A stretch of DNA of 64,000 nucleotides from a virus: IMG/VR virus record IMGVR_UViG_3300032738_000111, positions 14,241 to 78,240 of that record; one strand, given 5' to 3'. Below, piece after piece: positions 1 through 64,000 of this stretch. Numbering within the stretch: the first letter of the stretch is position 1; each line of letters starts with the position of its first letter. The translations under genes were made by a program, and so were the position numbers. The notes beneath the pieces were generated by a model. The model had not been told where the DNA came from. It saw nothing but the letters and a program-made list of their open reading frames with translations, and did not search any database.

Positions 1-82
1 ACGTGTATTGCTTCAGTGTGCAGACCTTGAATTGTTGGGATAGCATCTCAATCACCTGTTCGCCTATTGCGTATACTCGTTC

Positions 83-421
83 CTATTCCGCGAACGGTTC
101 GCGCAGGGTAAATAGGCGGCGCAGGCTGATAGGCTTGCCCTTGTAATCGCCGTCTATGTTCAACCGCGTGTCCGCCTCGCTGTGATAATACCAGAAGCGC
201 CTACCTACTCGCGCTGCAAGGAATAGGTAGCGGTGTAGCCCCCACCGAAAGTCGCCCGATAGTCCATACCGCACCCGCAAACAGGTCAACATAAATGGGC
301 CTACGTTGACACTGAAGTTGGGCCAAGGACGCTCAATGATGAACGGTATGGTCATAGTTGTTGTTGCCGCCTGCGCACTATTGCCTATTGACGTCGGCCC
401 GCCCCACATATCAAACCCCAT
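83..421 (-). CDS. Hypothetical protein
   Basis: Fits the coupled operon. Start moved to the ATG at 421, which overlaps the upstream gene's end. Confidence 0.5.
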   Translation of the reverse strand: MGFDMWGGPTSIGNSAQAATTTMTIPFIIERPWPNFSVNVGPFMLTCLRVRYGLSGDFRWGLHRYLFLAARVGRRFWYYHSEADTRLNIDGDYKGKPISLRRLFTLREPFAE

Positions 422-608
422 TCCCTTCCCGCTCGGCCAGCCCCCGCTGATACCCTTTCTCCTCAGCCTGCTCCATGCACTTCTGGCATACATCAACTCG
501 AAAGGAAGGCAGCGCATTCTCGTCCCCACGGGTAGAGGTTGTTTGATTGCACAACCCTGCCCCACAAGTATTGCACCAGACATCAACTACAACCGACAGG
601 TCGGGCAT
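411..608 (-). CDS. Small Cys-rich (CxxC...CxxC) protein, paralogue of 628-888
   Basis: WCNTCGAGLCNQT...VCQKC; GAGGAGG Shine-Dalgarno upstream. Confidence 0.7.
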   Translation of the reverse strand: MPDLSVVVDVWCNTCGAGLCNQTTSTRGDENALPSFRVDVCQKCMEQAEEKGYQRGLAEREGNGV

Positions 609-627
609 CGTAGCGTGGCCTCCTCGC

Positions 628-888
628 TCAAGCCTGCAACATTTCCCTCAGTATCGCCTTCTCGTCCTCGTGCATGTTTGCCAGGGCCTCGCCGAGCTTC
701 CCGACAGCAGACGCCGCTCCCCGCCTGTAGCCTGCTTCGTCAGCCCGCGCCAGGCAGTGCTTGCATGTGTTGACGCGGATGGCGGGTATCTGTCTCTCGT
801 CCCCAGGCGTACATACCGTCTGATTGCACAGGCCCGCGTTGCAGACATTACAGCAGACATTGATTTCGGTCGCCACTGTTGCTGGCAT
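628..888 (-). CDS. Small Cys-rich (CxxC...CxxC) protein, paralogue of 411-608
   Basis: CCNVCNAGLCNQT...TCKHC. Confidence 0.7.
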   Translation of the reverse strand: MPATVATEINVCCNVCNAGLCNQTVCTPGDERQIPAIRVNTCKHCLARADEAGYRRGAASAVGKLGEALANMHEDEKAILREMLQA

Positions 889-1267
889 GGTTGGCCCCTC
901 TATTCTTGGTTCCGCCCGTTGACTTCTTTACTAGGGGCCTCCCGCTCCGGCGCTCGAGGTGCCTGTCGGCAAGTTGCTCGAGAAGGTGTATTGCGCCGAC
1001 TAGCTTCCTACCGCGCGGTAAACCAACGTATATATTCTCGTTAGTAAGTATCGTACGCAATTTGTTTGCCGCGAATCGCAATAGCCTTACCTCGGTAGCC
1101 TTCTGCCCAGCGAGCCGATGGCCCTCCGCAACAGTCTTGGGTTGCAGCCTGGCCTGGCCGGAGAGCTGCGCGCTAATGTAGTTCCGGGTAACATGCAGGA
1201 CCTCGGCGATTGAGTTCACGCTGACGCCGCTCGCCTCGAGAAATTCCTTGAATTCTGTGTTAGTCAT
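848..1267 (-). CDS. XRE-like helix-turn-helix protein
   Basis: N-terminal FKEFLEASGVSVNSIAEVLHVTRNYISAQLSG pattern; likely start MTNTEF. Confidence 0.6.
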   Translation of the reverse strand: MTNTEFKEFLEASGVSVNSIAEVLHVTRNYISAQLSGQARLQPKTVAEGHRLAGQKATEVRLLRFAANKLRTILTNENIYVGLPRGRKLVGAIHLLEQLADRHLERRSGRPLVKKSTGGTKNRGANHASNSGDRNQCLL

Positions 1268-1287
1268 TTCGCCCCAGACCCCTGTGC

Positions 1288-3387
1288 CTACACTACCGGC
1301 AATAATACACAACGACAGTTGATAATGTTCCCCGCGCTACCTTTCGGGTCGCCGGGATGGTCGAGTGCCTGCCCTGATACTATGAACGGCTTGTCTATCA
1401 ATACCGCCTGCCCATTAGCAGCAACGTGGTTATACCTATCTCCCGGCTTGAGTCCGCGCACCTTCTCATCAAGCGCGGTCAGCCACTCCTTCTTCTCTAT
1501 GTCGTTCTGCCGATAGCCCTCGAGCGCACCCTTGTTGTTCGCCCCGACCGTCTCAGTCCGTGCTACCCGCTCGGCCTTATAGCGTTCGTACCCAGGCTCC
1601 ATGTCGCGAATGCGGCTTGCCATTTCCGGTACGCCGACGCCTTCGTTGACCGCCTCCTGCAGCACCACGCGCAGGTCAGTGAACATAGTCTCTGGTAGCG
1701 TGGTAATCTTTAGCCGCTTCTCCCCAAGCCACTGCATTACCTCGGGTCTGCCTATGTCCCAAGCCCCGCCGCCGATGTCGGCCAAGGCACGCTGCCCACC
1801 TAGCTCCAGCCCCTCTTCAACGTGCGGCATGATCCCCGCTACCCAGCGCTCGGCCTGCTCATCGGTGAATATCTCGCGCAGGATACTGTCCGGCGTCGGC
1901 ACCGTAGCCTTGAGGTGCTTGTCGTCCTCCTCGGCAAGCGCGGCCAGTACTTCGTCCAGTGCCTCGATATAGAGCGCGGCCATCGTCTTGTGGAAGCGTT
2001 CCTCTAGCAGGCGCAGGCTATTGTCAAAAGCCCTCCAGTATTCGACATGCTGCGCGCTACCAAACTCCCCGAACCTGCCCTTGTTCTCCGGCGGCGATTG
2101 CTTGATATGCCAGGGGGTTGCGGCAGCCTTAGGCGGTGTCGGCTCCTGCTGCGTTGCCTCCGGTTGCGGCACCGCACCTAGCGGCACCATGTTCATCGGC
2201 TGCCACAGCTTCTCGGCGTCGCCACCAAACGGTTCGCGGCCCGTCTCGGCACGGGCTTCATCGGGGGTCAGATAAGGCACCCCTACCGCTGGCTGCAACC
2301 GTTCCGCCTGCTCATTCCTGCCCTCCTGCAAAGCCTCCACGTCAGAGAAGTCGGGCCTCAGCTCAAGGTCATTGCCATAACGCGGCACCAACTTCTCATT
2401 CAGCCTGCCGAAGGTGTACTTGACCTCAGGCACAATACAGGACTTCCAGTAAATCTCTTCTTCCTCGTCAGCGCTGGCATAGCTGGCGTTATCAAGGATA
2501 CCAACGCGGATAGGCGGCACATGGAAGGCGGCGATGATTTCCTCGCGCGTCATCTTGGCTAGCTCGATGTACTGCCCGTCACGGGAGTTCTTGCCTAGCT
2601 CCTGGTATTTGAGATTCTTGCCAGCGATAAACGTCTTGCCCGCCGCTGCATCGCCGCCATAAGTGGACTCCCACGCCGCCCGCATTTGCTCCAGCAGCTC
2701 TGGCTTTACCTCCCCTTCCGCTGAGAGCATCCCCGACGGGACTGCGCCGCGCTTGAGGAACTCATAATTGAACTTGCGCACCCTGTTGTCCAGGTTGATG
2801 GACGTTTCAATGGGCTGCACTGCGGACTGCCCGTACAGGTCATTGAGGGGATTCCAGCGGCGGAAGTGGATTACCTGATGCGGGTCGTAAGGTATTTCGT
2901 TCCGCTTGTCGCCAGGCGTTGGGTTATAGACGTACCTCTGGATGGCTTCCTTAGTCGCGACAATCCTCACGCGGTCAGGTCGCAGTGGGAAGATGGCGTC
3001 AACCCTGCTGCTTGGTGTAGCGCCGCCTACCAATAGCCAGTAGGAATCGCCAGCCAACCTGCGATAGCCGACCGTCGCCCACATCAATCCCGCCCAGTCA
3101 TCATCTGCGTTGACGCGGGCAAGCAGGTCAAGCAGCGGGTGTTCCTCTACCGGCTCGCCCTTCCTGAAGAGGCCATACGGTACCGCCGCGCAGTCATTGC
3201 AGATGGCTTCGATGCAAGCAGCTACCCAGACATTGAGCTGGTAGGCCTGAAGGTAATTCTCTTGGTCTATGGCGGGGCCAGAGTCAGTGATTTTCCAGAG
3301 GCTGGCGGCGATAAAATCGGATAGGCTATCAGCAGCCTTAGCGGTGCCACCGAGGAATCGGCGCAGCCAGAACCAGTCGCGGGCCAT
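1288..3387 (-). CDS. HK97-family portal protein fused to a C-terminal MuF/SPP1-gp7 minor head domain
   Basis: Portal motifs (LRPDRV, VIHFRRWNP..DLYGQS, IIAAFHVPP, LTPDEAR) followed by MuF motifs (ERVARTET, KKEWLTALD, HPGDP..GNIINCRC). Confidence 0.93.
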   Translation of the reverse strand: MARDWFWLRRFLGGTAKAADSLSDFIAASLWKITDSGPAIDQENYLQAYQLNVWVAACIEAICNDCAAVPYGLFRKGEPVEEHPLLDLLARVNADDDWAGLMWATVGYRRLAGDSYWLLVGGATPSSRVDAIFPLRPDRVRIVATKEAIQRYVYNPTPGDKRNEIPYDPHQVIHFRRWNPLNDLYGQSAVQPIETSINLDNRVRKFNYEFLKRGAVPSGMLSAEGEVKPELLEQMRAAWESTYGGDAAAGKTFIAGKNLKYQELGKNSRDGQYIELAKMTREEIIAAFHVPPIRVGILDNASYASADEEEEIYWKSCIVPEVKYTFGRLNEKLVPRYGNDLELRPDFSDVEALQEGRNEQAERLQPAVGVPYLTPDEARAETGREPFGGDAEKLWQPMNMVPLGAVPQPEATQQEPTPPKAAATPWHIKQSPPENKGRFGEFGSAQHVEYWRAFDNSLRLLEERFHKTMAALYIEALDEVLAALAEEDDKHLKATVPTPDSILREIFTDEQAERWVAGIMPHVEEGLELGGQRALADIGGGAWDIGRPEVMQWLGEKRLKITTLPETMFTDLRVVLQEAVNEGVGVPEMASRIRDMEPGYERYKAERVARTETVGANNKGALEGYRQNDIEKKEWLTALDEKVRGLKPGDRYNHVAANGQAVLIDKPFIVSGQALDHPGDPKGSAGNIINCRCVLLPVV

Positions 3388-3396
3388 AGGGTAACC

Positions 3397-4749
3397 TCAG
3401 ATTACGTCAAACCAAAGCTCAGTGAACTCGCCCTGTGCCAACTGTGCGAATGCGCCTGACATGGCATCCACCTGGTCGTCATGCGCGCCGAATGGAAATA
3501 GCGCCACCTCGTCAAGGAAGTCACTTATCCACGGCCCGCTCACCAGCTTGACATTGCCATGCCACGCCTGGCTAGACACGGGATTGGCACGGACCTCTTT
3601 GCTACCAGTGCTGCGGACGCCGCAAAAGTTATACCCGTCGAGGATACGGCGGGTGTAGTGGTCTATCGTATTGACGCCACTACTGCCAGGCTCTTGCTCC
3701 ATCGCAATTTCTACATCAACCCCATCGCGCTCAGCGGTCTGGCGGATAAGCGCTTCGACTTTGCCCGGCGCTGCTTGAGTACGTTTTACATCACAGATGT
3801 AGTAAGTCGCAGCATCGGTACGGTCTAGGTGACGCCCCATGAGTACGCCAGCAGTATAGTCAGGGTCCTTGCCGGGCTTGGGCTCCGTTGCCGCCAAGTC
3901 CCAGAAGCGTACTCGACGCATTTCCACAGGCGCGACATCCACTGGCGCAAACCAATCGCGCTGAAACTTGTTTCCTGTCGCCTCAATATCCCAGTCGCCC
4001 TTCTTCAACTGCTCGCGGGTAACAGGGTCAAGTTCGTCCAGCGCCTTGTTATACTCCTCAACATCAAGGTGGGGGTTGTCCTCAAGGCAGGCTGGTATGA
4101 ATACGCGCTCTTGGCTACGCCCCTCGACAATGAACCGTTGTTTTACCCATTGATGTCCTTGGTCGCCTGGGTTGCTTGCTGAGCGCATACGCAACGGTAC
4201 TGCTGCGCCCTCAAGTCTCCGCAGGCGAGAGAATAGGTAGCGATATTGGCTCTCACTAAACTGCGTCAATTCGTCGAAAGCAATATACTGGAAGGCCGCT
4301 GACTGATACCGAAACTTGTCCTTCTCGGCATCCAAGTAAGCAAAGCTCAAAGTAGCCCCCGAGGGGAATATCCAGGTCTTAGCCTTGTCGCTCCAGCGTG
4401 CGTCGGTTGGCCCCAGCCACTCCTGCGCCCTGTCCATCAGGGCCTCAGGCAGTATCAGGTCAGTATAGGTGCGCCGAAAGATGATGGCGGCATAGCTTGG
4501 AATATCAACGTACTGCAATGCGGCCATGAGTAAGGCGTCAGACTTGCCACCGCCTGCCGCGCCGCCGTAGAAAGCCTCGCGGCAAGTTAGCCAGAGGAAT
4601 GCTTGCTGCTTAGGTGTCGGGGTGTGCGGGCAGTACTCACTCAGCCGCGGCGTCAGGTGCGCCTTCAGCTCCGGCCTCGACTGCACCAGATTCGACCAGT
4701 ATTCGGAGGACTTCTCCAAGGTGTCCACTGCTTGTGTCGATGTTGCCAC
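3397..4749 (-). CDS. terL: Terminase large subunit
   Basis: Walker A GGAAGGGKS, Walker B IAFDE, coupling motif ASNPG, nuclease WDLA and HDDQVDA. Confidence 0.95.
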   Translation of the reverse strand: MATSTQAVDTLEKSSEYWSNLVQSRPELKAHLTPRLSEYCPHTPTPKQQAFLWLTCREAFYGGAAGGGKSDALLMAALQYVDIPSYAAIIFRRTYTDLILPEALMDRAQEWLGPTDARWSDKAKTWIFPSGATLSFAYLDAEKDKFRYQSAAFQYIAFDELTQFSESQYRYLFSRLRRLEGAAVPLRMRSASNPGDQGHQWVKQRFIVEGRSQERVFIPACLEDNPHLDVEEYNKALDELDPVTREQLKKGDWDIEATGNKFQRDWFAPVDVAPVEMRRVRFWDLAATEPKPGKDPDYTAGVLMGRHLDRTDAATYYICDVKRTQAAPGKVEALIRQTAERDGVDVEIAMEQEPGSSGVNTIDHYTRRILDGYNFCGVRSTGSKEVRANPVSSQAWHGNVKLVSGPWISDFLDEVALFPFGAHDDQVDAMSGAFAQLAQGEFTELWFDVI

Positions 4750-5125
4750 TGTGATTCACATCCTGCTTGCTCTTCTCCGTGCTGATGTCAAACATGCCTG
4801 CTATCGCCTTGAGGCCCTCCTGCACCTTGCCGAGTGCGCCCACCTTGGCGTTGTCATTGTCCGCGCCAGCATAGATAGCCCACGCCGCTGAGATTGTTTC
4901 CTGATAGCCACTCAGGATCTCCGCGATTTCGTCGCCAGTCTCAATGCGCTCTTTGGTCTGCTCCCGTTGATGGTCAATGTACTTCTTCGTGGTCTTCCGA
5001 TGGACGCCAATGGTGCGGGAGATTTCGCTGACATTACGGACACCTCGGCACCATAATTGCCACGCCTGCTTGCGAAGGCGGTCGCGCTCTTCGTCTGTCG
5101 GATTGTAGGTCTCTGGTTTACCCAT
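4637..5125 (-). CDS. terS: Terminase small subunit (HTH)
   Basis: N-terminal HTH (NVSEISRTIGVHRKTTKKY); directly upstream of and overlapping terL. Confidence 0.7.
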   Translation of the reverse strand: MGKPETYNPTDEERDRLRKQAWQLWCRGVRNVSEISRTIGVHRKTTKKYIDHQREQTKERIETGDEIAEILSGYQETISAAWAIYAGADNDNAKVGALGKVQEGLKAIAGMFDISTEKSKQDVNHSGNIDTSSGHLGEVLRILVESGAVEAGAEGAPDAAAE

Positions 5126-5214
5126 GATTGGCTACTGCCAATTCTCACTTTCCCTGCTTCTACTTCTGCTTCTCCGGCTTGTCATATGGGAACGGTTCGC
5201 CCGTGGCGTCTATG

Positions 5215-5757
5215 TCAGTCGCGCCACTCATATTCGCACTGAGGGCATTTGTGGAGGCCTGAAACCTGTTCGCCTGCGGTTGCTTGTGTATCCGCGTCGT
5301 CTGATGGGAACGGCCCCGGTGTGGCTGCCTGTTCAAGCAGCGCGTTTAGCTCGGCCTCGTCGAAGCTGACTGGCAGGCACTCATCCTCCTGCAACTTCAC
5401 AAGTAGACCCGCAAGGACAGCATCATCATCCTCTGCGAAGTTGCTCAGGTTGTTATCATCAATCAGATACGCGGCGGCCTCAATATCCGAGCAATCCCAC
5501 ACGTCGCAGCGAACCGTCTCCCAACCTATGCGTTGCGCAGACTGGACTACCGCGTGGTGTGCGATAATCCGCATGGTGCTGGCCTGCACGACCACTGCGG
5601 AGCGTTGCCCATAGCGCAGGAGACTTTCGTCAAGCCGGAGGAGTTGGGATTCGGGATGATTGCGATAGTTCTGCGGCCACGGTTTCAAGTCTGCTATCGC
5701 TACATCGCGAATCTCACCCCGTGGCTTATGCTTGTCAAAGGTCAGTTTCTTCGCCAT
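5215..5757 (-). CDS. ParB/Srx N-terminal domain protein with C-terminal CPxC ribbon
   Basis: DLKPWPQNYRNH...SLLRYG..., AYLIDDN, CPQCEYEW; typical gene upstream of terminase. Confidence 0.8.
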   Translation of the reverse strand: MAKKLTFDKHKPRGEIRDVAIADLKPWPQNYRNHPESQLLRLDESLLRYGQRSAVVVQASTMRIIAHHAVVQSAQRIGWETVRCDVWDCSDIEAAAYLIDDNNLSNFAEDDDAVLAGLLVKLQEDECLPVSFDEAELNALLEQAATPGPFPSDDADTQATAGEQVSGLHKCPQCEYEWRD

Positions 5758-5968
5758 TGAACATTCTCTCGTTGCCAATCAAGCTGTCAGCCCGGCGGGC
5801 GACCCCATCAAGCTCCCCGGAACCTCTTACGGGTGTCCTCCGTGTCTAGGCTGGTGTTGTTCGTTCGCAGGAGCACCGGGCTGAGTTTTGTTCGTTATCA
5901 TTGTCCGCGTTTTTCCCACCGGACAGTCATCGCCGCTCACCGTCAAGGACTATTACGGGTGGATAGTC

Positions 5969-6049
5969 GGGTGCGTTGGGCAGGGCTTTTACCTTGCACC
6001 CTATGCGGTGCTACTTCACCGTTTCCTAGCCCTGAAAGGTACGGTGAGG
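5969..6049 (-). ncRNA. Candidate structured RNA: two stem-loops with complementary loops
   Basis: Stems CCUCACCGU/ACGGUGAAG and GGGUGC/GCACCC; loop segments CAGGGCU and AGCCCUG are exact complements. Confidence 0.4.
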
Positions 6050-6051
6050 AA

Positions 6052-6122
6052 TGGTCGCCGCTAATGGGCAATGATACTGCCGGAGCAGCCATCGCCACGC
6101 GGGTGAACCCGATTCGGCGGCG
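6052..6122 (-). ncRNA. tRNA-sized, CCA-terminated tRNA-like RNA with non-canonical arms
   Basis: 5' CGCCGC pairs with 3' GCGGCG, followed by ACCA; lies 18 nt downstream of the canonical tRNA. Confidence 0.4.
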
Positions 6123-6140
6123 GCAATATGTTGCTTTGCA

Positions 6141-6215
6141 TGGTGAGGGCAATTGGATTTGAACCAATGACCGGCCGCTTATGAGGCGGCTGCTCTTCCG
6201 CTAAGCTATGCCCTC
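6141..6215 (-). tRNA. tRNA with CAU anticodon (Ile2-like, or elongator Met)
   Basis: Full cloverleaf GAGGGCA-UAGCUUAGCGGAAGAGC-A-GCCGC-CUCAUAA-GCGGC-CGGUC-AUUGG-UUCAAAU-CCAAU-UGCCCUC-ACCA. Position 1 pairs with 72, so it is not an initiator tRNA. Confidence 0.93.
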
Positions 6216-6226
6216 GTATGGATGAT

Positions 6227-6280
6227 TGGTCTGGGCGGTATGTTCCTAAGACATACGCTCATCTATTGAGCTACGCCCAG
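6227..6280 (-). ncRNA. T-armless tRNA-Leu(UAG)-like RNA
   Basis: 7-bp acceptor stem CUGGGCG/CGCCCAG plus ACCA, U8-A9, D arm GCUC/GAGC, anticodon arm UAUGU-CUUAGGA-ACAUA; no variable or T arm. Confidence 0.65.
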
Positions 6281-6439
6281 ACCATGAATGCGCAGAAGGC
6301 CCGGCGCAAGCCAGACCCTCGCTTTCCCTTAGCCGAAGCACCGGGGTAGTTATTGCACGTCTGCGTTCGCCGCCCTGGATTGGTTACCTGGACGGGGAAC
6401 GATCTCCTCCTACGCATGGCAGGGGAGGCAATGGAAATG

Positions 6440-6490
6440 ATTCTCCTCAAAACACATAGTTTTCTAGTGTGTTGTGAGGAGAATTGTCAA
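6440..6490 (-). promoter_or_regulatory. Candidate promoter (TTGACA) embedded in a long inverted repeat, upstream of the tRNA and packaging genes
   Basis: TTGACA at 6490-6485 with a weak -10 (TAGAAA) 18 bp downstream; inverted repeat ATTCTCCTCA...TGAGGAGAAT (6440-6484). Confidence 0.5.
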
Positions 6491-6567
6491 TCGGGGTGCG
6501 AGGCGGTGGGAGCAAGACCAACGTGGTTGCCTGTCCGGCAGCGTCTGTCCCGAAGGCAGCGCAGCCC

Positions 6568-6837
6568 CTAATTCTCTGCAAGTAACGGCTGGTGGCGTTG
6601 GCGGGCCTCTCGGCGTAACCAATCCCGCATTTCGTTCCGGGCGATAACTCGGCAAAGAGCAAGCGGCTTCCGCGCCCGTGCTATCTGTTCACTCCTAGCA
6701 AACACTTTCACCCGCGCCTCCTGGAGCAAGTCCTCCAAGTCCTCGGGCTGATACTCTTCGGCAATAGCGCGGCAGGCCTCTTCGGCGATGACTTTCTCAT
6801 ATTCCACTGGCAATTCCTTCCGCGCTTTCTCCTTCAT
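6568..6837 (-). CDS. Stand-alone ECF-type sigma factor region 2 domain
   Basis: DLEDLLQEARVKVF...CRVIARNEMRDWLRR matches the ECF sigma2 pattern DAEDxxQE...IARNxxxDxxR. Confidence 0.7.
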   Translation of the reverse strand: MKEKARKELPVEYEKVIAEEACRAIAEEYQPEDLEDLLQEARVKVFARSEQIARARKPLALCRVIARNEMRDWLRREARQRHQPLLAEN

Positions 6838-7258
6838 CCGAAAGGATGACGAGCGCAGAGGCCATCTTTATGCACGCGCGGGATAAAATTCTGGAAATGG
6901 TTGACTGGTTCACCCGCAACATTCTCCCCACCTGCTCCTGGATAACCTTCTCACGATAGCACAGAAGGATAACTATCTGCCACTTTGTGGGTAGTGCGCC
7001 AATGGCTTTGTCGAGGTCAGCTTTGATACAAACCAATTCTACATAGGCCGCCTCTCCGCTTACGCCACCGCTAGATAAACCGCTATCATCAGATACGTCG
7101 AGCGTGCAGCCTAGATAACATGCCTCGGCGAGTTCTGAGTACCGATGCAACCAACCACGCACCCTTCGCTCCGCACAAGCCTGAGGGTCAAACAGGTCTC
7201 TCATCGGAAACGGGCGGCTCCAGTAGTCGTCGGAAGTTTCCACGGTGTCTCCCGTCAC
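6797..7258 (-). CDS. Sigma70 region 4 domain protein
   Basis: DLDKAIGALPTKWQIVILLCY..QEQVGRMLRVNQSTISRILSRA matches the sigma4 HTH. Confidence 0.85.
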   Translation of the reverse strand: MTGDTVETSDDYWSRPFPMRDLFDPQACAERRVRGWLHRYSELAEACYLGCTLDVSDDSGLSSGGVSGEAAYVELVCIKADLDKAIGALPTKWQIVILLCYREKVIQEQVGRMLRVNQSTISRILSRACIKMASALVILSDEGESAEGIASGI

Positions 7259-7397
7259 CCAACCAGAAATGTCTCAGCCAACCAGTAGCCAAGCACGAAG
7301 CAGGCATAGAGCAAGCAGCCGAATGTCACCGCCGCGAAGAAGAGCTTGGTGCTTATCAGGATGCAACTCCAGAGGAAGCTGCCGACGGTGCGGAGGG

Positions 7398-7664
7398 TCA
7401 TGGATACTCGTCACTCTCGCTGACACGATTCAGCTCCTCCGTTATCGCCACCATGTCCGTCATCATCCAGTCGATACGGTCCTTGGCTAAGGCATTGGCA
7501 AGCTTGCCCATGTCGCGCAGGTTGTCCGCTTCGAGTATTCTGCTGATGCGCTTCCGGCTCATGTTGAGTAAATCAGCATAGGCAATTATCACCTTCATGC
7601 CCTCCTGCATCTCCCTAAACTTGCCCAACACATCATCCATTTCCTCGTCTGGCATCTCCATCAC
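7398..7664 (-). CDS. Hypothetical protein
   Basis: GGAGGA Shine-Dalgarno; part of the coupled operon. Confidence 0.55.
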   Translation of the reverse strand: MMEMPDEEMDDVLGKFREMQEGMKVIIAYADLLNMSRKRISRILEADNLRDMGKLANALAKDRIDWMMTDMVAITEELNRVSESDEYP

Positions 7665-7745
7665 TCCTCCTGTTTAGCCTCAGCCGCCGCCGGTTTACCG
7701 TGTAGCGATAACCGTTCTCCGCGATCACGAGGGCATTGCTTCCCT

Positions 7746-8195
7746 TCACGGTATAAACTGGCTGGCTGTTTGCAGGAACTCGCGCATGGCGTGATATTCG
7801 GGGGCCAGCAACAGCCCCATGTGACTACCGGAAAGACCAGCACCAAACATAGCGCACAGGAATGCCAGAATTCCGAATATACATGGAAGCCCACCATCAT
7901 CGTGCAGTGTGCGAATACACAAGACGGTCAAACAAACCCCCAGCATGATGAGAAGCAAACCCGCACCCACCCCCACCTTCCCATACAACTTGTTCTTCGC
8001 CACCAACACATCGTAGTAATCTTTCGCAGGCCCACTCAGCTTCTTCTCAAGCAAGTCGGCCAGCCCCTCGACGCCTTCCGTCAACTCCTGTGCATCAAGC
8101 GCAACCTCGTACCGCTTCGTCTCTTTGGCCTCGTCCTCCGCCATAGCCATGATCGTCAGTGCTGCCAAAGCTACGACCATCAATGCTCTCATCAT
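7746..8195 (-). CDS. Membrane protein (signal peptide plus two TM segments)
   Basis: Hydrophobic N-terminus and two TM-like stretches; AGGAG upstream of ATG 8195. Confidence 0.6.
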   Translation of the reverse strand: MMRALMVVALAALTIMAMAEDEAKETKRYEVALDAQELTEGVEGLADLLEKKLSGPAKDYYDVLVAKNKLYGKVGVGAGLLLIMLGVCLTVLCIRTLHDDGGLPCIFGILAFLCAMFGAGLSGSHMGLLLAPEYHAMREFLQTASQFIP

Positions 8196-8621
8196 CAGTC
8201 TCCTTTTCGCTGTGTACTGGCAACTATTCTCGCGCAGTTCCGGTTGCGTCCACTTGTCTCCGAGGTAGGTATAGCGGGTCATGTACAAAACCTCTTCACT
8301 TGTGCGTAACTACCTAGCTTTCTGCCGGTACCAGTTATTCAGGATTAGTGAATAGGTGAGCGTAAGCTCATTCGCCCCGCTCCTCCGCATCCCATTCGCC
8401 AGCAGCCGCCATGATTCTGTGAGCGTTGTCGTGTGCCTTATGCAGGATTCGCGCGCACTTGGCGCACAATGGTTTGCCCAAAGCCGCCGCTTCTTCTATG
8501 GAACATGCTGCTACACGAAGCAGGCTCGTGTCACAAAGTGTTACGAGATAGCTGTCGTCAAAGCTGTCGGCATGAAAGACCCTTTTATTCGGGTCGTACA
8601 GCGCGCGCAGTTCTTTCATCA

Positions 8622-8870
8622 TTATTCACTACCCCAACCAAGCAACGTTCGCACAACCTCTGCGAGTCGATTCAGCTCGGTTACGCTCAACTTACCTGCG
8701 CACGTTGGGCAGAGGTATCCATACTCCTCATCATCGCGCACATACTGTACCCATCCATGCATCCTTGCCCAGTAAGCAACACCCTCGTCGCGCAGGGATT
8801 CCAAGTCCGTCTCTTGTTCATTCGCACAAGTGTCGCAAGAAATCCAGCATTCGGGCCGCCATTTACCCAT
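8622..8870 (-). CDS. Small zinc-finger protein, paralogue of 16478-16675
   Basis: CDTC...HGWV...YLCPTCA. Confidence 0.65.
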   Translation of the reverse strand: MGKWRPECWISCDTCANEQETDLESLRDEGVAYWARMHGWVQYVRDDEEYGYLCPTCAGKLSVTELNRLAEVVRTLLGWGSE

Positions 8871-9038
8871 GCTTCTCCCCCCACTCCTCACACGCCTTCC
8901 CGTCTGTAATCTCGCGGCCCTTCCTGCAAGCATACCAGCACGTAGTCCCCTCGTCAATACTGCCCGGCTTGTCGCCGATGAAGTCCCGCGCGCCTGAGGT
9001 AACGAATGAGTGCTTGCAGGTGTAGCAGGTTTGGTTGG

Positions 9039-10136
9039 TCATGCCTCACTACTCCCTTCGTCTGCCTGCATAATCCTTTGCCCTATCCAATACACCACAT
9101 TCACCGTCACTGCATTTCCGAGTCCTCGGTATCGGGCACTGTCCATCCCACGAGGAAGCCCTGGAGCTTCTCGCACTCTGTCGGCGTCAACCTGCGGACA
9201 GACAATACCCTCGAATTGCTTGCCGCTTCGGCTTCCCGTGAGTGAACCTGCCCTTCCGCTGGTTCGGAGTTCTCCGCGTTGGTTTGCGTGGAGGCCGCAG
9301 ACGAATTGATAACTGTGGCTGGCTCCGCTTCGTAAGGCTCTTGCCCTTCCGCTTCCAGCAAGTTGCCCGCTGATGTTTTCATGCCAAGCAATGAGTCCGG
9401 TGTACTCCTGTTTAGCAGGCCAACCTCGCCTTGCCCATTTAGGAGTAACTGTGTGGCTCCGTTCGGAGATGGTGTCTTCGCTATCGGCGATGAATGTTCG
9501 CTGTTGCTCCTTCCCACTGTCGCCTCCAGTGCGGCTATCAAGGCAGTGGGCAACGCCCTCCCCCGTTTTCCTGCTCGCCTCAGGATGCCAGCCGCCGCCT
9601 TCGCGCTCAAATAGAATCGCTCCGGCACGTCGCCATCCAGAATCTCCCTGAGCGAACACACCAAAGACTCGTCGCCTCCGCTGGGCCACTCCGAAGAACT
9701 GTGAGTCCAGCACCCGCCAGGCTCCGAAATACCCGATTTCGGCAAGGGCGGCAAGGACTGCGCGGAAGTCATCGCCTCCGTTGCTGCTGAGTAGTCCGGG
9801 AACATTCTCCCAAACAAGGTAGCGAGGCTTTGCTTCAGCCACCACTCGCACCAACTCGAAGAACAGGCCGCTGCGCGCTCCAGTGATTCCCGCACGGTTG
9901 CCGGCCACGGAAAGGTCTTGGCACGGAAACCATCCGCTGATGATGCCAATGTCTCTGTATTCTCGCCCGTCAAGCTCTTCGATGTTCTCATGTATTAGCA
10001 CCTCCGGCCAGTGGGTTTTCAATACCCGTCGGCAGAATTTATCACACTCGCACATGGCAACGGTCTCAATTCCCGCAAGCTCGAAGCCGAGGTCGAAGCC
10101 GCCTATGCCAGTGAAGAGTGATAGGTGGGTCATCAT
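9039..10136 (-). CDS. C5 cytosine DNA methyltransferase, alpha polypeptide (motifs I-VIII and X)
   Basis: LFTGIGG, FPCQD, ENVPG, QRRRRVF and C-terminal YRGLGNAV; motif IX is absent from this frame. Confidence 0.92.
   Translation of the reverse strand: MMTHLSLFTGIGGFDLGFELAGIETVAMCECDKFCRRVLKTHWPEVLIHENIEELDGREYRDIGIISGWFPCQDLSVAGNRAGITGARSGLFFELVRVVAEAKPRYLVWENVPGLLSSNGGDDFRAVLAALAEIGYFGAWRVLDSQFFGVAQRRRRVFGVFAQGDSGWRRAGAILFEREGGGWHPEASRKTGEGVAHCLDSRTGGDSGKEQQRTFIADSEDTISERSHTVTPKWARRGWPAKQEYTGLIAWHENISGQLAGSGRARALRSGASHSYQFVCGLHANQRGELRTSGRAGSLTGSRSGKQFEGIVCPQVDADRVREAPGLPRGMDSARYRGLGNAVTVNVVYWIGQRIMQADEGSSEA
9107..9805 (-). CDS. C5 methyltransferase beta polypeptide (motif IX), nested in an alternative frame
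   Basis: SLREILD..VPERFYLSAKAAAGILRRA and RRLTPTECEKLQGF; exact start codon uncertain. Confidence 0.75.
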   Translation of the reverse strand: MFPDYSAATEAMTSAQSLPPLPKSGISEPGGCWTHSSSEWPSGGDESLVCSLREILDGDVPERFYLSAKAAAGILRRAGKRGRALPTALIAALEATVGRSNSEHSSPIAKTPSPNGATQLLLNGQGEVGLLNRSTPDSLLGMKTSAGNLLEAEGQEPYEAEPATVINSSAASTQTNAENSEPAEGQVHSREAEAASNSRVLSVRRLTPTECEKLQGFLVGWTVPDTEDSEMQ

Positions 10137-10801
10137 TCCCCCGCCTCACCCGCCCACATAGCCAATACGCCATCCAGGTACACAGGCACCGTCAGGATGT
10201 CAGCGTACACCGGCAGGCCCTTGCTGCTGGCGTAACCGTGCTCCAACTTTGCACCATCCGATTCCCCCCACCTCGGCAACATCATTATCGCCCCGGAGCA
10301 GTCTAACCCACTCATGCAATTGTCAAGGTGCGCCTGGCGGGTAATGTCGGGAAAATCGCGCTCGAAGTGTGCGCTCTCTGTATGCGGGCAGAAGGTATAG
10401 TGGCCGCGCCGCATGAGTGCCGCCTTCATTAGCTTGGCTTGCAGGATGTTCTTGCAGACATCCAGATTCCGGTCGGCCTGATACGGCCCGCTGATGAAGA
10501 ATCGCATGGGCATGTCACAGGTCGGTAGCCAATCAAGTTCGGCCTGCAACTGTTGCGCCGCCGCCCTGATTCGCGCCTCGTCCATATCAGCCCCGCGCCT
10601 TAGCTGCAGCACCAAGTACATCCAGCTATCCATCCGCTCATGTACGGCCTCCAGCGCATGGTCAGTCCACGGCTGCAGGTGATTCACCGCGCCATATTCA
10701 GCTTGTCCCGCGCGGAACCTTGCCAGCAGGACATCGGATAGCGCGGACAGGTCGCACTGTCCAGCTTGGTAACGGATTAGGTCAATGGTCTGGTCTGGCA
10801 T
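10133..10801 (-). CDS. DUF4406/nucleoside deoxyribosyltransferase-like domain fused to an N-terminal helical domain
   Basis: FFISGPY...MLPRWGESDGAKLEH; N-terminal GQAEYG...HERMDSWMYL resembles all-alpha NTP pyrophosphatase-like phage proteins. Confidence 0.6.
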   Translation of the reverse strand: MPDQTIDLIRYQAGQCDLSALSDVLLARFRAGQAEYGAVNHLQPWTDHALEAVHERMDSWMYLVLQLRRGADMDEARIRAAAQQLQAELDWLPTCDMPMRFFISGPYQADRNLDVCKNILQAKLMKAALMRRGHYTFCPHTESAHFERDFPDITRQAHLDNCMSGLDCSGAIMMLPRWGESDGAKLEHGYASSKGLPVYADILTVPVYLDGVLAMWAGEAGE

Positions 10802-10813
10802 ATCGGGCCTCCC

Positions 10814-12241
10814 CTACACTGGCCGCCTCGCCGCGACCACATCAGTATCGCCTTCGAGCGAAGGTGTGTCAAGACTTTTGATACGTGCTCCGTGTTCGTC
10901 TGGCGGGCGCAGCTTCGGCGCGTCGTCCATGTACAATTCCAAGTTCCAGCCGACGCCATATTCCGGCGCAAACGAAAGGAACTGTTGACTCGGCCTCGCG
11001 CATCCCTGCATCTCACCGATACTAAACTCAGTCCCGCCCGGCCAGCTACCATTCGCAACCCATCCCGGTGCGGCGGCGGCTTGATGGTGATGTCCTAAGA
11101 ACGCTCGCCGATAGACCATGCCGACCATTCGGTTGCTTCGCTGAATCGCGCGGTCAACCCCGTACCACGGGAAGCCCATATATCGCTTTGCTTCCTGTCC
11201 GTGTAGCAAGAGGTATTCGTAAGTCTTGTCTATATCGCCGAAGTCAAGCGGGCCGTGTTGTGGACCTAGTGTAAAGGCATTGAACCGCGCGGGGCTTACA
11301 TTGATGTAGATACTCTCTTGTTCTTTGAGCAGTGCCTGAATCCACTGGTAGCACATGATGTCGTTGTTGTTCGTCGTGAACCGTTCCTGCCCGTGGTTGC
11401 CCCACTGAAAGAAGCAGTGCGTCGAGGTAAACTGCCGCGCCATTGCCAGGATCAGGCGGCCCATTTCCTGTGCCCCAGCCATGACTTGCTCGCGGAGCAT
11501 CAAGTCAATTCGCGTCGGCTGTTTCGGAAAGATGTCCTCGCCGGTCACCCAGTCGCCGAGGCCCAGGATATAAAGATGGTCTGCTTTGTAGGCGCGGCGG
11601 AAGTCAGCAAGCGCATTGGAGAACGCTTCGAGATAACGGTCGCGGCGCTGGCGAAAGATGTCGTAGTTGTATTCGGACAGGCCCGCCGTCTCATCCCCGC
11701 GCACCCACTCGCCTACGTGAACATCGGACAATAGCGCAAAGATAGCATGGTCAACGCCGGGCCCCTTAGTGCGTTTTGGGTACTTGAGAAGCTTGATGGG
11801 GCTAACATTTGCCGCGATTGCGTCGGCAACAACAGCATTCATCTGTCGCGCCTTCTCAAGTTGTTTGCGGAGGGACTTATTCTGCCGCTGGTACATTTCA
11901 GCAACGCGGCGGGGGTCAGCCTCCACCTGCTGCGCCTCAGTTTCTTCTTCAAGCGGCTCAATTTCCTCACCGCCACTCGCCGGCTGCCAATCCACAATTC
12001 CATAGCACTCATCCTTCGACCGAATCTCGCATGTCTGCTTGAACTGGCCGGGCAAGCTGTTGGACGACTTCAACCCCAGGTGTTTCGCCATCTCGCTGAA
12101 TGTGCCGCAGTACAGCCGGTAAGCCGCAGCCTCCTGTCGTGATAGGTCTCGCAACGCAGGAGCGCGCCGCCCTTGGAGTGCCGCTAGCTTATCGCCGAGT
12201 ATCTGCTTACAGTGTTCGATTAGCGCCGGTTCGGTATCAAT
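10814..12241 (-). CDS. Calcineurin-like metallophosphoesterase
   Basis: SDVHVG, LGDW, GNHG, LLHG and GHHH motifs. Start proposed at ATT 12241; the ORF track uses TTG 12154. Confidence 0.85.
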   Translation of the reverse strand: MDTEPALIEHCKQILGDKLAALQGRRAPALRDLSRQEAAAYRLYCGTFSEMAKHLGLKSSNSLPGQFKQTCEIRSKDECYGIVDWQPASGGEEIEPLEEETEAQQVEADPRRVAEMYQRQNKSLRKQLEKARQMNAVVADAIAANVSPIKLLKYPKRTKGPGVDHAIFALLSDVHVGEWVRGDETAGLSEYNYDIFRQRRDRYLEAFSNALADFRRAYKADHLYILGLGDWVTGEDIFPKQPTRIDLMLREQVMAGAQEMGRLILAMARQFTSTHCFFQWGNHGQERFTTNNNDIMCYQWIQALLKEQESIYINVSPARFNAFTLGPQHGPLDFGDIDKTYEYLLLHGQEAKRYMGFPWYGVDRAIQRSNRMVGMVYRRAFLGHHHQAAAAPGWVANGSWPGGTEFSIGEMQGCARPSQQFLSFAPEYGVGWNLELYMDDAPKLRPPDEHGARIKSLDTPSLEGDTDVVAARRPV

Positions 12242-12303
12242 GGCAATTGCCTCCTATTGAACTATTCGGCATCTCCGAATGGTTGACCTGCTATCGCCGC
12301 CCG

Positions 12304-13326
12304 CTATATCAAATTGAGCTGCGTTGGATTCTCTGCTTCCCTTATCCGCTCTTCGCTCCGCTGGCACCAATGCTCCGATAGTTCAATGCCGATAAACTCT
12401 CGCCCATACTTCACCGCTGCCTCGCCAGTCGCGCCCGAACCACAGAAGCAGTCCAGCACCGTATCACCTTCCCTGCTGCTGGCGGTGACTATGTGCTCCA
12501 GCATGGCAAGCGGCTTCTCGCAAGGATGTTTGCCTGCGTAGGGCTTGACTGTCGGGAAATCCCACACGTCGGTGTACGGCACGTCGGCGGTGACGGAGAA
12601 CGGGCGGCGGAGGTCTTCGTATTCGGTGCGGAGGTCTTCGTATTCGCGGGTCAGGTAGCCGCCACTGTTGCGAGAATTGAAGAGGTCGCGAAGCCACTGG
12701 TAGTTTTCAGCGGTCGGGAGCGTCCACTGCACACGGGAAAACCAATGCCCTGCCATGCCTGTGACTGTTCGGCTCCCTGTTACCTTTTGGTATTCCTCTG
12801 CGACGCGACGGGTTGACCAATCAGCCCGCGCCTTCTCCCCGTCCAGATAAGCCCTCAGCGGCTCGAACACGAACCCGCGCAACTCGTCGCACTTGGCGGC
12901 ATATCCCGCTTCGCCCTTCGCCATATTGTCCGCGCCGTAGTGCTCAGCAAAGATGATTTCCTCCCACGGCGATAGGTAGGAGCGCACCATTTCCTTGTCG
13001 GTCTTGTTGTGCCAGCCAGCTTCCTTCACCCAGCGGATACGGTTCAACACCTCGAAGAACTCCGCAGTCTTGCACTCCACCCGCGCCGCCATCTTTGGGC
13101 TTGCGAACACGTACAGGCTACCGTTCGGCTTGAGTATCCGCTGCCATTCCGCGCATAGCAGGCCGAACCATTCAATGAACCCTTCGGCGCTATCCCATTG
13201 CCTGTCCCAAGGTTCGTTCTTGACGCGGTAGTAGGGAGGGTCAGTGCAGATTAGACTGACGCTATTGTCGGGAAGCGTTGGCATGACCTGCAAGCAATCG
13301 CCCTCGATTATCTGCCAGCTACTCAT
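12304..13326 (-). CDS. N6-adenine/N4-cytosine DNA methyltransferase (beta class)
   Basis: TDPPY, then HPCEKP and DCFCGSG. Confidence 0.92.
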   Translation of the reverse strand: MSSWQIIEGDCLQVMPTLPDNSVSLICTDPPYYRVKNEPWDRQWDSAEGFIEWFGLLCAEWQRILKPNGSLYVFASPKMAARVECKTAEFFEVLNRIRWVKEAGWHNKTDKEMVRSYLSPWEEIIFAEHYGADNMAKGEAGYAAKCDELRGFVFEPLRAYLDGEKARADWSTRRVAEEYQKVTGSRTVTGMAGHWFSRVQWTLPTAENYQWLRDLFNSRNSGGYLTREYEDLRTEYEDLRRPFSVTADVPYTDVWDFPTVKPYAGKHPCEKPLAMLEHIVTASSREGDTVLDCFCGSGATGEAAVKYGREFIGIELSEHWCQRSEERIREAENPTQLNLI

Positions 13327-13529
13327 AACCCGTTCCCTCGCACAATGCTTGTCCTCCCGACCGGCCCCAACTTCCGGCGAGGCCGCCTCAACTCGCTATC
13401 GCGCATATCGGTATAAACGCCACGCAGGCGACAGTCTGGACAGAATGCCTTATTGCTATCAGACGAGACATACCCTGTAAATCCACAGACCTTGCAAGTA
13501 TAGGTGACGCGACGCTTAGTGCGGGTCAT
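13323..13529 (-). CDS. Small zinc-ribbon protein
   Basis: CKVC...CPDC; own promoter and GGAGG Shine-Dalgarno. Confidence 0.65.
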   Translation of the reverse strand: MTRTKRRVTYTCKVCGFTGYVSSDSNKAFCPDCRLRGVYTDMRDSELRRPRRKLGPVGRTSIVRGNGL

Positions 13530-13548
13530 GCTTTCCTCCGCTACAGCA

Positions 13549-13577
13549 AATATACCACGCGGGCCTTCTCATTGCAA
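13549..13577 (-). promoter_or_regulatory. Sigma70-type promoter
   Basis: TTGCAA-17bp-TATATT with an extended -10 TG. Confidence 0.65.
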
Positions 13578-13635
13578 GACTATTCCCCGATTCTCTCCTG
13601 TCCGTTCTAGGCGATTGCAAGGCGTCAGGCGCGGC

Positions 13636-15084
13636 CTAACCTTCTTCTGCTCCCGAATCGCCTGTATCGGACACCTCGCCGCCGGACTCGCTACTTGCGC
13701 TGGCCTGCGCCACCCGGCGCTTCTCGTACTCGGCAGCGGCATCCACTACGCACTTGTTCGCCGCTTGCCAGCTCTTTGCCCTCGCGCATTGGACCTCTCC
13801 GTCCGGCGTCGTGTAGCTCCACCGCCACCGCCAAGGCCCCTCTTGTACTTCCCACACGTTGCTACGCCCGCCGCTTGCGTGGTGGCCTGAGTAGCATATC
13901 GGCATGGCGGAGTCTGCTTGAGAAGGTTCTGGGCAAGCGTTGCAGGCATCTGCGGATGGATGCTCGTGTACGTCTTTCTCCCTGAGTTCCTCGAAGGCCT
14001 CGTTGACTACCCTGCTTCTCATCGCCCGCCAATCAGTCTCTATGCGCTTGCAGACTGCTGTGAGTGCCGCGCCTGCGATGTCGTGAACCCTCACCACTAT
14101 GTGAAATCTCTCCTCCAACCCCGCAATCTCATCTGTGGCCGCGTTGAGTTCCTGCTGGACGGCGTTGCGCTCTTTCTCCCACTCTTTCTGCCGTTCCCGT
14201 CGCATCTCATCCAAGACCCGATAACTCTCGCTATAGGCTTGCTTCACAGCACCCAAGCGACCCTCCAGTTCCGCCACGCGCTCTTGCAGCTTCGATACCT
14301 GAGGGTCAGCGATATGGAATGTGCCGCCGCTCCAGTAGTACGGGCGCTTTGTTGCATCCGCGCAGTAGGCGAATACGTCGCAAAGGTCGCCCTGAAACTT
14401 CGGCTTCTCGGACTCATCCTCCGCCGGGCACGGGACGCCAGTCTCGGCGCAGGCGGACTGGACATTAGCAGCAGACCCCTTGGGATAGTGCATTACGGAC
14501 TCGCCATTCAAGTCCTTACCATGCACCTCCTGGCATTCGCCGCAGCCGCGATAAATGTTCGTGACCTCAGTGTAATATACGAGAGAACCATCGCTGCAAC
14601 GCGGAAATGCCACCACCGGCGGCTCGGCTCCCAGACAATTCCACTCAGCACCGAAGGCCTTTTCGTCGCGGGCGAGGCTGGTGACAACGGCAGGGGATTC
14701 GGCGACTGACTGATGTATGCCCGTTCGCCCATCGTGGTCGCCTCCGACTAACGAGCTCTCTGGTATTGTGCCATGAGAGCATAGCTCGCTAATGGATGTG
14801 ATACGAGTAAAGTGAAACTCGGAGTTGTCGAAAACACAATGCAGCGTCACCGTCAGCTCTTGCGCGGCAAGCTCCTCGGCCTCGGCTATTAGCGCATCTA
14901 TCTGCTTGGTGGATTCGGCGACAGCGGAGCTGGTTATGTCACCGTGCCCACATACCTGCACAATAGTGTGACCGACCTGACGACTATATGAGGCAATGTT
15001 GGCAACAGGGATACGCCAACTCCAGCCGCCAGTCTCACAGTGCAACACAATCTCGGCCTGCCCTGCTTTATCCTGATTCATCAT
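13636..15084 (-). CDS. Modular repeat protein with coiled coil, paralogue of 24074-25780
   Basis: Repeated VTLH...V.ES..V modules and a heptad-rich region. Confidence 0.7.
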   Translation of the reverse strand: MMNQDKAGQAEIVLHCETGGWSWRIPVANIASYSRQVGHTIVQVCGHGDITSSAVAESTKQIDALIAEAEELAAQELTVTLHCVFDNSEFHFTRITSISELCSHGTIPESSLVGGDHDGRTGIHQSVAESPAVVTSLARDEKAFGAEWNCLGAEPPVVAFPRCSDGSLVYYTEVTNIYRGCGECQEVHGKDLNGESVMHYPKGSAANVQSACAETGVPCPAEDESEKPKFQGDLCDVFAYCADATKRPYYWSGGTFHIADPQVSKLQERVAELEGRLGAVKQAYSESYRVLDEMRRERQKEWEKERNAVQQELNAATDEIAGLEERFHIVVRVHDIAGAALTAVCKRIETDWRAMRSRVVNEAFEELREKDVHEHPSADACNACPEPSQADSAMPICYSGHHASGGRSNVWEVQEGPWRWRWSYTTPDGEVQCARAKSWQAANKCVVDAAAEYEKRRVAQASASSESGGEVSDTGDSGAEEG

Positions 15085-15700
15085 TCTCGTCTCCTTCGTC
15101 AGTAATCTGCGCATTGCCCTTTGCTTCTCTCGCCCTCGTCGCATCCACTATTGCTATCCATTCGGCCTCTAGGTCCGCCATGACCGCCCCGCACTTCGGG
15201 CATACCCGCTCCGTCGTCGGCCTATCGCAACACTCAATCGGCCAGCCCGGCGTTACCACCACGCCCGTACAGGTCTGGAGTATCGGAGCGCACAGCCGCA
15301 TAACCTCCAACCCCGCCTGCGCATACTCGACACTCAATGTCCTGTCGCAAAACGCCGCCATCAACTCGCGCATCATCAGGCCCATGCCGAACTCCACTAC
15401 GTCACCGCTGCGACTAGCCCGCACCTCCAGCGCATCATAGTCCCGCGAGCTCGTCCAGTAGCATTTGTGGCAGAGGTGCAGGCAGCCCTCGCCGTCCGCC
15501 TTGGGCACCTCGTATTTCCAGAGCACTTGTTGGCAGTAGCAGCAGTTCTCGTTGCGGAGGTTGTGGAGCGTCCGCTGGTAGGTCTCAAGGTCTGCTTCAC
15601 CTGCGGCGTAGGCAAGCGTCACGTCGCGGACTGCGGTCACGACCTCGGAGTCATCTGCCGGTGCGAGGTCGCGGATGACATCCTGCATATTGTCAGTCAT
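15068..15700 (-). CDS. Cys-rich hypothetical protein
   Basis: Several CxxC pairs; coupled to its neighbours. Confidence 0.6.
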   Translation of the reverse strand: MTDNMQDVIRDLAPADDSEVVTAVRDVTLAYAAGEADLETYQRTLHNLRNENCCYCQQVLWKYEVPKADGEGCLHLCHKCYWTSSRDYDALEVRASRSGDVVEFGMGLMMRELMAAFCDRTLSVEYAQAGLEVMRLCAPILQTCTGVVVTPGWPIECCDRPTTERVCPKCGAVMADLEAEWIAIVDATRAREAKGNAQITDEGDENDESG

Positions 15701-16481
15701 TGGACTGGTTCCCTTCGCCCATCGCAAGCTGCACCGGGGCGGGCGTGGTCTCCAATGCCTCCGGTATGCGAAGCTGCGCTATCTCTTTTCCCAACCGCTT
15801 CGTTGCCAACTCGCAGTATTCCTCGCTGATTTCTATGCCGACTCCCTTTCTGCCGAGGCGGTAGCAGGCAACGAGGGTTGTGCCCGAACCGAGGAAGGGG
15901 TCGATGACTGAGCCGCCAGGCTTGCAAAGTGTTTCTACCAGCCAACCGAATAAAGGCAGTGGCTTCTCTGTTGGGTGACGGTCTGCCTTGTTTCCCACCA
16001 ACGGCGTCTCGAATACGTTATGCGTTACTCCGCCACCGCCCCACCAGAGTACAGGCCCATCACTTTGCCGTCCGAATACAGCAGCCTCAACAGCACTACA
16101 GAAGTTCTTGCGCGGCTTCGGAGGTGGGTTCGCCTTGCGCCAGTACACGAGTTGCAGTGGGTTTAGCCCAGCCTTCTGAAAGATCGTCCACATAGTGCCG
16201 ACCTGCTTGCCATCAGTCCAGACTACCGCCGCCCCACCAGGAGCCACAAGGCGCAGCGCGAGTTCTATAGCTTCACTTGGTAACTCAGTATCCCAATCAA
16301 TGTCAAACTCGACGAATGCACCAGCTACCTTCCAAACCTTCGCTGCGTCCTCTTCGTTTGTGCCATACGGCGGGTCAGTCAGGCACAGGTCGAACCCCCG
16401 CTCCAGTTGCGGCATGATTTCCAAGCAATCACCCAAGTAAATCTCTAAGCCGAACTCTTCGCTGCGCCAGTACGGTTTCAT
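15693..16481 (-). CDS. N6-adenine/N4-cytosine DNA methyltransferase (beta class)
   Basis: GDCLE, TDPPY, HPTEKP, DPFLGSG, GIEISEEYC. Confidence 0.92.
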   Translation of the reverse strand: MKPYWRSEEFGLEIYLGDCLEIMPQLERGFDLCLTDPPYGTNEEDAAKVWKVAGAFVEFDIDWDTELPSEAIELALRLVAPGGAAVVWTDGKQVGTMWTIFQKAGLNPLQLVYWRKANPPPKPRKNFCSAVEAAVFGRQSDGPVLWWGGGGVTHNVFETPLVGNKADRHPTEKPLPLFGWLVETLCKPGGSVIDPFLGSGTTLVACYRLGRKGVGIEISEEYCELATKRLGKEIAQLRIPEALETTPAPVQLAMGEGNQSND

Positions 16482-16675
16482 CGCCTCTCCTCCGCACACT
16501 CCGGGCAGAAATACTCGTGGTCGCCCCTGCAATCTATCTCAGATACCCAACCGTGCTCTTCGAGCCAGGCTTTGATGACGGGCGAGGTCGCGTCCTCAAT
16601 GTGAGTGTTTTCCCATGCGATACCACAGTCATCACACTCTATGCGGAGCTGGCCGTTATGTGGCGTTAGGGTCAT
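16478..16675 (-). CDS. Small zinc-finger protein, paralogue of 8622-8870
   Basis: CDDC...HGWV...YFCPECA. Confidence 0.65.
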   Translation of the reverse strand: MTLTPHNGQLRIECDDCGIAWENTHIEDATSPVIKAWLEEHGWVSEIDCRGDHEYFCPECAEERR

Positions 16676-17348
16676 TAGTCTCAGCCTCCAGGTCCTGCCG
16701 GTGCTCAAGCTCGGCCTCACTGTCGTTCTCTTCTGCCCGCCAATCCTCCCGCGTTATCGCTCGCCGCTGGCTTGGCGTATCTGCATCCACTGCAACGAAG
16801 ATGTTCACCTCGCGCCACCTGTCGAAGATGCGCTCCATCTCCGGCACTCCGCGCAGGTCCTCCGCGCTCACATTGGTCGTGACGCACGTTGCCCGCCGGT
16901 GCGCATGGCGCAGCTCCATGACCTCCTCAAACTGCGACAGCGCGAATGGCGACCGATACTCGCGGCAGAGGTCATCTAGCAGCAGCAGGCTACATTCCGC
17001 CTCGGTAATGTCCTCAAGTAATACCAGCTCCTCTCGCGACTGTTGCGCCCTCCGGTGCAGCTTCCCAAAGAGATTCGCCGCCGTGGTGAACTTCACCGCC
17101 AGAGGACCCACTGGCAACGCCTTCGCTATTAGCGCAAGGCTGCTTGTCTTGCCGATGCCGACGCCGCCGGTCAGCACCAGGCCATGCCCTTGCGCTATGC
17201 GGGCAGGGAGTGTCTCACAGTATTCCGCCACAATCTCCCGCATGTTCCCACTCTCTGGCACCTGCTCAAGTTGCGGCGACCAGGCGTGGCGCGGGATGCC
17301 TGCCCGCTCAAAGAACCGCTCCAGTGTTGCCTGCTTTTTTGTGCTCAT
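16656..17348 (-). CDS. DnaC/IstB-like AAA+ helicase loader
   Basis: GGVGIGKT, LLLLDDL, TTN, RIFDR; follows the replication initiator. Confidence 0.88.
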   Translation of the reverse strand: MSTKKQATLERFFERAGIPRHAWSPQLEQVPESGNMREIVAEYCETLPARIAQGHGLVLTGGVGIGKTSSLALIAKALPVGPLAVKFTTAANLFGKLHRRAQQSREELVLLEDITEAECSLLLLDDLCREYRSPFALSQFEEVMELRHAHRRATCVTTNVSAEDLRGVPEMERIFDRWREVNIFVAVDADTPSQRRAITREDWRAEENDSEAELEHRQDLEAETNDPNAT

Positions 17349-18364
17349 ACTTTCACACTCCCATCTGGGTTGCGGTCTATCTCCTTGAAGTCACTTGGCG
17401 GGATCGGGCCGCGACCACCGCCTGCCGCCGCTCGCGATCCGCCGGACTGTTGAGGTTCAAACTCCCAAGGCCGGTTGACTGCCAGCTTGAACTGTTTGCA
17501 AAAGAATGCCCAGGGATTCGCGTTGCCTGTCGGTTGCGGCTTTGTGACAAACGCCTTCTTCACCGCCTGCTCAATGACTTCCCATCCATCGGCCTTGAAG
17601 AGTTCCGTCAGGCCGCTGTAGCCTTTCAGGTTTCCCTTGCCCTTCGGCATGTCGCCAAGGTCAAGCATTTCCCAACACTCCCGGATGACTCTCTGCACCT
17701 CGGTTTCTTTCCGAGGCTTCTTCTCAGGAGCGGTCTCAGGAAGCGGCGGTTGTTCGGGTCCATCATCAGGTTCTTCGACTTCAGAACCCGCCGCGATAGC
17801 GGCGAGAGGTTCTTCTACCTCTGCCTCTGTGTCTGCCTCTACGTCTGAGTCTACGTCTGAGTCTACGTCTAGGGCGTTTTCGCCGGAGTAGTCCATGACA
17901 AGTCCGGGAGTAGTCCGGGACTTCGGCTCTAATGCGTCTGTAAGCCCGTAGAAGGCGGGTTGCCTGTCACAATCTTCTTCTTCCATATATTGGCGCAACT
18001 CCTGCGGAAGTCGCCAGCAAGGAGGTAAGTTATTGACGGGTTGGCCTACTCGGCCCCACTTGATGCTTTGGTGTTTGTGGAAGTTTACGATGTAGAGTAG
18101 TTGCTTCCCATTCTCACTATACGGGTAGAGAAGGCCCGCCTCTACTTGAGCATAGATACACTTCTGGACCTCGGCTTTTGTGATGTCCATTCCAGGGCAA
18201 ACGCGGGCGCGATACTCCGTCGCCGACCCCGGCATAATCGCATAGACATCCACCTTCGGTAAACTCCAAGTGAAGAGAAGCGCAGCCATTGTGTTCCGCT
18301 CGGCGAGGCCGCAGAGCTTCTCGTCTGCGCCGATCTCCTCAGTTATCTTTGCCCACCTGAGCAT
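17345..18364 (-). CDS. Putative phage replication initiator
   Basis: N-terminal wHTH-like region (GLLYPY...LYIVNFHKHQ), acidic low-complexity linker with DNA repeats, position upstream of the DnaC-like gene. Confidence 0.7.
   Translation of the reverse strand: MLRWAKITEEIGADEKLCGLAERNTMAALLFTWSLPKVDVYAIMPGSATEYRARVCPGMDITKAEVQKCIYAQVEAGLLYPYSENGKQLLYIVNFHKHQSIKWGRVGQPVNNLPPCWRLPQELRQYMEEEDCDRQPAFYGLTDALEPKSRTTPGLVMDYSGENALDVDSDVDSDVEADTEAEVEEPLAAIAAGSEVEEPDDGPEQPPLPETAPEKKPRKETEVQRVIRECWEMLDLGDMPKGKGNLKGYSGLTELFKADGWEVIEQAVKKAFVTKPQPTGNANPWAFFCKQFKLAVNRPWEFEPQQSGGSRAAAGGGRGPIPPSDFKEIDRNPDGSVKV
17838..17920. repeat. Short direct repeats inside the initiator gene (candidate origin iterons)
   Basis: TCTACGTCTGAG x2.7, GGAGTAGTCC x2, AGTCCGGGA x2. 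Confidence 0.45.
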
Positions 18365-18686
18365 CTACATCCTCCGGTTCGGTGCAATCAGGCTTTTCCC
18401 ATAAAGAGAAGAAGTCCGTCTCCATCTCGTCACGCACTTCCTTGCCTGCGTTACTATGAACGTAGCAGTGGCACGCACTGCATAAAACGATACCATTCTC
18501 GACTACTGCCCGAAGCTCTACGTGCGTGATATATGGCACTCGGTGATGCACCTCAAGGGCCATGTTTCGCTTAGGCCCATTGCCGCACAACTCACACTTG
18601 CCATTAGCCCTCCGTAGGCAAGCGTGCCGCCAAGATAGACACTCGCGCGTGTGCCGAAACTTGTTGATCTCGCTGCGTCGTTGCAT
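18339..18686 (-). CDS. HNH endonuclease
   Basis: CELCG...LEVHH...NGIVLCSACH..VH; GGAGG Shine-Dalgarno. Confidence 0.9.
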   Translation of the reverse strand: MQRRSEINKFRHTRECLSWRHACLRRANGKCELCGNGPKRNMALEVHHRVPYITHVELRAVVENGIVLCSACHCYVHSNAGKEVRDEMETDFFSLWEKPDCTEPEDVDAQVGKDN

Positions 18687-18850
18687 ATTGCCAGCCTCCA
18701 AAGACGACAAGGCCCACTGCGAAATCGCACACCCGGCAAAGAGTGAAGGCGTTTTCTGGTGCAGTGGGCCTATATGGTTTGTGGGACATGCAAAAAGCCT
18801 TCCTTCTTCGCCGGTATGCTCAGTCTATCACGCCGGGCCGCCGAAGTCAA
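18687..18850 (-). promoter_or_regulatory. Sigma70 promoter and structured leader of the HNH gene
   Basis: TTGACT-17bp-TAGACT; interleaved complements CCGGCGAAGA/TCTTTGCCGG, GAAGGC/GCCTTC, AGGCCCACTGC/GCAGTGGGCCT. Confidence 0.7.
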
Positions 18851-18859
18851 GCCCCTTCT

Positions 18860-19201
18860 TCACCTTCCCACAACAAGCAACACTCGTCGCGCCCTGGTAG
18901 CTGCCGCTTCTTCGTCGAGCAATCGCGCCGCAATCTGCTTCGCTGCCGCCCATCGGCACTTCACTGTCCGCTCTAGGAGCCACAGCCGAGCGCAGGCCTT
19001 GAGTTGGGGCACCGGCGGCTCCGTGCTTTTCCAGTGGGATAGCCATGCTGTAGCCTCCTCCCAAAGCATTTCCATGAGTCGGCCAGCAACCTCCTGTTGA
19101 CCTATCGGCGGTCGGCACTCACAGATGCTCTGCGAGAACGCAGTCCCTACTGGGCGCGTCCATCCTCGCAGTAATTCCTCAGCAGCGTCTATCGCCTTCA
19201 T
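18860..19201 (-). CDS. Hypothetical protein
   Basis: ATGA-coupled to the upstream gene. Confidence 0.55.
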   Translation of the reverse strand: MKAIDAAEELLRGWTRPVGTAFSQSICECRPPIGQQEVAGRLMEMLWEEATAWLSHWKSTEPPVPQLKACARLWLLERTVKCRWAAAKQIAARLLDEEAAATRARRVLLVVGR

Positions 19202-19422
19202 CCCGCCACTCCCTTTCTCAATCTCCGCAGCATCTCGCGGCTCGTCACTTTACACACATCTGGGTCTGCCATTAGCCGCGCCTTCGGGTTCGCCCATGCG
19301 TCATAGTGCGGGTGCTTCGCGTCGGCCTGAAACCACTTGCGCTTGAGGCCCACCTGCCGTGCCTTGGTGTGGAGTTCCTCTTCATCGGTTGACATCAGGT
19401 GGGTTCCGTCGAAGAAGAGCAT
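19198..19422 (-). CDS. DUF4031-like protein
   Basis: HLMS..EELH..A..GLKRKWFQ....HPHYD. Confidence 0.75.
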   Translation of the reverse strand: MLFFDGTHLMSTDEEELHTKARQVGLKRKWFQADAKHPHYDAWANPKARLMADPDVCKVTSREMLRRLRKGVAG

Positions 19423-19775
19423 CCCGCCCCTCCCTTTCGCTCAAGCTCCGCGTCTTCAATCCGTGTCACAACACTTGACTTGCCCGCAAACGCCTCAATG
19501 CTTTCGAGTAGTCTGTTGTCTAACGAACCGCCCTCTCGCACATACTCAATCACGTATAAGCCTCCCTCGTCGCCGAATATCATGATGTGGAAATGAACGC
19601 CCCTGAGGTAGTCGAGCACTTGCCAGTGATTGCGGTTCAACTGGGTAAGCCCGAAGCCCTTTGGCCGTCCTCTCCGATGGCACAAGTAACCGAACCATTG
19701 CCAACCAGAAGCAAGCTGTCGGCACTTAGCCTTCGGCATGATGCGGAACCGGCGCATGATCTGCGACTCAGTCAT
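19395..19775 (-). CDS. Hypothetical protein
   Basis: ATGA-coupled to the upstream gene. Confidence 0.55.
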   Translation of the reverse strand: MTESQIMRRFRIMPKAKCRQLASGWQWFGYLCHRRGRPKGFGLTQLNRNHWQVLDYLRGVHFHIMIFGDEGGLYVIEYVREGGSLDNRLLESIEAFAGKSSVVTRIEDAELERKGGAGCSSSTEPT

Positions 19776-20032
19776 GTTTTCACATTCTCCTTCGCGGCCT
19801 CAAGCTCCGCGTGTTTACGTTCTACATCGGCTATGGCGTCGGCAGCTAATCGGTATGGTTTCCATGTGGCCATGCGCGACGTGATGGGCGCATACTGCCA
19901 GCAACGATACTCCCAAGGTCGCCCGCGCAGGTTTTCGACAAAAGCCCAGGCATAGCGGCCATCTGCGTCAGCGGGAAATCGCTTCATCCATCCACGCGGC
20001 ACACGCTCCCATCCCTCAGGTAGCGGCTTCAT
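19772..20032 (-). CDS. Hypothetical Trp-rich protein (LPEGW motif)
   Basis: Shares its LPEGW start with 20813-21142. Confidence 0.55.
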   Translation of the reverse strand: MKPLPEGWERVPRGWMKRFPADADGRYAWAFVENLRGRPWEYRCWQYAPITSRMATWKPYRLAADAIADVERKHAELEAAKENVKT

Positions 20033-20382
20033 TTCTTCGCGCCATCCTCTCCCGCAGCATCATCAATACACCGCAGGTCAAGTATGTTGCCCATTCCCAA
20101 CCTGTCTGTCATAGTCGGCTCCTGCAAGTACACCCAGAAGCTGAAGCCTCCATCCTCGTTTATCTCTCCACTGGGTGCAATCCAGCCAAAGCCGATTTGC
20201 TCCTCGCCGCGCCACACATCCACATCAAGTTCGCGTTGGGCTGCTGCGTATTCGCGGTCGCCTGTGGTAAGCGCACATAGCTCAACAGCGTCAAAGTCAT
20301 CATCGGTGTAGTGCTCAGGCGATTCGCAATCGGCCCTTGCGATATTCACTATCTGGCCACACAGGAGTATTGTGTTACTCAT
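20029..20382 (-). CDS. Hypothetical acidic protein
   Basis: ATGA-coupled at both ends. Confidence 0.55.
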   Translation of the reverse strand: MSNTILLCGQIVNIARADCESPEHYTDDDFDAVELCALTTGDREYAAAQRELDVDVWRGEEQIGFGWIAPSGEINEDGGFSFWVYLQEPTMTDRLGMGNILDLRCIDDAAGEDGAKK

Positions 20383-20816
20383 CCAGCCACTCCCTTTCGC
20401 GCGGCCTCAAGCTCCGCTTCGGTAATCTGCCACAACCCCTGCCGACCGCGCATAGGTATCGGTTCGTCGAAGGACTGCGGGTTCTCCAGTAGCCAGTGCC
20501 ACATGCCCCCAGCAAGTTCGGCCCACTCGCTGTCGCTCGGCCAGATACATCCCACAAGTTCAACCTGGCCGATGATTGCGCCGCGCCACGCCTTCGCATG
20601 ACAAAGGGTCTGAATCAATCGGAGGTCCCATTTCCTTGTGTCGTTATTGGCATACTCTAACAACTTGTCGAAGCCATCAGTGCTCCACTGCTTGCCCGCA
20701 TGTATCAGCAATGGACCTCTGTAGTGTATCCTTCGAGAACGATTCTCCACGTCCTTGATACCGTGGATTATCAGACTTGCAAAGGGTTGGTGGACAGTCA
20801 GGCACTTATGAATCAT
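20379..20816 (-). CDS. ASCH domain protein
   Basis: LTVHQPFASLIIHGIKDVENRS...YRGPLLIHAGK...RGRQGLW. Confidence 0.9.
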   Translation of the reverse strand: MIHKCLTVHQPFASLIIHGIKDVENRSRRIHYRGPLLIHAGKQWSTDGFDKLLEYANNDTRKWDLRLIQTLCHAKAWRGAIIGQVELVGCIWPSDSEWAELAGGMWHWLLENPQSFDEPIPMRGRQGLWQITEAELEAARKGVAG

Positions 20817-21142
20817 CCCGCACCATCCTCTCCGACGCCCGCCGCCGCGAGGTCCCCGTAGTACAGTTGCGCGGCCTCGCGACGAAGGGTCAACAGTTTT
20901 GCCTCCGTGTTCTCGTGCAAGGCGTCACACATGAGCGCGGTACTTCTCACTGTTATGCCAGGTACGGTTTCGAGACGTTTCGCGTTCCACCAATACTCGC
21001 CGACAAACCCATCCTTGCGTTTGTACACACGAGCCCAGGGGCAGCAATGGCATTCGCCGAAACGCCTCTCCCAGTAACCACTTCCATCATCCTCAAGCTG
21101 GTGGAATACCCACCCTTCCGGCAGCTTCTCAAGATTAGTCAT
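20813..21142 (-). CDS. Hypothetical Trp-rich protein (LPEGW motif)
   Basis: AAGGGGA Shine-Dalgarno before ATG 21142. Confidence 0.55.
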   Translation of the reverse strand: MTNLEKLPEGWVFHQLEDDGSGYWERRFGECHCCPWARVYKRKDGFVGEYWWNAKRLETVPGITVRSTALMCDALHENTEAKLLTLRREAAQLYYGDLAAAGVGEDGAG

Positions 21143-21144
21143 AT

Positions 21145-22458
21145 TCAATCCCCTTTCAGTGTTGCGCGACAGGATGTAAACAATTCCGATGACTGAGAAG
21201 CTAGTGTCTCCCCTTGCGTTTGAGGTTCCTGCTTCATCAGACCTAACAACTGTATCGGCCCTCCACAGGCTTCGGATTCGGCGGGACACCCGCCTATCTG
21301 TTGCAAACCTCTGTTCAATATGTTTCGAGCCGCGTTTACGTCACGGCCAATGCTTAGTCCGCACTCAGGACAGTCATGGACTCTGTCCCACAGGCGCTTC
21401 GGTACAATCGCCCAGCACTGCGAACAGGCCTGGGTAGTCCCTCGCGCAGGCACTCTCACTAACTGCGCACCTAGTTCTTCGCACTTATACTCAAGCATCT
21501 CGACGAGCTTGCTCCAGCCCGCGTCGGCAATGCTCTTGTGCAGGCCCTTCTCCCGTTGCCCTCCGCCAGCTTCCTTCTGCAATAGGTCGCCAGCTATTCT
21601 GTCCTCTACGGCTATCAGGTCATACTGCTCGACGAGTTGACGGGACAGCGTGTGCAGAAAGGCCTCCCGCGCATTCGCCACATCATGCTCGGCACGTGCT
21701 ACTTTCAGCGCCGCCTTTTTCCGGTTTGCCGAACCCTTCTTTGCCCTTGCCAGCCGACGCGCCAGTTTCGTCCGCTTCTTCTGCGCATTCCGATAGTATT
21801 GCGGTGGCTTCACTTCTTCGCCTTCCGAGGTGGTAATCAACGACGAGCAGCCTACGTCGATGCCAATACAACGCAACGGCTCCACTATGGGCGGTGCCGG
21901 TATCCCGTTGTCGCCTGCCAAGGCAACATACCATTTCCCGGCAACGCGCCGGACAGAGAGGGCCTTCACGTCGAGGTTGGGCGGCACTTTTGGACGGGCG
22001 TTGATCAAGCCAATTTTAGGCACATTGACCTTGCCGTCGCGCCACTGCTCCACATCGCCCGCGTCGCGCGATATGAGATTCGGGGTATCGCGCTTTGGCC
22101 TTGGATACCCAGGCCGCTCGCCGTTCTTACAGCGCCGGAAGAATGCCTGGAAAGCAACGTCGAGGTTCTTCAGTACGCCTCGCGCAAAGACACTCGGCAC
22201 AGCCCTCAATTCAGGATATTGTTTGCGGGACTTCGCTAACTGTGCGCATTGATCAATGTAGGATATTGACCACTTCTTCTTGATGGCGGAGGCGTCTTCA
22301 TTTGGCTTCTCATCCAACTCCCGCTTGCAACCCTCCCACGCCTGCTCGCGGTCAAGCAGTGAGTAGTTCCAGAGGCGGCGGCAGATTTCCATCCATGCCA
22401 ACAACTGAGCTTCCTGCGCCTTCGTCGGATATAGGCGATACTTCTGGGCGCGTATCAT
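21145..22458 (-). CDS. tnpB: IS200/IS605-family TnpB RNA-guided endonuclease (no tnpA nearby)
   Basis: KYRLYPT N-terminus, RuvC-I GIDVG, RuvC-II AVED, TTQACSQC/CPECG zinc finger, RuvC-III RDVNAARNI. Confidence 0.93.
   Translation of the reverse strand: MIRAQKYRLYPTKAQEAQLLAWMEICRRLWNYSLLDREQAWEGCKRELDEKPNEDASAIKKKWSISYIDQCAQLAKSRKQYPELRAVPSVFARGVLKNLDVAFQAFFRRCKNGERPGYPRPKRDTPNLISRDAGDVEQWRDGKVNVPKIGLINARPKVPPNLDVKALSVRRVAGKWYVALAGDNGIPAPPIVEPLRCIGIDVGCSSLITTSEGEEVKPPQYYRNAQKKRTKLARRLARAKKGSANRKKAALKVARAEHDVANAREAFLHTLSRQLVEQYDLIAVEDRIAGDLLQKEAGGGQREKGLHKSIADAGWSKLVEMLEYKCEELGAQLVRVPARGTTQACSQCWAIVPKRLWDRVHDCPECGLSIGRDVNAARNILNRGLQQIGGCPAESEACGGPIQLLGLMKQEPQTQGETLASQSSELFTSCRATLKGD
21156..21300 (-). 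ncRNA. Candidate TnpB omega/reRNA scaffold plus guide
   Basis: GCCTGTGGAG and TGAAGCAGGAA motifs typical of IS605 right ends; putative end GTTTAC (21181-21176); predicted guide ATCCTGTCGCGCAACACTGA. Confidence 0.6.
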
Positions 22459-22461
22459 CAC

Positions 22462-22617
22462 AAGCTCCAGAATCAGATAGCCCGCCCACTTTCGATTGCG
22501 CTTCGTCCGCAGAGACGCAGTGCCTTCGATAGATGGACGGGCTATAATGAGTCGCACAAAAAGCACTGCTGACTCTGCGGATACTCTGATTATAGAGGTT
22601 GCTGGCACTGGAGTCAA
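22462..22617 (-). promoter_or_regulatory. Sigma70 promoter and structured leader of tnpB
   Basis: TTGACT-17bp-TATAAT; interleaved complements TCCGCAGAG/CTCTGCGGA, GCAGTGC/GCACTGC, ATAGCCCGTCCA/TGGGCGGGCTAT. Confidence 0.75.
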
Positions 22618-22624
22618 GGCCTTT

Positions 22625-23251
22625 CTACGGGAGTTTGTTCTGGCGGTATGCTTCTTCGATGACTTGCTCGTGCCGTGAATGCGCTTGCCATATCCGACCG
22701 TGCTTCTGCGTCCGGTGCATGTATCCAATGGAGCGGCCTGGCAGCCAGTCGTGATAGCGGCGAGGGTAAAACACCCTCTTCGCTACAGCGTATCCGCGCA
22801 AGCCCCACTCGTAGTAACCATGCCACTCTTTGCAGTGAGCGCGAATGTTCGCCTTCGGGTCTGTGCTGCCACCTGGACGATCCGTAGGCCCCGCGCATCC
22901 ATTCGTCGCCCTGTAGTGACATCGCAGGCCGATACCTGCCGCGCAATACGCCAATCCCATTTGCCAGTCTGCGCCCATGCCGAGTCGCTCGTATTCACTC
23001 ACAAAGAATTCGCAGAATGGCAGAAATCCGCTGCTTGGATAAAGTTCCCGTACAATCAGCCGACACTTAGCGACGCGCAACGCATGGACTGAGACCATCG
23101 GCCCCGCCTCGCTCACCCTCTGCGCCCTCGGCTCCGGCATGGCGGGTAGTTCCTGCGGCTCCGCCTGCGTGTGCAGGCATACAAGCCAGACTATTGCGGC
23201 GGCGACGAGGACCCAGAACAAGCCTCTGTACGGGTTGCGGTCAGGTATCAT
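22625..23251 (-). CDS. Membrane-anchored or secreted protein
   Basis: GGAGGAGG Shine-Dalgarno before ATG 23251; N-terminal TM segment. Confidence 0.6.
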   Translation of the reverse strand: MIPDRNPYRGLFWVLVAAAIVWLVCLHTQAEPQELPAMPEPRAQRVSEAGPMVSVHALRVAKCRLIVRELYPSSGFLPFCEFFVSEYERLGMGADWQMGLAYCAAGIGLRCHYRATNGCAGPTDRPGGSTDPKANIRAHCKEWHGYYEWGLRGYAVAKRVFYPRRYHDWLPGRSIGYMHRTQKHGRIWQAHSRHEQVIEEAYRQNKLP

Positions 23252-23450
23252 CGCGGGCCTCCTCCTCCGCCTGCTCGCAACAGTCTGCTGCCCGTTCTTC
23301 GCCACCGTCGAGCTTGCCACAGATGTCGCAACGCCATGCCCATCCGGGGCTGACGGTGCGGGCATGGCAGACAGGACAGGTATCAGACACGCCCTCAGAG
23401 TTTGCCAGACAGTTGGAACAGTGCGCAAACGGAACGTAGCTACTTGGCAT
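23241..23450 (-). CDS. Small Cys-rich protein
   Basis: Three CxxC pairs; GGAGGAG Shine-Dalgarno. Confidence 0.6.
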   Translation of the reverse strand: MPSSYVPFAHCSNCLANSEGVSDTCPVCHARTVSPGWAWRCDICGKLDGGEERAADCCEQAEEEARDDT

Positions 23451-23922
23451 TGTTCTCCTCCTCCGCCTGAAAGAACTCGCGGGCCTGCTGGAGCCATGCC
23501 TTTGTCTCTGGAGCCGTTGCCAAGTCGTCCATGTGCTTGATAGTTCTTTGGATTGTAGTGAAGTTCTGCGGTGCCCAGTTAGCCACGTCAGTCAAGCTGT
23601 CGAGGTCATAGAGTTGGACGAGCACAGTCGCACCAAATCGGAAGCACTCAAAGTGCTCTATGTCTTCGAGCAACAGGTGGGCAGCAAGCCTCGCCGCAAT
23701 CTCCAGCGCGCGCCGCTCCCTGTCTGGACTGAGCTTCTCGGTCTGCTCAATAAGCTCTCCGATGCGGCTGAAAACAGGCCCCCAGTGGATGTGGTACTGG
23801 CTGTCGCCAAACTCCACGCGCAAATCGGCAGCGTACTTTTCAATACTCGCCTTGACACGTTGGAGACTGCTCGGCGTCTCGACCACCGCCTCGGTTATCG
23901 GCTGCTTCGCCCTCTCGACCAT
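23440..23922 (-). CDS. Hypothetical protein
   Basis: GGAGG Shine-Dalgarno; part of the coupled operon. Confidence 0.6.
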   Translation of the reverse strand: MVERAKQPITEAVVETPSSLQRVKASIEKYAADLRVEFGDSQYHIHWGPVFSRIGELIEQTEKLSPDRERRALEIAARLAAHLLLEDIEHFECFRFGATVLVQLYDLDSLTDVANWAPQNFTTIQRTIKHMDDLATAPETKAWLQQAREFFQAEEENNAK

Positions 23923-24073
23923 TCTCTACAGGCCTCCCTTCAGAACATAGCCGAGAACACCTGCAAGCAACGCAGCAGCGATTACCGCAACGCAGCCCCA
24001 TCCGCTCGGCCATTCGTCGTATTCCCGCTTTCCCATTTCAGTCCCTCCCGAAGAATCTGCGCCTCGTCTGTTG

Positions 24074-25780
24074 TCACTCATCGCAATCTCCCTTCGCATC
24101 GGCTATCAGTGCGGCTATCTTTCCAAGCATCTCCTCAACGATCCCATGACACCCACATTTCACAGAAACAAGTGTACCACCGCGACCATATAACCACCGA
24201 TAATTCAATAGTTCGCTAATGCGGATATGCCACTCGCTGCCATCAGATTGATGATGCAACACAATCTCCGGCTCCGGCTTGTCCCGCGCGGGCTTTACCA
24301 CGAGGCCCGTGCCGAGACAGTAGGGGCACTGAGCAACAACACCAGGTGCAACAGTGTGAAAGAAACCGCTGCCTTTGCCATAGCACCGAGGGCACTCCTC
24401 CGTCTCCCGCCAGTCTGCCCGCGCGTCGAGTTGCGCTTGCAGGGCGGCGCGGGTCTCACGAGCCTCATTGCGCTCTTGGCGCAGTTCGCGCACACGGACA
24501 TCTAGCCCGTCGCGCTGATTTCGCATCCTAATCCAGTCGGCGGATTCCTCCTCTGCACGGACGCGGCTTTCGGTCTCTAGTTTCGCCACGCGCTTGGCAT
24601 TCTCATCCGAGGCCGCGTTGACCTCATTCTGCAGGTTCTTGATGGTGCGTACCTGAGCGGCATTCTGTTGCTCCAGTTCCGCGACGCGCTCCCGCAGCAG
24701 TACCGATTCCCGCCGCTCCTGCCAGACATCTGCGCCTAGTTGGGTTATCTGTTGCTTGAGTTTCGCCACGCGCGCCTCAGTGTTTGTCGAGCGCCCAGTC
24801 AGGTTTGCGACCTGTGCCTGCAATTTCCCAACCTCACCATCCTCTACGCCGCAAGCTACGCAACGCCCTTGATGCCACGGGCCACGGTCGGGCTTCTCCG
24901 GCTCCTCCTCCGGGCACGGCACGCCCGCAGCAGCGCAGTCGGCGCGGACTTCCTCACAGGCGCAATCTGTACGCATTCTGCCTTCGCGATTCTCGCAAGA
25001 AGGCCTGTTGCCCACAACTGCGCAGCCACGGCCATCAGGCGACAAGTGAGTAATCTTGCTGAACGTCCAACTATCCATGTCTCGGCGTAGCACCACCACC
25101 GGCGGCTCCGCACCCTCGCAATCCCAGGTCGGGCCGAATGCGTCGGGGTCACGGGCGAGGCGGGTGACCTCAGCGGCGGATTCGGTGACGGGTTGAGGAC
25201 CACTACGGTCATTCCATGCGCCGCCGGGATAGCGCCATGAGCCTATGATGTCTGGAGTGACATTCCCGTCAATGTTTTCGATAGAGCGATATTCATACCC
25301 TTGTCCAGACGCGCCGTGCAGCGTCACCGTCGGCTCCAACCTCGGCACCGCACCCTCGCAGTCCCAATCGGCGCCCCAAGCATCACGCGCAAGCTCGGTG
25401 ATTTCGGCAACGGTCTGGCAGACGAGCGTACCGTCATCTGGCTTTCTCGTCTCCCCGTAAACACAACGCCCCATCACTATGCGCCCGGTGTGACCACTCT
25501 TGATGCTGATAATACTGTAGAACACTCGCTTTGCATGAGTATAGGGGTCATGCAGCGTCACCGTCTTCGGCTCCGGCGCGGGGGTGGCGTCAGCTATCCG
25601 AGCATTGACCACACCAACAGGCATGTTGAGATTCTGCCACGACGTTGTCTCGACGAAGCGCACCTGCGCTCGCCAAGGCGAAGGCGGCGCAAGTCTCACC
25701 TCCGCAATTCTCTCGACTGGCACCTGTACGACTTGCCCTGTAAGAAGCTCCAGTGTTACCTCATTCTCATTGCCCATCAT
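24074..25780 (-). CDS. Modular repeat protein with coiled coil and DnaJ-like CxxCxGxG finger, paralogue of 13636-15084
   Basis: Repeated VTLH...ARD..WDCEGA modules; CPRCYGKG and CPYCLGTG. Confidence 0.7.
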   Translation of the reverse strand: MMGNENEVTLELLTGQVVQVPVERIAEVRLAPPSPWRAQVRFVETTSWQNLNMPVGVVNARIADATPAPEPKTVTLHDPYTHAKRVFYSIISIKSGHTGRIVMGRCVYGETRKPDDGTLVCQTVAEITELARDAWGADWDCEGAVPRLEPTVTLHGASGQGYEYRSIENIDGNVTPDIIGSWRYPGGAWNDRSGPQPVTESAAEVTRLARDPDAFGPTWDCEGAEPPVVVLRRDMDSWTFSKITHLSPDGRGCAVVGNRPSCENREGRMRTDCACEEVRADCAAAGVPCPEEEPEKPDRGPWHQGRCVACGVEDGEVGKLQAQVANLTGRSTNTEARVAKLKQQITQLGADVWQERRESVLLRERVAELEQQNAAQVRTIKNLQNEVNAASDENAKRVAKLETESRVRAEEESADWIRMRNQRDGLDVRVRELRQERNEARETRAALQAQLDARADWRETEECPRCYGKGSGFFHTVAPGVVAQCPYCLGTGLVVKPARDKPEPEIVLHHQSDGSEWHIRISELLNYRWLYGRGGTLVSVKCGCHGIVEEMLGKIAALIADAKGDCDE

Positions 25781-25783
25781 CGC

Positions 25784-26200
25784 TCACTCCTCGTCCTTCG
25801 GATTGTCGCGCGTGTCGAAGTTCCCGTCCACGCGCAGGTACTCCTCCACCAGTTTCACCTTCATGCGCTCTTGGTAATCTTCATTGGCGCGGATGGCGGC
25901 ACAGACCATTTCATCGAAGAGTTCTGGGATACGACCACTATTCGCGAGTTCCATGACAGCCATTATATCCCCGCTCCTGCCGTCCCGATACGACTCTTCG
26001 ACGATCCGCAGATAGAACACGTAGAGACTTCGCTGGTTGTAGCATTCGTCAAAGACTTCCAGCATCTCCACGGCACCGATGCCAAGCCCGTCGCAGAGGT
26101 CGGCCAAGTCCATCTCAGCCAGCTTGCCCTCCACGTTGTCATTCGCGTAGTCCATCGCGCGGTTGCCCTTGTCGTCATCAGGATCGCCGGGATGTCTCAT
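25784..26200 (-). CDS. Acidic hypothetical protein, paralogue of 32943-33287
   Basis: DPDDDKGNRAMDYANDNVEGKLAEMDL...AIRANEDYQERM. Confidence 0.7.
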   Translation of the reverse strand: MRHPGDPDDDKGNRAMDYANDNVEGKLAEMDLADLCDGLGIGAVEMLEVFDECYNQRSLYVFYLRIVEESYRDGRSGDIMAVMELANSGRIPELFDEMVCAAIRANEDYQERMKVKLVEEYLRVDGNFDTRDNPKDEE

Positions 26201-26446
26201 GTCACCTGCTTTCCTTCGCGCGCTTTTCCTGCTTGCGCTGGTATCGCTCGACAGATTCGGCAGTCAGGAAAACTGTTCTTTTTTCTTCACCGAGCCCGAT
26301 AATGTCATCGGGCACATAGCGTTCAAGAACGGGGCCGCTAGTCTCGAAATCATGCTGCCGCGAAAGTACGCTCATTTGCGGTTGGCTCAGTTTCAATAAC
26401 TTGCGAGCAGCCTTCAACGTATACGCATTCGGCTTTGTTGCGGTCA

Positions 26447-27655
26447 TCATTCAGCCTCCTCAATTTGTTCTGTAACTGCCCGTTTGCCCCATGTGTCATT
26501 AGGTACTACCGGCTCCAGCAGTGTCACCACATCCTGCAACGCCTCCGATGCAACCTCGCTATCAGCGTCGCCGAACGGGTTATCTGGGTCAGGTTCGCCC
26601 GCATCTGCTATTTCCCAAAACGCCTTACCCAACTTCTTCTCATCGAAGGCAATGAAATCCCACGGTTGCAGCCCCGCCTTTTCCAGCATAGCAAAGAGCT
26701 TCTCACTGTCCTTCGCTCGGAACCTGTGCTTGCCCTCTTGATACCATACCGGAGCTTGATAGTCATGCCAGCTACCGCCGCGCTCAAAGCCACCGTGTTC
26801 CTTCACCCAAGCCTGCACAAGGGCCGTCAGGTCGTTCGCGAGTGTTCTATGGGCTTCCGCCTTACCCATGAGTTCTCCGGCCTCCTGTGCGCTTGTGGGC
26901 GCACTGAATGACAGGTCTGTGATAGCTGGGCAGTCGGTTTTGTAAGCACACCACCTGCACGCATTCTCCGACGGAGTAGCGGGATAGGATTCGGCGTTCA
27001 ATGCTTCATTTGCCAGCATGACAATCTCGTCGCGGGTAGAGGTGTGTGGGCCATATGGGAGTATCCACGCCTGGGCCTCTCCGGTTGCGACAAGCCACCT
27101 GCACACCTCAATTTCTTGTATGCGCTCGCCGGTCTCTGGATTGCGGAAGGCCTCCTGCGCGGCCCACGCATAGTAGCGTAACTGAAGGGGAGGTTGGTCA
27201 GGGAAGTCACGGATGCGCGGGGTCTTGTAGTCAGTAATGACTAGCCTCTCGTTGTGCGGGTCGAGTTCCAGGCAGTCAATGCGGCCAACGAAGTCCAGCG
27301 AGCCCTCAGGAAGCGGGACGCGGAAGCTCACCTCGGACGCACCGACTCGATAGGCCCAGTCAAATCTCCAACTATCGCAGAACGTCTCGGCTAAGGCCAG
27401 AAGCTCAGGGCAGTCATACGTCCTTGCAATAGCGAGGCCTTCTGAGCGGGCGGAGGGAACGTCAAGGTCAGCGCATATCTTTGTGTACGATTCTGCCCAT
27501 TCGTGGAATCTGCTGCCGATGTTGTCGGCGAGTCTCGCGGCGGGCTTCACCACGGACTGAAGGTAGCGGAAATGGAAGTGCGCTGGACACTCTCTCCACG
27601 TCTTGAGCGAGGAATATGATAAGTGGTCAAGGGAAATCGGCTTCTTCGCGGCCAC
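26447..27655 (-). CDS. PD-(D/E)XK RecB/Cas4-like exonuclease
   Basis: LSYSSL...CP, GSRFH, GRIDC, ITDYKT, QLRYY, CRWCAYKTDC. Confidence 0.88.
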   Translation of the reverse strand: MAAKKPISLDHLSYSSLKTWRECPAHFHFRYLQSVVKPAARLADNIGSRFHEWAESYTKICADLDVPSARSEGLAIARTYDCPELLALAETFCDSWRFDWAYRVGASEVSFRVPLPEGSLDFVGRIDCLELDPHNERLVITDYKTPRIRDFPDQPPLQLRYYAWAAQEAFRNPETGERIQEIEVCRWLVATGEAQAWILPYGPHTSTRDEIVMLANEALNAESYPATPSENACRWCAYKTDCPAITDLSFSAPTSAQEAGELMGKAEAHRTLANDLTALVQAWVKEHGGFERGGSWHDYQAPVWYQEGKHRFRAKDSEKLFAMLEKAGLQPWDFIAFDEKKLGKAFWEIADAGEPDPDNPFGDADSEVASEALQDVVTLLEPVVPNDTWGKRAVTEQIEEAE

Positions 27656-27667
27656 TCGGAGGCCTCC

Positions 27668-28189
27668 TCAGTCTTGATAGGCGGCAAGCCTTGCGCAGGC
27701 TGCCACTTCTTCTTCGCTCACTGGCGGCAGATTGTGAATCCGCCGCTGGAATGTATCCCAGGGTTTGCCAGTCGCGGGCGCAACTTCGTCAAGTGGCTTG
27801 AAAGGAACGCGGTAGTCAATGCCCTCGTTGCTATCCTTGTATTCCACTAAGCCGCCGAAGAAATCCGCGAGCCGTTGAAACAAGGCAATCCAACGTGGAA
27901 ACGAACGCTGGCGCAGACAACGGTTGCCGTCGTCATCATTCTCGAAGTGATACCAAACACTCAGAACAGGAACATCAAAGAGCGACGGATTCTCCACGAC
28001 TATCTGCGCAAGTTCCGCAATAGTCGAAGGCTTGTATGAGACGCCCTGCACATTGCTGAAAACCGCGTCGGAACCTCCAAGTGGCTTTAGCTCTGATTCG
28101 CAGCCGCAGAGTTTCCCGACTACATCCGCTACGTGAATGATTTTGCTATACGGCGGTAGCTGTACTGTCGCGTCAACTCCCATTATCAT
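27668..28189 (-). CDS. Hypothetical protein
   Basis: GAGGAGG Shine-Dalgarno before ATG 28189. Confidence 0.6.
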   Translation of the reverse strand: MIMGVDATVQLPPYSKIIHVADVVGKLCGCESELKPLGGSDAVFSNVQGVSYKPSTIAELAQIVVENPSLFDVPVLSVWYHFENDDDGNRCLRQRSFPRWIALFQRLADFFGGLVEYKDSNEGIDYRVPFKPLDEVAPATGKPWDTFQRRIHNLPPVSEEEVAACARLAAYQD

Positions 28190-29717
28190 CGCCCTCCTCA
28201 AAGTCCATCTGTTCCGTCGCCTCAAAGATAGCGGGAAACGGTTCGGTCAACTCGCGCTCCTGTGCCCTGTTGTGCAAGCCGCGAATCACCTGCCATGCGA
28301 GGTCATTGTCCTCCGTGAGCGCGGCGGGCTTGGGCAAGTTGCCCGACTCAATCTGCGCGGCCTTCATTGCTTCGATGATATGCTCGTTCGTCCAATCGCT
28401 CGTACCAGTCAGGTCTTTCATGCGCGCAATGATAGTGTCGCCGTCTGGCATACTCTCGTCGGCAGGCCGCAATATGTCTCGTGGCTTGTCGGGTTTATCC
28501 GGTTCCGGCGCGGCTTCTATCTCGTCCTCAAACTCAGCATCTATGATGTCCTCGTTTTCCCCTTGGGTTGATGCTTCTCCTGTTGCGCCAGTTGCTACCT
28601 CTGCCGCGCCGGAACCGATACGCTCTATCGCCTCCTCCCATGCGTCTGTGCGGGTACACTCTACGATCATCGCGTCTATCTGCGATTGAGCTATGCCCGC
28701 CTTCTCTGCCGCGTCTCGCAACTCCATTTCCCATACCGCGACTGACTTGCCTTCGCCGGTCGCAGGAGCATCTGGATGAAACTCGTCGTCGAAGCCCGCC
28801 TCCTTGCTATACTCAGTCAGGCCCGCCGACAATTGCTGCACCTGTTTGGTGATAAGCAGCCGCCGCCGCTTGTCATCCGCAACCGCGTCAAGCATCTGCT
28901 CAATGGTGCCGTCGGCTTCGAGCGTTGCGTAAGGCACAAAGACATTCTGCCCATCCGGTGTCTTGGTGCCGCGCTCGCCGCGCACTAGCCAGAATGGCAA
29001 GCCCGCAAGCGTTCCATCCGTTTCGTGCAGGAAGTGATTCATCCAGTAGTGCAGCTCCTGCCAACTCTTGAGACTGGAGGTGCGGAAGGCCGCGATAGGA
29101 CAGCCGCCTTGGATGAACCCACGAAGCCGCACAGTCAGTATCGCTTGCACCTTGCAAGTCCTGTCCGCAATATACGGGCAGGTGTGCCAGTCACAAACAG
29201 CAGGCTTCGCCTCTGCGATTGTCTTGCCTGATTGGTCATAGTCCTGCCAGACTGCCTCGCCGACATAATACTGGCGCGGCAGATTGCCAAGTTCGTCGCG
29301 CAAGGCCTCGGCGTCTGGTAGCTTCTGTGCGGTATATTCCCCTGGCGTCTTCTCCCGCCAGTCCTCGCACACACAGATACGCCGCCCGCCCGCGCCGAAC
29401 TTTGCATAGGCTCCATACAGGTTCGATTCGGGCCGGTCGAATATCAGGTACACCGGCACTCGCTGAGGCTTTGCCGCACCTGCAACACCGCGCTCCTTCA
29501 GATACTCGACGAGGGCCTCCTGCAATTCTGGTACCACATCATAGACGATTCGATTGCGCCCACTGAGCTTGACCATTTCCCGCCTGCGTTTCGTGATACG
29601 AATATGGTCGCCCTTGCGCGGGATACCCTTCTCATCCATTTCGCCAAAGCTGATTCGCAGGGCTTGCTCTGGTCGCCACTGTCCGGGCGGCCTTGTGGCT
29701 GTCTGCTCAGTTGTCAT
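28173..29717 (-). CDS. Recombination protein (Gp3-like/recombination-directionality-factor-like family)
   Basis: RISFGE...G.P.K.DHIRIT, FRTSS..S, LAGLPFWL; adjacent to the exonuclease. Confidence 0.6.
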   Translation of the reverse strand: MTTEQTATRPPGQWRPEQALRISFGEMDEKGIPRKGDHIRITKRRREMVKLSGRNRIVYDVVPELQEALVEYLKERGVAGAAKPQRVPVYLIFDRPESNLYGAYAKFGAGGRRICVCEDWREKTPGEYTAQKLPDAEALRDELGNLPRQYYVGEAVWQDYDQSGKTIAEAKPAVCDWHTCPYIADRTCKVQAILTVRLRGFIQGGCPIAAFRTSSLKSWQELHYWMNHFLHETDGTLAGLPFWLVRGERGTKTPDGQNVFVPYATLEADGTIEQMLDAVADDKRRRLLITKQVQQLSAGLTEYSKEAGFDDEFHPDAPATGEGKSVAVWEMELRDAAEKAGIAQSQIDAMIVECTRTDAWEEAIERIGSGAAEVATGATGEASTQGENEDIIDAEFEDEIEAAPEPDKPDKPRDILRPADESMPDGDTIIARMKDLTGTSDWTNEHIIEAMKAAQIESGNLPKPAALTEDNDLAWQVIRGLHNRAQERELTEPFPAIFEATEQMDFEEGDDNGS

Positions 29718-30330
29718 CGCCCACCTCCAGTACGGCATCATTGAAACTATCGCGCAATGCCCGCACCCACTGCGTCCGTTCGTTGGCGCGTTGGACTTCC
29801 TTAGTATGATGCTCCGTGTGATACTCGATGTCCCGTCGCGCCTTGTCCGCCTCCTGCCGATGGTAGGTGGAGCCGTGAAGCATTGTCGGCCTGTGAGGAT
29901 CGCCGCAGTCGAATTCAATGCTCTTCTCTAGTTGCTCGGCCATGAGTTCCTTGAGGCCATCATGGTCAGGTGTCGGCGGCGTCCAATCCTTTACCTGAAT
30001 GAGCATCAGGCCATAGTCTTGGCGGCGACGTTGGTTCTCCAAAACCCACTTCTCGTACCGTTCCACATCGGCCCTATGGTTGCTTCGCGCCTCGGCATCA
30101 GCGCGACTGTAGTCCCACGCCTCAACATCTGCCAATCGCGCCTGCGCCTCCTTCAGCCCCTTGACATGATAGTCCGAGGGCTTGAACTCCTCAGGAATTG
30201 GTGCGCCCGTCGGTTCGTCGCGCATGGTTACCAACGCCCCGAAGGCGCGAGCGCATGTCCATACGAAATCCTCGAAGCTCACGTCTTTCCCATCATAGAT
30301 GTCACCCGTGTATCCAGTTGGCATAGTCAA
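29707..30330 (-). CDS. Conserved-looking phage hypothetical protein
   Basis: MPTGYT...CARAFGA...WTPPTPDH.GLK pattern. Confidence 0.65.
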   Translation of the reverse strand: MTMPTGYTGDIYDGKDVSFEDFVWTCARAFGALVTMRDEPTGAPIPEEFKPSDYHVKGLKEAQARLADVEAWDYSRADAEARSNHRADVERYEKWVLENQRRRQDYGLMLIQVKDWTPPTPDHDGLKELMAEQLEKSIEFDCGDPHRPTMLHGSTYHRQEADKARRDIEYHTEHHTKEVQRANERTQWVRALRDSFNDAVLEVGDDN

Positions 30331-30816
30331 CTCCCCTCTCTTATTTCCAACGCGGCCTTCACAATCCGCCGCGCCTCCGCCGACGGTATGAGCATCAAGC
30401 CACTCGCGGCATCATACATTTCGTTTTCGCGCACGAACGTCGTGTTGATACCCTGTGCAGCAAGCCACGCGCCGAGCGTCACTTCGCTTGTACCCAGTGC
30501 GTCGGCGGTCGCCTTCAGCGTTTCACAATGCGCCACGGTTGCGACGAGAATATCCCGCAGCGGCAACCCTCCGAAGCGGGCGCAGACTGCTCGTTGTAGC
30601 GCATACCTCTTATCCTCTGCTAAGTCCATGACTACCAACCCCTCTCGTTTCTGTTGCATCATTATATCCGTACCGATGGTTTCGTGTCAAGGATTATTTC
30701 GATACCGCTTGTGTGATTCCTCTGCGTGGTCATCGCTGGCCCGCGCTACCCAGACTAATCCGGCCAGCAGGAGTAGCCCGATTGCGAGGCAAAGAAGAAG
30801 GCCGATGAGTTGCCAG

Positions 30817-31185
30817 CTATTCATTGGATGTCTCCTCTGCAATTCGTTGCTCAACATGCCCCGCGCCCTCTGGGTCACTGCGCGGGAATGGTTCCTCTAT
30901 CGGCACATCCACCCTCGCGCTGATAGCACTCGCCCGCTTGACTGGTTCTATCGCCGGCCACCTGCCAAAGAGCCAAGCCCAGAACCCGCGCGGCCCGTAG
31001 AGCAGACGCGGAAGCGAGTAGCCAAATACGATAGCCATGTCCTCCACAACCCGCACCTTCGGGTCTATCAGGTCGCGCTCCAACTTACTGATGGTCGCGA
31101 CGCTGAGGCCGACGATCTTGCCAAGGTCCTTCTGGGTCAAGCATCTGTCCTCTCGCGCCTGTTTGATACGGTCGCCTATGGTCAT
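30817..31185 (-). CDS. XRE-family HTH regulator
   Basis: IGDRIKQAREDRCLTQKDLG..VGLS..TISKLER. Confidence 0.85.
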   Translation of the reverse strand: MTIGDRIKQAREDRCLTQKDLGKIVGLSVATISKLERDLIDPKVRVVEDMAIVFGYSLPRLLYGPRGFWAWLFGRWPAIEPVKRASAISARVDVPIEEPFPRSDPEGAGHVEQRIAEETSNE

Positions 31186-31237
31186 GTTGATTCCTCCCGC
31201 GCGTTGGTGAGCCGCGCCCCTCGGATATTATGCGTAC

Positions 31238-31930
31238 CTATTCTCTAGGCCCTGTTGCACAATCCACACCGCGCACATGCGCCCGCCATACCTCAGGGGA
31301 GACTTGGTTTGTGCCCGCATCATTTTCATGCTCGGCAACAGTGCAGGTCACACACTTTCGCGTACCATCGTATTCAATATCATAAGCAACGCCATCAACA
31401 ATTCCGTCCGTTAGGGCGGCAATTATCTTACTGTGCCACCTGCCCGTTACTATGTTGACCTCAATCGTACCGTTACCCGTAGTCTTGTTGAGTGCCCCGT
31501 CATCTGCCCGCGCCATCAATAGTGGTCGCCAGCCCGCATCATCTCCATACGGGGCAGTACAGACAAGCTCTATACTAATCCAGAAGTGCTTGCCTGCGAT
31601 TTGTAGTCGCGCAACAGGAGAGCCGCCGGGGTGCGCCATCTCATGGGCTGCAATCCATGTCTGCTTTGGCGTCGCGCCGAGCACCTTGCGATATGCCTCA
31701 GACCGCTGGGTGCAGCAGTTGAAGGTTGCCACATCTGGCGGAACAATCCTAGCCCGCTTTAGTAGCTCGTATTTACGAATTGCCTCCTGTGCCTTCGTTA
31801 GCCTATCCTGTTCTATTAGCTCGCGTTCCTGAATTATCTCCTGTGCCTTCGTTGGCTTTGTTGGCAATGCGTCACCAGCATACGCATGACACATCCTTCT
31901 CCATTCTCCCGCCGGGCTTCTCCGCATCAT
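31238..31930 (-). CDS. Hypothetical protein
   Basis: GGAGG Shine-Dalgarno; overlaps the upstream stop. Confidence 0.55.
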   Translation of the reverse strand: MMRRSPAGEWRRMCHAYAGDALPTKPTKAQEIIQERELIEQDRLTKAQEAIRKYELLKRARIVPPDVATFNCCTQRSEAYRKVLGATPKQTWIAAHEMAHPGGSPVARLQIAGKHFWISIELVCTAPYGDDAGWRPLLMARADDGALNKTTGNGTIEVNIVTGRWHSKIIAALTDGIVDGVAYDIEYDGTRKCVTCTVAEHENDAGTNQVSPEVWRAHVRGVDCATGPRE

Positions 31931-32142
31931 AATTCCTCCCGCTTCTCTATGAACCGCTGTATCTCCGAAATGTGAAACCTGCGCTTGCCGCCAGGACCTC
32001 GGAAACACTCCAGCCGCCCGCGTTCTACATATCGGCGCACGGTAGCTGGACAGACGCCGAGTAACTCTGCCGCCTCGCTCATCCACACTACGCGGTCAAG
32101 CATCCGCGCCTTGAACGCTTCGCGCGCCTCGCTGAGGGTCAC
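31927..32142 (-). CDS. Excisionase-like (HTH_17/MerR-type) DNA-binding protein
   Basis: EAAELLGVCPATVRRYVERGRL....PGGKRRF..SEIQRF. Confidence 0.85.
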   Translation of the reverse strand: MTLSEAREAFKARMLDRVVWMSEAAELLGVCPATVRRYVERGRLECFRGPGGKRRFHISEIQRFIEKREEL

Positions 32143-32942
32143 TCTGGCACCTCTGCTTTCTCAGCCTCGCTCTTCGGCTCCTCCGTGCTCGCCACCTGCA
32201 CATCATCATCCGTCAACCCTTCCCACCACTTAGTCTTGCAGACGGGGCAGGTCAGGCGGCGCAGGTAAAGGAAGCCGGCTTTCTCGACACGTTCCCTCCG
32301 AAAGTTGTGGCAGTAGCACTTGCGATTCCAGCAGTGTTGCATGTCAGTCCTCCTCTTCTGAGTTATCGCCCGGCAGCCGAGACCATCCACTGCCGCCCAA
32401 CTCGCCCATTGTCTCGCTGCCGCCAATCTGAATCTCCTCGACTGTGACAGATTCGTGCTCTTCGCCGAGCGAGACTTGGATAGGTTGCGGCAGTAGGATT
32501 CTCAGTACAACATCAGGCGGCATGATAGATGCGAGACTGCGACACCTCCCTTGCGCATCGTATGTTTCCGCGCATTCGCCAACACCCAAGATATGGCCTG
32601 TCTGTATGTACCTAATCATGATTCTTCCTCCTATTCTTCAGAGTGTGCTACTATCTCCCGAACCATCTGCGCCAAAGTACCGGCCCTAGCACGAACGCCA
32701 TGAGACCTGCAATCAGGCCGAGTGTGTTCATACCCGTTCGCCCTTTCCCGTAGTGTCATTGACGCGGCTCACACACTGGCCGGGGTAAGTCACCTTAGCC
32801 ATCAGGCCGTACCTCTCAGCAAACCACACCTCGCCAGTCACGGTATTCAAGATAACTGCCTCAGTATCCGTTGTTGCTAGCTGGTATCTGCCCACTTCGT
32901 TGTCCATGTCCGTCTCCCCTTTGCCCGTTGTGGTTGCCCGTA

Positions 32943-33287
32943 TTAGTGTTCCCGTTCTCTCGCTCTTTCCTCGGCCCTGTCCTGCTCGCCCCAGTCCTCC
33001 GTCTCGCCCGCGCGGTGCTTCTCTTGGAGCTTCTCGGACATGCGCTGCTGGTAGGTCTCGTTGGCGCGGATGGCGGCGGCAATGTGTTGCTGGAATGCTA
33101 CTGATAGTTCTAGCCGCCAATCACACACAAAGTTCTCCATTTCGAACAGTAGGTCAGAGTCGCTGATGTCAAGTTCCTCGCAGAGTTCAACCAAGTCCAT
33201 CTCGGCCAGCTTCGCCTCCACGTTGTCGGTAGCGTAGTCCAAAGCCCTGTTGCCTGCGTCGTCGTGCGGGTCATTAGTGCCGGTCAT
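32943..33287 (-). CDS. Acidic hypothetical protein, paralogue of 25784-26200
   Basis: DPHDDAGNRALDYATDNVEAKLAEMDL...AIRANETYQQRM. Confidence 0.7.
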   Translation of the reverse strand: MTGTNDPHDDAGNRALDYATDNVEAKLAEMDLVELCEELDISDSDLLFEMENFVCDWRLELSVAFQQHIAAAIRANETYQQRMSEKLQEKHRAGETEDWGEQDRAEERAREREH

Positions 33288-35865
33288 TTCGAGGCCTCCC
33301 TTTTTGCTGCCGTCAACATTGCGGCCCTCGCCTCCAGCCGTTCTTTTCCGCCGCCTTCTACATAGCGCCGGTAAGCGCGTTCGTCCTCTAATCTCTCGCC
33401 ACGCTCCGCACCTTCGTTTTCCTTCTTCTTCTTCTCCGCATCCAACCGTTCTTTCCATTGCCGATACCAAGCATCTGCGCACTTGCAGGCCATGTTGAGG
33501 GACCGATACCCCTCGTTGCCGCCAAATGCGCGGACCTTATGCCCATTCTCTGATATGGCAATCCATGCGTAGCGACCAATGCCTCGACCTGTCACGAGCA
33601 ACACCGTATAGTGCTCGAAGCGTCGCCAACAAATCTCCCCGCTGTCGGTAGTAACCTCGTGCCAAGATGTCATGTTCCGCCCTCCCTAAGCGTCTCCAAC
33701 AGCTTATCAGTCGCTTCCCGCAACTGCTCTGCAGCTTCCGTCGCCTCTGCTATCTTGACAACAAGCCTCGCATCCATTTCCTCGAGGCGCTCAATGTCCT
33801 GAGCGTACTTGAGGTTGCCGAGAAACCAGTGCCGCACTCGTTGTTGCCAGGTCATCTCATCCCTCCTCCAATCTAAGCAACTCGTCTATCCGCGCTGCCT
33901 TCTCCAGCAGGTCCGGTGCAAGCGCGTCCATCCCGTCCCGCACCTGCCGCAGGATAGTCCCGCTCACCTGCGCCCCTTGCTCCAGCGCGGTCAGTATATC
34001 TCCCGTAGTCTGCGCCGCCCTCTCTGCCTGCTGCTGCCATTCTTGCAGGTCGAGTATCACACGGTCGCGCAGGTTCTGCTTGTGTTGCTCGGCCTCCTGT
34101 GCGGACATGCCGATGCGTCCGATGATTGTTGGGGTCATGGCGAGGACTCCTCTTCGATTTCGTCTGCCAGCTTCCTGACGAGCCGCGCGCCCCACCCATA
34201 AGCACTGCGGGCACTTGATTCGGCTACGGGTGCACAATCCTCCGCGTCGGCAGTTAGATTCCCTTGTATCCCTCGTAGCTTCGCAACTATGTCCTTGGTA
34301 GTCATCGTATTTCCTCCCGCGCTGTCGCGCTGCTCAAGTGGTGGCTGCCCATACGTGTAGCAATTCACTGTCCGTCACTTCCTCCGGCGGCGGGCAGTCT
34401 ACACGCCACTCGCGAATCACTATGCCGGTTGACTTGATAGTATACTCAGAGTAACGCAGGCGGCGGCGCGGCACTTGCCAACGGCGGCGCACCAGCCCGT
34501 CGTGCTCTTCGCAGCAAAGGACATACTTGCCTTTGAGGGCCTCAATGTACGCAGTCGTGTATGTCCGGCAACCCATCAGATACCCGTAGCAGAGGCAGAC
34601 TGGGTCGCCCACGCGAAGCCCTTGCGATTTGTCGGCCCGCTGGCGACTATCCTGAATTGCCTTGCGTTGCGCGTCTGTGTATGCCATGTGATTCTTTCCT
34701 TCCCGTTTGATACTACCGCTTGAGGGCAGGAACCCGGCCTGCCCTCCCGCAGGAGTATCACCCTTTCCGTAGTCGCCGCGCCCAGTACAGGCAGGCGGCG
34801 GCTCCCAACCGTGCCGCCTTCTGGTCACGTTTCAACTGCTGTTGCCTCGCGATCTCTGTCATTCGCGCCGCCATGTTCACACAGTCTATCACGGTGTATT
34901 TCTCCGGCAACTGCCATGTCTTCCATGCTTGTTCCATCTTAGCTTCCTCCCGTCCTGTTGATCCGCCCGCCTCTGCCCTCCCGCAAGAGGGCAGGTGTAG
35001 ATGGGTCAATGCTCTGCACCCTCCGGTATTGGCTCCAGTCCATACGTCATTCCCTCCAGCACCTCATCCCATAGTTCGTGTATCGGTGCGTCCTCCACTG
35101 TCGCACGGGAGCGGTCTATGACATAGAACATACACCCGTTGCTGCCGAACACAAACCCGTCTGGCGCCTCCAACTCTATCTCGCTAATCCAGTTCGCGCT
35201 GTAGTCATCGCCTTGGGATATGTGCAGCACCACGTTCATTTCCTCTGCTTGCCGGAGAGCCTTCTGTTTGATGCTTTCCCTTGCCATGCCCTTCCTCCCT
35301 ACTCGTTCTAACCGCCCGCGCAGGCCTTCCGTGAAAGCCCGCGCCGAGGGTTACTCGGCGGTCAATGCTACACCTCCTCAAATATGGATATGACCATCTG
35401 TGGATACTTCGCGGAGGCTTGGTCGGCCACATTGACAGCGCAGGCCTCCTCAGTGAACTTCGTACCGCGCCCGGACTTGACGAGTTCCAACTTGCCATCC
35501 GAGTCCACGACCACTTCATCTGCCCCGCCGAGCGGCCACTTCGCTGCGCTTCTGTGAAGCGCCTCTATCCAAATCTTTCCCTTTGCCATGCCATTCTCTC
35601 CTTCGCCTGTCTGCCAGGCTTGATGGGTGCGGGTGGGGCGAGGGGCTGGTTAGCTATAGCCGCGAGCTGTCCAGAGGCCCGCTATGTAGAGCTGCAGGCA
35701 ACGGGTTCGCCGGCCTGAGTTATTCGGGAACCGTGACGCCAGTGCTTGCTTGCAATCCTCTATCAGACTGTTGTAGTGCTCATCGCCGGATAGTTCGGCC
35801 AGTCTCTGCTTGAGTAGGTTTGTCTTCGTGTTTGCCATGTTATTCGCCTCCAGTGTGTTGTTCAT
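33284..35865 (-). other. Cluster of about ten short early hypothetical genes
   Basis: Consecutive small ORFs (33284, 33670, 33857, 34135, 34334, 34758, 35006, 35368, 35650) with strong GGAGG-type Shine-Dalgarno sites just downstream of the promoter. Confidence 0.6.
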
Positions 35866-35874
35866 TGTGCCTGT

Positions 35875-35932
35875 ATTCTACCAAATGGTTTAGCCTAAGT
35901 CAAGGGTCTAAGCTCAAGATTAGCTCAAGATT
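35875..35932 (-). promoter_or_regulatory. Sigma70-type early promoter with an upstream tandem repeat
   Basis: TTGACT-17bp-TAGAAT with an extended -10 TG; AGCTCAAGATT x2 at 35911-35932. Confidence 0.75.
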
Positions 35933-36010
35933 GATGGGTGCTCGAATTGGACAAACAGTTGGCATTTCTTTACGTGTGCCCGCATTGTCTGACGGCCAGA
36001 ATCCAGGCAC

Positions 36011-36046
36011 GAAAAAACACCCGCCGGAAGCGTCTCCAGCGGGCGT
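36011..36046 (-). terminator. Intrinsic terminator ending the late/lysis transcript
   Basis: ACGCCCGCTGGA-GACGCT-TCCGGCGGGTGT-TTTTT. Confidence 0.8.
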
Positions 36047-36079
36047 AAGTTACTCAGTCGGCGAGGTGGAGCGGTTGTC

Positions 36080-36412
36080 TTAGAAGGTCACGTTGATGAT
36101 ATACAGGCGGCCCTTGATGCAATCGTATCGGAATGACCAGTACGCACAGAAGCCTCCGCCTTTCACAAGCGGCGTCAACTCACCGAGCTTGTCATACCTT
36201 CCCGATACTCCGAGGGCCAGAGAATTCTCATCGGACAGATAGAGCAGGTCAACCCAACCAGACAGGTCGCCCTTCTCAGCTACTTTGTACGAGGCCATTC
36301 CGTTGATGGGAATGGTACCCGTGCTTGTCACGATGCTGAATGACAGAGCATCTCCAGCAAACGCGGTGCAGGTCAATGCCAGCAACGCGACTGCGATCAT
36401 CAGTGGTCTCAT
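36080..36412 (-). CDS. Exported beta-rich protein with C-terminal Phe (possible small outer-membrane protein)
   Basis: Signal peptide ending AFA, alternating beta-strand pattern, ends YIINVTF. Confidence 0.55.
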   Translation of the reverse strand: MRPLMIAVALLALTCTAFAGDALSFSIVTSTGTIPINGMASYKVAEKGDLSGWVDLLYLSDENSLALGVSGRYDKLGELTPLVKGGGFCAYWSFRYDCIKGRLYIINVTF

Positions 36413-36425
36413 GTTTCACCTCCAG

Positions 36426-37133
36426 TCAGTCAGCCCAGTCAGGCCGTTCTATGTAGAGCTTCTTTTGGTCGGCGATGTGGTCACCGCCGCGTACCATCCG
36501 CAGTGCGGCCACGACCTCGCCGTTGCTATGCTCGATGAGTTTCACGAGCGTAGTCTGCTCCCCTCCGAGCCGCGTTGCAAGTTCGCTCCGTACCCAACCC
36601 ATTGACACCTTGCTACCGGGGCAGGTCTTGTTCGCCACATCCCTATGGGCAAAGCAGTTCTCTGCTGGTATCTCCCATATCTTGTGAACCATTGCCAGCA
36701 CGTCAAGAGAAGTCGCCATTGCGCGGGAGGTCTCCGGGTCTTCCGTGTCGAAATCGCCGATGGTCTCTATGCCGAAGCCATAATGATTCGGCCACGCGCG
36801 GTCAAAGTTGCAGAGGTTGTAGAGCCGCCGTGACCGCTGCTTGACATCATTCCACGAGCGCGACACATGAGCATGGCACCAATTGCCTGCGCGGAGGTTG
36901 CGCCCGTTGTACACATTCCCGTCTGGCGCGGTGTAGGCATTGGCAGCGATGTCAGACCAACCCAGGCCCAGGTGATACCGGCGGATGTTCTCAATGGTAC
37001 TCAGCCCGCGATACTGACTGGCGTTCGGCGACCAAGTGTGGTGCAGGAACGTAGCCCTCGGAGCGCGGTACGTCTGCTGGCCCTTCAGGTATAGCTCGAA
37101 GTCCTCAAGCGTGTGCGCCCGGATAGTGACCAT
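36426..37133 (-). CDS. Endolysin, N-acetylmuramoyl-L-alanine amidase (Amidase_2)
   Basis: FLHHT, GWSDI, GIETIGDF, AHRD...TCPG. Confidence 0.9.
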   Translation of the reverse strand: MVTIRAHTLEDFELYLKGQQTYRAPRATFLHHTWSPNASQYRGLSTIENIRRYHLGLGWSDIAANAYTAPDGNVYNGRNLRAGNWCHAHVSRSWNDVKQRSRRLYNLCNFDRAWPNHYGFGIETIGDFDTEDPETSRAMATSLDVLAMVHKIWEIPAENCFAHRDVANKTCPGSKVSMGWVRSELATRLGGEQTTLVKLIEHSNGEVVAALRMVRGGDHIADQKKLYIERPDWAD

Positions 37134-37136
37134 TGG

Positions 37137-37466
37137 CTAGGCCCCTTCGCCTTGGTCGCCGTCATCCCACTCAGTAATCATCTTGATATGCTCTGCTGCC
37201 TTGCGTGGTGCCCGCACTACATCGCGGACAATCTTGGGGGCGTACACTGCGACCATGGCGATTGCCGCGACGGCTACCCACTCCGGCAGGATACCCAACA
37301 CGCCACAGCTAGTTGCAGTCACTGTAAGCAAGCCCGCGATAGTCGCAGCCCACTCACCCGCAAGCGCAGGCACAACATGCTTGAACAAGTCAACCAGTGC
37401 CGCGCTCGCCGGTGCGAATATGGCGATGAGAATCGCGGCCTCCTGTGCTATCGTTGCGTAGTCCAT
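37137..37466 (-). CDS. Putative holin
   Basis: Three hydrophobic segments, charged C-terminus, upstream of the endolysin. Confidence 0.65.
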   Translation of the reverse strand: MDYATIAQEAAILIAIFAPASAALVDLFKHVVPALAGEWAATIAGLLTVTATSCGVLGILPEWVAVAAIAMVAVYAPKIVRDVVRAPRKAAEHIKMITEWDDGDQGEGA

Positions 37467-37741
37467 TATTGGTCCCTCCTTGTATTTGATTCGATGCGCC
37501 TCAGACTGCGCCGTATCTCGTCGAACTGCGCGTCTATTTCGCCCCTCGACATGAAGGCTTCGTCAAGGACAGTCTTGCTCCAGTGGATATTGTTATCGGC
37601 TACATGGCTTGTGAGTATCTGGCCTTGTGCGGCGGCGTAGGACACCCAACCGACTAGCGCGGTCGCGAGTAGTATCGCAACGCCGAGTGTCACCGTGTAC
37701 CGCTTGCTGATATTGTAACCACCGTTGCCATCGCGCCTCAT
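37466..37741 (-). CDS. Single-TM lysis-cassette protein
   Basis: One TM segment plus a coiled C-terminus; first gene of the lysis cassette. Confidence 0.55.
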   Translation of the reverse strand: MRRDGNGGYNISKRYTVTLGVAILLATALVGWVSYAAAQGQILTSHVADNNIHWSKTVLDEAFMSRGEIDAQFDEIRRSLRRIESNTRRDQ

Positions 37742-37841
37742 GCTCGATTCTCCCTGTGCGATTCTGCGTTTCTTCACTTAGTGGTAAACCCCGGCGCAGT
37801 CACCGACGGAGGGCAGGCCGTCGGCGACATGCGCTAGGGGC

Positions 37842-37867
37842 AAAAGGCGGGGAGGGGCATCCCCGCC
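37842..37867 (-). terminator. Intrinsic terminator between tail and lysis genes
   Basis: GGCGGGGA-TGCCCC-TCCCCGCC-TTTT. Confidence 0.6.
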
Positions 37868-37885
37868 CAAACTGCGGTGAATGCC

Positions 37886-38473
37886 TCAGTCGAACACATT
37901 GATGTCATAGGTGCAACCGTCGCGCTCCACATCGCCCGCCGCTGTGGTATAGGTCACAAGTATCTTTACCCGCTTCACACCTGGCCGCGTTGTAACCCCG
38001 CTGGCCGCAGTGATACCATAGCTGGCAACGCCACTGCTGATAGCCATAGCCACTGGCCCGACGATTGCGTAGCCGGGCAACCGGAATGTATCACCGGCTG
38101 CGGGCGTCACTGGCAACGGAATCCCCGTAGTCGCAAGGGTGAAGGTTCCGTCGCTGACAAAGCTAGTGACCATCCACGCCCCGTCCTTGAGCGCAGTACC
38201 GGAAGTGAACTGAAGCATCATGTACTTCCAGAGGTCATTAGCCTGGTCGAAATCGCTATCAACTACCGTCGTGCTCGTGGCGCTATCAACGGTGCCAGTG
38301 ACTTCCTCGTCAGCGTCATATATCCAAATCTCAGCGGAGGTTATATTGAGCTTCGCTTCACCCGCCAGTGATAGGTCGGTACTACTGCGTATCCTCTGCA
38401 TCAGTTGCAGGCGGATAGTCTTGTCGCCATTGACGGGTATGTGGAGCGCGAACTTTGAGCCTTGGTCGGCCAT
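37886..38473 (-). CDS. Putative virion/tail protein
   Basis: Beta-rich (GTVDSATSTTVVDS...PAAGDTF); in the tail module. Confidence 0.6.
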   Translation of the reverse strand: MADQGSKFALHIPVNGDKTIRLQLMQRIRSSTDLSLAGEAKLNITSAEIWIYDADEEVTGTVDSATSTTVVDSDFDQANDLWKYMMLQFTSGTALKDGAWMVTSFVSDGTFTLATTGIPLPVTPAAGDTFRLPGYAIVGPVAMAISSGVASYGITAASGVTTRPGVKRVKILVTYTTAAGDVERDGCTYDINVFD

Positions 38474-39786
38474 TAGTTATCACTCACATCGGCAGGCTGG
38501 ATTGTACCTCTTGCGTTTGCGGCGCGGACAAGTTCCCAAATCTCAGCAAACAGAACTGCGTCGTGGCCATCGGCGGCGCAGATAATACCTCGCAGGTCGG
38601 CGGGGGAAATTGCGTCACGGACATCGCCGATACTGATAGCGCTGCGGGCATCGGCGACGAGGATTATATTGCAGGCGTCGCCTATGCGGATGACATGCCG
38701 AATGTCTGCGGATAGGACTGCGTCTCGTGCATCGCGGGCGCTGAGAACATCCCACGCCTCGGCGGGGAGCACTGCGTCGCGAGCGTCACGAATAGCAGCT
38801 TCAGAGATGAGTTCGGTAACTGAGGGTAGCGTCACTACGATGTTCGTGACGCCGGCCTGGATATAGGCACCCGTGATAACTGCTACCGCTGGCAACGAGG
38901 CTACAACATCTAGGACCGCAGCCGCGACCGTTGCCCCGCCAGTACCAGCGGCGGTCGGAGCGCTTGCGGTGATAGTTGAGGTGGCTGCTGCAATCGCTGC
39001 CCCGCCTGCTATACTAGCCAACTGCGCGGACGCTATAAGCTCGGCTACACTGGCGGATATAATCGCCCCGGTAATCACGCCGGCTGTCGGCGCGGAGGCC
39101 GTCAGACTACTGGCCGCCGCAGCGATAGTGGCTCCGCCGGTAGCAGTGACGGTCGGTGCAGAACTGAGCAGGTCAGCAACTGATGCTGGAACGATAGCCC
39201 CGGTTGTTATACCCGGCGCGGGCACAGAACTGAGCAAGTCAGTTACCGATGCGGCGACAATGGCTCCAGTCGTCAAGCTGGGTATTGGCGCGGAACTGAG
39301 TAGGTCGGTTACTGACGCAGCAATGACAGCGCCGGTCGTCAAGCTGGGTGTCAGCACAGAACTCAACAGGTCAGTTACCGACGCCGCGATGATAGCTCCG
39401 GTCGTCAGGCTAGGCGCGGGCACAGAACTGAGCAGCTCGGCGACCGATACTGGAATAGTAGCCCCGCCGGTTGCAGTAACCGTCGGCACCGAACTCAACA
39501 GGTCGGCTACTGATACGGCGACAATAGCTCCACCAATTGCGGTAGCTGTTGGCATAGAACTAAGCAAGTCGGTCACTGATGCGGCGACCGTAGCCCCACC
39601 TGTCGCAACAGCAGTCGGCGCGGACGCAAGCAGGTCGGCAACCGATACAGATACAACAGCCCCGCCAGTCGCAATAGCACTTGGTGCGGATGCTGTCAAC
39701 TCAGCTGCCGACGCATCAATCTCCACGTTGCCTACCGCAGGCCCGGCATTGAATTGCGCGCCATTGAATCCCGCGTCATTGAACAT
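38473..39786 (-). CDS. Ala/Thr/Ser-rich tail-associated repeat protein
   Basis: About 13 repeats of 22 aa (GAxxAASVxDLLSSxPTxxxT), then about 11 repeats of 9 aa. Confidence 0.75.
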   Translation of the reverse strand: MFNDAGFNGAQFNAGPAVGNVEIDASAAELTASAPSAIATGGAVVSVSVADLLASAPTAVATGGATVAASVTDLLSSMPTATAIGGAIVAVSVADLLSSVPTVTATGGATIPVSVAELLSSVPAPSLTTGAIIAASVTDLLSSVLTPSLTTGAVIAASVTDLLSSAPIPSLTTGAIVAASVTDLLSSVPAPGITTGAIVPASVADLLSSAPTVTATGGATIAAAASSLTASAPTAGVITGAIISASVAELIASAQLASIAGGAAIAAATSTITASAPTAAGTGGATVAAAVLDVVASLPAVAVITGAYIQAGVTNIVVTLPSVTELISEAAIRDARDAVLPAEAWDVLSARDARDAVLSADIRHVIRIGDACNIILVADARSAISIGDVRDAISPADLRGIICAADGHDAVLFAEIWELVRAANARGTIQPADVSDN

Positions 39787-39805
39787 GAATCACCCTGCCT
39801 GTTGC

Positions 39806-39994
39806 CTAGTCGCCCGCAAGGGTTAGTGGCGGAATCTCGTCCCCGTCACCCGCCGACAGGAGCTTCTCTTGCAGGCTGACAATAATCCCCGCAAGCTGCG
39901 TCGGCACAGAAATCTGCGGCGACCTCATCATGCCGAGTAGCACGGCGCGTTCGTCAATGGTCAGCTCTATTAGGTACGTTTGTTCATTCATCAT
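39806..39994 (-). CDS. Small protein, possible fibre chaperone
   Basis: Follows a fibre gene; GGAGAGGG upstream. Confidence 0.5.
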   Translation of the reverse strand: MMNEQTYLIELTIDERAVLLGMMRSPQISVPTQLAGIIVSLQEKLLSAGDGDEIPPLTLAGD

Positions 39995-40058
39995 CTGGTA
40001 TCCGCCCTCTCCTGTAGTCTGCTTGGTATCGAAATGAATGGTTTCATCTGTGCCCCTC

Positions 40059-41627
40059 CTAAGACTGCTTCACCAAGCCGAGATTCTGCAAGGCTGTTAT
40101 CACGTTGTCCACTGTCGCGCCGACGCCCGTTGCAAGGACTGCCTGCGCGATTGGCGCAGTGCCGTAGAAGCCAACGTTGCTCCCGTCGTGGTCAAAGTCT
40201 CCGTCAACCTCCAGGCCGGTGCCATGAACGACTACCGTACCCGTTCCCGCGCATATCAGCCGGAGGTCCGCGTCGGTCACTTCGTTTGCAATGGTGAAGG
40301 TCGCCGCTGCTCCCGACGGATGGCCGAGGTAGGCGCTGCGAGCGTTCCCCAATCCAAGGCGGTAGAAGCCCATGTATGTGAGTGAAGTTCCCGCAAGGCG
40401 GAGGCTCTGCCCGTTGTGCGTTACCGTCGTCTGGCCGCCAATGGTAGTGGTACTGCCAACATCGACAGTAGCACCTACTGCAAAACTGTCATCGGTCTTG
40501 AGCGCGTTAGCCGCGCTGCGATAGAGGTTAGTATCCTCAGCGGCTCCGAAGTAAAGCGTTCCGCCGAGAACATTCTTGGCGGTCCCATTCTGATAGAAGC
40601 CGTAGTCAACGCCGGTCTGTTCCCACAGGTACATCATGTACGTAGTACCGCCGACGGTGCCATCGAAGTCTCCACGAATCATGGCGGCAAAGGCATCGCC
40701 GGTTATCTCGTTAGCTGCTTCTTGGTCAATCTCGGCGAGGAGGCCGCGCACATCGCCCCAGACCTTGCCGCCGTCGAGGTCAGCAAAAGCGCGAGCGCCA
40801 TAGACATAAGCATCGGCAATAGCGTCGCCAACATTGCCATCGGTGAGGATGGCGCGAGAGAAAGTGCCGTAGAGGTTGCCTATCGTGCCTGCGGCTTGCT
40901 CCATCCGCATATAATGATAGGCACCAGAGTACTCATGGGCAGTAGTTGAAGCACCAGCAGTCTTGCGATTCTGTGAGTACATACCTATGTAGTTAGCAGC
41001 GGAATCAATGTTCCAGTTGGATAGGTAAATTGGCGATAATCCTGGCGTCGGCACCGGTGGAATCCCCACGCTGACACCAGCAAAGCGCGGCGTCCCCGTC
41101 GTCGTCACGTCCTGCCCGATGTAGCTATGGTCAGTCCCCGTGCTCAAGTCCGCGAGGTCACCATGACTCACCGCCGCGCCGTCCCTATCGGGATGGTGGT
41201 CATGTAGGGTAATCACACCAGTAATCTGTTCGAGCAACTCGGCTACTACATGCAATCGGACAGCGTCGCCATCAGCGTGCCCGACATCGCCAACCCCGTC
41301 CTGATTTCGCGTCACGGTAAGGACGTTGCCGGAGATAGCAATTACCCGCATAACCTCCATGCCTTCGCCGCTACCGCCGCCATCATCATCGCCAGGGTCA
41401 TAATAGGTTTCCCTGTCCCAAACCGTTATCAGGAACGGCATGGTCGTGGGAAACTCCGAGGCGTCATTGAGAGTGATAGTCGAGTCGCCCGCCGACACCG
41501 CACCATCCAGCGTATCCTTGGCATTGTTCTCGACTCTGTACCAAGCAGTCGGTATATTGATGGTCGGGCCTGCTGCTATAGCACTCGTTAGACTAATAGC
41601 TGTTGCTGTTACTTCTACATCAGCCAT
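40059..41627 (-). CDS. Tail fibre protein
   Basis: N-terminal anchor NNA..TL...TVTR shared with 48954-50801; DTNLYRSAANALKTDD; C-terminal GFYGTAP. Confidence 0.75.
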   Translation of the reverse strand: MADVEVTATAISLTSAIAAGPTINIPTAWYRVENNAKDTLDGAVSAGDSTITLNDASEFPTTMPFLITVWDRETYYDPGDDDGGGSGEGMEVMRVIAISGNVLTVTRNQDGVGDVGHADGDAVRLHVVAELLEQITGVITLHDHHPDRDGAAVSHGDLADLSTGTDHSYIGQDVTTTGTPRFAGVSVGIPPVPTPGLSPIYLSNWNIDSAANYIGMYSQNRKTAGASTTAHEYSGAYHYMRMEQAAGTIGNLYGTFSRAILTDGNVGDAIADAYVYGARAFADLDGGKVWGDVRGLLAEIDQEAANEITGDAFAAMIRGDFDGTVGGTTYMMYLWEQTGVDYGFYQNGTAKNVLGGTLYFGAAEDTNLYRSAANALKTDDSFAVGATVDVGSTTTIGGQTTVTHNGQSLRLAGTSLTYMGFYRLGLGNARSAYLGHPSGAAATFTIANEVTDADLRLICAGTGTVVVHGTGLEVDGDFDHDGSNVGFYGTAPIAQAVLATGVGATVDNVITALQNLGLVKQS

Positions 41628-41638
41628 GGGATAGCTCC

Positions 41639-42067
41639 CTACCCGAGATTGATAATGCCTTCGCTATCCCAAGTGATTTTGAAATCCCCACCCGAGGCAG
41701 TCTTATCCGCTGCGAAATCAATCGCCGCAATCAACAGCGAGGTTGCCGCTGCACCGGATGACTGGTAGATGATAGCTTGGCGGGCAACGATGGTGGCGGT
41801 GCTCCACGTTACATCATCAGCGTCAAACACGCCTTCATCATCAGTGTTATCCTGCGTCACTAGTTGGTTTGCTAGCGAGGTACCCCCAGCCGAATACCCA
41901 GTTCCCGAAACCTCGTTAGAGATGTCGGCGAAGTCCTCGTGGGCATCAATATCGGCGGTATAGCTGGAGGTGACAAGCGCAATCTTGATGGTGTCGCCTC
42001 CGTTACTAAGGTCGTATTCGCCCCCTAGTAAGCCCAGCTTGAAACGGTTGAACACTACATTAGCCAT
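41639..42067 (-). CDS. Minor tail protein
   Basis: DTIKIALV...EVSGTGYSAGG...FDADDVTW pattern common in phage tail modules. Confidence 0.7.
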   Translation of the reverse strand: MANVVFNRFKLGLLGGEYDLSNGGDTIKIALVTSSYTADIDAHEDFADISNEVSGTGYSAGGTSLANQLVTQDNTDDEGVFDADDVTWSTATIVARQAIIYQSSGAAATSLLIAAIDFAADKTASGGDFKITWDSEGIINLG

Positions 42068-42078
42068 TGCTCTGCTCC

Positions 42079-42870
42079 TTAGTGGGCGAGTGTGCCGTAT
42101 ACGATAACGCCGAGGTTTTGTGCGCCGGTGCCAACTTGGTCAACGTCTATCCGCAGTACCTCGCCAGCGTTGAGCCTCCGGGTACCATCGGGGACGCCTG
42201 AGGATTCGACTGTGTAATTGGCTGTGGTGCTACCCACTGAAGGCCGCAGGTTTGTGGTCGTGAATATAGTCGTCGGCGTGCTCCCGCTGCTGCCCGCGTG
42301 GACATCAACGATGGTGGTGGAAGCACTACCATTATCAGACATGACAATCTTGACCAGATTTATCCAGCAGTCGTAGGGAATGGGTACGGCCATCTTGATG
42401 CCGGTCGTCACCGTGTCGGTGCAGAACCAGGAGGAAACCAGCACCCGCTCTATCCCGTACTGGCGCAGGTCAACGAGGCTGCTCAGGGTAGTCGCGCCAT
42501 CCCAAGTGACCAAGCAGAATATCAGGTCGCCAGCGGTGCCGGTGGTTGGTGCGCTAGTGGACTTGGCTAATGCCGGGACGCTGGCATCCCAATAAACGTA
42601 GTAGTCATCCGCAGCATCCGAACCGGAGAATGTGATACTCTCCGCGCCGAGGTAGCGCCTGCCGCTTGCATACCCCCTGCCGGAAGCAATGTCAATATCG
42701 GCGCTGTCAATACTGGCAGCGAGGCCGCTGATGATACCCGCCTGCGCCCATTCGTCAAGCCGCTCCTCAAACTCAAGCTGGAGGCCGTCGCCAGCGTTGT
42801 TGAATATGCTGGGCACTACGGTATCGGTACTGGCGATGCTGTACTTGTCGTCGTAATTGTCTTTTGCCAT
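42079..42870 (-). CDS. Minor tail protein
   Basis: TTIFTT..RPSV...LRIDVDQVG.GA..L.V C-terminal module. Confidence 0.65.
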   Translation of the reverse strand: MAKDNYDDKYSIASTDTVVPSIFNNAGDGLQLEFEERLDEWAQAGIISGLAASIDSADIDIASGRGYASGRRYLGAESITFSGSDAADDYYVYWDASVPALAKSTSAPTTGTAGDLIFCLVTWDGATTLSSLVDLRQYGIERVLVSSWFCTDTVTTGIKMAVPIPYDCWINLVKIVMSDNGSASTTIVDVHAGSSGSTPTTIFTTTNLRPSVGSTTANYTVESSGVPDGTRRLNAGEVLRIDVDQVGTGAQNLGVIVYGTLAH

Positions 42871-42873
42871 TCG

Positions 42874-43179
42874 TTACTCCTCCGCAAAGTCTATGTCGCG
42901 GTTGAAGAAACTGCGCCCGTCGAAGAACCCTGTGTCTGGCTGCGATTCAGTTGCGAATACGTTCATGTCCTCAAAGGCGTTGATACCGTCAAACAAAATC
43001 CAGCCGTAGGGAGCGAATGTAGTGAGGCCGTCGAATGTGACCGAGGCATTGAAGGTAGCGTTACCCGTCGAGCCATACCCTGGCCGCGCCGCCGCAAGCC
43101 TGCCCATAGCCTCCGCCGCACCCACAGTCAGGGCGCGGGGCTGTGCGAACCGGCCTATGACATCCTTGGCTCGTGGCAC
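42874..43179 (-). CDS. Small tail-module protein with F(D/N)G repeats
   Basis: Position in the tail module; repeated FDG/FN motifs. Confidence 0.5.
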   Translation of the reverse strand: MPRAKDVIGRFAQPRALTVGAAEAMGRLAAARPGYGSTGNATFNASVTFDGLTTFAPYGWILFDGINAFEDMNVFATESQPDTGFFDGRSFFNRDIDFAEE

Positions 43180-43191
43180 TAGTGCTGCTCC

Positions 43192-45498
43192 CTATGCCGA
43201 ACTTGTAGTAAGGGGGAAGTAGAGTTCTGCCGTGAATGTCTGCCGCGCCGAGAAGCGGTCGGGCATATCCCCCTCCTCTTCGACTATCCGGTAAATCGCA
43301 TCAGTCGTTATGTTCATCTTGCTAACCTGCACCTGCACGAACTTGTTGGGGCCGAGGCTCGTATCAGGTGTCATGCTCCACTTGATACGGCTCGGCATTT
43401 CGCCCAGTTCATTCCAACGCCGCCATCCCGCCTCAAGTCCCGTTGCCATATCCGTCTCTCGTATAACCTCCCACAGGTCGCAGCCGATGAAGTTGCTGCT
43501 GCTTGAGGTCAGGTGCGAAGGTTGGTCAGCCCACAATACCGACTGCTCCCTGCCGCCAGTCGCAACAATCAGCAGCAGGTAGTTACGGAACTCTTCGCGA
43601 GAGGAAGTGTGTTCCACCATCCACGCGAAGTCGGCGGCGGTAGCGGTATCATCGTCAAGTAGCCAGTCCCGCGTGCCGCTGTAGCTTGGCCGCACTCGCA
43701 GGAAATACTGGCTAGTCTCCGCATCCCAACCCCACTCGCGGCCCATACTACCCACTACTTGGTCGAGCGCATCGGGCACGGTAGCAGTCGGGTCATAGGC
43801 ATGGGCGTGTTCGTCCTGCGGCAGGCCTATCGGTATCACCGGATCGTCAACTGTATCCACCATCGCCAGGATGTCCGTCAGGCGTGCGGCTGGTTCGCCC
43901 GCATTGTAGAGTGTGGCATGTACCCAAGTAGCAAGTTGGTCGCCGCCCGCCGCTGTAACCCACGCCATATACTTCTTGCTCAACCGCGCGTCAATCGGGT
44001 CTTGTACTGGCAGAGTGATATATGCCGCCGTACCTACCTCACGTTCGCCCTCCCGCAACCTTCCGAGGTCACCGACATGCCCTTGGAATTTCTGCGCCTT
44101 AGCGTCACCGTGCTTGCCGATACTGACGGTGACTAGCTCCTGCCCTTGCCAGGTGCGACTGCCAGCAGTGTCGCGGACGGAGATTGTTGCGCTCTGCCCG
44201 CGCCCGCTAGCGTTGAGGGAATAGCTGAGAGACTGGACATCTTGGTCGCCCGTGAGCGAGACCGGGCTGCTGTTGGCCGCCTGCCGATGGGCATTGATTG
44301 CCATAGTCGCGACGTAGCAGACGGGGCAGGAATTCTTCGCGGCGGTATGACCGTAAGTGAAGGTGGTCTTGGCGGCTATCTCAATACTGCCCACTAATCC
44401 GCAGGCTTCCGTGCAAGTGTTGTACCCAGTAATACAAGCCTGTATAGCATCGGGGTCATCGCCAGCGTCTGTAACGCAGGTCTCATAAGCTGCGAGGCAG
44501 GCATTGAGGCAATCACGGTCGAGTTCCCCTACGCTTCCGGTCTCGGCGGTAGTGCGAACATACCAGTAATCATTCGGCTCCCAACTATGATTGTGCCAAC
44601 TACGGTCTTCGGCGGCCACGTTGTACAATTGGTCATTGAGCAGCAACCACGGGCGGCCAGTGACGGAGGACGAGCTTGGGTATTCTATCTCTGCGGCATA
44701 CACTTTGCACGGAACGCCGACAACTGAGATGACTAGCCGGCCCGCTGGAATTGGCCAGGGGGTACTAGGCCGAATCACCCACGCATTGTCAACGCCGAGC
44801 CGCCTGATAACCCACGCGCCGTCCAATAGCTCAAACCAGAATTCGTCAACCAACTCCTCGTTGGCCGTCTTGTACTGCGAGCTTCCTGCACCTTGCCAGG
44901 TTGATAGTACCTCGGAGTAGCCCGTCGTGCGATTGGTGGCGAGCATAAACGGGTACTTGTATGTCTGGTCAGCTATCGGGACGAACCACTCGTACATGTG
45001 ACCTTCAGTCAGATAGGACACTAAGATATACGACGAGGAGGCGGTGTCGTCGTCTCGCTTTGGCGGCGCTGCCCTCGCTGTAACGATACCGAAATTCGGT
45101 TGCACTAACCAGTTCGTACTAATGATACCGACTGCGAGCGGGTCGGCGTTATACATATCCGCAAATTGCGGGCGTTTGTCCAGGATAGCTACGCGCGTGC
45201 GCCGCCAGTTGCCATAATCTCTCCACCAGCCGCGCCCCTCGCCCTCGCTTCCTGTTGCCCACGTCATGTCCCCCTGCGGCAACCAACCGGCAGGCTTGAC
45301 ACCACGGATAGCCTCGATGTATTCCGTGCCGTCGTGGCGGGCCTCCGCTTCCTCGTTACCCCCATAAACACCGGGGCGCTTGTGGACTTTGTGATACCAG
45401 TCCTTATGTAGGCCGAAGAGGTCAATAGCGCCTTCAGCGTCCGGGTTGTCTATGACTATTTCGGCTTCGTAAAAGGGCAAAGCAATCTCCTCAGTCAA
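43192..45498 (-). CDS. Baseplate hub/tail tip-like protein
   Basis: 768 aa in the tail module; C-terminal half has hub-like features (FQGHV, EFRNY, YRIVEE). Confidence 0.6.
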   Translation of the reverse strand: MTEEIALPFYEAEIVIDNPDAEGAIDLFGLHKDWYHKVHKRPGVYGGNEEAEARHDGTEYIEAIRGVKPAGWLPQGDMTWATGSEGEGRGWWRDYGNWRRTRVAILDKRPQFADMYNADPLAVGIISTNWLVQPNFGIVTARAAPPKRDDDTASSSYILVSYLTEGHMYEWFVPIADQTYKYPFMLATNRTTGYSEVLSTWQGAGSSQYKTANEELVDEFWFELLDGAWVIRRLGVDNAWVIRPSTPWPIPAGRLVISVVGVPCKVYAAEIEYPSSSSVTGRPWLLLNDQLYNVAAEDRSWHNHSWEPNDYWYVRTTAETGSVGELDRDCLNACLAAYETCVTDAGDDPDAIQACITGYNTCTEACGLVGSIEIAAKTTFTYGHTAAKNSCPVCYVATMAINAHRQAANSSPVSLTGDQDVQSLSYSLNASGRGQSATISVRDTAGSRTWQGQELVTVSIGKHGDAKAQKFQGHVGDLGRLREGEREVGTAAYITLPVQDPIDARLSKKYMAWVTAAGGDQLATWVHATLYNAGEPAARLTDILAMVDTVDDPVIPIGLPQDEHAHAYDPTATVPDALDQVVGSMGREWGWDAETSQYFLRVRPSYSGTRDWLLDDDTATAADFAWMVEHTSSREEFRNYLLLIVATGGREQSVLWADQPSHLTSSSSNFIGCDLWEVIRETDMATGLEAGWRRWNELGEMPSRIKWSMTPDTSLGPNKFVQVQVSKMNITTDAIYRIVEEEGDMPDRFSARQTFTAELYFPLTTSSA

Positions 45499-48400
45499 TC
45501 ACGTCTGCAACTGCCCACGTCTCTCCGCCGTCGTCGCTGACCATTGGCCTGACCTTGTTGTCTAACGCCACCACTACTAGCACACGCCCATCGGGTATGG
45601 GTACAACGCCAGGCTGCTGCGCGTCGGCGGCAGCAATCTCTTTGACTGTACCCCCTCCGCCGAATTCACATAGCGTCTTTCCCCCATCATCGCTGCGCTG
45701 ATACCACATCTTAGCCTCGCTATAGCCCGCGATATGTATGACTCCGCTACGGTCGGCTTTCGCATTCACTAAGGTCAACCCGTCGCCCAGCAATGCAACC
45801 GCCTCCCATGTCTCGCCCTGATTGATACTGATAAATGCGGCGGTCTTAGCCCTGCCCCGGTCATGTCCTGTGACTACAATCCTGTCATCGGGCAAGCGCG
45901 TCACACTAGGATTATCCCACGGGCCGGTTGTAGCGCCATCCATGACGAGCCGCTTATGTACGCTACCCGCCTCGGGTTCTATCGCTCCGTAACGCCAGCC
46001 CTCCAACCCGTCGTCAACCTGCGCGTAATAGATGCTTCCGGCATCCATCCATGCCAGGTGGGTGATACCGTCTATGCGCCCGATGTCAATGTCCGGCTGG
46101 CCGAAGAGCGAAAGAAACTGACAGGCCCAGGGGGTCTGCGCGAGTCTTGTAATCGGCGTCGGCGCGTCAATGAAGGCGGGGGTATCCCCCACCACCCGGA
46201 AGCTGTTCGGGTCTTCGCTGAGGCTGCTCGTGATATTGGTCACGTCGGCGATGAAGTCGCAGGCGGCAGGCGTGGTCACACCCTCGGCGTCGGCGGCAAC
46301 AACCTTCGCGCTTGTAGTCATCTGCTTAGGCAAGTCAAGGCCTGCTGGCAGTGGTATCAAGAAATCGCGGGCGTACCCATCGGCCATTGTGCAGGTGATT
46401 GTGTAGGTAGCATCGGCAACGATGGTTGCCGGTATTACCTTGGGTTGGACATAGACGGTATTGACTAACTCATTGGTGGCGGCAATGGCAGCGTTATCAG
46501 CCCCGTCGGTGAAGGCGTTGCCACTCCACGTTGCCAGTGTCGGGTGTTGAACAACCCAACGCCCGCCAGAAATATAAGCGTCGGTTTCGAGGTAGTCAAC
46601 GGGCCGCAGCCACTTGTCGAGTAGCCGGTCGCTAAGGTTGTTGGGGCGATAGCGAAGGGCGCGAACATCATAGTCGTCACTCGCTACGGAACTGCCCACA
46701 CTTGGGAGTCTTACCCAACTTCGTGCATCCCTCCAGCACAACGTCTGCATACAGTAGCCGTACAGGTAACCGGAAGCAGACGGCCAACGCCAGACAGGAC
46801 CGTGGCAATAAGGGCAGGTGTTGCCCGTGATACAGCCTACGTGTACATTGTCATCCCCGCCGTCACCCGACAGCACCCGCACCTCGTGCCGCCGCCAGTC
46901 ACCCCATTCCAATCCATAGCGGTCAGCCTCCGTGAGGTTCCCGGAATGTATGCGCGTGAAGTGCCCGTCAACGATATTGCCGGATAACTTGCCGCCGACG
47001 AGTTTTGGCGATATTCGGGAGGAGCCGATTTGTTGATCGTACAGTGGTGTGGCTGGGTCTTGGTACAGACCGTTGGGATCACCAGTGCGGCTGGACGTAT
47101 TTGGCGCGACATTGAGGACACTTTCGTCATGCGCTTCTAGGTCCCAGATATAATCGCCATCTGCGCTCCACTGCCACGTATAGTCACCCGTAGGTAACCC
47201 TGTTCCAGGATCGATTTCTTCTATCTGTTCCGGCGCAGGCCTCACACGGACAGGTTCCGACCTTACTCCGCGTGGGATACTCTCGAAGCCGACACTAGGC
47301 TGCCGCCCGTTTCTTTCTACCAATAAGTACGGTGGGCGCATCGTTTGCCAGTAGAGGTCGCGGTGGGCAGTGTCATCCCTGAACCAGACGTAGCCGCCCG
47401 CCTCCTCGGGGTCTATGAGTATGCAACGACCTCTAGCAGTGACTTCGTAACATATGCGGTCTGGAGGGTCGGCATCGCGCCGTACATAGAATCCAGTATC
47501 ATTTAGTACAACAACGCAAGGCCAAGTGCCCCCAGATGCCGTCATGTCCGCCTCTGTCCAAGCAATCTGCGAACCGCTACCGATATACCCCACGGGTGCT
47601 TCGCTATAGAGGTCTGCACTAACTGGATCGCCCGCCTCATCATAGGCGTATAGCCAATATGTATCTGCTGGCGGCGCAGCTAGTGCAGGCAGCGCCACCT
47701 CTGTCGTTGCACCCGCAATGACCGTACAGGTTGTACGAGCTGCGATTTGCGTCCAGTGTAAGTCGCCCTCGATGCGTTCCACGCAGATGTATTTACCAGG
47801 TACAAGTCCCGTGATTGTACCGTTGCCCGCGCCATCGAGTTTGACTCTAGTGGTAGGGGCAGGAGTACCAGCAACGTCCTCATGCCACGCATGTGCGACA
47901 ACACCAGGCGGGTCCCCGCTGGGTGTCCCCGTGAAGGCGATGGTGCCGCCCTCAACATTCAGGGTGACATCCTCGCCCTCAAGCACCCGCACCCGCTCGC
48001 CGCGATGGTAGCACCACACGGTAGCTGCGTATTCATCCGGCTTATCCGCATGGTCATCGCGCAGGTCATTCTCTCGTTGGAAAAGTGCGCCGTGTCCGTT
48101 CGGAAAGTATATGTCGTGCAGCCCGGTGCCATTAGCGCGATTCTGCATAACTCTGCCGGCGGCATTGGTCATCCACTCGCCCGTCGTGCCGCTACCCGTG
48201 TCCACGAATATGTCTGCGCCGTATTGGTGCTCCACTATCCCGTCGGCCACAGTCTGGCGCTCTACGGTGAATGTGACATACTCGTATGCCTGCACTACGC
48301 CATCGTGTTCAATGGTGATGTTCGGGCATTTCCAACCCATCACCAACGTCTCGCTGATGGGCTTAGTGCTCCCCGGCGAAGGCGCAATTCGCAGGCCGAG

Positions 48401-48733
48401 TGCAGGATGATAGACGCCGACTGCGTACTTGTCGGGTTCGTCAATGCCCTGCAGGACGAAGGCGCAGAAGTTGGCATCAGAGACAAACTGGAGGGCCTTA
48501 TCCGGCCCGCGCTTCACTACCAGCGTTATGCCAGTCTCGGCGAAACCTACTCTACCCCAGGCGTCGGTAGTGTGGGTCGCTTCGATGAGTCGGAACTGCT
48601 TGCCGGCTAGCGTCACCGTGTCAAGGTTCGCGCAGGCACTCAGGCCTGAGGCCGCGCCCGGGGAGACAGTGAGTGCCCATGCCTCTATGCCGCCATAGCC
48701 GCTTGCGTTGTATTTGGTGGCGTTATAGGACAC
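45491..48733 (-). CDS. Large tail protein with C-terminal Asp-box (BNR) repeats
   Basis: SINQGETW, SDDGGKT, SDDGGETW; internal CPYC...C..C. Confidence 0.7.
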   Translation of the reverse strand: MSYNATKYNASGYGGIEAWALTVSPGAASGLSACANLDTVTLAGKQFRLIEATHTTDAWGRVGFAETGITLVVKRGPDKALQFVSDANFCAFVLQGIDEPDKYAVGVYHPALGLRIAPSPGSTKPISETLVMGWKCPNITIEHDGVVQAYEYVTFTVERQTVADGIVEHQYGADIFVDTGSGTTGEWMTNAAGRVMQNRANGTGLHDIYFPNGHGALFQRENDLRDDHADKPDEYAATVWCYHRGERVRVLEGEDVTLNVEGGTIAFTGTPSGDPPGVVAHAWHEDVAGTPAPTTRVKLDGAGNGTITGLVPGKYICVERIEGDLHWTQIAARTTCTVIAGATTEVALPALAAPPADTYWLYAYDEAGDPVSADLYSEAPVGYIGSGSQIAWTEADMTASGGTWPCVVVLNDTGFYVRRDADPPDRICYEVTARGRCILIDPEEAGGYVWFRDDTAHRDLYWQTMRPPYLLVERNGRQPSVGFESIPRGVRSEPVRVRPAPEQIEEIDPGTGLPTGDYTWQWSADGDYIWDLEAHDESVLNVAPNTSSRTGDPNGLYQDPATPLYDQQIGSSRISPKLVGGKLSGNIVDGHFTRIHSGNLTEADRYGLEWGDWRRHEVRVLSGDGGDDNVHVGCITGNTCPYCHGPVWRWPSASGYLYGYCMQTLCWRDARSWVRLPSVGSSVASDDYDVRALRYRPNNLSDRLLDKWLRPVDYLETDAYISGGRWVVQHPTLATWSGNAFTDGADNAAIAATNELVNTVYVQPKVIPATIVADATYTITCTMADGYARDFLIPLPAGLDLPKQMTTSAKVVAADAEGVTTPAACDFIADVTNITSSLSEDPNSFRVVGDTPAFIDAPTPITRLAQTPWACQFLSLFGQPDIDIGRIDGITHLAWMDAGSIYYAQVDDGLEGWRYGAIEPEAGSVHKRLVMDGATTGPWDNPSVTRLPDDRIVVTGHDRGRAKTAAFISINQGETWEAVALLGDGLTLVNAKADRSGVIHIAGYSEAKMWYQRSDDGGKTLCEFGGGGTVKEIAAADAQQPGVVPIPDGRVLVVVALDNKVRPMVSDDGGETWAVADVID

Positions 48734-48734
48734 G

Positions 48735-48941
48735 CTATCCCTCGGCTGCTTTGCGGACGAAGCCGCTATAGTCTGGTGCTAGCTCCCATGCGCCGCCGTC
48801 GGCAGTTAGTCCATGCTCATCCGACAGATAGCCAGCGAAATTGTCTACGTCTCGTTGCGCCGCGCTCAATGCCTGAATCAGCGCGGTCAACCGTCGCACC
48901 TGCGCATCCGTGAACTGTTTGTTGCCACTCTTCTTAGTCAT
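48735..48941 (-). CDS. Small protein, possible fibre chaperone
   Basis: Follows a fibre gene. Confidence 0.5.
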   Translation of the reverse strand: MTKKSGNKQFTDAQVRRLTALIQALSAAQRDVDNFAGYLSDEHGLTADGGAWELAPDYSGFVRKAAEG

Positions 48942-48953
48942 GCCATTTGCCCC

Positions 48954-50801
48954 TTAGCTGTCAGTGACTGTCTTCTCTACGCCGCCCCTGTATAGATGGA
49001 CACCATCCGCCTCCATCCATATCATACCGTTGGCGAGGCTCGCGGGTGCGCCTGCCAAGTAAGGAACTGTCACCACACCGTCGCCGCGAATCTCCATGCC
49101 CGTCGCCTGCGAAGCGTACAGCTTGAAAAAGTCTTCGACTGGCATTGTCGGCGGGTCGCCTACGCGGGTGCGGACAACCTTGATGTAGTAAGCGTTGGTG
49201 AGGTCGGTTGCATCCGGCACCGAGCTATCCGACTTTGCCCAGCCGGTTAGCTCTGTGGTATTCCAGTCTGCCAGGCCAGACATTGTACCATTCTGCGTAC
49301 TATCATCGGGGAAGAATTCCACCCACACGCCATTCGCCTGCGAGTAGTACCATTCTAGGGCAAGGCTCTTACTGGAGCCGGTTGCCAGGATTATCTCGAT
49401 GACCTCGAATGTAGCGTCATCACCGATGAGAATGTATTCGTTTGCCGCGTCCCAAATCTGGAGGTCATTGCCTGCTTCGAGGAAGGCGTTGCCATCGCCG
49501 GCAGCACCGTTGACCCTATCGGTCGTATTCTCATATCCATAGTCAGGGTCTGCTGCAGCGGCACCTGATACGTGCAGCGCTATGTCGAAACCGGTGCCGA
49601 CATGCAGGGCCTGCTTTTCCAGATTGGACTGCACCTCAGTTGTCTCAAGAAATATGAGCGCGAGATTGCCAGCGGTGGCGCCCGACTCATCAACACTTAT
49701 CTGCAATACCTGATTATGGTCGGCGGCCTGCAAAGCCCCCGTCTCGTAGAATATCTGGATAGCGTCGACGTTACCGTGGCCAGCCGCATCTACGTGGAGA
49801 TGAAATGCGTCTGAATGGTCGGCAGCGATTAGCGCATCCAGTTCAAGCATGGCATGTTCTGTGAAGCCGCCGCCGCTATTGGCTACATGAAACGCGCCAG
49901 TTGTGCCAACGTGAACCTCCGTGGAGAATCCGTCACCGACAATGAATTGTGGCGCGGGGTAAATGCTGTAGTCAACATTCGTCAGGTCGGCATCCCAACT
50001 GTGCGTATGGAGCGTCACATTGTCCGCGTCTATGTATTCTTCTATCTCAGCCATAGCACCGCATTTGGCACCACTCGTTATTACTATCCAATTACCGTTG
50101 GTCGCATCGGTAGAGGTAAACGGACTGTTTGTGGTATCCGTGAAAAGCTGCTCAGCCGACCCGCCGGTATAGTCATAGTTGCCCTTGTTATCCGTGATTG
50201 TATGCTCTGCCGTGAAGCCGCCGTAGTCCCAACCTGCAAAGCTGTCGCCCCATTCATTCGCAGAGGCCTTGACCCCCGCGTCGGTTTGTAGCGTGCCCTC
50301 TGCGGTTATCCAAGTCATGTTCGCATCGGAATTGTCCGTCCAGACCTGCAGGTTGGCAGTCTGCGAGGCGGCTGCCTTCACCGTCAAGCCCACGTTGCCC
50401 GCGCTGTCAATGACAATCTTTATCGGGTCAGCCGCCGAGAGTGCGCCACCATCACCCGCTACATGCGCATGGGTATTGATGGCGGCTTCCCACTCATCAG
50501 ACTGCGCCTTGGTAAGCAACAACGCAACCGCGTCGCCCGTATCATGTGTGACCGCGCTCGTGCTTTCTTGCGCCCGTGTCACCGTCAGCGTAGTGCCCGC
50601 CGCGCTAGTGACTTTGACAATCTCCGCGTTGCTATCATCGCCGGGGTCTGTGTAGGTGGAATCGTCCCAAATGGTGAGGTGATAATCGAAGGTAGCTGGA
50701 AGTGTGGCGACGCTAGTAACAACGATAGTACCGTCGCCCGAGGCTACATCTGTCGCGATGGTGGTGCTTGCGTTATTGGCCTTTTTGAGGAAAGTTGCCA
50801 T
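48954..50801 (-). CDS. Tail fibre/spike protein
   Basis: NNASTTI...EIVKVT...LTVTRAQEST anchor; VKAAASQTANLQ; PASLANGMIW C-terminus. Confidence 0.75.
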   Translation of the reverse strand: MATFLKKANNASTTIATDVASGDGTIVVTSVATLPATFDYHLTIWDDSTYTDPGDDSNAEIVKVTSAAGTTLTVTRAQESTSAVTHDTGDAVALLLTKAQSDEWEAAINTHAHVAGDGGALSAADPIKIVIDSAGNVGLTVKAAASQTANLQVWTDNSDANMTWITAEGTLQTDAGVKASANEWGDSFAGWDYGGFTAEHTITDNKGNYDYTGGSAEQLFTDTTNSPFTSTDATNGNWIVITSGAKCGAMAEIEEYIDADNVTLHTHSWDADLTNVDYSIYPAPQFIVGDGFSTEVHVGTTGAFHVANSGGGFTEHAMLELDALIAADHSDAFHLHVDAAGHGNVDAIQIFYETGALQAADHNQVLQISVDESGATAGNLALIFLETTEVQSNLEKQALHVGTGFDIALHVSGAAAADPDYGYENTTDRVNGAAGDGNAFLEAGNDLQIWDAANEYILIGDDATFEVIEIILATGSSKSLALEWYYSQANGVWVEFFPDDSTQNGTMSGLADWNTTELTGWAKSDSSVPDATDLTNAYYIKVVRTRVGDPPTMPVEDFFKLYASQATGMEIRGDGVVTVPYLAGAPASLANGMIWMEADGVHLYRGGVEKTVTDS

Positions 50802-50851
50802 AGGTGTTTACCCGACTACGAGATTCTGCTACCGAATGATAATGCTCGGCA

Positions 50852-53458
50852 CTACACTGCTGCCCAGCGCCATTGCCCCATCCGCTTGTCAAATTCCATC
50901 CCGACAGCGTGCGCGAGCTTGTCGGGGTCAGGGACATCGCCCTCAATGTTGATGTTGATGTTCATGTTGGGGGGAGGGATTGGAGCGATTCTTGTATCGC
51001 GTGCGTCACCGCCAGGCATACCGCGTGCGTCACCTGCATCAGTGCCGATGGGTCTCACGGGCATCGGGGGACGCATATCGCCCGCCGCTGGGGGCGCTAT
51101 TGCTGGCGGTGCAAACGCTGTCTCTGCTGCCATTCTCTCCGCCGCCGCCTTCATCTCCGCTGCCTTCTTGTCCGCCGCCCTCATCGCCGCCAACTTCGCC
51201 CACCTCTGCGCCGCCGCCGCCTCCCGCGCCTCCCTCGCTGATAGCACCTCTGCCGCAGATGGTCCAATGCCTGTCTGCGCGGGAGCCTGACCGCCAGGTG
51301 TTATCGGTACCGTTATTCCACCACCAAGAGCCGCTTCAGCCGCAGCACGAGCATCTTTCGCGCCCTTGCTTATGGCATCTCCAAACTTGCTCCCCCAACT
51401 CTCGCCAGCATCCTTCCCTGCATCACCCGCCATCGCCGGAATATCAACGCCGAGTACATCAGCTACTGCCTGACGCATCTTGTTCGTAGCCTTGATGGTT
51501 TCTGGGTCTTCCCAAGCCTTCTTCCATTTCTCGGGCAGTTTATCCATCGCATCGCCGGCAGCATTTACCGCGCCCTCTATGCCCGTCCCCATGCCTTCAT
51601 AGGTAGCCGTTTGGAGGGCTTCACCCGTACGCCTAAGGCCCTCCATCGCGGCGACTGTACCCACGCTCGCCGCAACCAACTGGGCTGCAATTCCCTGTGC
51701 TCCTGGAACCAAGAAGGCAAGCCCCACCATCAACGCCGTCATAACCGCTAGGGGCTTGAGCATCGAGGACAGGAATAGCCCAGCGAACTTGACTACCATC
51801 AAGCCTAGCGCGCGGAAGACCTCAAAGCTCGTTCTTCCTAACGCATCCCACACACTGGAAGCAGCAGTGTCCCCTACAGCCATCTCAATAGTCTTGAACA
51901 CGCGAACGATAAACCCAACCGCTTCTACGTGCGCCATCGCGATAGCCTCCCAAACCTTCGCGATGCTGCCGCCGGACTCGGCGTACTCACCTACCAAATA
52001 GCGGATACCTGCAACGATGCCGCCGACTCCCGCCGCGACGCCAATCACAGCCCGCTTGAGGCCATCGGTTATAGCAGTGACGAATTCCTGCAAGCGGCCC
52101 GACTCTGAAGTCGCGTCAAAGAAGTTGCTGATAGCGTCGGTGGCGTTGGTGAAGGCGCCAGCCAAAGCCTCGCCGACCATCAGCTTTAGTTCGCCAAACC
52201 TTGCCTTGAGTCTATCCCAGGCGCGCCCGACAGTACCAGCCATCTTTGCGTATGCCTCGGCAGCCGCGCCCGCCTTGTCGTTCATCAACTCAAGTGTCTC
52301 AGCGAACTTCTTGCCCCCCGCGCCAGTCAACGCCAGCCCAGCCCGCGCCGCCATGCTGCTACCAAGCAACTTGCCCATCTTTTCAACACTGCCGCCAGTG
52401 GCTCGGTCAAGGTCCGCCATAACGCCAATGAGACCCTTGGTGCGCAAGGCGGTTTCGCTCAACTCGACACCGAGGCTCTTTGCGTACTTTTGTATTTCCT
52501 CAGTCGGCTGCGTTATCGAAATCAGGGCTTGGTTGAGGCCGCGTGCCGCCATCTGCGTACTCATGCCCTGTGTCGTCATCGCTGCAAGCGCGGCGTTGAC
52601 TTCGTCAATACTCAAGCCTGCTGTGGCTGCCGTACCCGCAATATACGCATACGCGCCAGCTAATTCACCAAATGTGGTCTTACCCGCCTTGACTGCCGTG
52701 AACATTGAGTCAGCGAGTTCGGTAACATCCGACGCGCTCTTGCCCCAGGCATTCATCAGTGTAGTCAGGCCGTCAACAGCGGTCGCGGTATCAGTGACGC
52801 CGCCAACTGCGCTCCTGGCCGCGACACCAAGGAAGGCTACAGCATCGCCAGCAGCAACACCGGCGGAGATGGTCTGGTAGAGGCCCTTAGTCAAGTCCAC
52901 GGCGGCCTCACCAGTTTGCAGCGCCAAGTCCCGGACACCTCGGCCCAGGTTGGCCATGCTCACCCAAGCCGTATCAACCAGTGTGCTGACCTCGCCCAAG
53001 GCCTTGGCGAACCCCATGTACGCAGCTATCGCCTGCTGGGTAGCCGCGACCACTAGGGCCGTCGTAACCATTGCCAACTGCCGGAGGCGGTTGATTAGCT
53101 GGCGGACGAAGTTGATTACGCTCCTGAGTATTCGCGTGCCGAAATTCCACAAGACCCTGCCGGCCCGCATAACAGCCGACGTAAGGGGCCTCAAGGCTTG
53201 CCCGGCGGCACTGTAGGCAGTTCCCAACCCCTTCGTCCAAGCCGCCTGCCTTGCGACAGCGGCCTGCATTATCGCCTTTTCCTTCGCGGCGGCGGCCTGT
53301 ACTATAGCCCTTCGCTTCGCAGCGACGGCGGCTGCTGAGGCTGCTGCTGCCTTTTCCGCCTGCATGACTTTATGCAAGCCTGCAACGACGCTGGTTATAG
53401 CCTTTGAGGTGTCGTCCTTGGCGCTGATTACGACACCGAGCTTGAAGTCGTTAGCCAT
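50852..53458 (-). CDS. Tail tape measure protein (TP901-like core)
   Basis: ISAKDDTS, LYQTISAG, GKTTFGELA; Ala-rich helical sequence; follows the chaperone. Confidence 0.92.
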   Translation of the reverse strand: MANDFKLGVVISAKDDTSKAITSVVAGLHKVMQAEKAAAASAAAVAAKRRAIVQAAAAKEKAIMQAAVARQAAWTKGLGTAYSAAGQALRPLTSAVMRAGRVLWNFGTRILRSVINFVRQLINRLRQLAMVTTALVVAATQQAIAAYMGFAKALGEVSTLVDTAWVSMANLGRGVRDLALQTGEAAVDLTKGLYQTISAGVAAGDAVAFLGVAARSAVGGVTDTATAVDGLTTLMNAWGKSASDVTELADSMFTAVKAGKTTFGELAGAYAYIAGTAATAGLSIDEVNAALAAMTTQGMSTQMAARGLNQALISITQPTEEIQKYAKSLGVELSETALRTKGLIGVMADLDRATGGSVEKMGKLLGSSMAARAGLALTGAGGKKFAETLELMNDKAGAAAEAYAKMAGTVGRAWDRLKARFGELKLMVGEALAGAFTNATDAISNFFDATSESGRLQEFVTAITDGLKRAVIGVAAGVGGIVAGIRYLVGEYAESGGSIAKVWEAIAMAHVEAVGFIVRVFKTIEMAVGDTAASSVWDALGRTSFEVFRALGLMVVKFAGLFLSSMLKPLAVMTALMVGLAFLVPGAQGIAAQLVAASVGTVAAMEGLRRTGEALQTATYEGMGTGIEGAVNAAGDAMDKLPEKWKKAWEDPETIKATNKMRQAVADVLGVDIPAMAGDAGKDAGESWGSKFGDAISKGAKDARAAAEAALGGGITVPITPGGQAPAQTGIGPSAAEVLSAREAREAAAAQRWAKLAAMRAADKKAAEMKAAAERMAAETAFAPPAIAPPAAGDMRPPMPVRPIGTDAGDARGMPGGDARDTRIAPIPPPNMNININIEGDVPDPDKLAHAVGMEFDKRMGQWRWAAV

Positions 53459-53469
53459 AATTCTTCCTA

Positions 53470-53694
53470 CTACCTCGCAGCGTTGGCTTGTCGGTTCTTC
53501 GCCCTGGCCTCTTCGTCCATTATAATCAGCCAGTGTTGAATGATATACGCAGGTTCCTCAGCTAGCGTCTCCCGCGTGTATCCACTAAGCCGTTCCAGCA
53601 GCGCAAACTCAACCATTTCGTCAGGCGGGCTTTGCACCGGCCAACCCGCAGCCCAGTTCGCGGCGGCATTGCGGAACGGCGTTACGAGTTTCCC
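53470..53694 (-). CDS. Tail assembly chaperone gpGT-like extension (-1 frameshift)
   Basis: In-frame slippery site G GGA AAC (53694-53688) opens a -1 frame running to TAG at 53472-53470. Confidence 0.75.
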   Translation of the reverse strand, partial: GKLVTPFRNAAANWAAGWPVQSPPDEMVEFALLERLSGYTRETLAEEPAYIIQHWLIIMDEEARAKNRQANAAR

Positions 53695-53999
53695 GATTCG
53701 TCATCATCCTCGGAACCGATGACTGCCCGGAAGAGCCGCTTGACGAAGTCCGGGTCATCGAATTCGGCAAGCTCTTTTTCTGTGAGTTCGGTGATTGGCT
53801 TGCCATTCTCATCCTCGTACCCTTCGATGCCGACTACGTGGTCTAGCAACGTCTTCTCGGCAAGCGCGACCTGAGCATCTGCGTCATCATCGCTCACATC
53901 CGCATACTCCTTGACTATGCGCCTCAGGTCGCCCCATTTGAGAACGATACTGAAGGTCACGTCATCAACGGTAACTTTGCGGTACTCGCCTTTTCTCAT
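53682..53999 (-). CDS. Tail assembly chaperone (gpG-like)
   Basis: Acidic 105-aa ORF between the tail tube and tape measure genes, ending at a slippery site. Confidence 0.8.
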   Translation of the reverse strand: MRKGEYRKVTVDDVTFSIVLKWGDLRRIVKEYADVSDDDADAQVALAEKTLLDHVVGIEGYEDENGKPITELTEKELAEFDDPDFVKRLFRAVIGSEDDDESGNS

Positions 54000-54023
54000 T
54001 ACATCTGCCCCTTTCTGGGCTGA

Positions 54024-54878
54024 CTACGCGATTCCGATTGCGCCTGCTGTATTCGGCGTTGCCTCAAACTCGACAGTGTAGAACGCTACACCATCTGCTA
54101 CCCACGGCACGCTCCAGCGCGTCAGTGTCATATTGGCCAACGTGATAGTCACAGTTACCGGCGTCGCGGAAGTGAACGCCAAGCTCGCACCGTTGGTGGC
54201 AGTCGGCGCGTCGGCCCAGCCATCATCAAGGCCAGCAGAGACAGCCGTACCGGGAGGCACGCCTAGCTCAAAACTGCCGCGCACGCGCTCGGCACCGATG
54301 ACAAGTTCCTCGGGGTGACGCTGCGCCGCTGCGGTCGCGGTATCAAGTGAACTATAGGGCGTCAGGTTATTCTCGACGGTGACGCTGAAACTCTGCATGG
54401 AATATGTGGCACCGTTGAGCGTGCAGACGCCTTGGTACCATTGCAGGATAGCGCCAGCATCAACTGTCTGATAGCCAGCACCCGTTATCTGACTCGGTGT
54501 CCTGGAAATCCATTCGATGGTTGACATGAGCGGCTGACCTATCCGGCCCTCCAATGTCAGCCTGTTTATCTTGGAACTCACATGCCGGAACTTGCTGGTG
54601 GTATCGCCCCCCTCGAAGGTGAGGTCGGTCAGCGTTGGCGTGGTTACACTGGCCCGCAATGCCAGCGCCATTAGCGTAGCCGCAGTAGGTGCAAACGTGG
54701 CCGTACCGGTCGCCCCCACCATCCCATACTGAGCGTCCGCCGCGCCCGATAACGAGAACAAGTAGTCTAGGCCAGTGTCCGTCTCCCACGATCCCCCTGT
54801 GACTTTGCCAGCAGTCGCGGTGACGCTTGCACCCTCGCCGTAGTCAAGCCCCTGTACAAATCCTGTGCGTAACGCCAT
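54024..54878 (-). CDS. Tail tube protein, copy 2
   Basis: Beta-rich 284 aa, FSVTVENNL motif, position before the chaperone. Confidence 0.8.
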   Translation of the reverse strand: MALRTGFVQGLDYGEGASVTATAGKVTGGSWETDTGLDYLFSLSGAADAQYGMVGATGTATFAPTAATLMALALRASVTTPTLTDLTFEGGDTTSKFRHVSSKINRLTLEGRIGQPLMSTIEWISRTPSQITGAGYQTVDAGAILQWYQGVCTLNGATYSMQSFSVTVENNLTPYSSLDTATAAAQRHPEELVIGAERVRGSFELGVPPGTAVSAGLDDGWADAPTATNGASLAFTSATPVTVTITLANMTLTRWSVPWVADGVAFYTVEFEATPNTAGAIGIA

Positions 54879-54967
54879 TCGTATCGTTCTCCTATCAGAG
54901 ACCCAACCGGCTATTGATAACTGCCACGCTCGCCCCCTGCTTGCGGCCCCTCTGCGTCTTTCCGTGC

Positions 54968-55822
54968 CTAGCTAATCGCGATGGAGTTAGCCGTGTTCGG
55001 TTTGCATTCCATTTCCACAGTTGCGAAGGCGACACCATCGGGCACGAATGGCATACTCCAGCGCGATATTGTCATGCCGGCCAGCGCGATGGTTACTGTG
55101 GTGGCGGCGGCATTGGTGAATGCCAGGCTCGCGTCCTGAGTGGCGACTGGCGCATCAGCCCAACTATCATCAAAGCCAAGCTCCACGTTTGCGGTAGGCG
55201 GTACACCTATCTCAAAACTGCCGCGTACACGTTCGGCGCCAATGACAAGCTCCTCAGGAAGGCGTTGCGAATCCGTAGTCGCGGTATCCAACGAACTGTA
55301 GGGAGTGATGTTATTCTCGACCGTGATGCTAAAACTCTGCATTGAATAGGTAAGACTGTTGATTGTGCAGACGCCCTGATACCATTGCATAATTGAGCCA
55401 GTATCAACTGACTCAAAAGCAGCACCCGTTATCTGACTCGGTGTTCGCGCAATCCACTCAATCGTTGACATTAGCGGTTGCCCTACCCGGCCTTCCAGCG
55501 TCAGGCGGTTTATCTTAGCGTTCACATGCTTGAACTTGCTAGTGGTGTCCCCGCCTTGAAAGGTCAGGTCGCTTAGTGAAGGCGAGGTTATACTGGCGCG
55601 GAGGGCTAGGGCCATCAGCGTAGCCGACGTAGGCGCGAAGGTGGCCGTGCCGGTAGCACCTACCATGCCGTACTGTGCATCCGCCGCGCCACTCAATGAG
55701 AACAGGTAGTCCAGCGCAGTGTCGTTTTCCCAACTGCCGCCGCTGACCTTACCCACGGTCGCAGTAACCGAGGCGCCCACACCATAGTCGAGTCCTTGAA
55801 CAAATCCCGTGCGTAGTGCCAT
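54968..55822 (-). CDS. Tail tube protein, copy 1
   Basis: 284-aa paralogue of 54024-54878. Confidence 0.8.
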   Translation of the reverse strand: MALRTGFVQGLDYGVGASVTATVGKVSGGSWENDTALDYLFSLSGAADAQYGMVGATGTATFAPTSATLMALALRASITSPSLSDLTFQGGDTTSKFKHVNAKINRLTLEGRVGQPLMSTIEWIARTPSQITGAAFESVDTGSIMQWYQGVCTINSLTYSMQSFSITVENNITPYSSLDTATTDSQRLPEELVIGAERVRGSFEIGVPPTANVELGFDDSWADAPVATQDASLAFTNAAATTVTIALAGMTISRWSMPFVPDGVAFATVEMECKPNTANSIAIS

Positions 55823-55860
55823 AGTTGTCTTTCTCCCGTAGCCCTGAGAGGCCGGGCATC

Positions 55861-55887
55861 AAAAAAGCCCCCGATGTCTCGGAGGCT
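55861..55887 (-). terminator. Terminator-like hairpin upstream of the tail tube genes
   Basis: AGCCTCCGA-GACA-TCGGGGGCT-TTTTT. Confidence 0.65.
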
Positions 55888-55927
55888 CCATTGATTTGTA
55901 GTTGCAGCTTACGTCCGTCCTTGCCTG

Positions 55928-56368
55928 TTACGCCGGAAGCACCTGTGGCGCGTTATACACCATAGTCATTTCGATGATGCGCTCGCCCGTTTCCCCTTCA
56001 GCCTCGAAACCGTAGCTCCATGACTTGCTGCTGAGCGTGGCCTGCTCACCGCCATCGTTCTCGAAGTAGTTGTTGTTGGCTACAATCTGGTGGATTTCCT
56101 CGCACAGTTCAAGGTGGTCGTCAGTATTCTCCCACCGCAGCGGTATTCTGGCCTCGAGCCGAATCGAAAAGTCGGTGTACCAACCGCCGCTGCCGATGAA
56201 CATTTCTACGTCTTCACTACTCAGCGGTATCAAGCGGATTTCGGGGATGCGGTCATTCCGCTCAGTAGTTGGATAGTCAAACTTGTGGACACGGGCATCG
56301 GTAAGGTGGGCACTGGTTGCGGCGTCCAAGAAACCCTTCAGCTTTGTGAGAACCTCGCTCATCTTCAT
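55928..56368 (-). CDS. Tail terminator/completion protein
   Basis: Size and position between the neck and tail tube genes. Confidence 0.6.
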   Translation of the reverse strand: MKMSEVLTKLKGFLDAATSAHLTDARVHKFDYPTTERNDRIPEIRLIPLSSEDVEMFIGSGGWYTDFSIRLEARIPLRWENTDDHLELCEEIHQIVANNNYFENDGGEQATLSSKSWSYGFEAEGETGERIIEMTMVYNAPQVLPA

Positions 56369-56844
56369 ATTCGGTCAAGGCCTCCGCTGATTTCGTCCTT
56401 GAAGAAGTCCTTGATGCCCGCCCTGGCTCGGTCAAAGGCAGGTTGCAGCCAAGGGCGGCGAGGCATCTTTATGGCAGGTATTCGCACGCTCTTGCGGAAG
56501 ATAGCAAGCCCAGTCGGGCCGAACCAACGTAACGCCTTTGCGTGGCGAGCTTTCACCGTGTGCGCCGGAATAGTTGCGCCGAACTCGTGAACCGGCCCGT
56601 AGACTACGTTAGTGCCGACCTGCGCCTCCAACTTTGCTTTGTCTATATCAACGCGGATGCTGGATCGCAGGGTATCGTCCTGCACATGGAGTGGCCGACC
56701 AGCAGTCAAGTTCTGTTTCGCATTCCTCTCTACCAAATGCGCAGCCTTAGTCAGCGCCTTCTCCGTACTCCGCCGCGTCTCCTTCGTGGCGTTGTCTAGC
56801 GACCGCAGCAGTTTCTCAACACCTCTGATTTGGAATGTGAGCAT
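56365..56844 (-). CDS. HK97-gp10-like/virion morphogenesis neck protein
   Basis: LRSSI, VGTNVVYGPVHEFG, MPRRPWLQPAF. Confidence 0.85.
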   Translation of the reverse strand: MLTFQIRGVEKLLRSLDNATKETRRSTEKALTKAAHLVERNAKQNLTAGRPLHVQDDTLRSSIRVDIDKAKLEAQVGTNVVYGPVHEFGATIPAHTVKARHAKALRWFGPTGLAIFRKSVRIPAIKMPRRPWLQPAFDRARAGIKDFFKDEISGGLDRI

Positions 56845-56847
56845 GGG

Positions 56848-57240
56848 CTATCTATCCCTGCGTTCTTGGGTAAGCGCGTCGGGCAGCGGCGGCGGGTCAT
56901 CCATAACCGATATATCGCAGATAACGTGGTCGGGCCTACCTGCCGCGCTCCGCTTGTTCGATTCCCGCACGCTCATTACTAACCAGCACTTGTCATCTGA
57001 ATGCCGCCGAAGCAACGCCGCCACCTTCAAGTCTGCCGACGGTTCTGCTCGCAGGATATGTGTCGCCAAGGGGCTGTAGTCACCAGCAGCGTTTGCGGTC
57101 AAGGCCTGCGTATTCGTCATTGAGACAATACGCCCGCGCAGGCTCGTGGTATCTGAGGGCAACCAGTCTGGCGGGTCAGTGTCGCCAAACTCAGGGGTAT
57201 GATAGACTGTCAGGCGGTCAGGGAACGGTATCAGTGCCAT
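56848..57240 (-). CDS. Head closure (stopper) protein
   Basis: Size and position; THILR motif. Confidence 0.55.
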   Translation of the reverse strand: MALIPFPDRLTVYHTPEFGDTDPPDWLPSDTTSLRGRIVSMTNTQALTANAAGDYSPLATHILRAEPSADLKVAALLRRHSDDKCWLVMSVRESNKRSAAGRPDHVICDISVMDDPPPLPDALTQERRDR

Positions 57241-57382
57241 AGGTGGGTGCTTCCCTTACTTAGAACTACAAACGCCCCAGAGAGCTTCCTGGAGCGGAGA
57301 AATGCTATTGAGGTGGTGCGCCAAGAGGCGGGAGGAGGGGGTGGTGCTTGTTGGCAGGGCAGCCAAACCCCTCGGCGCACCG

Positions 57383-57967
57383 TTACACAATCAACTTGTC
57401 CAGTCGCCTGTATCTATCCAGCACCATCTTGACTTGACTGGCAAACCCACTGCTCTCATCATAGCTGATAGATACCCCGTCCGCCGCCTGTGCAGCTATG
57501 CCTATCCGTTCGCGATGGTCAATCTCGAAGAGTATCTGGTCAATCAGCGCGGTCTTGAGGCCAGCAGGGAATGTCGCCTCATCATAGCCGCCGCTGTACA
57601 CTATCTTGACTGAGGCGTCGCCATTGTAGAACACCGACTCCCCATTGAATAGTTGCACCTTGCCAGCGTCCTTGTACTCGGTCTCGTCTATCACATCATC
57701 ATCGGCGTCAATAGTCACCGCCGCTACCTGCTCGTTGTGGGTCAGCGTAGTTATCGAAACCCACGGAGGGTTGTCCACGTAGAAGAAGCTGGGGTTGCCT
57801 ACAATGTCATGGTGCTCAGTGCGCGTGGCAAGCTCAAACATACGCATACAGTAGGCTTCAGCCTTGGCGGTGACCGAATCAATCCTGCGCAAGATACGAG
57901 CGTCAAGCTGCGCACCCGCGATACCACCTTCGTCTTTGACATCATCGAGCGTTATCAGGTCGGGCAT
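57383..57967 (-). CDS. Head-tail connector protein
   Basis: LITLDDVK, AEAYCMR.F, VKIVYSGGY, LDRYRR. Confidence 0.85.
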   Translation of the reverse strand: MPDLITLDDVKDEGGIAGAQLDARILRRIDSVTAKAEAYCMRMFELATRTEHHDIVGNPSFFYVDNPPWVSITTLTHNEQVAAVTIDADDDVIDETEYKDAGKVQLFNGESVFYNGDASVKIVYSGGYDEATFPAGLKTALIDQILFEIDHRERIGIAAQAADGVSISYDESSGFASQVKMVLDRYRRLDKLIV

Positions 57968-58236
57968 GTTCTCTCCTTCTCCGCCTGCCGTTCCTCAAAG
58001 AACCTGCGAGTCTCTTGGAGCCAATATCGAATATTCTGATAGCCGATATGGTCTGGCATAACTTGCAGGATGTTTTCAATTGCTACGATATTCTGAGTGT
58101 ATATCAGGCTTTCCCACGTTAGCATATCGCAGACAACATCCAGTATGGGTTCGCGCCAGCGCGGGCGCATATGGCGCCCGCCTGAGGCAAGGCCTTGTGC
58201 GATACCTCGTGCCTCCTGCTGTAAGTCAGGTTGCAT
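57955..58236 (-). CDS. Hypothetical protein
   Basis: GGAGG Shine-Dalgarno; overlaps the connector start. Confidence 0.5.
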   Translation of the reverse strand: MQPDLQQEARGIAQGLASGGRHMRPRWREPILDVVCDMLTWESLIYTQNIVAIENILQVMPDHIGYQNIRYWLQETRRFFEERQAEKERTCPT

Positions 58237-58272
58237 CGCCGCCCGCCTCCGTGTGCGTACTCAAACATGCGC

Positions 58273-58782
58273 CTACGCATCTAGGCCCAACAGGTATGCA
58301 GTAACGAATTCGCCGAGTTTACCGTCGAGCACCGCCTGCGCATCCACAACCTCAACACTGGTACGGTGGTCCTTGACCATTGTGTACGGATGTAATACGT
58401 ATGACCGTATCGGCGGATTGCTCTTGGGTACGTGTGGAATATCGCAGCAGTCGTCGATATCCGGCATTACACTAACTGCGGCAAAGCTCGTGTGTCGGCG
58501 CTTCGAAGCATCGAATGGCGATATCCTCACTAGGCGATGGACACCCGCCTCGCCATTGAGTTGACCATAGGCACCAAGACCACGGACTGTAGCTACAACC
58601 AGGCGAATGCCAGGACCATCACCGCGAATTGCAGAACCCACTGTGAACTCATAGCCATTGATTTCGGCAAAATGCCGATACATCCGCAGCAGTATTGCCG
58701 CCCAAGCGCACGCCTCGATGTTACCGCCCCCCGCATTCACCGACAGAACTGCTGACTTTTCATCCAGCACTAGTTTATACAT
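58273..58782 (-). CDS. Mini release factor 2 homologue (domains 2 and 4 only; SPF present, GGQ domain and domain 1 absent)
   Basis: AGGG..EA.AWA..LLRMY, AYG.L.GEAGVHRLVRISPFD..RRHTSFA, joined directly to IRSYVLHPY.MVKDHRT...VLDG.L..F. Confidence 0.9.
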   Translation of the reverse strand: MYKLVLDEKSAVLSVNAGGGNIEACAWAAILLRMYRHFAEINGYEFTVGSAIRGDGPGIRLVVATVRGLGAYGQLNGEAGVHRLVRISPFDASKRRHTSFAAVSVMPDIDDCCDIPHVPKSNPPIRSYVLHPYTMVKDHRTSVEVVDAQAVLDGKLGEFVTAYLLGLDA

Positions 58783-58786
58783 CTGC

Positions 58787-59422
58787 TCAGTCCTCGTGGA
58801 CCTCCAGCTTCTTCTCATACTCCAGCCGCCCGCGTCGCGGCCAGCAGCCAATCGCGTTCCCCTCAAACGGGTACTCGTACAATATCCAGTTAGCCCTGTC
58901 TTCCATATCGCCGTCGATGTCTTCCATCCCGCGCATTGTCAGTATGCCAGTAGCGCGCTCCCCCTCACGCGACCACTCTATCGCCCAGACAATGACCTCC
59001 GCCGCCACATCAGTGCTTACCGTTTCTGGGCAACTAATCTCGACCTCGTCCATGTTTTCGGGATAGCGGTCATGTTTGTTGAGCATCATCAGCGGGATGG
59101 GCTTGGGTGGCCTCAACACTAGCAGGTAGGTCACAGCCCAGTCCCCCGCCTCCGCAATCTCTATGCCCACTATCTGCTCGGGCTCTGTCTCAAGCAGCGC
59201 CGCCGCAGTTAGCTTGCCGAGTTGCCCGTTGCGGAGTGTTGCTGATGGACTGAGTACGATTTCGGATAGCGCCCGCCCCTCCAGAATTGCCAAGGTGACT
59301 TCGCTGCGGTAGTCGAGCCAGCGTTGCGCGATAGCATCACGAGCAACCATTTCGGCGGCCCGCCAGACTAGCTGCCAGTTGAAGTGCTTGGTCTCAGACT
59401 TCGTCTCTGCCGCTGTTGTCAT
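58787..59422 (-). CDS. Hypothetical protein
   Basis: 211-aa ORF directly upstream of the mini-RF2. Confidence 0.65.
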   Translation of the reverse strand: MTTAAETKSETKHFNWQLVWRAAEMVARDAIAQRWLDYRSEVTLAILEGRALSEIVLSPSATLRNGQLGKLTAAALLETEPEQIVGIEIAEAGDWAVTYLLVLRPPKPIPLMMLNKHDRYPENMDEVEISCPETVSTDVAAEVIVWAIEWSREGERATGILTMRGMEDIDGDMEDRANWILYEYPFEGNAIGCWPRRGRLEYEKKLEVHED

Positions 59423-59705
59423 CCCCTGTATCAGTCCATCTACCCAGCAACTGCTTTACAGTTCGCATAGTCTCAATTAGCTTTGTGTATTCATCAGTGG
59501 GTATCTGCCACAACACCCTTTCGCCCGAACAGATAGTAGCCATCATCATCACCGCCCTTGTTCCCATTCAAGTTGCTCTATGCGCCTCGTCAAGCTCCTG
59601 ATGCGGGCATCTATTAGCCGCAGGGCTGTTGACAGAGAGATTGCTGCCGTGGGGCTAAACTCTGCAAAACTATCAGCAACATCCTCCTCCGTACAACCGC
59701 CGTAG

Positions 59706-60107
59706 CTAAGTACCAGCTCCTCTGTTGACAGCACCTTCGTCTTTGCCATCATCCTCGCCCCTTTTACTATCCTGCTCGCTGCCCTGTTCGTCAGTATTCT
59801 TACCCAACAACTCCTTCACCATTTCCAAGTCATCCATAGTCAGCCGCAACACCTCTTCATCACCCAGGCAGATAGCAATATCCTGACCGGCGGGGAAGCT
59901 TATGTATGTAACGCCGAGGGGCTCATATACAGCATCCAGCCGCTGTTCCTCGGGACTGCGCTCAGGCCCTGCATTGCTTGCGGTAACAGTTAGGTCAATC
60001 TCGGAAGGACCGTACAACCCATACACGATGTCCGGCATATCGCCCTCATCCTTCTCCACCTCATGCACGATGTTCAGTACATTGCCATCATTCTTCTCCG
60101 CCATCAT
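59706..60107 (-). CDS. Acidic hypothetical protein
   Basis: Part of the coupled operon. Confidence 0.55.
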   Translation of the reverse strand: MMAEKNDGNVLNIVHEVEKDEGDMPDIVYGLYGPSEIDLTVTASNAGPERSPEEQRLDAVYEPLGVTYISFPAGQDIAICLGDEEVLRLTMDDLEMVKELLGKNTDEQGSEQDSKRGEDDGKDEGAVNRGAGT

Positions 60108-60381
60108 CCTCGCCCCCGTTGTCGCCCTTGGCTTCCTCGGCGCTTGCAATGACCTTCCGGTTCTCTGGCGCAACCCTCTTCGACGCCGTTGCGGGAGCGG
60201 CGCGCAACCGAATAGTCTGCGCCAGGACAAATGCGTCCATGTCCTCCCAAGTAGTGGGGTCGGCACGCAGTATATCAGCCTCGCCATCGCTTACTGTAAC
60301 GCAATCGCCCTCCGCGACATCCGGCGACCCTATCACACCATCCGGCAACTTTGCATCCTTCTTAGCTCGGAACCTCGGCAT
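60088..60381 (-). CDS. Hypothetical protein sharing a module with 60362-60880
   Basis: EGDCVTVSDGEADILRADPTTWEDMD; APENRKV tail. Confidence 0.6.
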   Translation of the reverse strand: MPRFRAKKDAKLPDGVIGSPDVAEGDCVTVSDGEADILRADPTTWEDMDAFVLAQTIRLRAAPATASKRVAPENRKVIASAEEAKGDNGGEDDGGEE

Positions 60382-60880
60382 CGGCTTGCTCCATTTCGAT
60401 TTGGGCCTCGTCCATCTCTTCCCAGTTGTCGGCATCGGCGCGCATTATCTCAGCCTCGCTAGCGGTGACGGTAACGTAGCCCTCCTCGTAAACGATAGTT
60501 GGGCCTTCAACGCCATGTGGTAAGTAGGCGTCACACATTGCCTTGAATGTTACCCCCACGTTACCAGTCTCCTGCTTGCGCTGAATGGCGGCCTTGGCAA
60601 ACTTGGCTACCGCCGCCTCATCATCTTGCCAGTCCGCGTTCTCGATTGAAGCCGCTAGCAAGACAAGCGCGTTATCGAATGTCGGCGCATTTGCCCGGAT
60701 CACGTCGTACCTATATTGGTATTCGCGGTTGGGCCACAACTCCTTGCGTGCTACCGCAGTGACGCCGCCGCGCAATGTCATGTTCTTCCCGTAGGTGATA
60801 CCACTCTCCCATTCAATGACCAAGGCGCATCCGTGTGATTCGAGCTCCTGTAGTAACGCGATTAGCTTAGAGTGCTCCAT
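60362..60880 (-). CDS. Hypothetical protein
   Basis: EGYVTVTASEAEIMRADADNWEEMD. Confidence 0.6.
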   Translation of the reverse strand: MEHSKLIALLQELESHGCALVIEWESGITYGKNMTLRGGVTAVARKELWPNREYQYRYDVIRANAPTFDNALVLLAASIENADWQDDEAAVAKFAKAAIQRKQETGNVGVTFKAMCDAYLPHGVEGPTIVYEEGYVTVTASEAEIMRADADNWEEMDEAQIEMEQADAEVPS

Positions 60881-62060
60881 CTTCCTCCGCCCCTTTCTCT
60901 ATCCGCGCAGCCTCCTCGTTGCTCCACGGCTTCAGGTCGAGCAACGGAACCTCAGGCTCATCGGCAGTCTCCATATCCGCAAACGCCGGCTTGCCCTCCC
61001 TGCCCTTGTGCGCCCATTCCTGTATCACATCATAGGTCGGCTTCTTCTTCCCGTCACTCGTCATCAGTCCGCAGAAGCCGCCCCAGTGTTTGGCAGCATT
61101 CAAGTCGGGGTCATGGTCAGATAGTTCGTGTACTATTACAACCTGAAACCCATGCCGCTCCATTATCTCAAGGTCGGTCTCATACCACTCCACGGCCTCT
61201 TCGCACGTAAGCTGCTGGACGCCCTCCTTGACTACGACGCTTTTTAGGTATTCCTTGAACTCCTCCGGTATATCTGGCGGTAGCGTCGGGTAGCCCCACT
61301 CAGTACAGGCAAAGGGTTGATTGGTGCCCGCCGCCTCAAGGTTCCTGCGGATTTCGGCGTATCCTCTTTCGGCCAAATCGGTAGCGCGGGCGCGGTCGCG
61401 GATGTGCATGAAGTACGGATGCCAATTGGCGACCTCGAAGCTCTCTGCCGCGCCCTCCTGCAACAGGCCGAGGATGAAGTTTATGTCCAAGTCCATCCCA
61501 TAGCCGCCATTCCAGACGCGCGCCGACGGCATGACATCATGTATCGCTTCGTGAATAGCAGTCAGGATAGCCGGATATGCCTGGTGCTTGTCAAACATGC
61601 CTCGGCTTACCCAGGCGCAACGGTACTCGCCCCAGAACTCATAGTCCTCGCATAGGTCTTTGTGCAACTCGACGAATGCCCTGGCATTGTCGGCGAGCCG
61701 ACCGTTTGCGATGGCCGAAGCAACCTCTTGATTGTGAATGATGATTTCTTGGATGCGTTCGGGGCTGTCGCCAGGTTGCTTCCCCAGCAGCTTGCCCTCC
61801 TCATTCAGCCGTACCTGCGCGTCAATAGCGATAGTGCTCAGGTACTCAACCGAACCGTGCATGTCTAGTACGCAACGCAGGCCGGCCTCGCGCGCCGCCT
61901 CAAGCCGTGGCCGCATATCATCAACACGCTGGTCCTCAATGATATTCGCCCCGATTTTAGTCCAACTGAAGCCAAGGTCCTTACAGTGCCCGGTATAATC
62001 ATCTAGTTCCCGATATGGCCCGGAGTGTTCTTTGTTGAATGCGTGTATGCCGATTTCCAT
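60867..62060 (-). CDS. Clan GH-A glycoside hydrolase-like TIM barrel (GH5/GH39-like)
   Basis: DLGFSW, YEFWGE (acid/base), ANWHPY, CTEWGY (nucleophile), FCGLM...KKPTY. Confidence 0.75.
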   Translation of the reverse strand: MEIGIHAFNKEHSGPYRELDDYTGHCKDLGFSWTKIGANIIEDQRVDDMRPRLEAAREAGLRCVLDMHGSVEYLSTIAIDAQVRLNEEGKLLGKQPGDSPERIQEIIIHNQEVASAIANGRLADNARAFVELHKDLCEDYEFWGEYRCAWVSRGMFDKHQAYPAILTAIHEAIHDVMPSARVWNGGYGMDLDINFILGLLQEGAAESFEVANWHPYFMHIRDRARATDLAERGYAEIRRNLEAAGTNQPFACTEWGYPTLPPDIPEEFKEYLKSVVVKEGVQQLTCEEAVEWYETDLEIMERHGFQVVIVHELSDHDPDLNAAKHWGGFCGLMTSDGKKKPTYDVIQEWAHKGREGKPAFADMETADEPEVPLLDLKPWSNEEAARIEKGAEEDGAL

Positions 62061-62098
62061 TGTCTCAGTGCCCCTTTGTATTGTCAAAGTGCGCGGTG

Positions 62099-62908
62099 CT
62101 AGTCTGTACTCAAGTGCGCCGTCACTAAGCGCATCGCATGGACTACGTCTATCACTACCGCAAAGTCCGCTGCGGGCGACGGGTACGAACCATAGCCGAC
62201 AGAGAGGCCGACCGCCTGCGGCACGTGTTGCGAAATTGTATGTGCGTCTGACTGCTCGCCCTCTTCCGCCCAGGAATAGGCCAGGCCCAGCTCCCGCGAG
62301 AATATCATCAGGCGGTCAACGAACCAGTCCGAGGCAGTAGCGCGGCGGTTGTACACCGATACAATGTCCTGCTTGCCGGGCCGGTCGAGACACAAGCAGT
62401 AGTCCAAGCCTGCGAAGAAGTCCGCATCAACCGCCGTAGCTCCCCCGTTCTCGTTAGCCCGTTGTGCGCTCAGTAGCACACGGAAGGGCAAGTTGGTGAC
62501 TTCAGCCAATGCCAGGATTATCGCGATGCCACACTTGTCATCTGCGCCGATGCAAAGCGTCTCGCCGCCATCATCCTGGCCTTCGATTTGTAGCAACCCT
62601 TCCTTCTCCGGGAAGGCCAGTGCCGCTGAGTTCAACCGCGCCAATACCTCTACATCGCGCATCTGCTGAGCGGTGTCCATGTGGGCGGCCAGCAGCGTTG
62701 CCTGTGCCCCCTCGTCACCGCGCGAGGCTAGTAGGTTACCATTGGCATCCTGCTCCGCCGTGAAGCCTGCGTCGGTAAGGGCAGTGCGACAGTAGAGCCG
62801 GACGCCCTTCTCCGCACCGCTCGGCGATGGTAGTAGGAATAGCTGCTTCAGGTGTTGCGTAATTGAGAGGTACTCATCTAGCCCCGACGACTGCACCCGT
62901 TCGCCCAT
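62099..62908 (-). CDS. M20/M28/M42-like zinc peptidase fold, catalytic site partly degenerate
   Basis: PSPSG.E, D.NGNL, AHMD, GADDKCG, LDR; lacks the EE motif and the C-terminal His. Confidence 0.75.
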   Translation of the reverse strand: MGERVQSSGLDEYLSITQHLKQLFLLPSPSGAEKGVRLYCRTALTDAGFTAEQDANGNLLASRGDEGAQATLLAAHMDTAQQMRDVEVLARLNSAALAFPEKEGLLQIEGQDDGGETLCIGADDKCGIAIILALAEVTNLPFRVLLSAQRANENGGATAVDADFFAGLDYCLCLDRPGKQDIVSVYNRRATASDWFVDRLMIFSRELGLAYSWAEEGEQSDAHTISQHVPQAVGLSVGYGSYPSPAADFAVVIDVVHAMRLVTAHLSTD

Positions 62909-63240
62909 GCCGGCATTGCCCCTCTTACCCCAGTATTATAGGTCTTCGGGCTCCCATGAGCGGCAGCCGAAGGTTGATTTACATAAGCCAACTGGAGCAC
63001 CGGCCCTTGCACACCGGCCCCCGCTAACCCCAAACAGCCGCCTCTCCCAGAAGCGGCAGTGCTTGCATGTGCGCTGCGCACGTTCAAGCTCAGCTGCATT
63101 TCCAGAGAACCCTATAATAGTTACCCCGCACGGATACCCAGTGTCACCGATGTCTATCGTTGCTTCCCTTGCCGAGCAGTCAACGCCATCTATCGTTACG
63201 GGAAACCTAGTGGGTATCGCCATTGCCCTCGCCCCTCTCA

Positions 63241-63507
63241 CTACGCCGGATACACCCTGCCCATACCCGTAGTATCGCGAGGGCCGTGGCGCGGCTTGAC
63301 CTCTGGTGCCGCTTCCGTATTGACGACCTCCACCTGCGGCTCGTCAATCCACACTGGCTTATATACATCGCCATCCTCGCTCAACTCTTGCCTCTGTACG
63401 AGCACCTGCACGCAACCATACAGATACTCTGCGCGGGCGGTCACCTTGCCCTCATAGCCCGTGATGCTGTCCTGTACAACCTGCCCTAGCTTTACTGTCT
63501 TTGCCAT
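63241..63507 (-). CDS. Small SH3-like phage protein
   Basis: LGQVVQDSITGYEG.VTAR.EYLYGC....VQ...WIDE. Confidence 0.65.
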   Translation of the reverse strand: MAKTVKLGQVVQDSITGYEGKVTARAEYLYGCVQVLVQRQELSEDGDVYKPVWIDEPQVEVVNTEAAPEVKPRHGPRDTTGMGRVYPA

Positions 63508-63532
63508 TGGACTGCCCCTTTCGTCTTACATT

Positions 63533-63979
63533 CTACCTCTTCGGCAGCAACTTGTCAAAGTCTATCGTCGGCTTCGTCGTCGTAGCCCCGCCCTGCGCAA
63601 TCCACTCCTTGACCGGATAGCCCTCCCAGTCAAACTCCGCGCGGTACTTGTCAAGTCGCGCCTGCGTAGCGGTTAGGTGGTTGTAGTCTTTCACGCCCTC
63701 GCCATAAGCTATCAACTGTTCGCTCGGCTCAGGATTAGCCATGTCGCAACCGGCCTTCAGGTAGTCCTTCCAGCACCACGACAAGCGCATACGCGGCTGC
63801 ACTAGCCACGTCCATAGGCCGATGCTCCACCTGACCATCTCCGGCGTGCAGGGCGCGTGGGCTAGCTGCGTGTCGTATACCCAAAACTCCTTCTTGCTTG
63901 CTTCGATGAGTCGCTTGCAACCGTGCATATCGCCGCCGATGATGATACTCACGCAGACAATATCGAGCAGCGGCACCAT
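63533..63979 (-). CDS. Hypothetical protein (start may lie further upstream)
   Basis: ORF near the window edge. Confidence 0.5.
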   Translation of the reverse strand: MVPLLDIVCVSIIIGGDMHGCKRLIEASKKEFWVYDTQLAHAPCTPEMVRWSIGLWTWLVQPRMRLSWCWKDYLKAGCDMANPEPSEQLIAYGEGVKDYNHLTATQARLDKYRAEFDWEGYPVKEWIAQGGATTTKPTIDFDKLLPKR

Positions 63980-64000
63980 GTTCTTGATGTTCGGGTAGCA

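Follow-up and report, generated by a model that had tools for sequence, protein, structure and literature searches.

A 54-nt tRNA-Leu(UAG)-like element lacking the variable region and T arm beside an intact tRNA gene in a freshwater phage

Eleven nucleotides upstream of an intact tRNA gene in a freshwater phage lies an element that resembles a tRNA-Leu(UAG) from which the T arm is missing, raising the question of whether it is a working tRNA, an RNA with another task or the remains of a broken gene. The element falls within the window analysed here, a 64,000-nt stretch (positions 14,241 to 78,240) of IMG/VR record IMGVR_UViG_3300032738_000111. This virus record is complete at 78,240 bp and has direct repeats at its termini. 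The reading that we favour, with about even confidence, is that the element is an internally deleted phage-lineage tRNA-Leu(UAG) gene, carried together with a working tRNA(CAU). Table 1 lists the parts of the element and the features surrounding it.

Table 1. Positions in the window of the element, its parts and its neighbours
Feature	Position	Strand	Remarks
5' leader UGGU	6281..6284	-	complementary to 3' ACCA; closing stem lengthened to 11 bp
Acceptor stem, 5' strand CUGGGCG	6274..6280	-	
U8-A9 and D arm GCUC-AAUAGAU-GAGC	6257..6273	-	4-bp stem, 7-nt loop
G26 and anticodon arm UAUGU-CUUAGGA-ACAUA	6239..6256	-	17-nt arm at 6255..6239; anticodon UAG at 6248..6246
Single linker C (C6238)	6238	-	replaces variable region and T arm; 21 model positions absent
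Acceptor 3' strand CGCCCAG, discriminator A, encoded CCA	6227..6237	-	
11-nt spacer AUCAUCCAUAC, element to intact tRNA(CAU)	6216..6226	-	
Intact tRNA, anticodon CAU, encoded CCA	6141..6215	-	69.4 bits; elongator Met or Ile2 (ARAGORN: tRNA-Met)
Variable cargo slot: ~155-nt leader with two hairpins, element, tRNA(CAU)	6050..6440	-	between conserved flanks
TTGACA followed by 16-bp inverted repeat (15/16 complementary, 11-nt spacer)	6441..6490	-	upstream edge of slot
ParB-like gene	5215..5778	-	downstream synteny anchor
Sigma region-4 ORF, then sigma region-2 ORF	6568..7258	-	upstream synteny anchor

The element occupies 54 nt of the minus strand (6280..6227), in which acceptor strand, U8-A9, D arm, G26, anticodon arm, linker, second acceptor strand, discriminator and CCA follow one another in the order of an ordinary tRNA. 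All 16 of its 16 stem pairs are Watson-Crick, with no G-U among them, and the acceptor stem (7/7 pairs) carries A73 and CCA. The anticodon arm has a 5-bp stem and a 7-nt loop, C32-U33-UAG-G37-A38, in which the canonical U33 and R37 are present. In the D arm the stem, U8 and A14 are kept, while the GG pair of the loop is absent and G18 and A21 are replaced; this GG is kept by 30/30 intact phage tRNAs compared with the element. The variable region and the GTTCRA-loop T arm are absent, and in an alignment to the Rfam tRNA model (RF00005), which covers model positions 1-71, 21 contiguous variable-region and T-arm positions are represented by 1 nt.

Folding was consistent with this anatomy. Together with its leader, the element was predicted to reach -31.6 kcal/mol, compared with -13.3 +/- 2.8 for 200 dinucleotide shuffles (RNAfold; z -6.61), none of which was as stable. 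The predicted structure is a three-way junction in which UGGU pairs with ACCA to complete the 11-bp closing stem (chance of this leader pairing, ~0.4-2%), and in which G26 is able to pair with the linker C6238. The same fold was predicted within a 231-nt context. A strict T-armless descriptor (all pairs Watson-Crick or G-U, U33, R37, linker of 0-3 nt) matched the element alone when the 78,240-bp genome and other phage loci totalling 749 kb were scanned on both strands; a relaxed structural descriptor produced matches that were mostly false, lying inside normal tRNAs, and was discarded. The T-armless, tRNA-like architecture is genuine and beyond chance. The original prediction had described a 54-nt minus-strand element with acceptor stem, U8-A9, D stem, anticodon arm, discriminator A and CCA but no variable or T arm, and sequence and fold agree with it, as the RNAfold structure does with its proposal that the UGGU leader pairs with the ACCA end. 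It had also joined the anticodon stem directly to the acceptor 3' strand, which needs correction by one nucleotide, C6238, lying between the two.

Default ARAGORN and Rfam at its gathering score, applied to the whole window, called the neighbouring tRNA(CAU) alone, just as had been foreseen in the claim that tRNA scanners would probably miss the element. Its score against the Rfam model was 27.0 bits by cmscan on a slice and 33.1 bits (E 1.3e-6) in a whole-genome search, with the 29-bit gathering cut-off falling in between. Metazoan-mitochondrial mode of ARAGORN reported a 54-nt 'TV-loop mtRNA-Leu(tag)', although the 6-nt loop of this call needs a shifted acceptor stem of 6 pairs that includes 2 mismatches.

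The origin of the element was approached through its 17-nt anticodon arm (TATGT-CTTAGGA-ACATA in the DNA), of which 33 copies are present in IMG/VR viral contigs. Intact tRNA-Leu(tag) genes identified by ARAGORN account for 30 of them, and the element is the only shortened copy among the 31 occurrences of tRNA type. The 30 genes represent 17 distinct sequences, 13 of class II with a long variable arm and four that are class-I-like (75-77 nt). Identity extends to 19 nt, including C25-G26, in 27 of the IMG/VR loci; 185,579 species genomes of bacteria and archaea yielded the 19-mer twice, once within a tRNA. Because the 17-19-mer is present in 30 phage tRNAs against one cellular tRNA, sequence identity marks the hairpin of the element as a real tRNA-Leu(UAG) anticodon arm, from a lineage almost confined to phages. 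The match to 30 intact phage genes upholds the tRNA-Leu(UAG)-like identity first proposed for the element.

The intact phage tRNA-Leu(UAG) genes (IMG/VR loci L105-L137) resemble the element in further respects: G26 is common to most of them, several have A73 and an encoded CCA, and the four class-I-like genes are in this respect like the element's D arm. In contrast, all 30 possess a variable region, a GTTCRA-loop T arm and the GG of the D loop, none of which the element has. Neither the acceptor arm nor the D arm of the element has a counterpart among the 30 genes, and no relative of this phage was found among their sources.

The arm itself shows an unusual distribution, being common to 17 distinct tRNA-Leu genes with otherwise divergent bodies (e.g. 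L112:12134-12150 and L109:3108-3124) that are carried by phages ranging from small ones to jumbo phages of >400 kb, many of them unrelated. Several of these phages have no tRNA besides this tRNA-Leu, or only one other. Since many unrelated phages carry the arm and it is nearly absent from cellular genomes, its distribution suggests strong phage-specific selection on this anticodon arm.

Around the element, all genes lie on the minus strand in the order sigma region 4, sigma region 2, a 790-nt non-coding stretch that holds the element and tRNA(CAU), the ParB-like gene, the large terminase gene (TerL) and portal. The phage is lytic. No tyrosine or serine recombinase/integrase, no GTP_EFTU domain (EF-Tu) and no CCA-adding enzyme was found in its genome. 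The TerL gene (window 3397-4749, minus strand) has thousands of relatives at 60-72% identity, and because these relatives have no further gene in common with the phage, the terminase module is mosaic. The loci retrieved through TerL had no tRNA nearby. Portal relatives were short fragments without the region. Usable synteny was available only via metagenome relatives of the ParB-like gene, of which three (L093, L095 and L097) have the arrangement sigma4-sigma2-gap-ParB; the closest ParB relatives (79-83% identity) carry different genes directly upstream of ParB.

In these loci the flanks of the gap are conserved, comprising the sequence after sigma region 2 up to a TTGACA/TGACT motif on one side and a hairpin-like motif upstream of ParB on the other. 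The contents differ. L093 and L097 contain a 236-aa ORF and an RNA with a RAGATH-18 score of 32.5 bits (L093:2745-2788; L097:1489-1532), L095 contains a 139-aa ORF and a DUF3800-VII RNA (61 bits, above cut-off; L095:2747-2841) to which the RNA of the other two is related, and no tRNA was found in the sigma2-ParB gap of any of the three. Since the flanks are conserved and the gap content varies among relatives, the element and tRNA(CAU) are, by this comparison of sequences, cargo of a hypervariable slot.

Several minor features of the region were recorded. The slot RNAs of L093, L095 and L097 each follow an ORF without a Pfam match. In the same three loci, as at 6568-7258 (minus strand) in the window, the sigma factor is divided between two overlapping ORFs that stand in reverse order, region 4 before region 2. 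The TTGACA and inverted repeat bordering the slot upstream may be a promoter/operator, or else a weak terminator where the sigma transcript ends. A motif that precedes the ParB-like gene at ~5990-6044 (minus strand), AGGGCUAGGAARCGGUGA ... AGCCCUGCCC, is common to L092, L093 and L097 and may represent either a late promoter element or a hairpin in the RNA; the unrelated locus L104 has a lone 19-nt match to it, probably due to chance.

Homologs of the element were then sought in larger collections. A blastn search with the 58-mer against 50,697 phage records returned only a weak tRNA-Pro match. Exact and degenerate patterns of the D arm, and of the D arm with its loop, gave 0 matches in viral contigs and 0 in metagenome contigs, and the same type of pattern gave a single chance match, inside a coding region, in genome contigs. 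Patterns for tRNA(CAU) gave 0 matches. A covariance model built on the element recovered only the element itself over 335 kb of related loci, and in the other phage loci examined no tRNA had a comparable module ahead of it. The phage is represented by near-identical assemblies on ~9-10 contigs in JGI/IMG and Logan; with these outside the comparison, the element is, by sequence matching, a singleton among the phage, viral-contig, metagenome and genome collections searched. Conserved arm-less homologs, for which a search had been proposed in the original prediction, were thus absent from the relatives and collections searched. The same prediction had named, as an outcome that would speak against it, a unique allele standing where relatives carry an intact tRNA-Leu; the allele is indeed unique, but the slot of the relatives holds no tRNA of any kind rather than an intact tRNA-Leu.

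These observations are consistent with the internally deleted gene that we favour. Here, a phage-lineage tRNA-Leu(UAG) gene would have been the parent, and one internal deletion of ~21 nt would have removed its variable region and T arm. The remnant would lie in the hypervariable accessory slot, would probably still be co-transcribed with the intact tRNA(CAU) downstream, and would presumably have lost its decoding function. A single deletion of this kind would explain the loss of 21 contiguous positions, the singleton status, the variable-slot setting and the absence of a supporting factor. Intact parents with the same type of arm are common in phages, with the element as the sole truncated copy, and the tRNA model aligns all but the 21 contiguous positions. 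The replacement of G18 and A21 in the D loop fits a relaxed constraint once the T loop had gone. Leu(UAG) and CAU are also plausible as an original pair of cargo tRNAs, because the phage uses both CUA and AUA codons (~9 and ~14 per 1000, respectively, by a crude ORF count).

The state of the stems bears on the age of such a deletion. The 16/16 Watson-Crick pairs, the agreement of the anticodon arm with the family consensus and the pairing of leader and ACCA end argue against an old neutral relic, which in a compact phage genome should decay or vanish; the intact stems would therefore imply either that the deletion was recent or that the structure has been selected. Taken with the changed D loop, they fit recent deletion or else selection on structure. 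No direct repeats or microhomology were found that would account for the deletion, which counts against the favoured reading, as does the lack of an intact tRNA with the acceptor or D arm of the element. Fold-back template switching, considered as a common source of the deletion and the paired ends, was rejected since the junction has no priming microhomology. Compared with tRNA pseudogenes in phage tRNA clusters, the element has the tRNA ancestry, the loss of an essential part, the adjoining intact tRNA and the absence from relatives, and it differs in that its stems are undecayed, its deletion is exactly arm-bounded and its CCA end is paired with the leader. As a relic, the element would offer a tidy example of phage tRNA cargo breaking and a reminder that arm-deleted copies escape standard tRNA scanners.

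What else such an RNA could do is constrained by its predicted shape. With a linker of 1 nt, the anticodon stem would either stack on the acceptor stem, giving a continuous 12-13 bp, or kink sharply against it, and the D hairpin would project as a side branch; because of this geometry there would be no L shape and no D/T elbow. Bacterial EF-Tu and LeuRS, RelA on the ribosome and T-box leaders rely on the acceptor/T stack or on the elbow, and the ribosome itself relies on the L shape. The specificity domain of RNase P likewise relies on the stack or the elbow (PMC4919913). Because EF-Tu, RNase P, LeuRS, RelA and T-box leaders need these features, decoding by the element is, on this model, very unlikely. 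The arm that remains is of a kind that some proteins recognise, as enzymes that read the anticodon stem-loop alone include TrmD and several anticodon nucleases, and readers of this type could bind the element if it adopts the modelled fold.

In an alternative that we regard as unlikely, the element acts in trans as a stable mimic of a tRNA and takes no part in decoding. With its Leu(UAG) arm and ACCA end it would bind or titrate a reader of the anticodon stem-loop, or be modified by one, candidate partners being a host anticodon nuclease, TrmD-type modifiers or a phage enzyme. Perfect stems and paired ends would suit such an RNA, and the D-loop positions that serve T-loop contact alone have changed, with the stems unaltered. 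The arm that has been kept is almost phage-only (30 IMG/VR tRNAs, compared with one in the 185,579 species genomes), and the accessory slot is of the type that holds host-interaction cargo. The same genome also contains other pared-down translation parts. One is a 370-aa GluRS/GluQRS-like protein (genome 699..1811, minus strand; locus L087) that consists of the class I Glu/Gln tRNA-synthetase catalytic domain only and scores far under the GluRS and GluQRS family cut-offs; the other is a mini-RF2, a 169-aa fragment with the PCRF domain only (window 58273-58782, minus strand). However, no genomic linkage connects the element to the GluRS-like gene (~19 kb away) or to the mini-RF2 (~52 kb away), and the parallel that the original prediction drew with the domain-deleted RF2 is thematic only. 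The element is moreover a singleton, without the conservation that would support a function in trans.

Phage tRNAs do counter tRNA-cleaving defences (PMC10264068, PMC11464382, PMC11555353), examples being the T5 tRNA-Lys against PARIS (PMC11464382), tRNA-Tyr against retron effectors (PMC11555353) and variants of the anticodon loop (PMC10264068). These tRNAs resemble the element as phage-borne cargo in which the relevant part is the anticodon arm, but they are complete tRNAs that replace cleaved host species, whereas the element is incomplete. The known counter-measures are therefore full functional replacements, not decoys, and a literature search found no tRNA mimic used as phage counter-defence and, in the papers found, no decoy action by an incomplete tRNA. 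To act as a decoy for a catalytic nuclease, the element would need to prevail over a very large tRNA pool, and decoding would not be restored. The decoy function suggested at the outset for anticodon nucleases, synthetases or uncharged-tRNA sensors gained no positive support; arm-less homologs are absent from the relatives and collections searched, and LeuRS, RelA and T-box sensors need the D/T elbow that the element does not have. Another comparison is offered by RNAs C and D of phage T4, which are tRNA-derived small RNAs located within or beside phage tRNA genes that have a CCA end and do not decode. They differ from the element in the half retained, which is the acceptor/T-arm half in their case and the D and anticodon half in the element, and in being conserved among relatives, while the element is a singleton. 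On balance it is doubtful that a ~54-nt T-armless RNA works here outside decoding, whether as a tight mimic for a host reader of tRNA-Leu arms, such as a defence nuclease, or as a substrate of the phage's GluRS-like core. If it did, T-armless tRNA mimics would for the first time be known beyond organelles. A functional element would mean that incomplete tRNAs serve phages as RNA tools, and the decoy idea for tRNA-targeting defences would become directly testable with the 54-nt RNA.

A role in cis, which we consider improbable, would make the element a module of the tRNA(CAU) transcript, its three-way junction serving to guide processing or to block exonucleases. The 12-13-bp stack of acceptor and anticodon stems would have the length of an acceptor/T minihelix and could set the ends or the stability of the leader RNA and of the downstream tRNA. 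The position of the element fits this proposal, being 11 nt upstream of tRNA(CAU), on the same strand and within the 790-nt non-coding stretch, and the leader/ACCA pairing closes the structure. Coaxial stacking would be favoured by the continuity of the 3' strand of the anticodon stem with that of the acceptor stem and by the possible G26-C6238 pair. Moreover, RNase P measures a stack of this kind (PMC4919913). Set against these points, the element is not conserved, the phage loci examined have no like module upstream of their tRNAs, and the benefit of such a module is undefined. Pairing between leader and RCCA end is expected to hinder RNase P, and no U-tract follows the element, so that it is no intrinsic terminator.

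It is far less credible that the element acts at the level of DNA, with its perfect 11-bp inverted repeat (TGGTCTGGGCG/CGCCCAGACCA), which lies near packaging genes, forming a protein-binding, packaging or attachment site and its likeness to a tRNA being resemblance only. The interior is tRNA-specific, with U8, a D arm and an anticodon arm that matches real tRNAs base for base; the genome contains no second exact copy of the repeat arms and no integrase, and an attP core would comprise the 3' portion of a tRNA, T arm included. An attP or integration remnant was ruled out on the ground that the genome has no integrase. Two further readings of the locus were rejected. Small ORFs overlapping the element were absent from the protein collection, which disposed of a coding reading, and a plus-strand reading as a D-armless tRNA with anticodon CUA had C33, a 4-bp T-like stem 2 nt off the acceptor and no match to the tRNA model.

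The last alternative, a working T-armless tRNA-Leu that decodes CUA/CUN in the manner of nematode mitochondrial tRNAs, we hold to be the most improbable: the canonical anticodon loop (C32, U33, G37), A73 with CCA and the TV-loop tRNA-Leu call of ARAGORN would suit it, but the linker has 1 nt where a TV-replacement loop has 6-12, the ARAGORN fit breaks the acceptor stem, the phage encodes no specialised EF-Tu although T-armless tRNAs need a dedicated EF-Tu1 (PMC1636415), and the literature search found no bacterial or phage precedent, and no armless tRNA in a phage. The nematode mitochondrial T-armless tRNAs, which have a 6-12-nt replacement loop and depend on the dedicated EF-Tu1 (PMC1636415, PMC4013460), are comparable to the element in size (~54 nt) and in having acceptor, D and anticodon arms and no T arm. 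They differ in their bent shape as well as in loop and elongation factor, and they belong to an organelle, whereas the element, with its 1-nt linker, belongs to a phage genome without EF-Tu.

Two other departures from standard tRNA architecture were observed among the phage loci compared. Bacterial tRNA-Leu is of class II. Several phage tRNAs with a UAG anticodon are class-I-like, at 74-77 nt with a short variable region (L111:300-375, L112, L120, L125, and L101 at ~4309-4382, in genome G043). Finally, a miniature tmRNA-like gene (L084:153-234) starts the tRNA cluster of G043, a 101-kb phage with 27 tRNAs; it consists of the tRNA-like domain only, with a 308-nt body reduced to 15 nt, and scores 54.6 bits on RF00023, above cut-off.

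Follow-up and report, generated by a model that had tools for sequence, protein, structure and literature searches.

A phage-encoded RF2 derivative reduced to its codon-recognition half, a candidate antagonist of translation termination

Release-factor derivatives and the phage mini-RF2

In bacterial release factor RF2 (prfB), the N-terminal helical domain 1 contacts RF3 and the L11 stalk. PrfH, an RF2 paralog paired with RtcB2, is without domain 1, retains GGQ, and is catalytic. ArfB and ICT1 are codon-independent rescue factors that consist of a GGQ domain and a basic C-terminal tail, and Pelota/Dom34, an eRF1 paralog with neither GGQ nor codon-reading motifs, works together with a GTPase and ABCE1. 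To our knowledge, every described bacterial or phage derivative of a class-I release factor (RF1, RF2, PrfH, ArfB) retains the catalytic arm, if only as a relic. Here, we describe mini-RF2, a 169-aa protein of a freshwater, siphovirus-like phage, encoded in the 64,000-nucleotide stretch of DNA that we analyzed (the window). In the literature and databases searched, we found no natural protein made of the stop-codon-reading module alone, and the literature search gave no description of a decoding-only release-factor derivative.

Mini-RF2 and bacterial RF2 have the same fold, as judged from structure prediction, and the SPF, RRHTSF, and domain-4 motifs of mini-RF2 are identical to the RF2 consensus. 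In contrast to bacterial RF2, it is encoded by a phage and has no domain 1, GGQ domain 3, helix α7, or Trp319 switch loop. Like PrfH, it is derived from RF2 and lacks domain 1, but PrfH has GGQ, and mini-RF2 does not; the NCBIfam PrfH model was not among the matches of mini-RF2, and no RtcB-like neighbor was noted. ArfB and ICT1 resemble mini-RF2 in being class-I release-factor fragments that exist as separate proteins, yet their architecture is the opposite: they are the GGQ part, whereas mini-RF2 is the decoding half without GGQ. Pelota/Dom34 offers a conceptual analogue as a release-factor–derived A-site factor that does not hydrolyze peptidyl-tRNA, although it is not homologous to bacterial RF2.

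Release factors in which GGQ is mutated to GAQ bind the stop codon and stay locked on the prehydrolysis ribosome (PMC6742477), and by analogy, this is the mode of action that we would expect of mini-RF2. These mutants, however, retain the switch loop and the complete four-domain architecture, whereas mini-RF2 has no catalytic arm, and its binding would probably be weaker and of a compact, preaccommodation-like kind. The stop-codon-recoded phages Lak, Agate, and Jade carry full-length RF1/RF2 genes (bioRxiv 10.1101/2021.08.26.457843), which like mini-RF2 are phage-borne release-factor genes thought to manipulate termination. Their factors are complete and catalytic and are accompanied by suppressor tRNAs and recoded genes; in contrast, the mini-RF2 phage uses the standard code and carries tRNA-Met only. 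Should mini-RF2 bind ribosomes, the phage would encode a codon-specific inhibitor of termination, possibly a device for takeover or regulation. It could then also serve as a tool to pause ribosomes at UGA/UAA for read-through and recoding work, and structural studies could use it to separate codon recognition from catalysis. If it is inert, it would be an example of a prfB fragment that persists for a time in a phage late operon.

Gene, domain content, and predicted fold

The mini-RF2 coding sequence (58273..58782, minus strand; protein P0001) starts with an ATG at 58782, comprises 169 codons with no internal stops, and ends with a TAG at 58273-58275. We read a GAGGA Shine-Dalgarno sequence 8 nt 5′ of the ATG (58791..58795, minus strand); it sits within the final codons of the upstream gene, which encodes a 211-aa protein, and is also present in the related contig L002. 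The TGA of this upstream gene (58787-58789) is separated from the mini-RF2 ATG by 4 nt. No promoter-like or terminator-like sites were found flanking mini-RF2 or within the insertion that holds it. With this Shine-Dalgarno sequence, the 4-nt spacing, and no promoter or terminator of its own, mini-RF2 should be cotranscribed and translationally coupled with its neighbors. A sequence-only reading of this DNA had described an intact 169-aa ORF that starts at the RF2 domain 2 boundary, carries SPF, follows a GAGGA, and has no GGQ; both the ORF reading and the family searches bear this description out.

The unusual architecture is the one point that speaks for an assembly or gene-calling artifact, such as a chimeric contig or the collapsed read-through of a full prfB. 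The virus record is complete (78,240 bp with direct terminal repeats), and the region 56800-60400 is covered by long contigs (up to 78,020 bases) in four runs from four freshwater-metagenome samples with no differences and no joints, the four runs being from one study that may include the source sample and hence not fully independent of the source record. Depth over this region is even at 15-19× in all four sample contigs, there is no population variation among them at mini-RF2, and the protein is recorded from both JGI and Logan assemblies. A chimera at the mini-RF2 junction is very unlikely, and we regard the chance of any such artifact as negligible. The identity of the four assemblies excludes the assembly error at the junction on which the sequence-only reading would have foundered.

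Among Pfam models, mini-RF2 matches only PCRF (PF03462; E 4.5e-31, residues 6-103). The NCBIfam prfB model (TIGR00020) gives 194.6 bits (E 2.4e-57) compared with 90 bits for the RF1 models; this score is well below the curated prfB cutoff of 370 bits. In phmmer searches against RF2 chains in the PDB, residues 6-116 align without gaps to Bacillus subtilis RF2 118-228, and residues 124-164 align to RF2 317-357 (42 bits); ∼88-90 RF2 residues have been swapped for a linker of 7-9 residues. The offset to Escherichia coli RF2 (element numbering taken from PMC5378476) is 117, and S88-P89-F90 (58513..58521, minus strand) correspond by alignment to the SPF tripeptide at 205-207. [quoted passage not shown] The linker PHVPKSNPP (residues 116-124; 58411..58437, minus strand), where pLDDT is low, stands in place of E. 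coli RF2 ∼233-322 in the alignment. Domain 4 follows (residues 125-169; 58276..58410, minus strand), identified by the 42-bit match and with no departures at conserved columns. Across these elements, mini-RF2 carries HRLVRISPFD, RRHTSF, and IRSYVLHPYTMVKDHRT.

The segment lost between the two domains contains, in E. coli numbering, GGQ 250-252, helix α7, and the switch loop 315-323 with Trp319. At the switch loop, mini-RF2 has SNPP where RF2 has WGSQ, and the deletion ends at I323. Domain 1 is likewise absent: Met1 falls at approximately E. coli residue 118, where it aligns with a Met at the domain 1/2 boundary that is conserved in many RF2 proteins, and there is no similarity upstream. The GGQ domain model PF00472 has no match in mini-RF2 or in the whole phage genome at E values up to 1, and tblastn with five RF2 proteins across the phage genome returned matches to domains 2 and 4 only. 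A GGQ domain supplied in trans or surviving as a relic is thus ruled out, as none is present anywhere in the 78,240-bp genome. MAFFT aligned IPHVP of the linker to the domain-3 motif ITHIPTG, and placing CCDI on the first domain-3 strand is an equally good alternative; the junction may reflect either one deletion or two. Judged by its sequence, mini-RF2 is a derivative of RF2 and not a member of the family, failing in four defining features (score, GGQ domain, domain 1, and switch loop).

The AlphaFold2 model of mini-RF2, made with 59 RF2 sequences, has a mean pLDDT of 84.8 and a pTM of 0.83, and pLDDT drops below 50 only at linker residues 116-121. With Foldseek, this model superimposes on RF2 chains, both free and ribosome bound, with a TM of ∼0.8 normalized to the query, and the ESM Atlas model of mini-RF2 has a TM of 0.92 to an RF2 cluster. 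[quoted passage not shown] PCRF-only clusters exist in the ESM Atlas as well, with scores <0.9.

A singleton insertion in the late genes

All phage genes except two lie on the minus strand. The late genes begin with portal, protease, and major head protein, which are followed by a long accessory stretch and after it, by genes for a 269-aa peptidase-like protein, a 406-aa protein, and proteins of 172, 193, and 211 aa; mini-RF2 and ORF93 come next and then the head-tail adaptor, neck, and tail genes and the tape-measure protein. Mini-RF2 is flanked upstream by the conserved 211-aa late gene of unassigned function (58787..59422, minus strand) and on the other side, beyond ORF93, by the head-tail adaptor gene (57383..57967, minus strand; phrog_442, E 9e-23). 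ORF93, an orphan 93-aa ORF (57955..58236, minus strand), overlaps the start of the adaptor gene. Measured against the gene order of relatives, mini-RF2 and ORF93 form an insertion of ∼0.82 kb (57968..58786, minus strand) between the 211-aa gene and the adaptor gene. The ∼17 kb of mostly unannotated accessory genes between the major head and head-tail adaptor genes (L007 1-11076 plus window 58787-64000; L007 1-14240 is the rest of the phage genome beside window 1-64000) make up an unusually large break in the head module and include an HNH endonuclease (420 aa), the peptidase-like 269-aa protein, and the 406-aa protein, which is conserved in relatives.

Three related contigs, L002 (= L004), L005, and L006, encode adaptor proteins that are 85-94% identical, and the ∼0.82-kb insertion is absent from all three. 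In these relatives, the homolog of the 211-aa gene directly abuts the adaptor gene or, in L005, is separated from it by a different ORF of 63 aa. Because the three relatives are without both mini-RF2 and ORF93 and because L005 carries another insert, we regard the two ORFs as an insertion in a variable slot. The 63-aa ORF of L005 (2028-2222) is Cys rich (CPHIGC...CYNC), and the slot is empty in L002 and L006. In both ORF93 and the L005 insert, the start resembles that of the adaptor gene (MPDL..., ATGCCCGAYCTG) and the last residues are ERTCPT, a pattern that suggests recombination at a repeated gene start. No true homolog of ORF93 was found among 1.84 billion representatives, and searches of Pfam, PHROG, NCBIfam, and PADLOC gave it no family matches. 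GC3 in the mini-RF2 insertion is 0.535 compared with a genome mean of 0.649 ± 0.051, and from this atypical composition, we infer that the acquisition was probably recent and of foreign origin. Scans with the tape-measure protein and a 1080-aa protein found no further related phages.

No protein with the same junction was found among 5.8 billion protein clusters, in searches that included junction-directed ones. IMG/VR, INPHARED, PLSDB, and a set of 185,579 species, each represented by one genome, also gave none, all of their matches spanning domains 2-3-4. In these databases, mini-RF2 with its junction is a singleton found in one phage only. The nearest RF2 sequences are at most ∼60% identical to it, and no donor lineage stands out. 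The sequence-only reading had named a lack of homologs with the same junction, together with neutral evolution, as grounds for refuting it; the singleton status and the three related phages that lack the gene go most of the way toward this.

The same architecture was found in one further protein, P0328 (166 aa, encoded on a 1,762-bp contig), which starts at the domain-2 boundary and has lost all of domain 3 through a junction that differs from that of mini-RF2. The last common ancestor of the two is the root of a 120-sequence tree, in which both have the longest terminal branches, and this placement indicates that P0328 is phylogenetically independent. Four other singletons from metagenomes have partial deletions of domain 3: P0298 and P0316 are without the helix-α5 tip and the GGQ core, and P0322 and P0342 retain GGQ, with the rest of domain 3 missing.

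None of the database matches that we considered proved to be another carrier: each was a full-length RF2, a contaminant prfB, or an unrelated deletion form occurring as a singleton. The RF2 match in L003 (OQ572403.1, "Pseudomonas phage Y1," unverified) is an ordinary chromosomal prfB followed by lysS, which suggests that this stretch of the record is bacterial DNA. The same may apply to several small "Listeria/Staphylococcus phage" records in which the RF2 match is full length.

Uneven divergence and possible functions

Among 166 RF2 sequences, mini-RF2 has the longest terminal branch (0.69; median 0.07) and the greatest root-to-tip distance. At RF2 columns that are ≥90% conserved, it departs at 7 of 18 in residues 6-63 (E. 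coli 123-180; the N-part) and at none of 46 in residues 64-107 and 125-165 (the C-part, with the SPF loop, β-sheet, and domain 4; p=5e-5, or ∼7e-4 when corrected for any cut point, as the split was set after seeing the data). The seven departures are A136G, G138N, T139I, D143A, D/E167S, A174P, and T180V; genuine RF2 sequences have a mean of 0.16 departures in the N-part. An independent reference of 76 genomes with an 80% threshold gave 13/25 departures in the N-part vs. 3/45 in the C-part (p=3e-5), and all three C-part changes are conservative.

The tip of helix α5, GAGGTE..D in RF2, has become GGGNIE..A in mini-RF2. G20 and E23 (E. coli G137 and E140) are kept; the substitutions A136G, G138N, T139I, and D143A affect positions with 99-100% conservation among 165 RF2 sequences. 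The β2-β3 region has also diverged at residues 167, 170, 174, 178, and 180. Through the loss of D143 and D/E167 and the gain of an Arg at position 170, the net charge of mini-RF2 is +2 compared with −1.9 ± 2.0 for RF2. The SPF loop and the residues that read the third base are perfectly conserved.

Uniform neutral decay does not predict departures at 7/18 columns in one part and 0/46 in the other, and the unevenness of the pattern argues against it. RF2 residue 167 is buried against domain 3 in closed RF2 (PMC7530605), and residues 165-168 adjoin the GGQ loop in compact RF2 (PMC5378476); because the changed part holds the first and adjoins the second, some of the pattern is what loss of domain 3 should release. 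A clean C-part would also be expected from a very recent truncation if the donor RF2 was already unusual. The earlier suggestion that the gene was selected rather than decayed is, then, borne out in part. The cuts at domain boundaries and the uneven departures (p=5e-5) favor it indirectly, and the singleton status and the three relatives without the gene count against it.

The helix-α5 tip reads the first stop-codon base via backbone contacts (PMC3418547), and the two tip residues that make these contacts are retained in mini-RF2. SPF is the RF2-specific reader of the second base (PMC5378476). Given the changes in the tip, codon reading by mini-RF2 may be altered. In Salmonella RF2, neutralizing or reversing the charge at E167 raises ribosome occupancy and relaxes codon reading (PMC7530605). 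The switch loop stabilizes the release factor on the decoding center, where Trp319 stacks on A1492. With four near-invariant tip residues replaced and the switch loop missing, the stop-codon affinity and specificity of mini-RF2 are uncertain. The claim that mini-RF2 keeps stop-codon recognition, made from the sequence, was overstated: mini-RF2 has an altered U1-reading tip, a substitution at the conserved acidic residue 167, and no Trp319 switch loop.

We tentatively propose that mini-RF2 is a noncatalytic A-site binder that antagonizes RF2, a reading that we consider plausible but somewhat short of probable. A bacterial prfB would have been captured and stripped of domain 1, the GGQ domain, and the switch loop. 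The product, cotranscribed and translationally coupled with late structural genes, would dock in the 30S A site at stop codons in the manner of compact, preaccommodated RF2; there, it could not hydrolyze peptidyl-tRNA, and its competition with RF2, and with RF1 on UAA, would delay or reprogram termination. Ribosome binding, codon specificity, and a benefit to the phage are what we infer here; given the changes in the U1-reading tip and at the acidic residue 167, the specificity may be relaxed. Because the switch loop that stabilizes the open state is absent, mini-RF2 would resemble the short-lived compact state, and with binding of this kind, any inhibition would hinge on its concentration and its charge changes. 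We count in favor of RF2 antagonism the architecture and predicted fold, the absence of GGQ in trans, the reality of the DNA, the coupling, the uneven constraint, the charge, the precedent of the GAQ mutants, and P0328; against it, we count the singleton status, the relatives without the insertion, GC3, the longest branch, the altered tip, the missing switch loop, the post hoc choice of the N-part/C-part split, and the clean C-part that a very recent truncation would leave.

The main rival to antagonism of RF2 is that mini-RF2 is a young, nonfunctional remnant, a prfB fragment that arrived by illegitimate recombination at a variable slot in the late operon, suffered an in-frame internal deletion, and has not yet been purged, with an ORF that has simply not had time to be interrupted. 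We find this rather unlikely, although much in the data is consistent with it: the gene is a singleton with atypical codon usage that three relatives lack, its branch is the longest in the RF2 tree, and it has lost residues with 99-100% conservation in RF2, including part of the reading head. P0298, P0316, P0322, P0342, and P0328, sporadic singletons as they are, indicate that such deletion products arise by accident, and the slot is prone to recombination, as the different insert in L005 attests. However, 7/18 vs. 0/46 departures are unlike uniform decay, and the N-part changes, impossible in a working RF2, imply that time has elapsed since the shift in constraint, still with no stop, frameshift, or change in the 46 C-part columns. 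Both cuts lie at domain boundaries, and the fold is confidently predicted. Phage genomes, moreover, rarely keep dead DNA within a coupled late operon.

We also weighed a functional mini-RF2 with a target other than the stop codon and judged it improbable. Such a protein would act as a decoy for one that binds the RF2 surface (for example, a rescue factor of the ArfA/BrfA type, or else a host factor or a toxin directed against RF2), or it would occupy the A site independently of the codon. ArfA binds the domain-2 β-sheet of RF2 (213-217, V198, F217) with no need of SPF (PMC5378476), and the RRHTSF strand that it contacts is fully conserved in mini-RF2. From the altered U1-reading tip, strict codon reading may be free of selection. 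However, ArfA also requires Trp319 of the switch loop (PMC5378476), which is deleted in mini-RF2, and the SPF loop and third-base residues are perfectly kept, which would not be required of a pure protein decoy. Mini-RF2 has no PADLOC match. ArfA and BrfA have narrow taxonomic ranges, which also counts against a decoy for such factors.

Stop-codon usage differs between the gene classes of the phage. The late and structural genes end in TAG (25), TAA (19), and TGA (13), the last accounting for 13/57, whereas early and middle genes (window ∼5200-38400) end in TGA (37), TAG (10), and TAA (7), with TGA at 37/54 (Fisher p=1.4e-6; window 1-64000 plus L007 1-14240). The difference persists when stops that overlap the next start codon are set aside. 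RF2 antagonism could be extended to a natural, phage-encoded inhibitor that is made late, occupies UGA (and UAA) without peptide release, and stalls or reprograms termination in the host and in the early and middle genes of the phage while largely sparing late genes. The early and middle genes would be exposed, as 69% of them end in TGA; among the late genes, 77% have a TAG or TAA stop, which RF1 can serve. Although this would be a new viral route to takeover of translation, at the termination step, we give the extended scheme little credence. Adaptation of stop codons to mini-RF2 was rejected, as 11 orthologous late genes in relatives without the insertion showed no directional shift; the stop-codon split is therefore not tied to mini-RF2 and is not evidence for the mechanism. 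Nearly half of the late stops are TAG, which is unusual. The only tRNA gene of the phage is a tRNA-Met (CAT; window 6141-6215, minus strand), and the phage has no suppressor tRNA. Under table 11, the late ORFs, up to 1080 aa long, are uninterrupted, and the phage reads as standard code.
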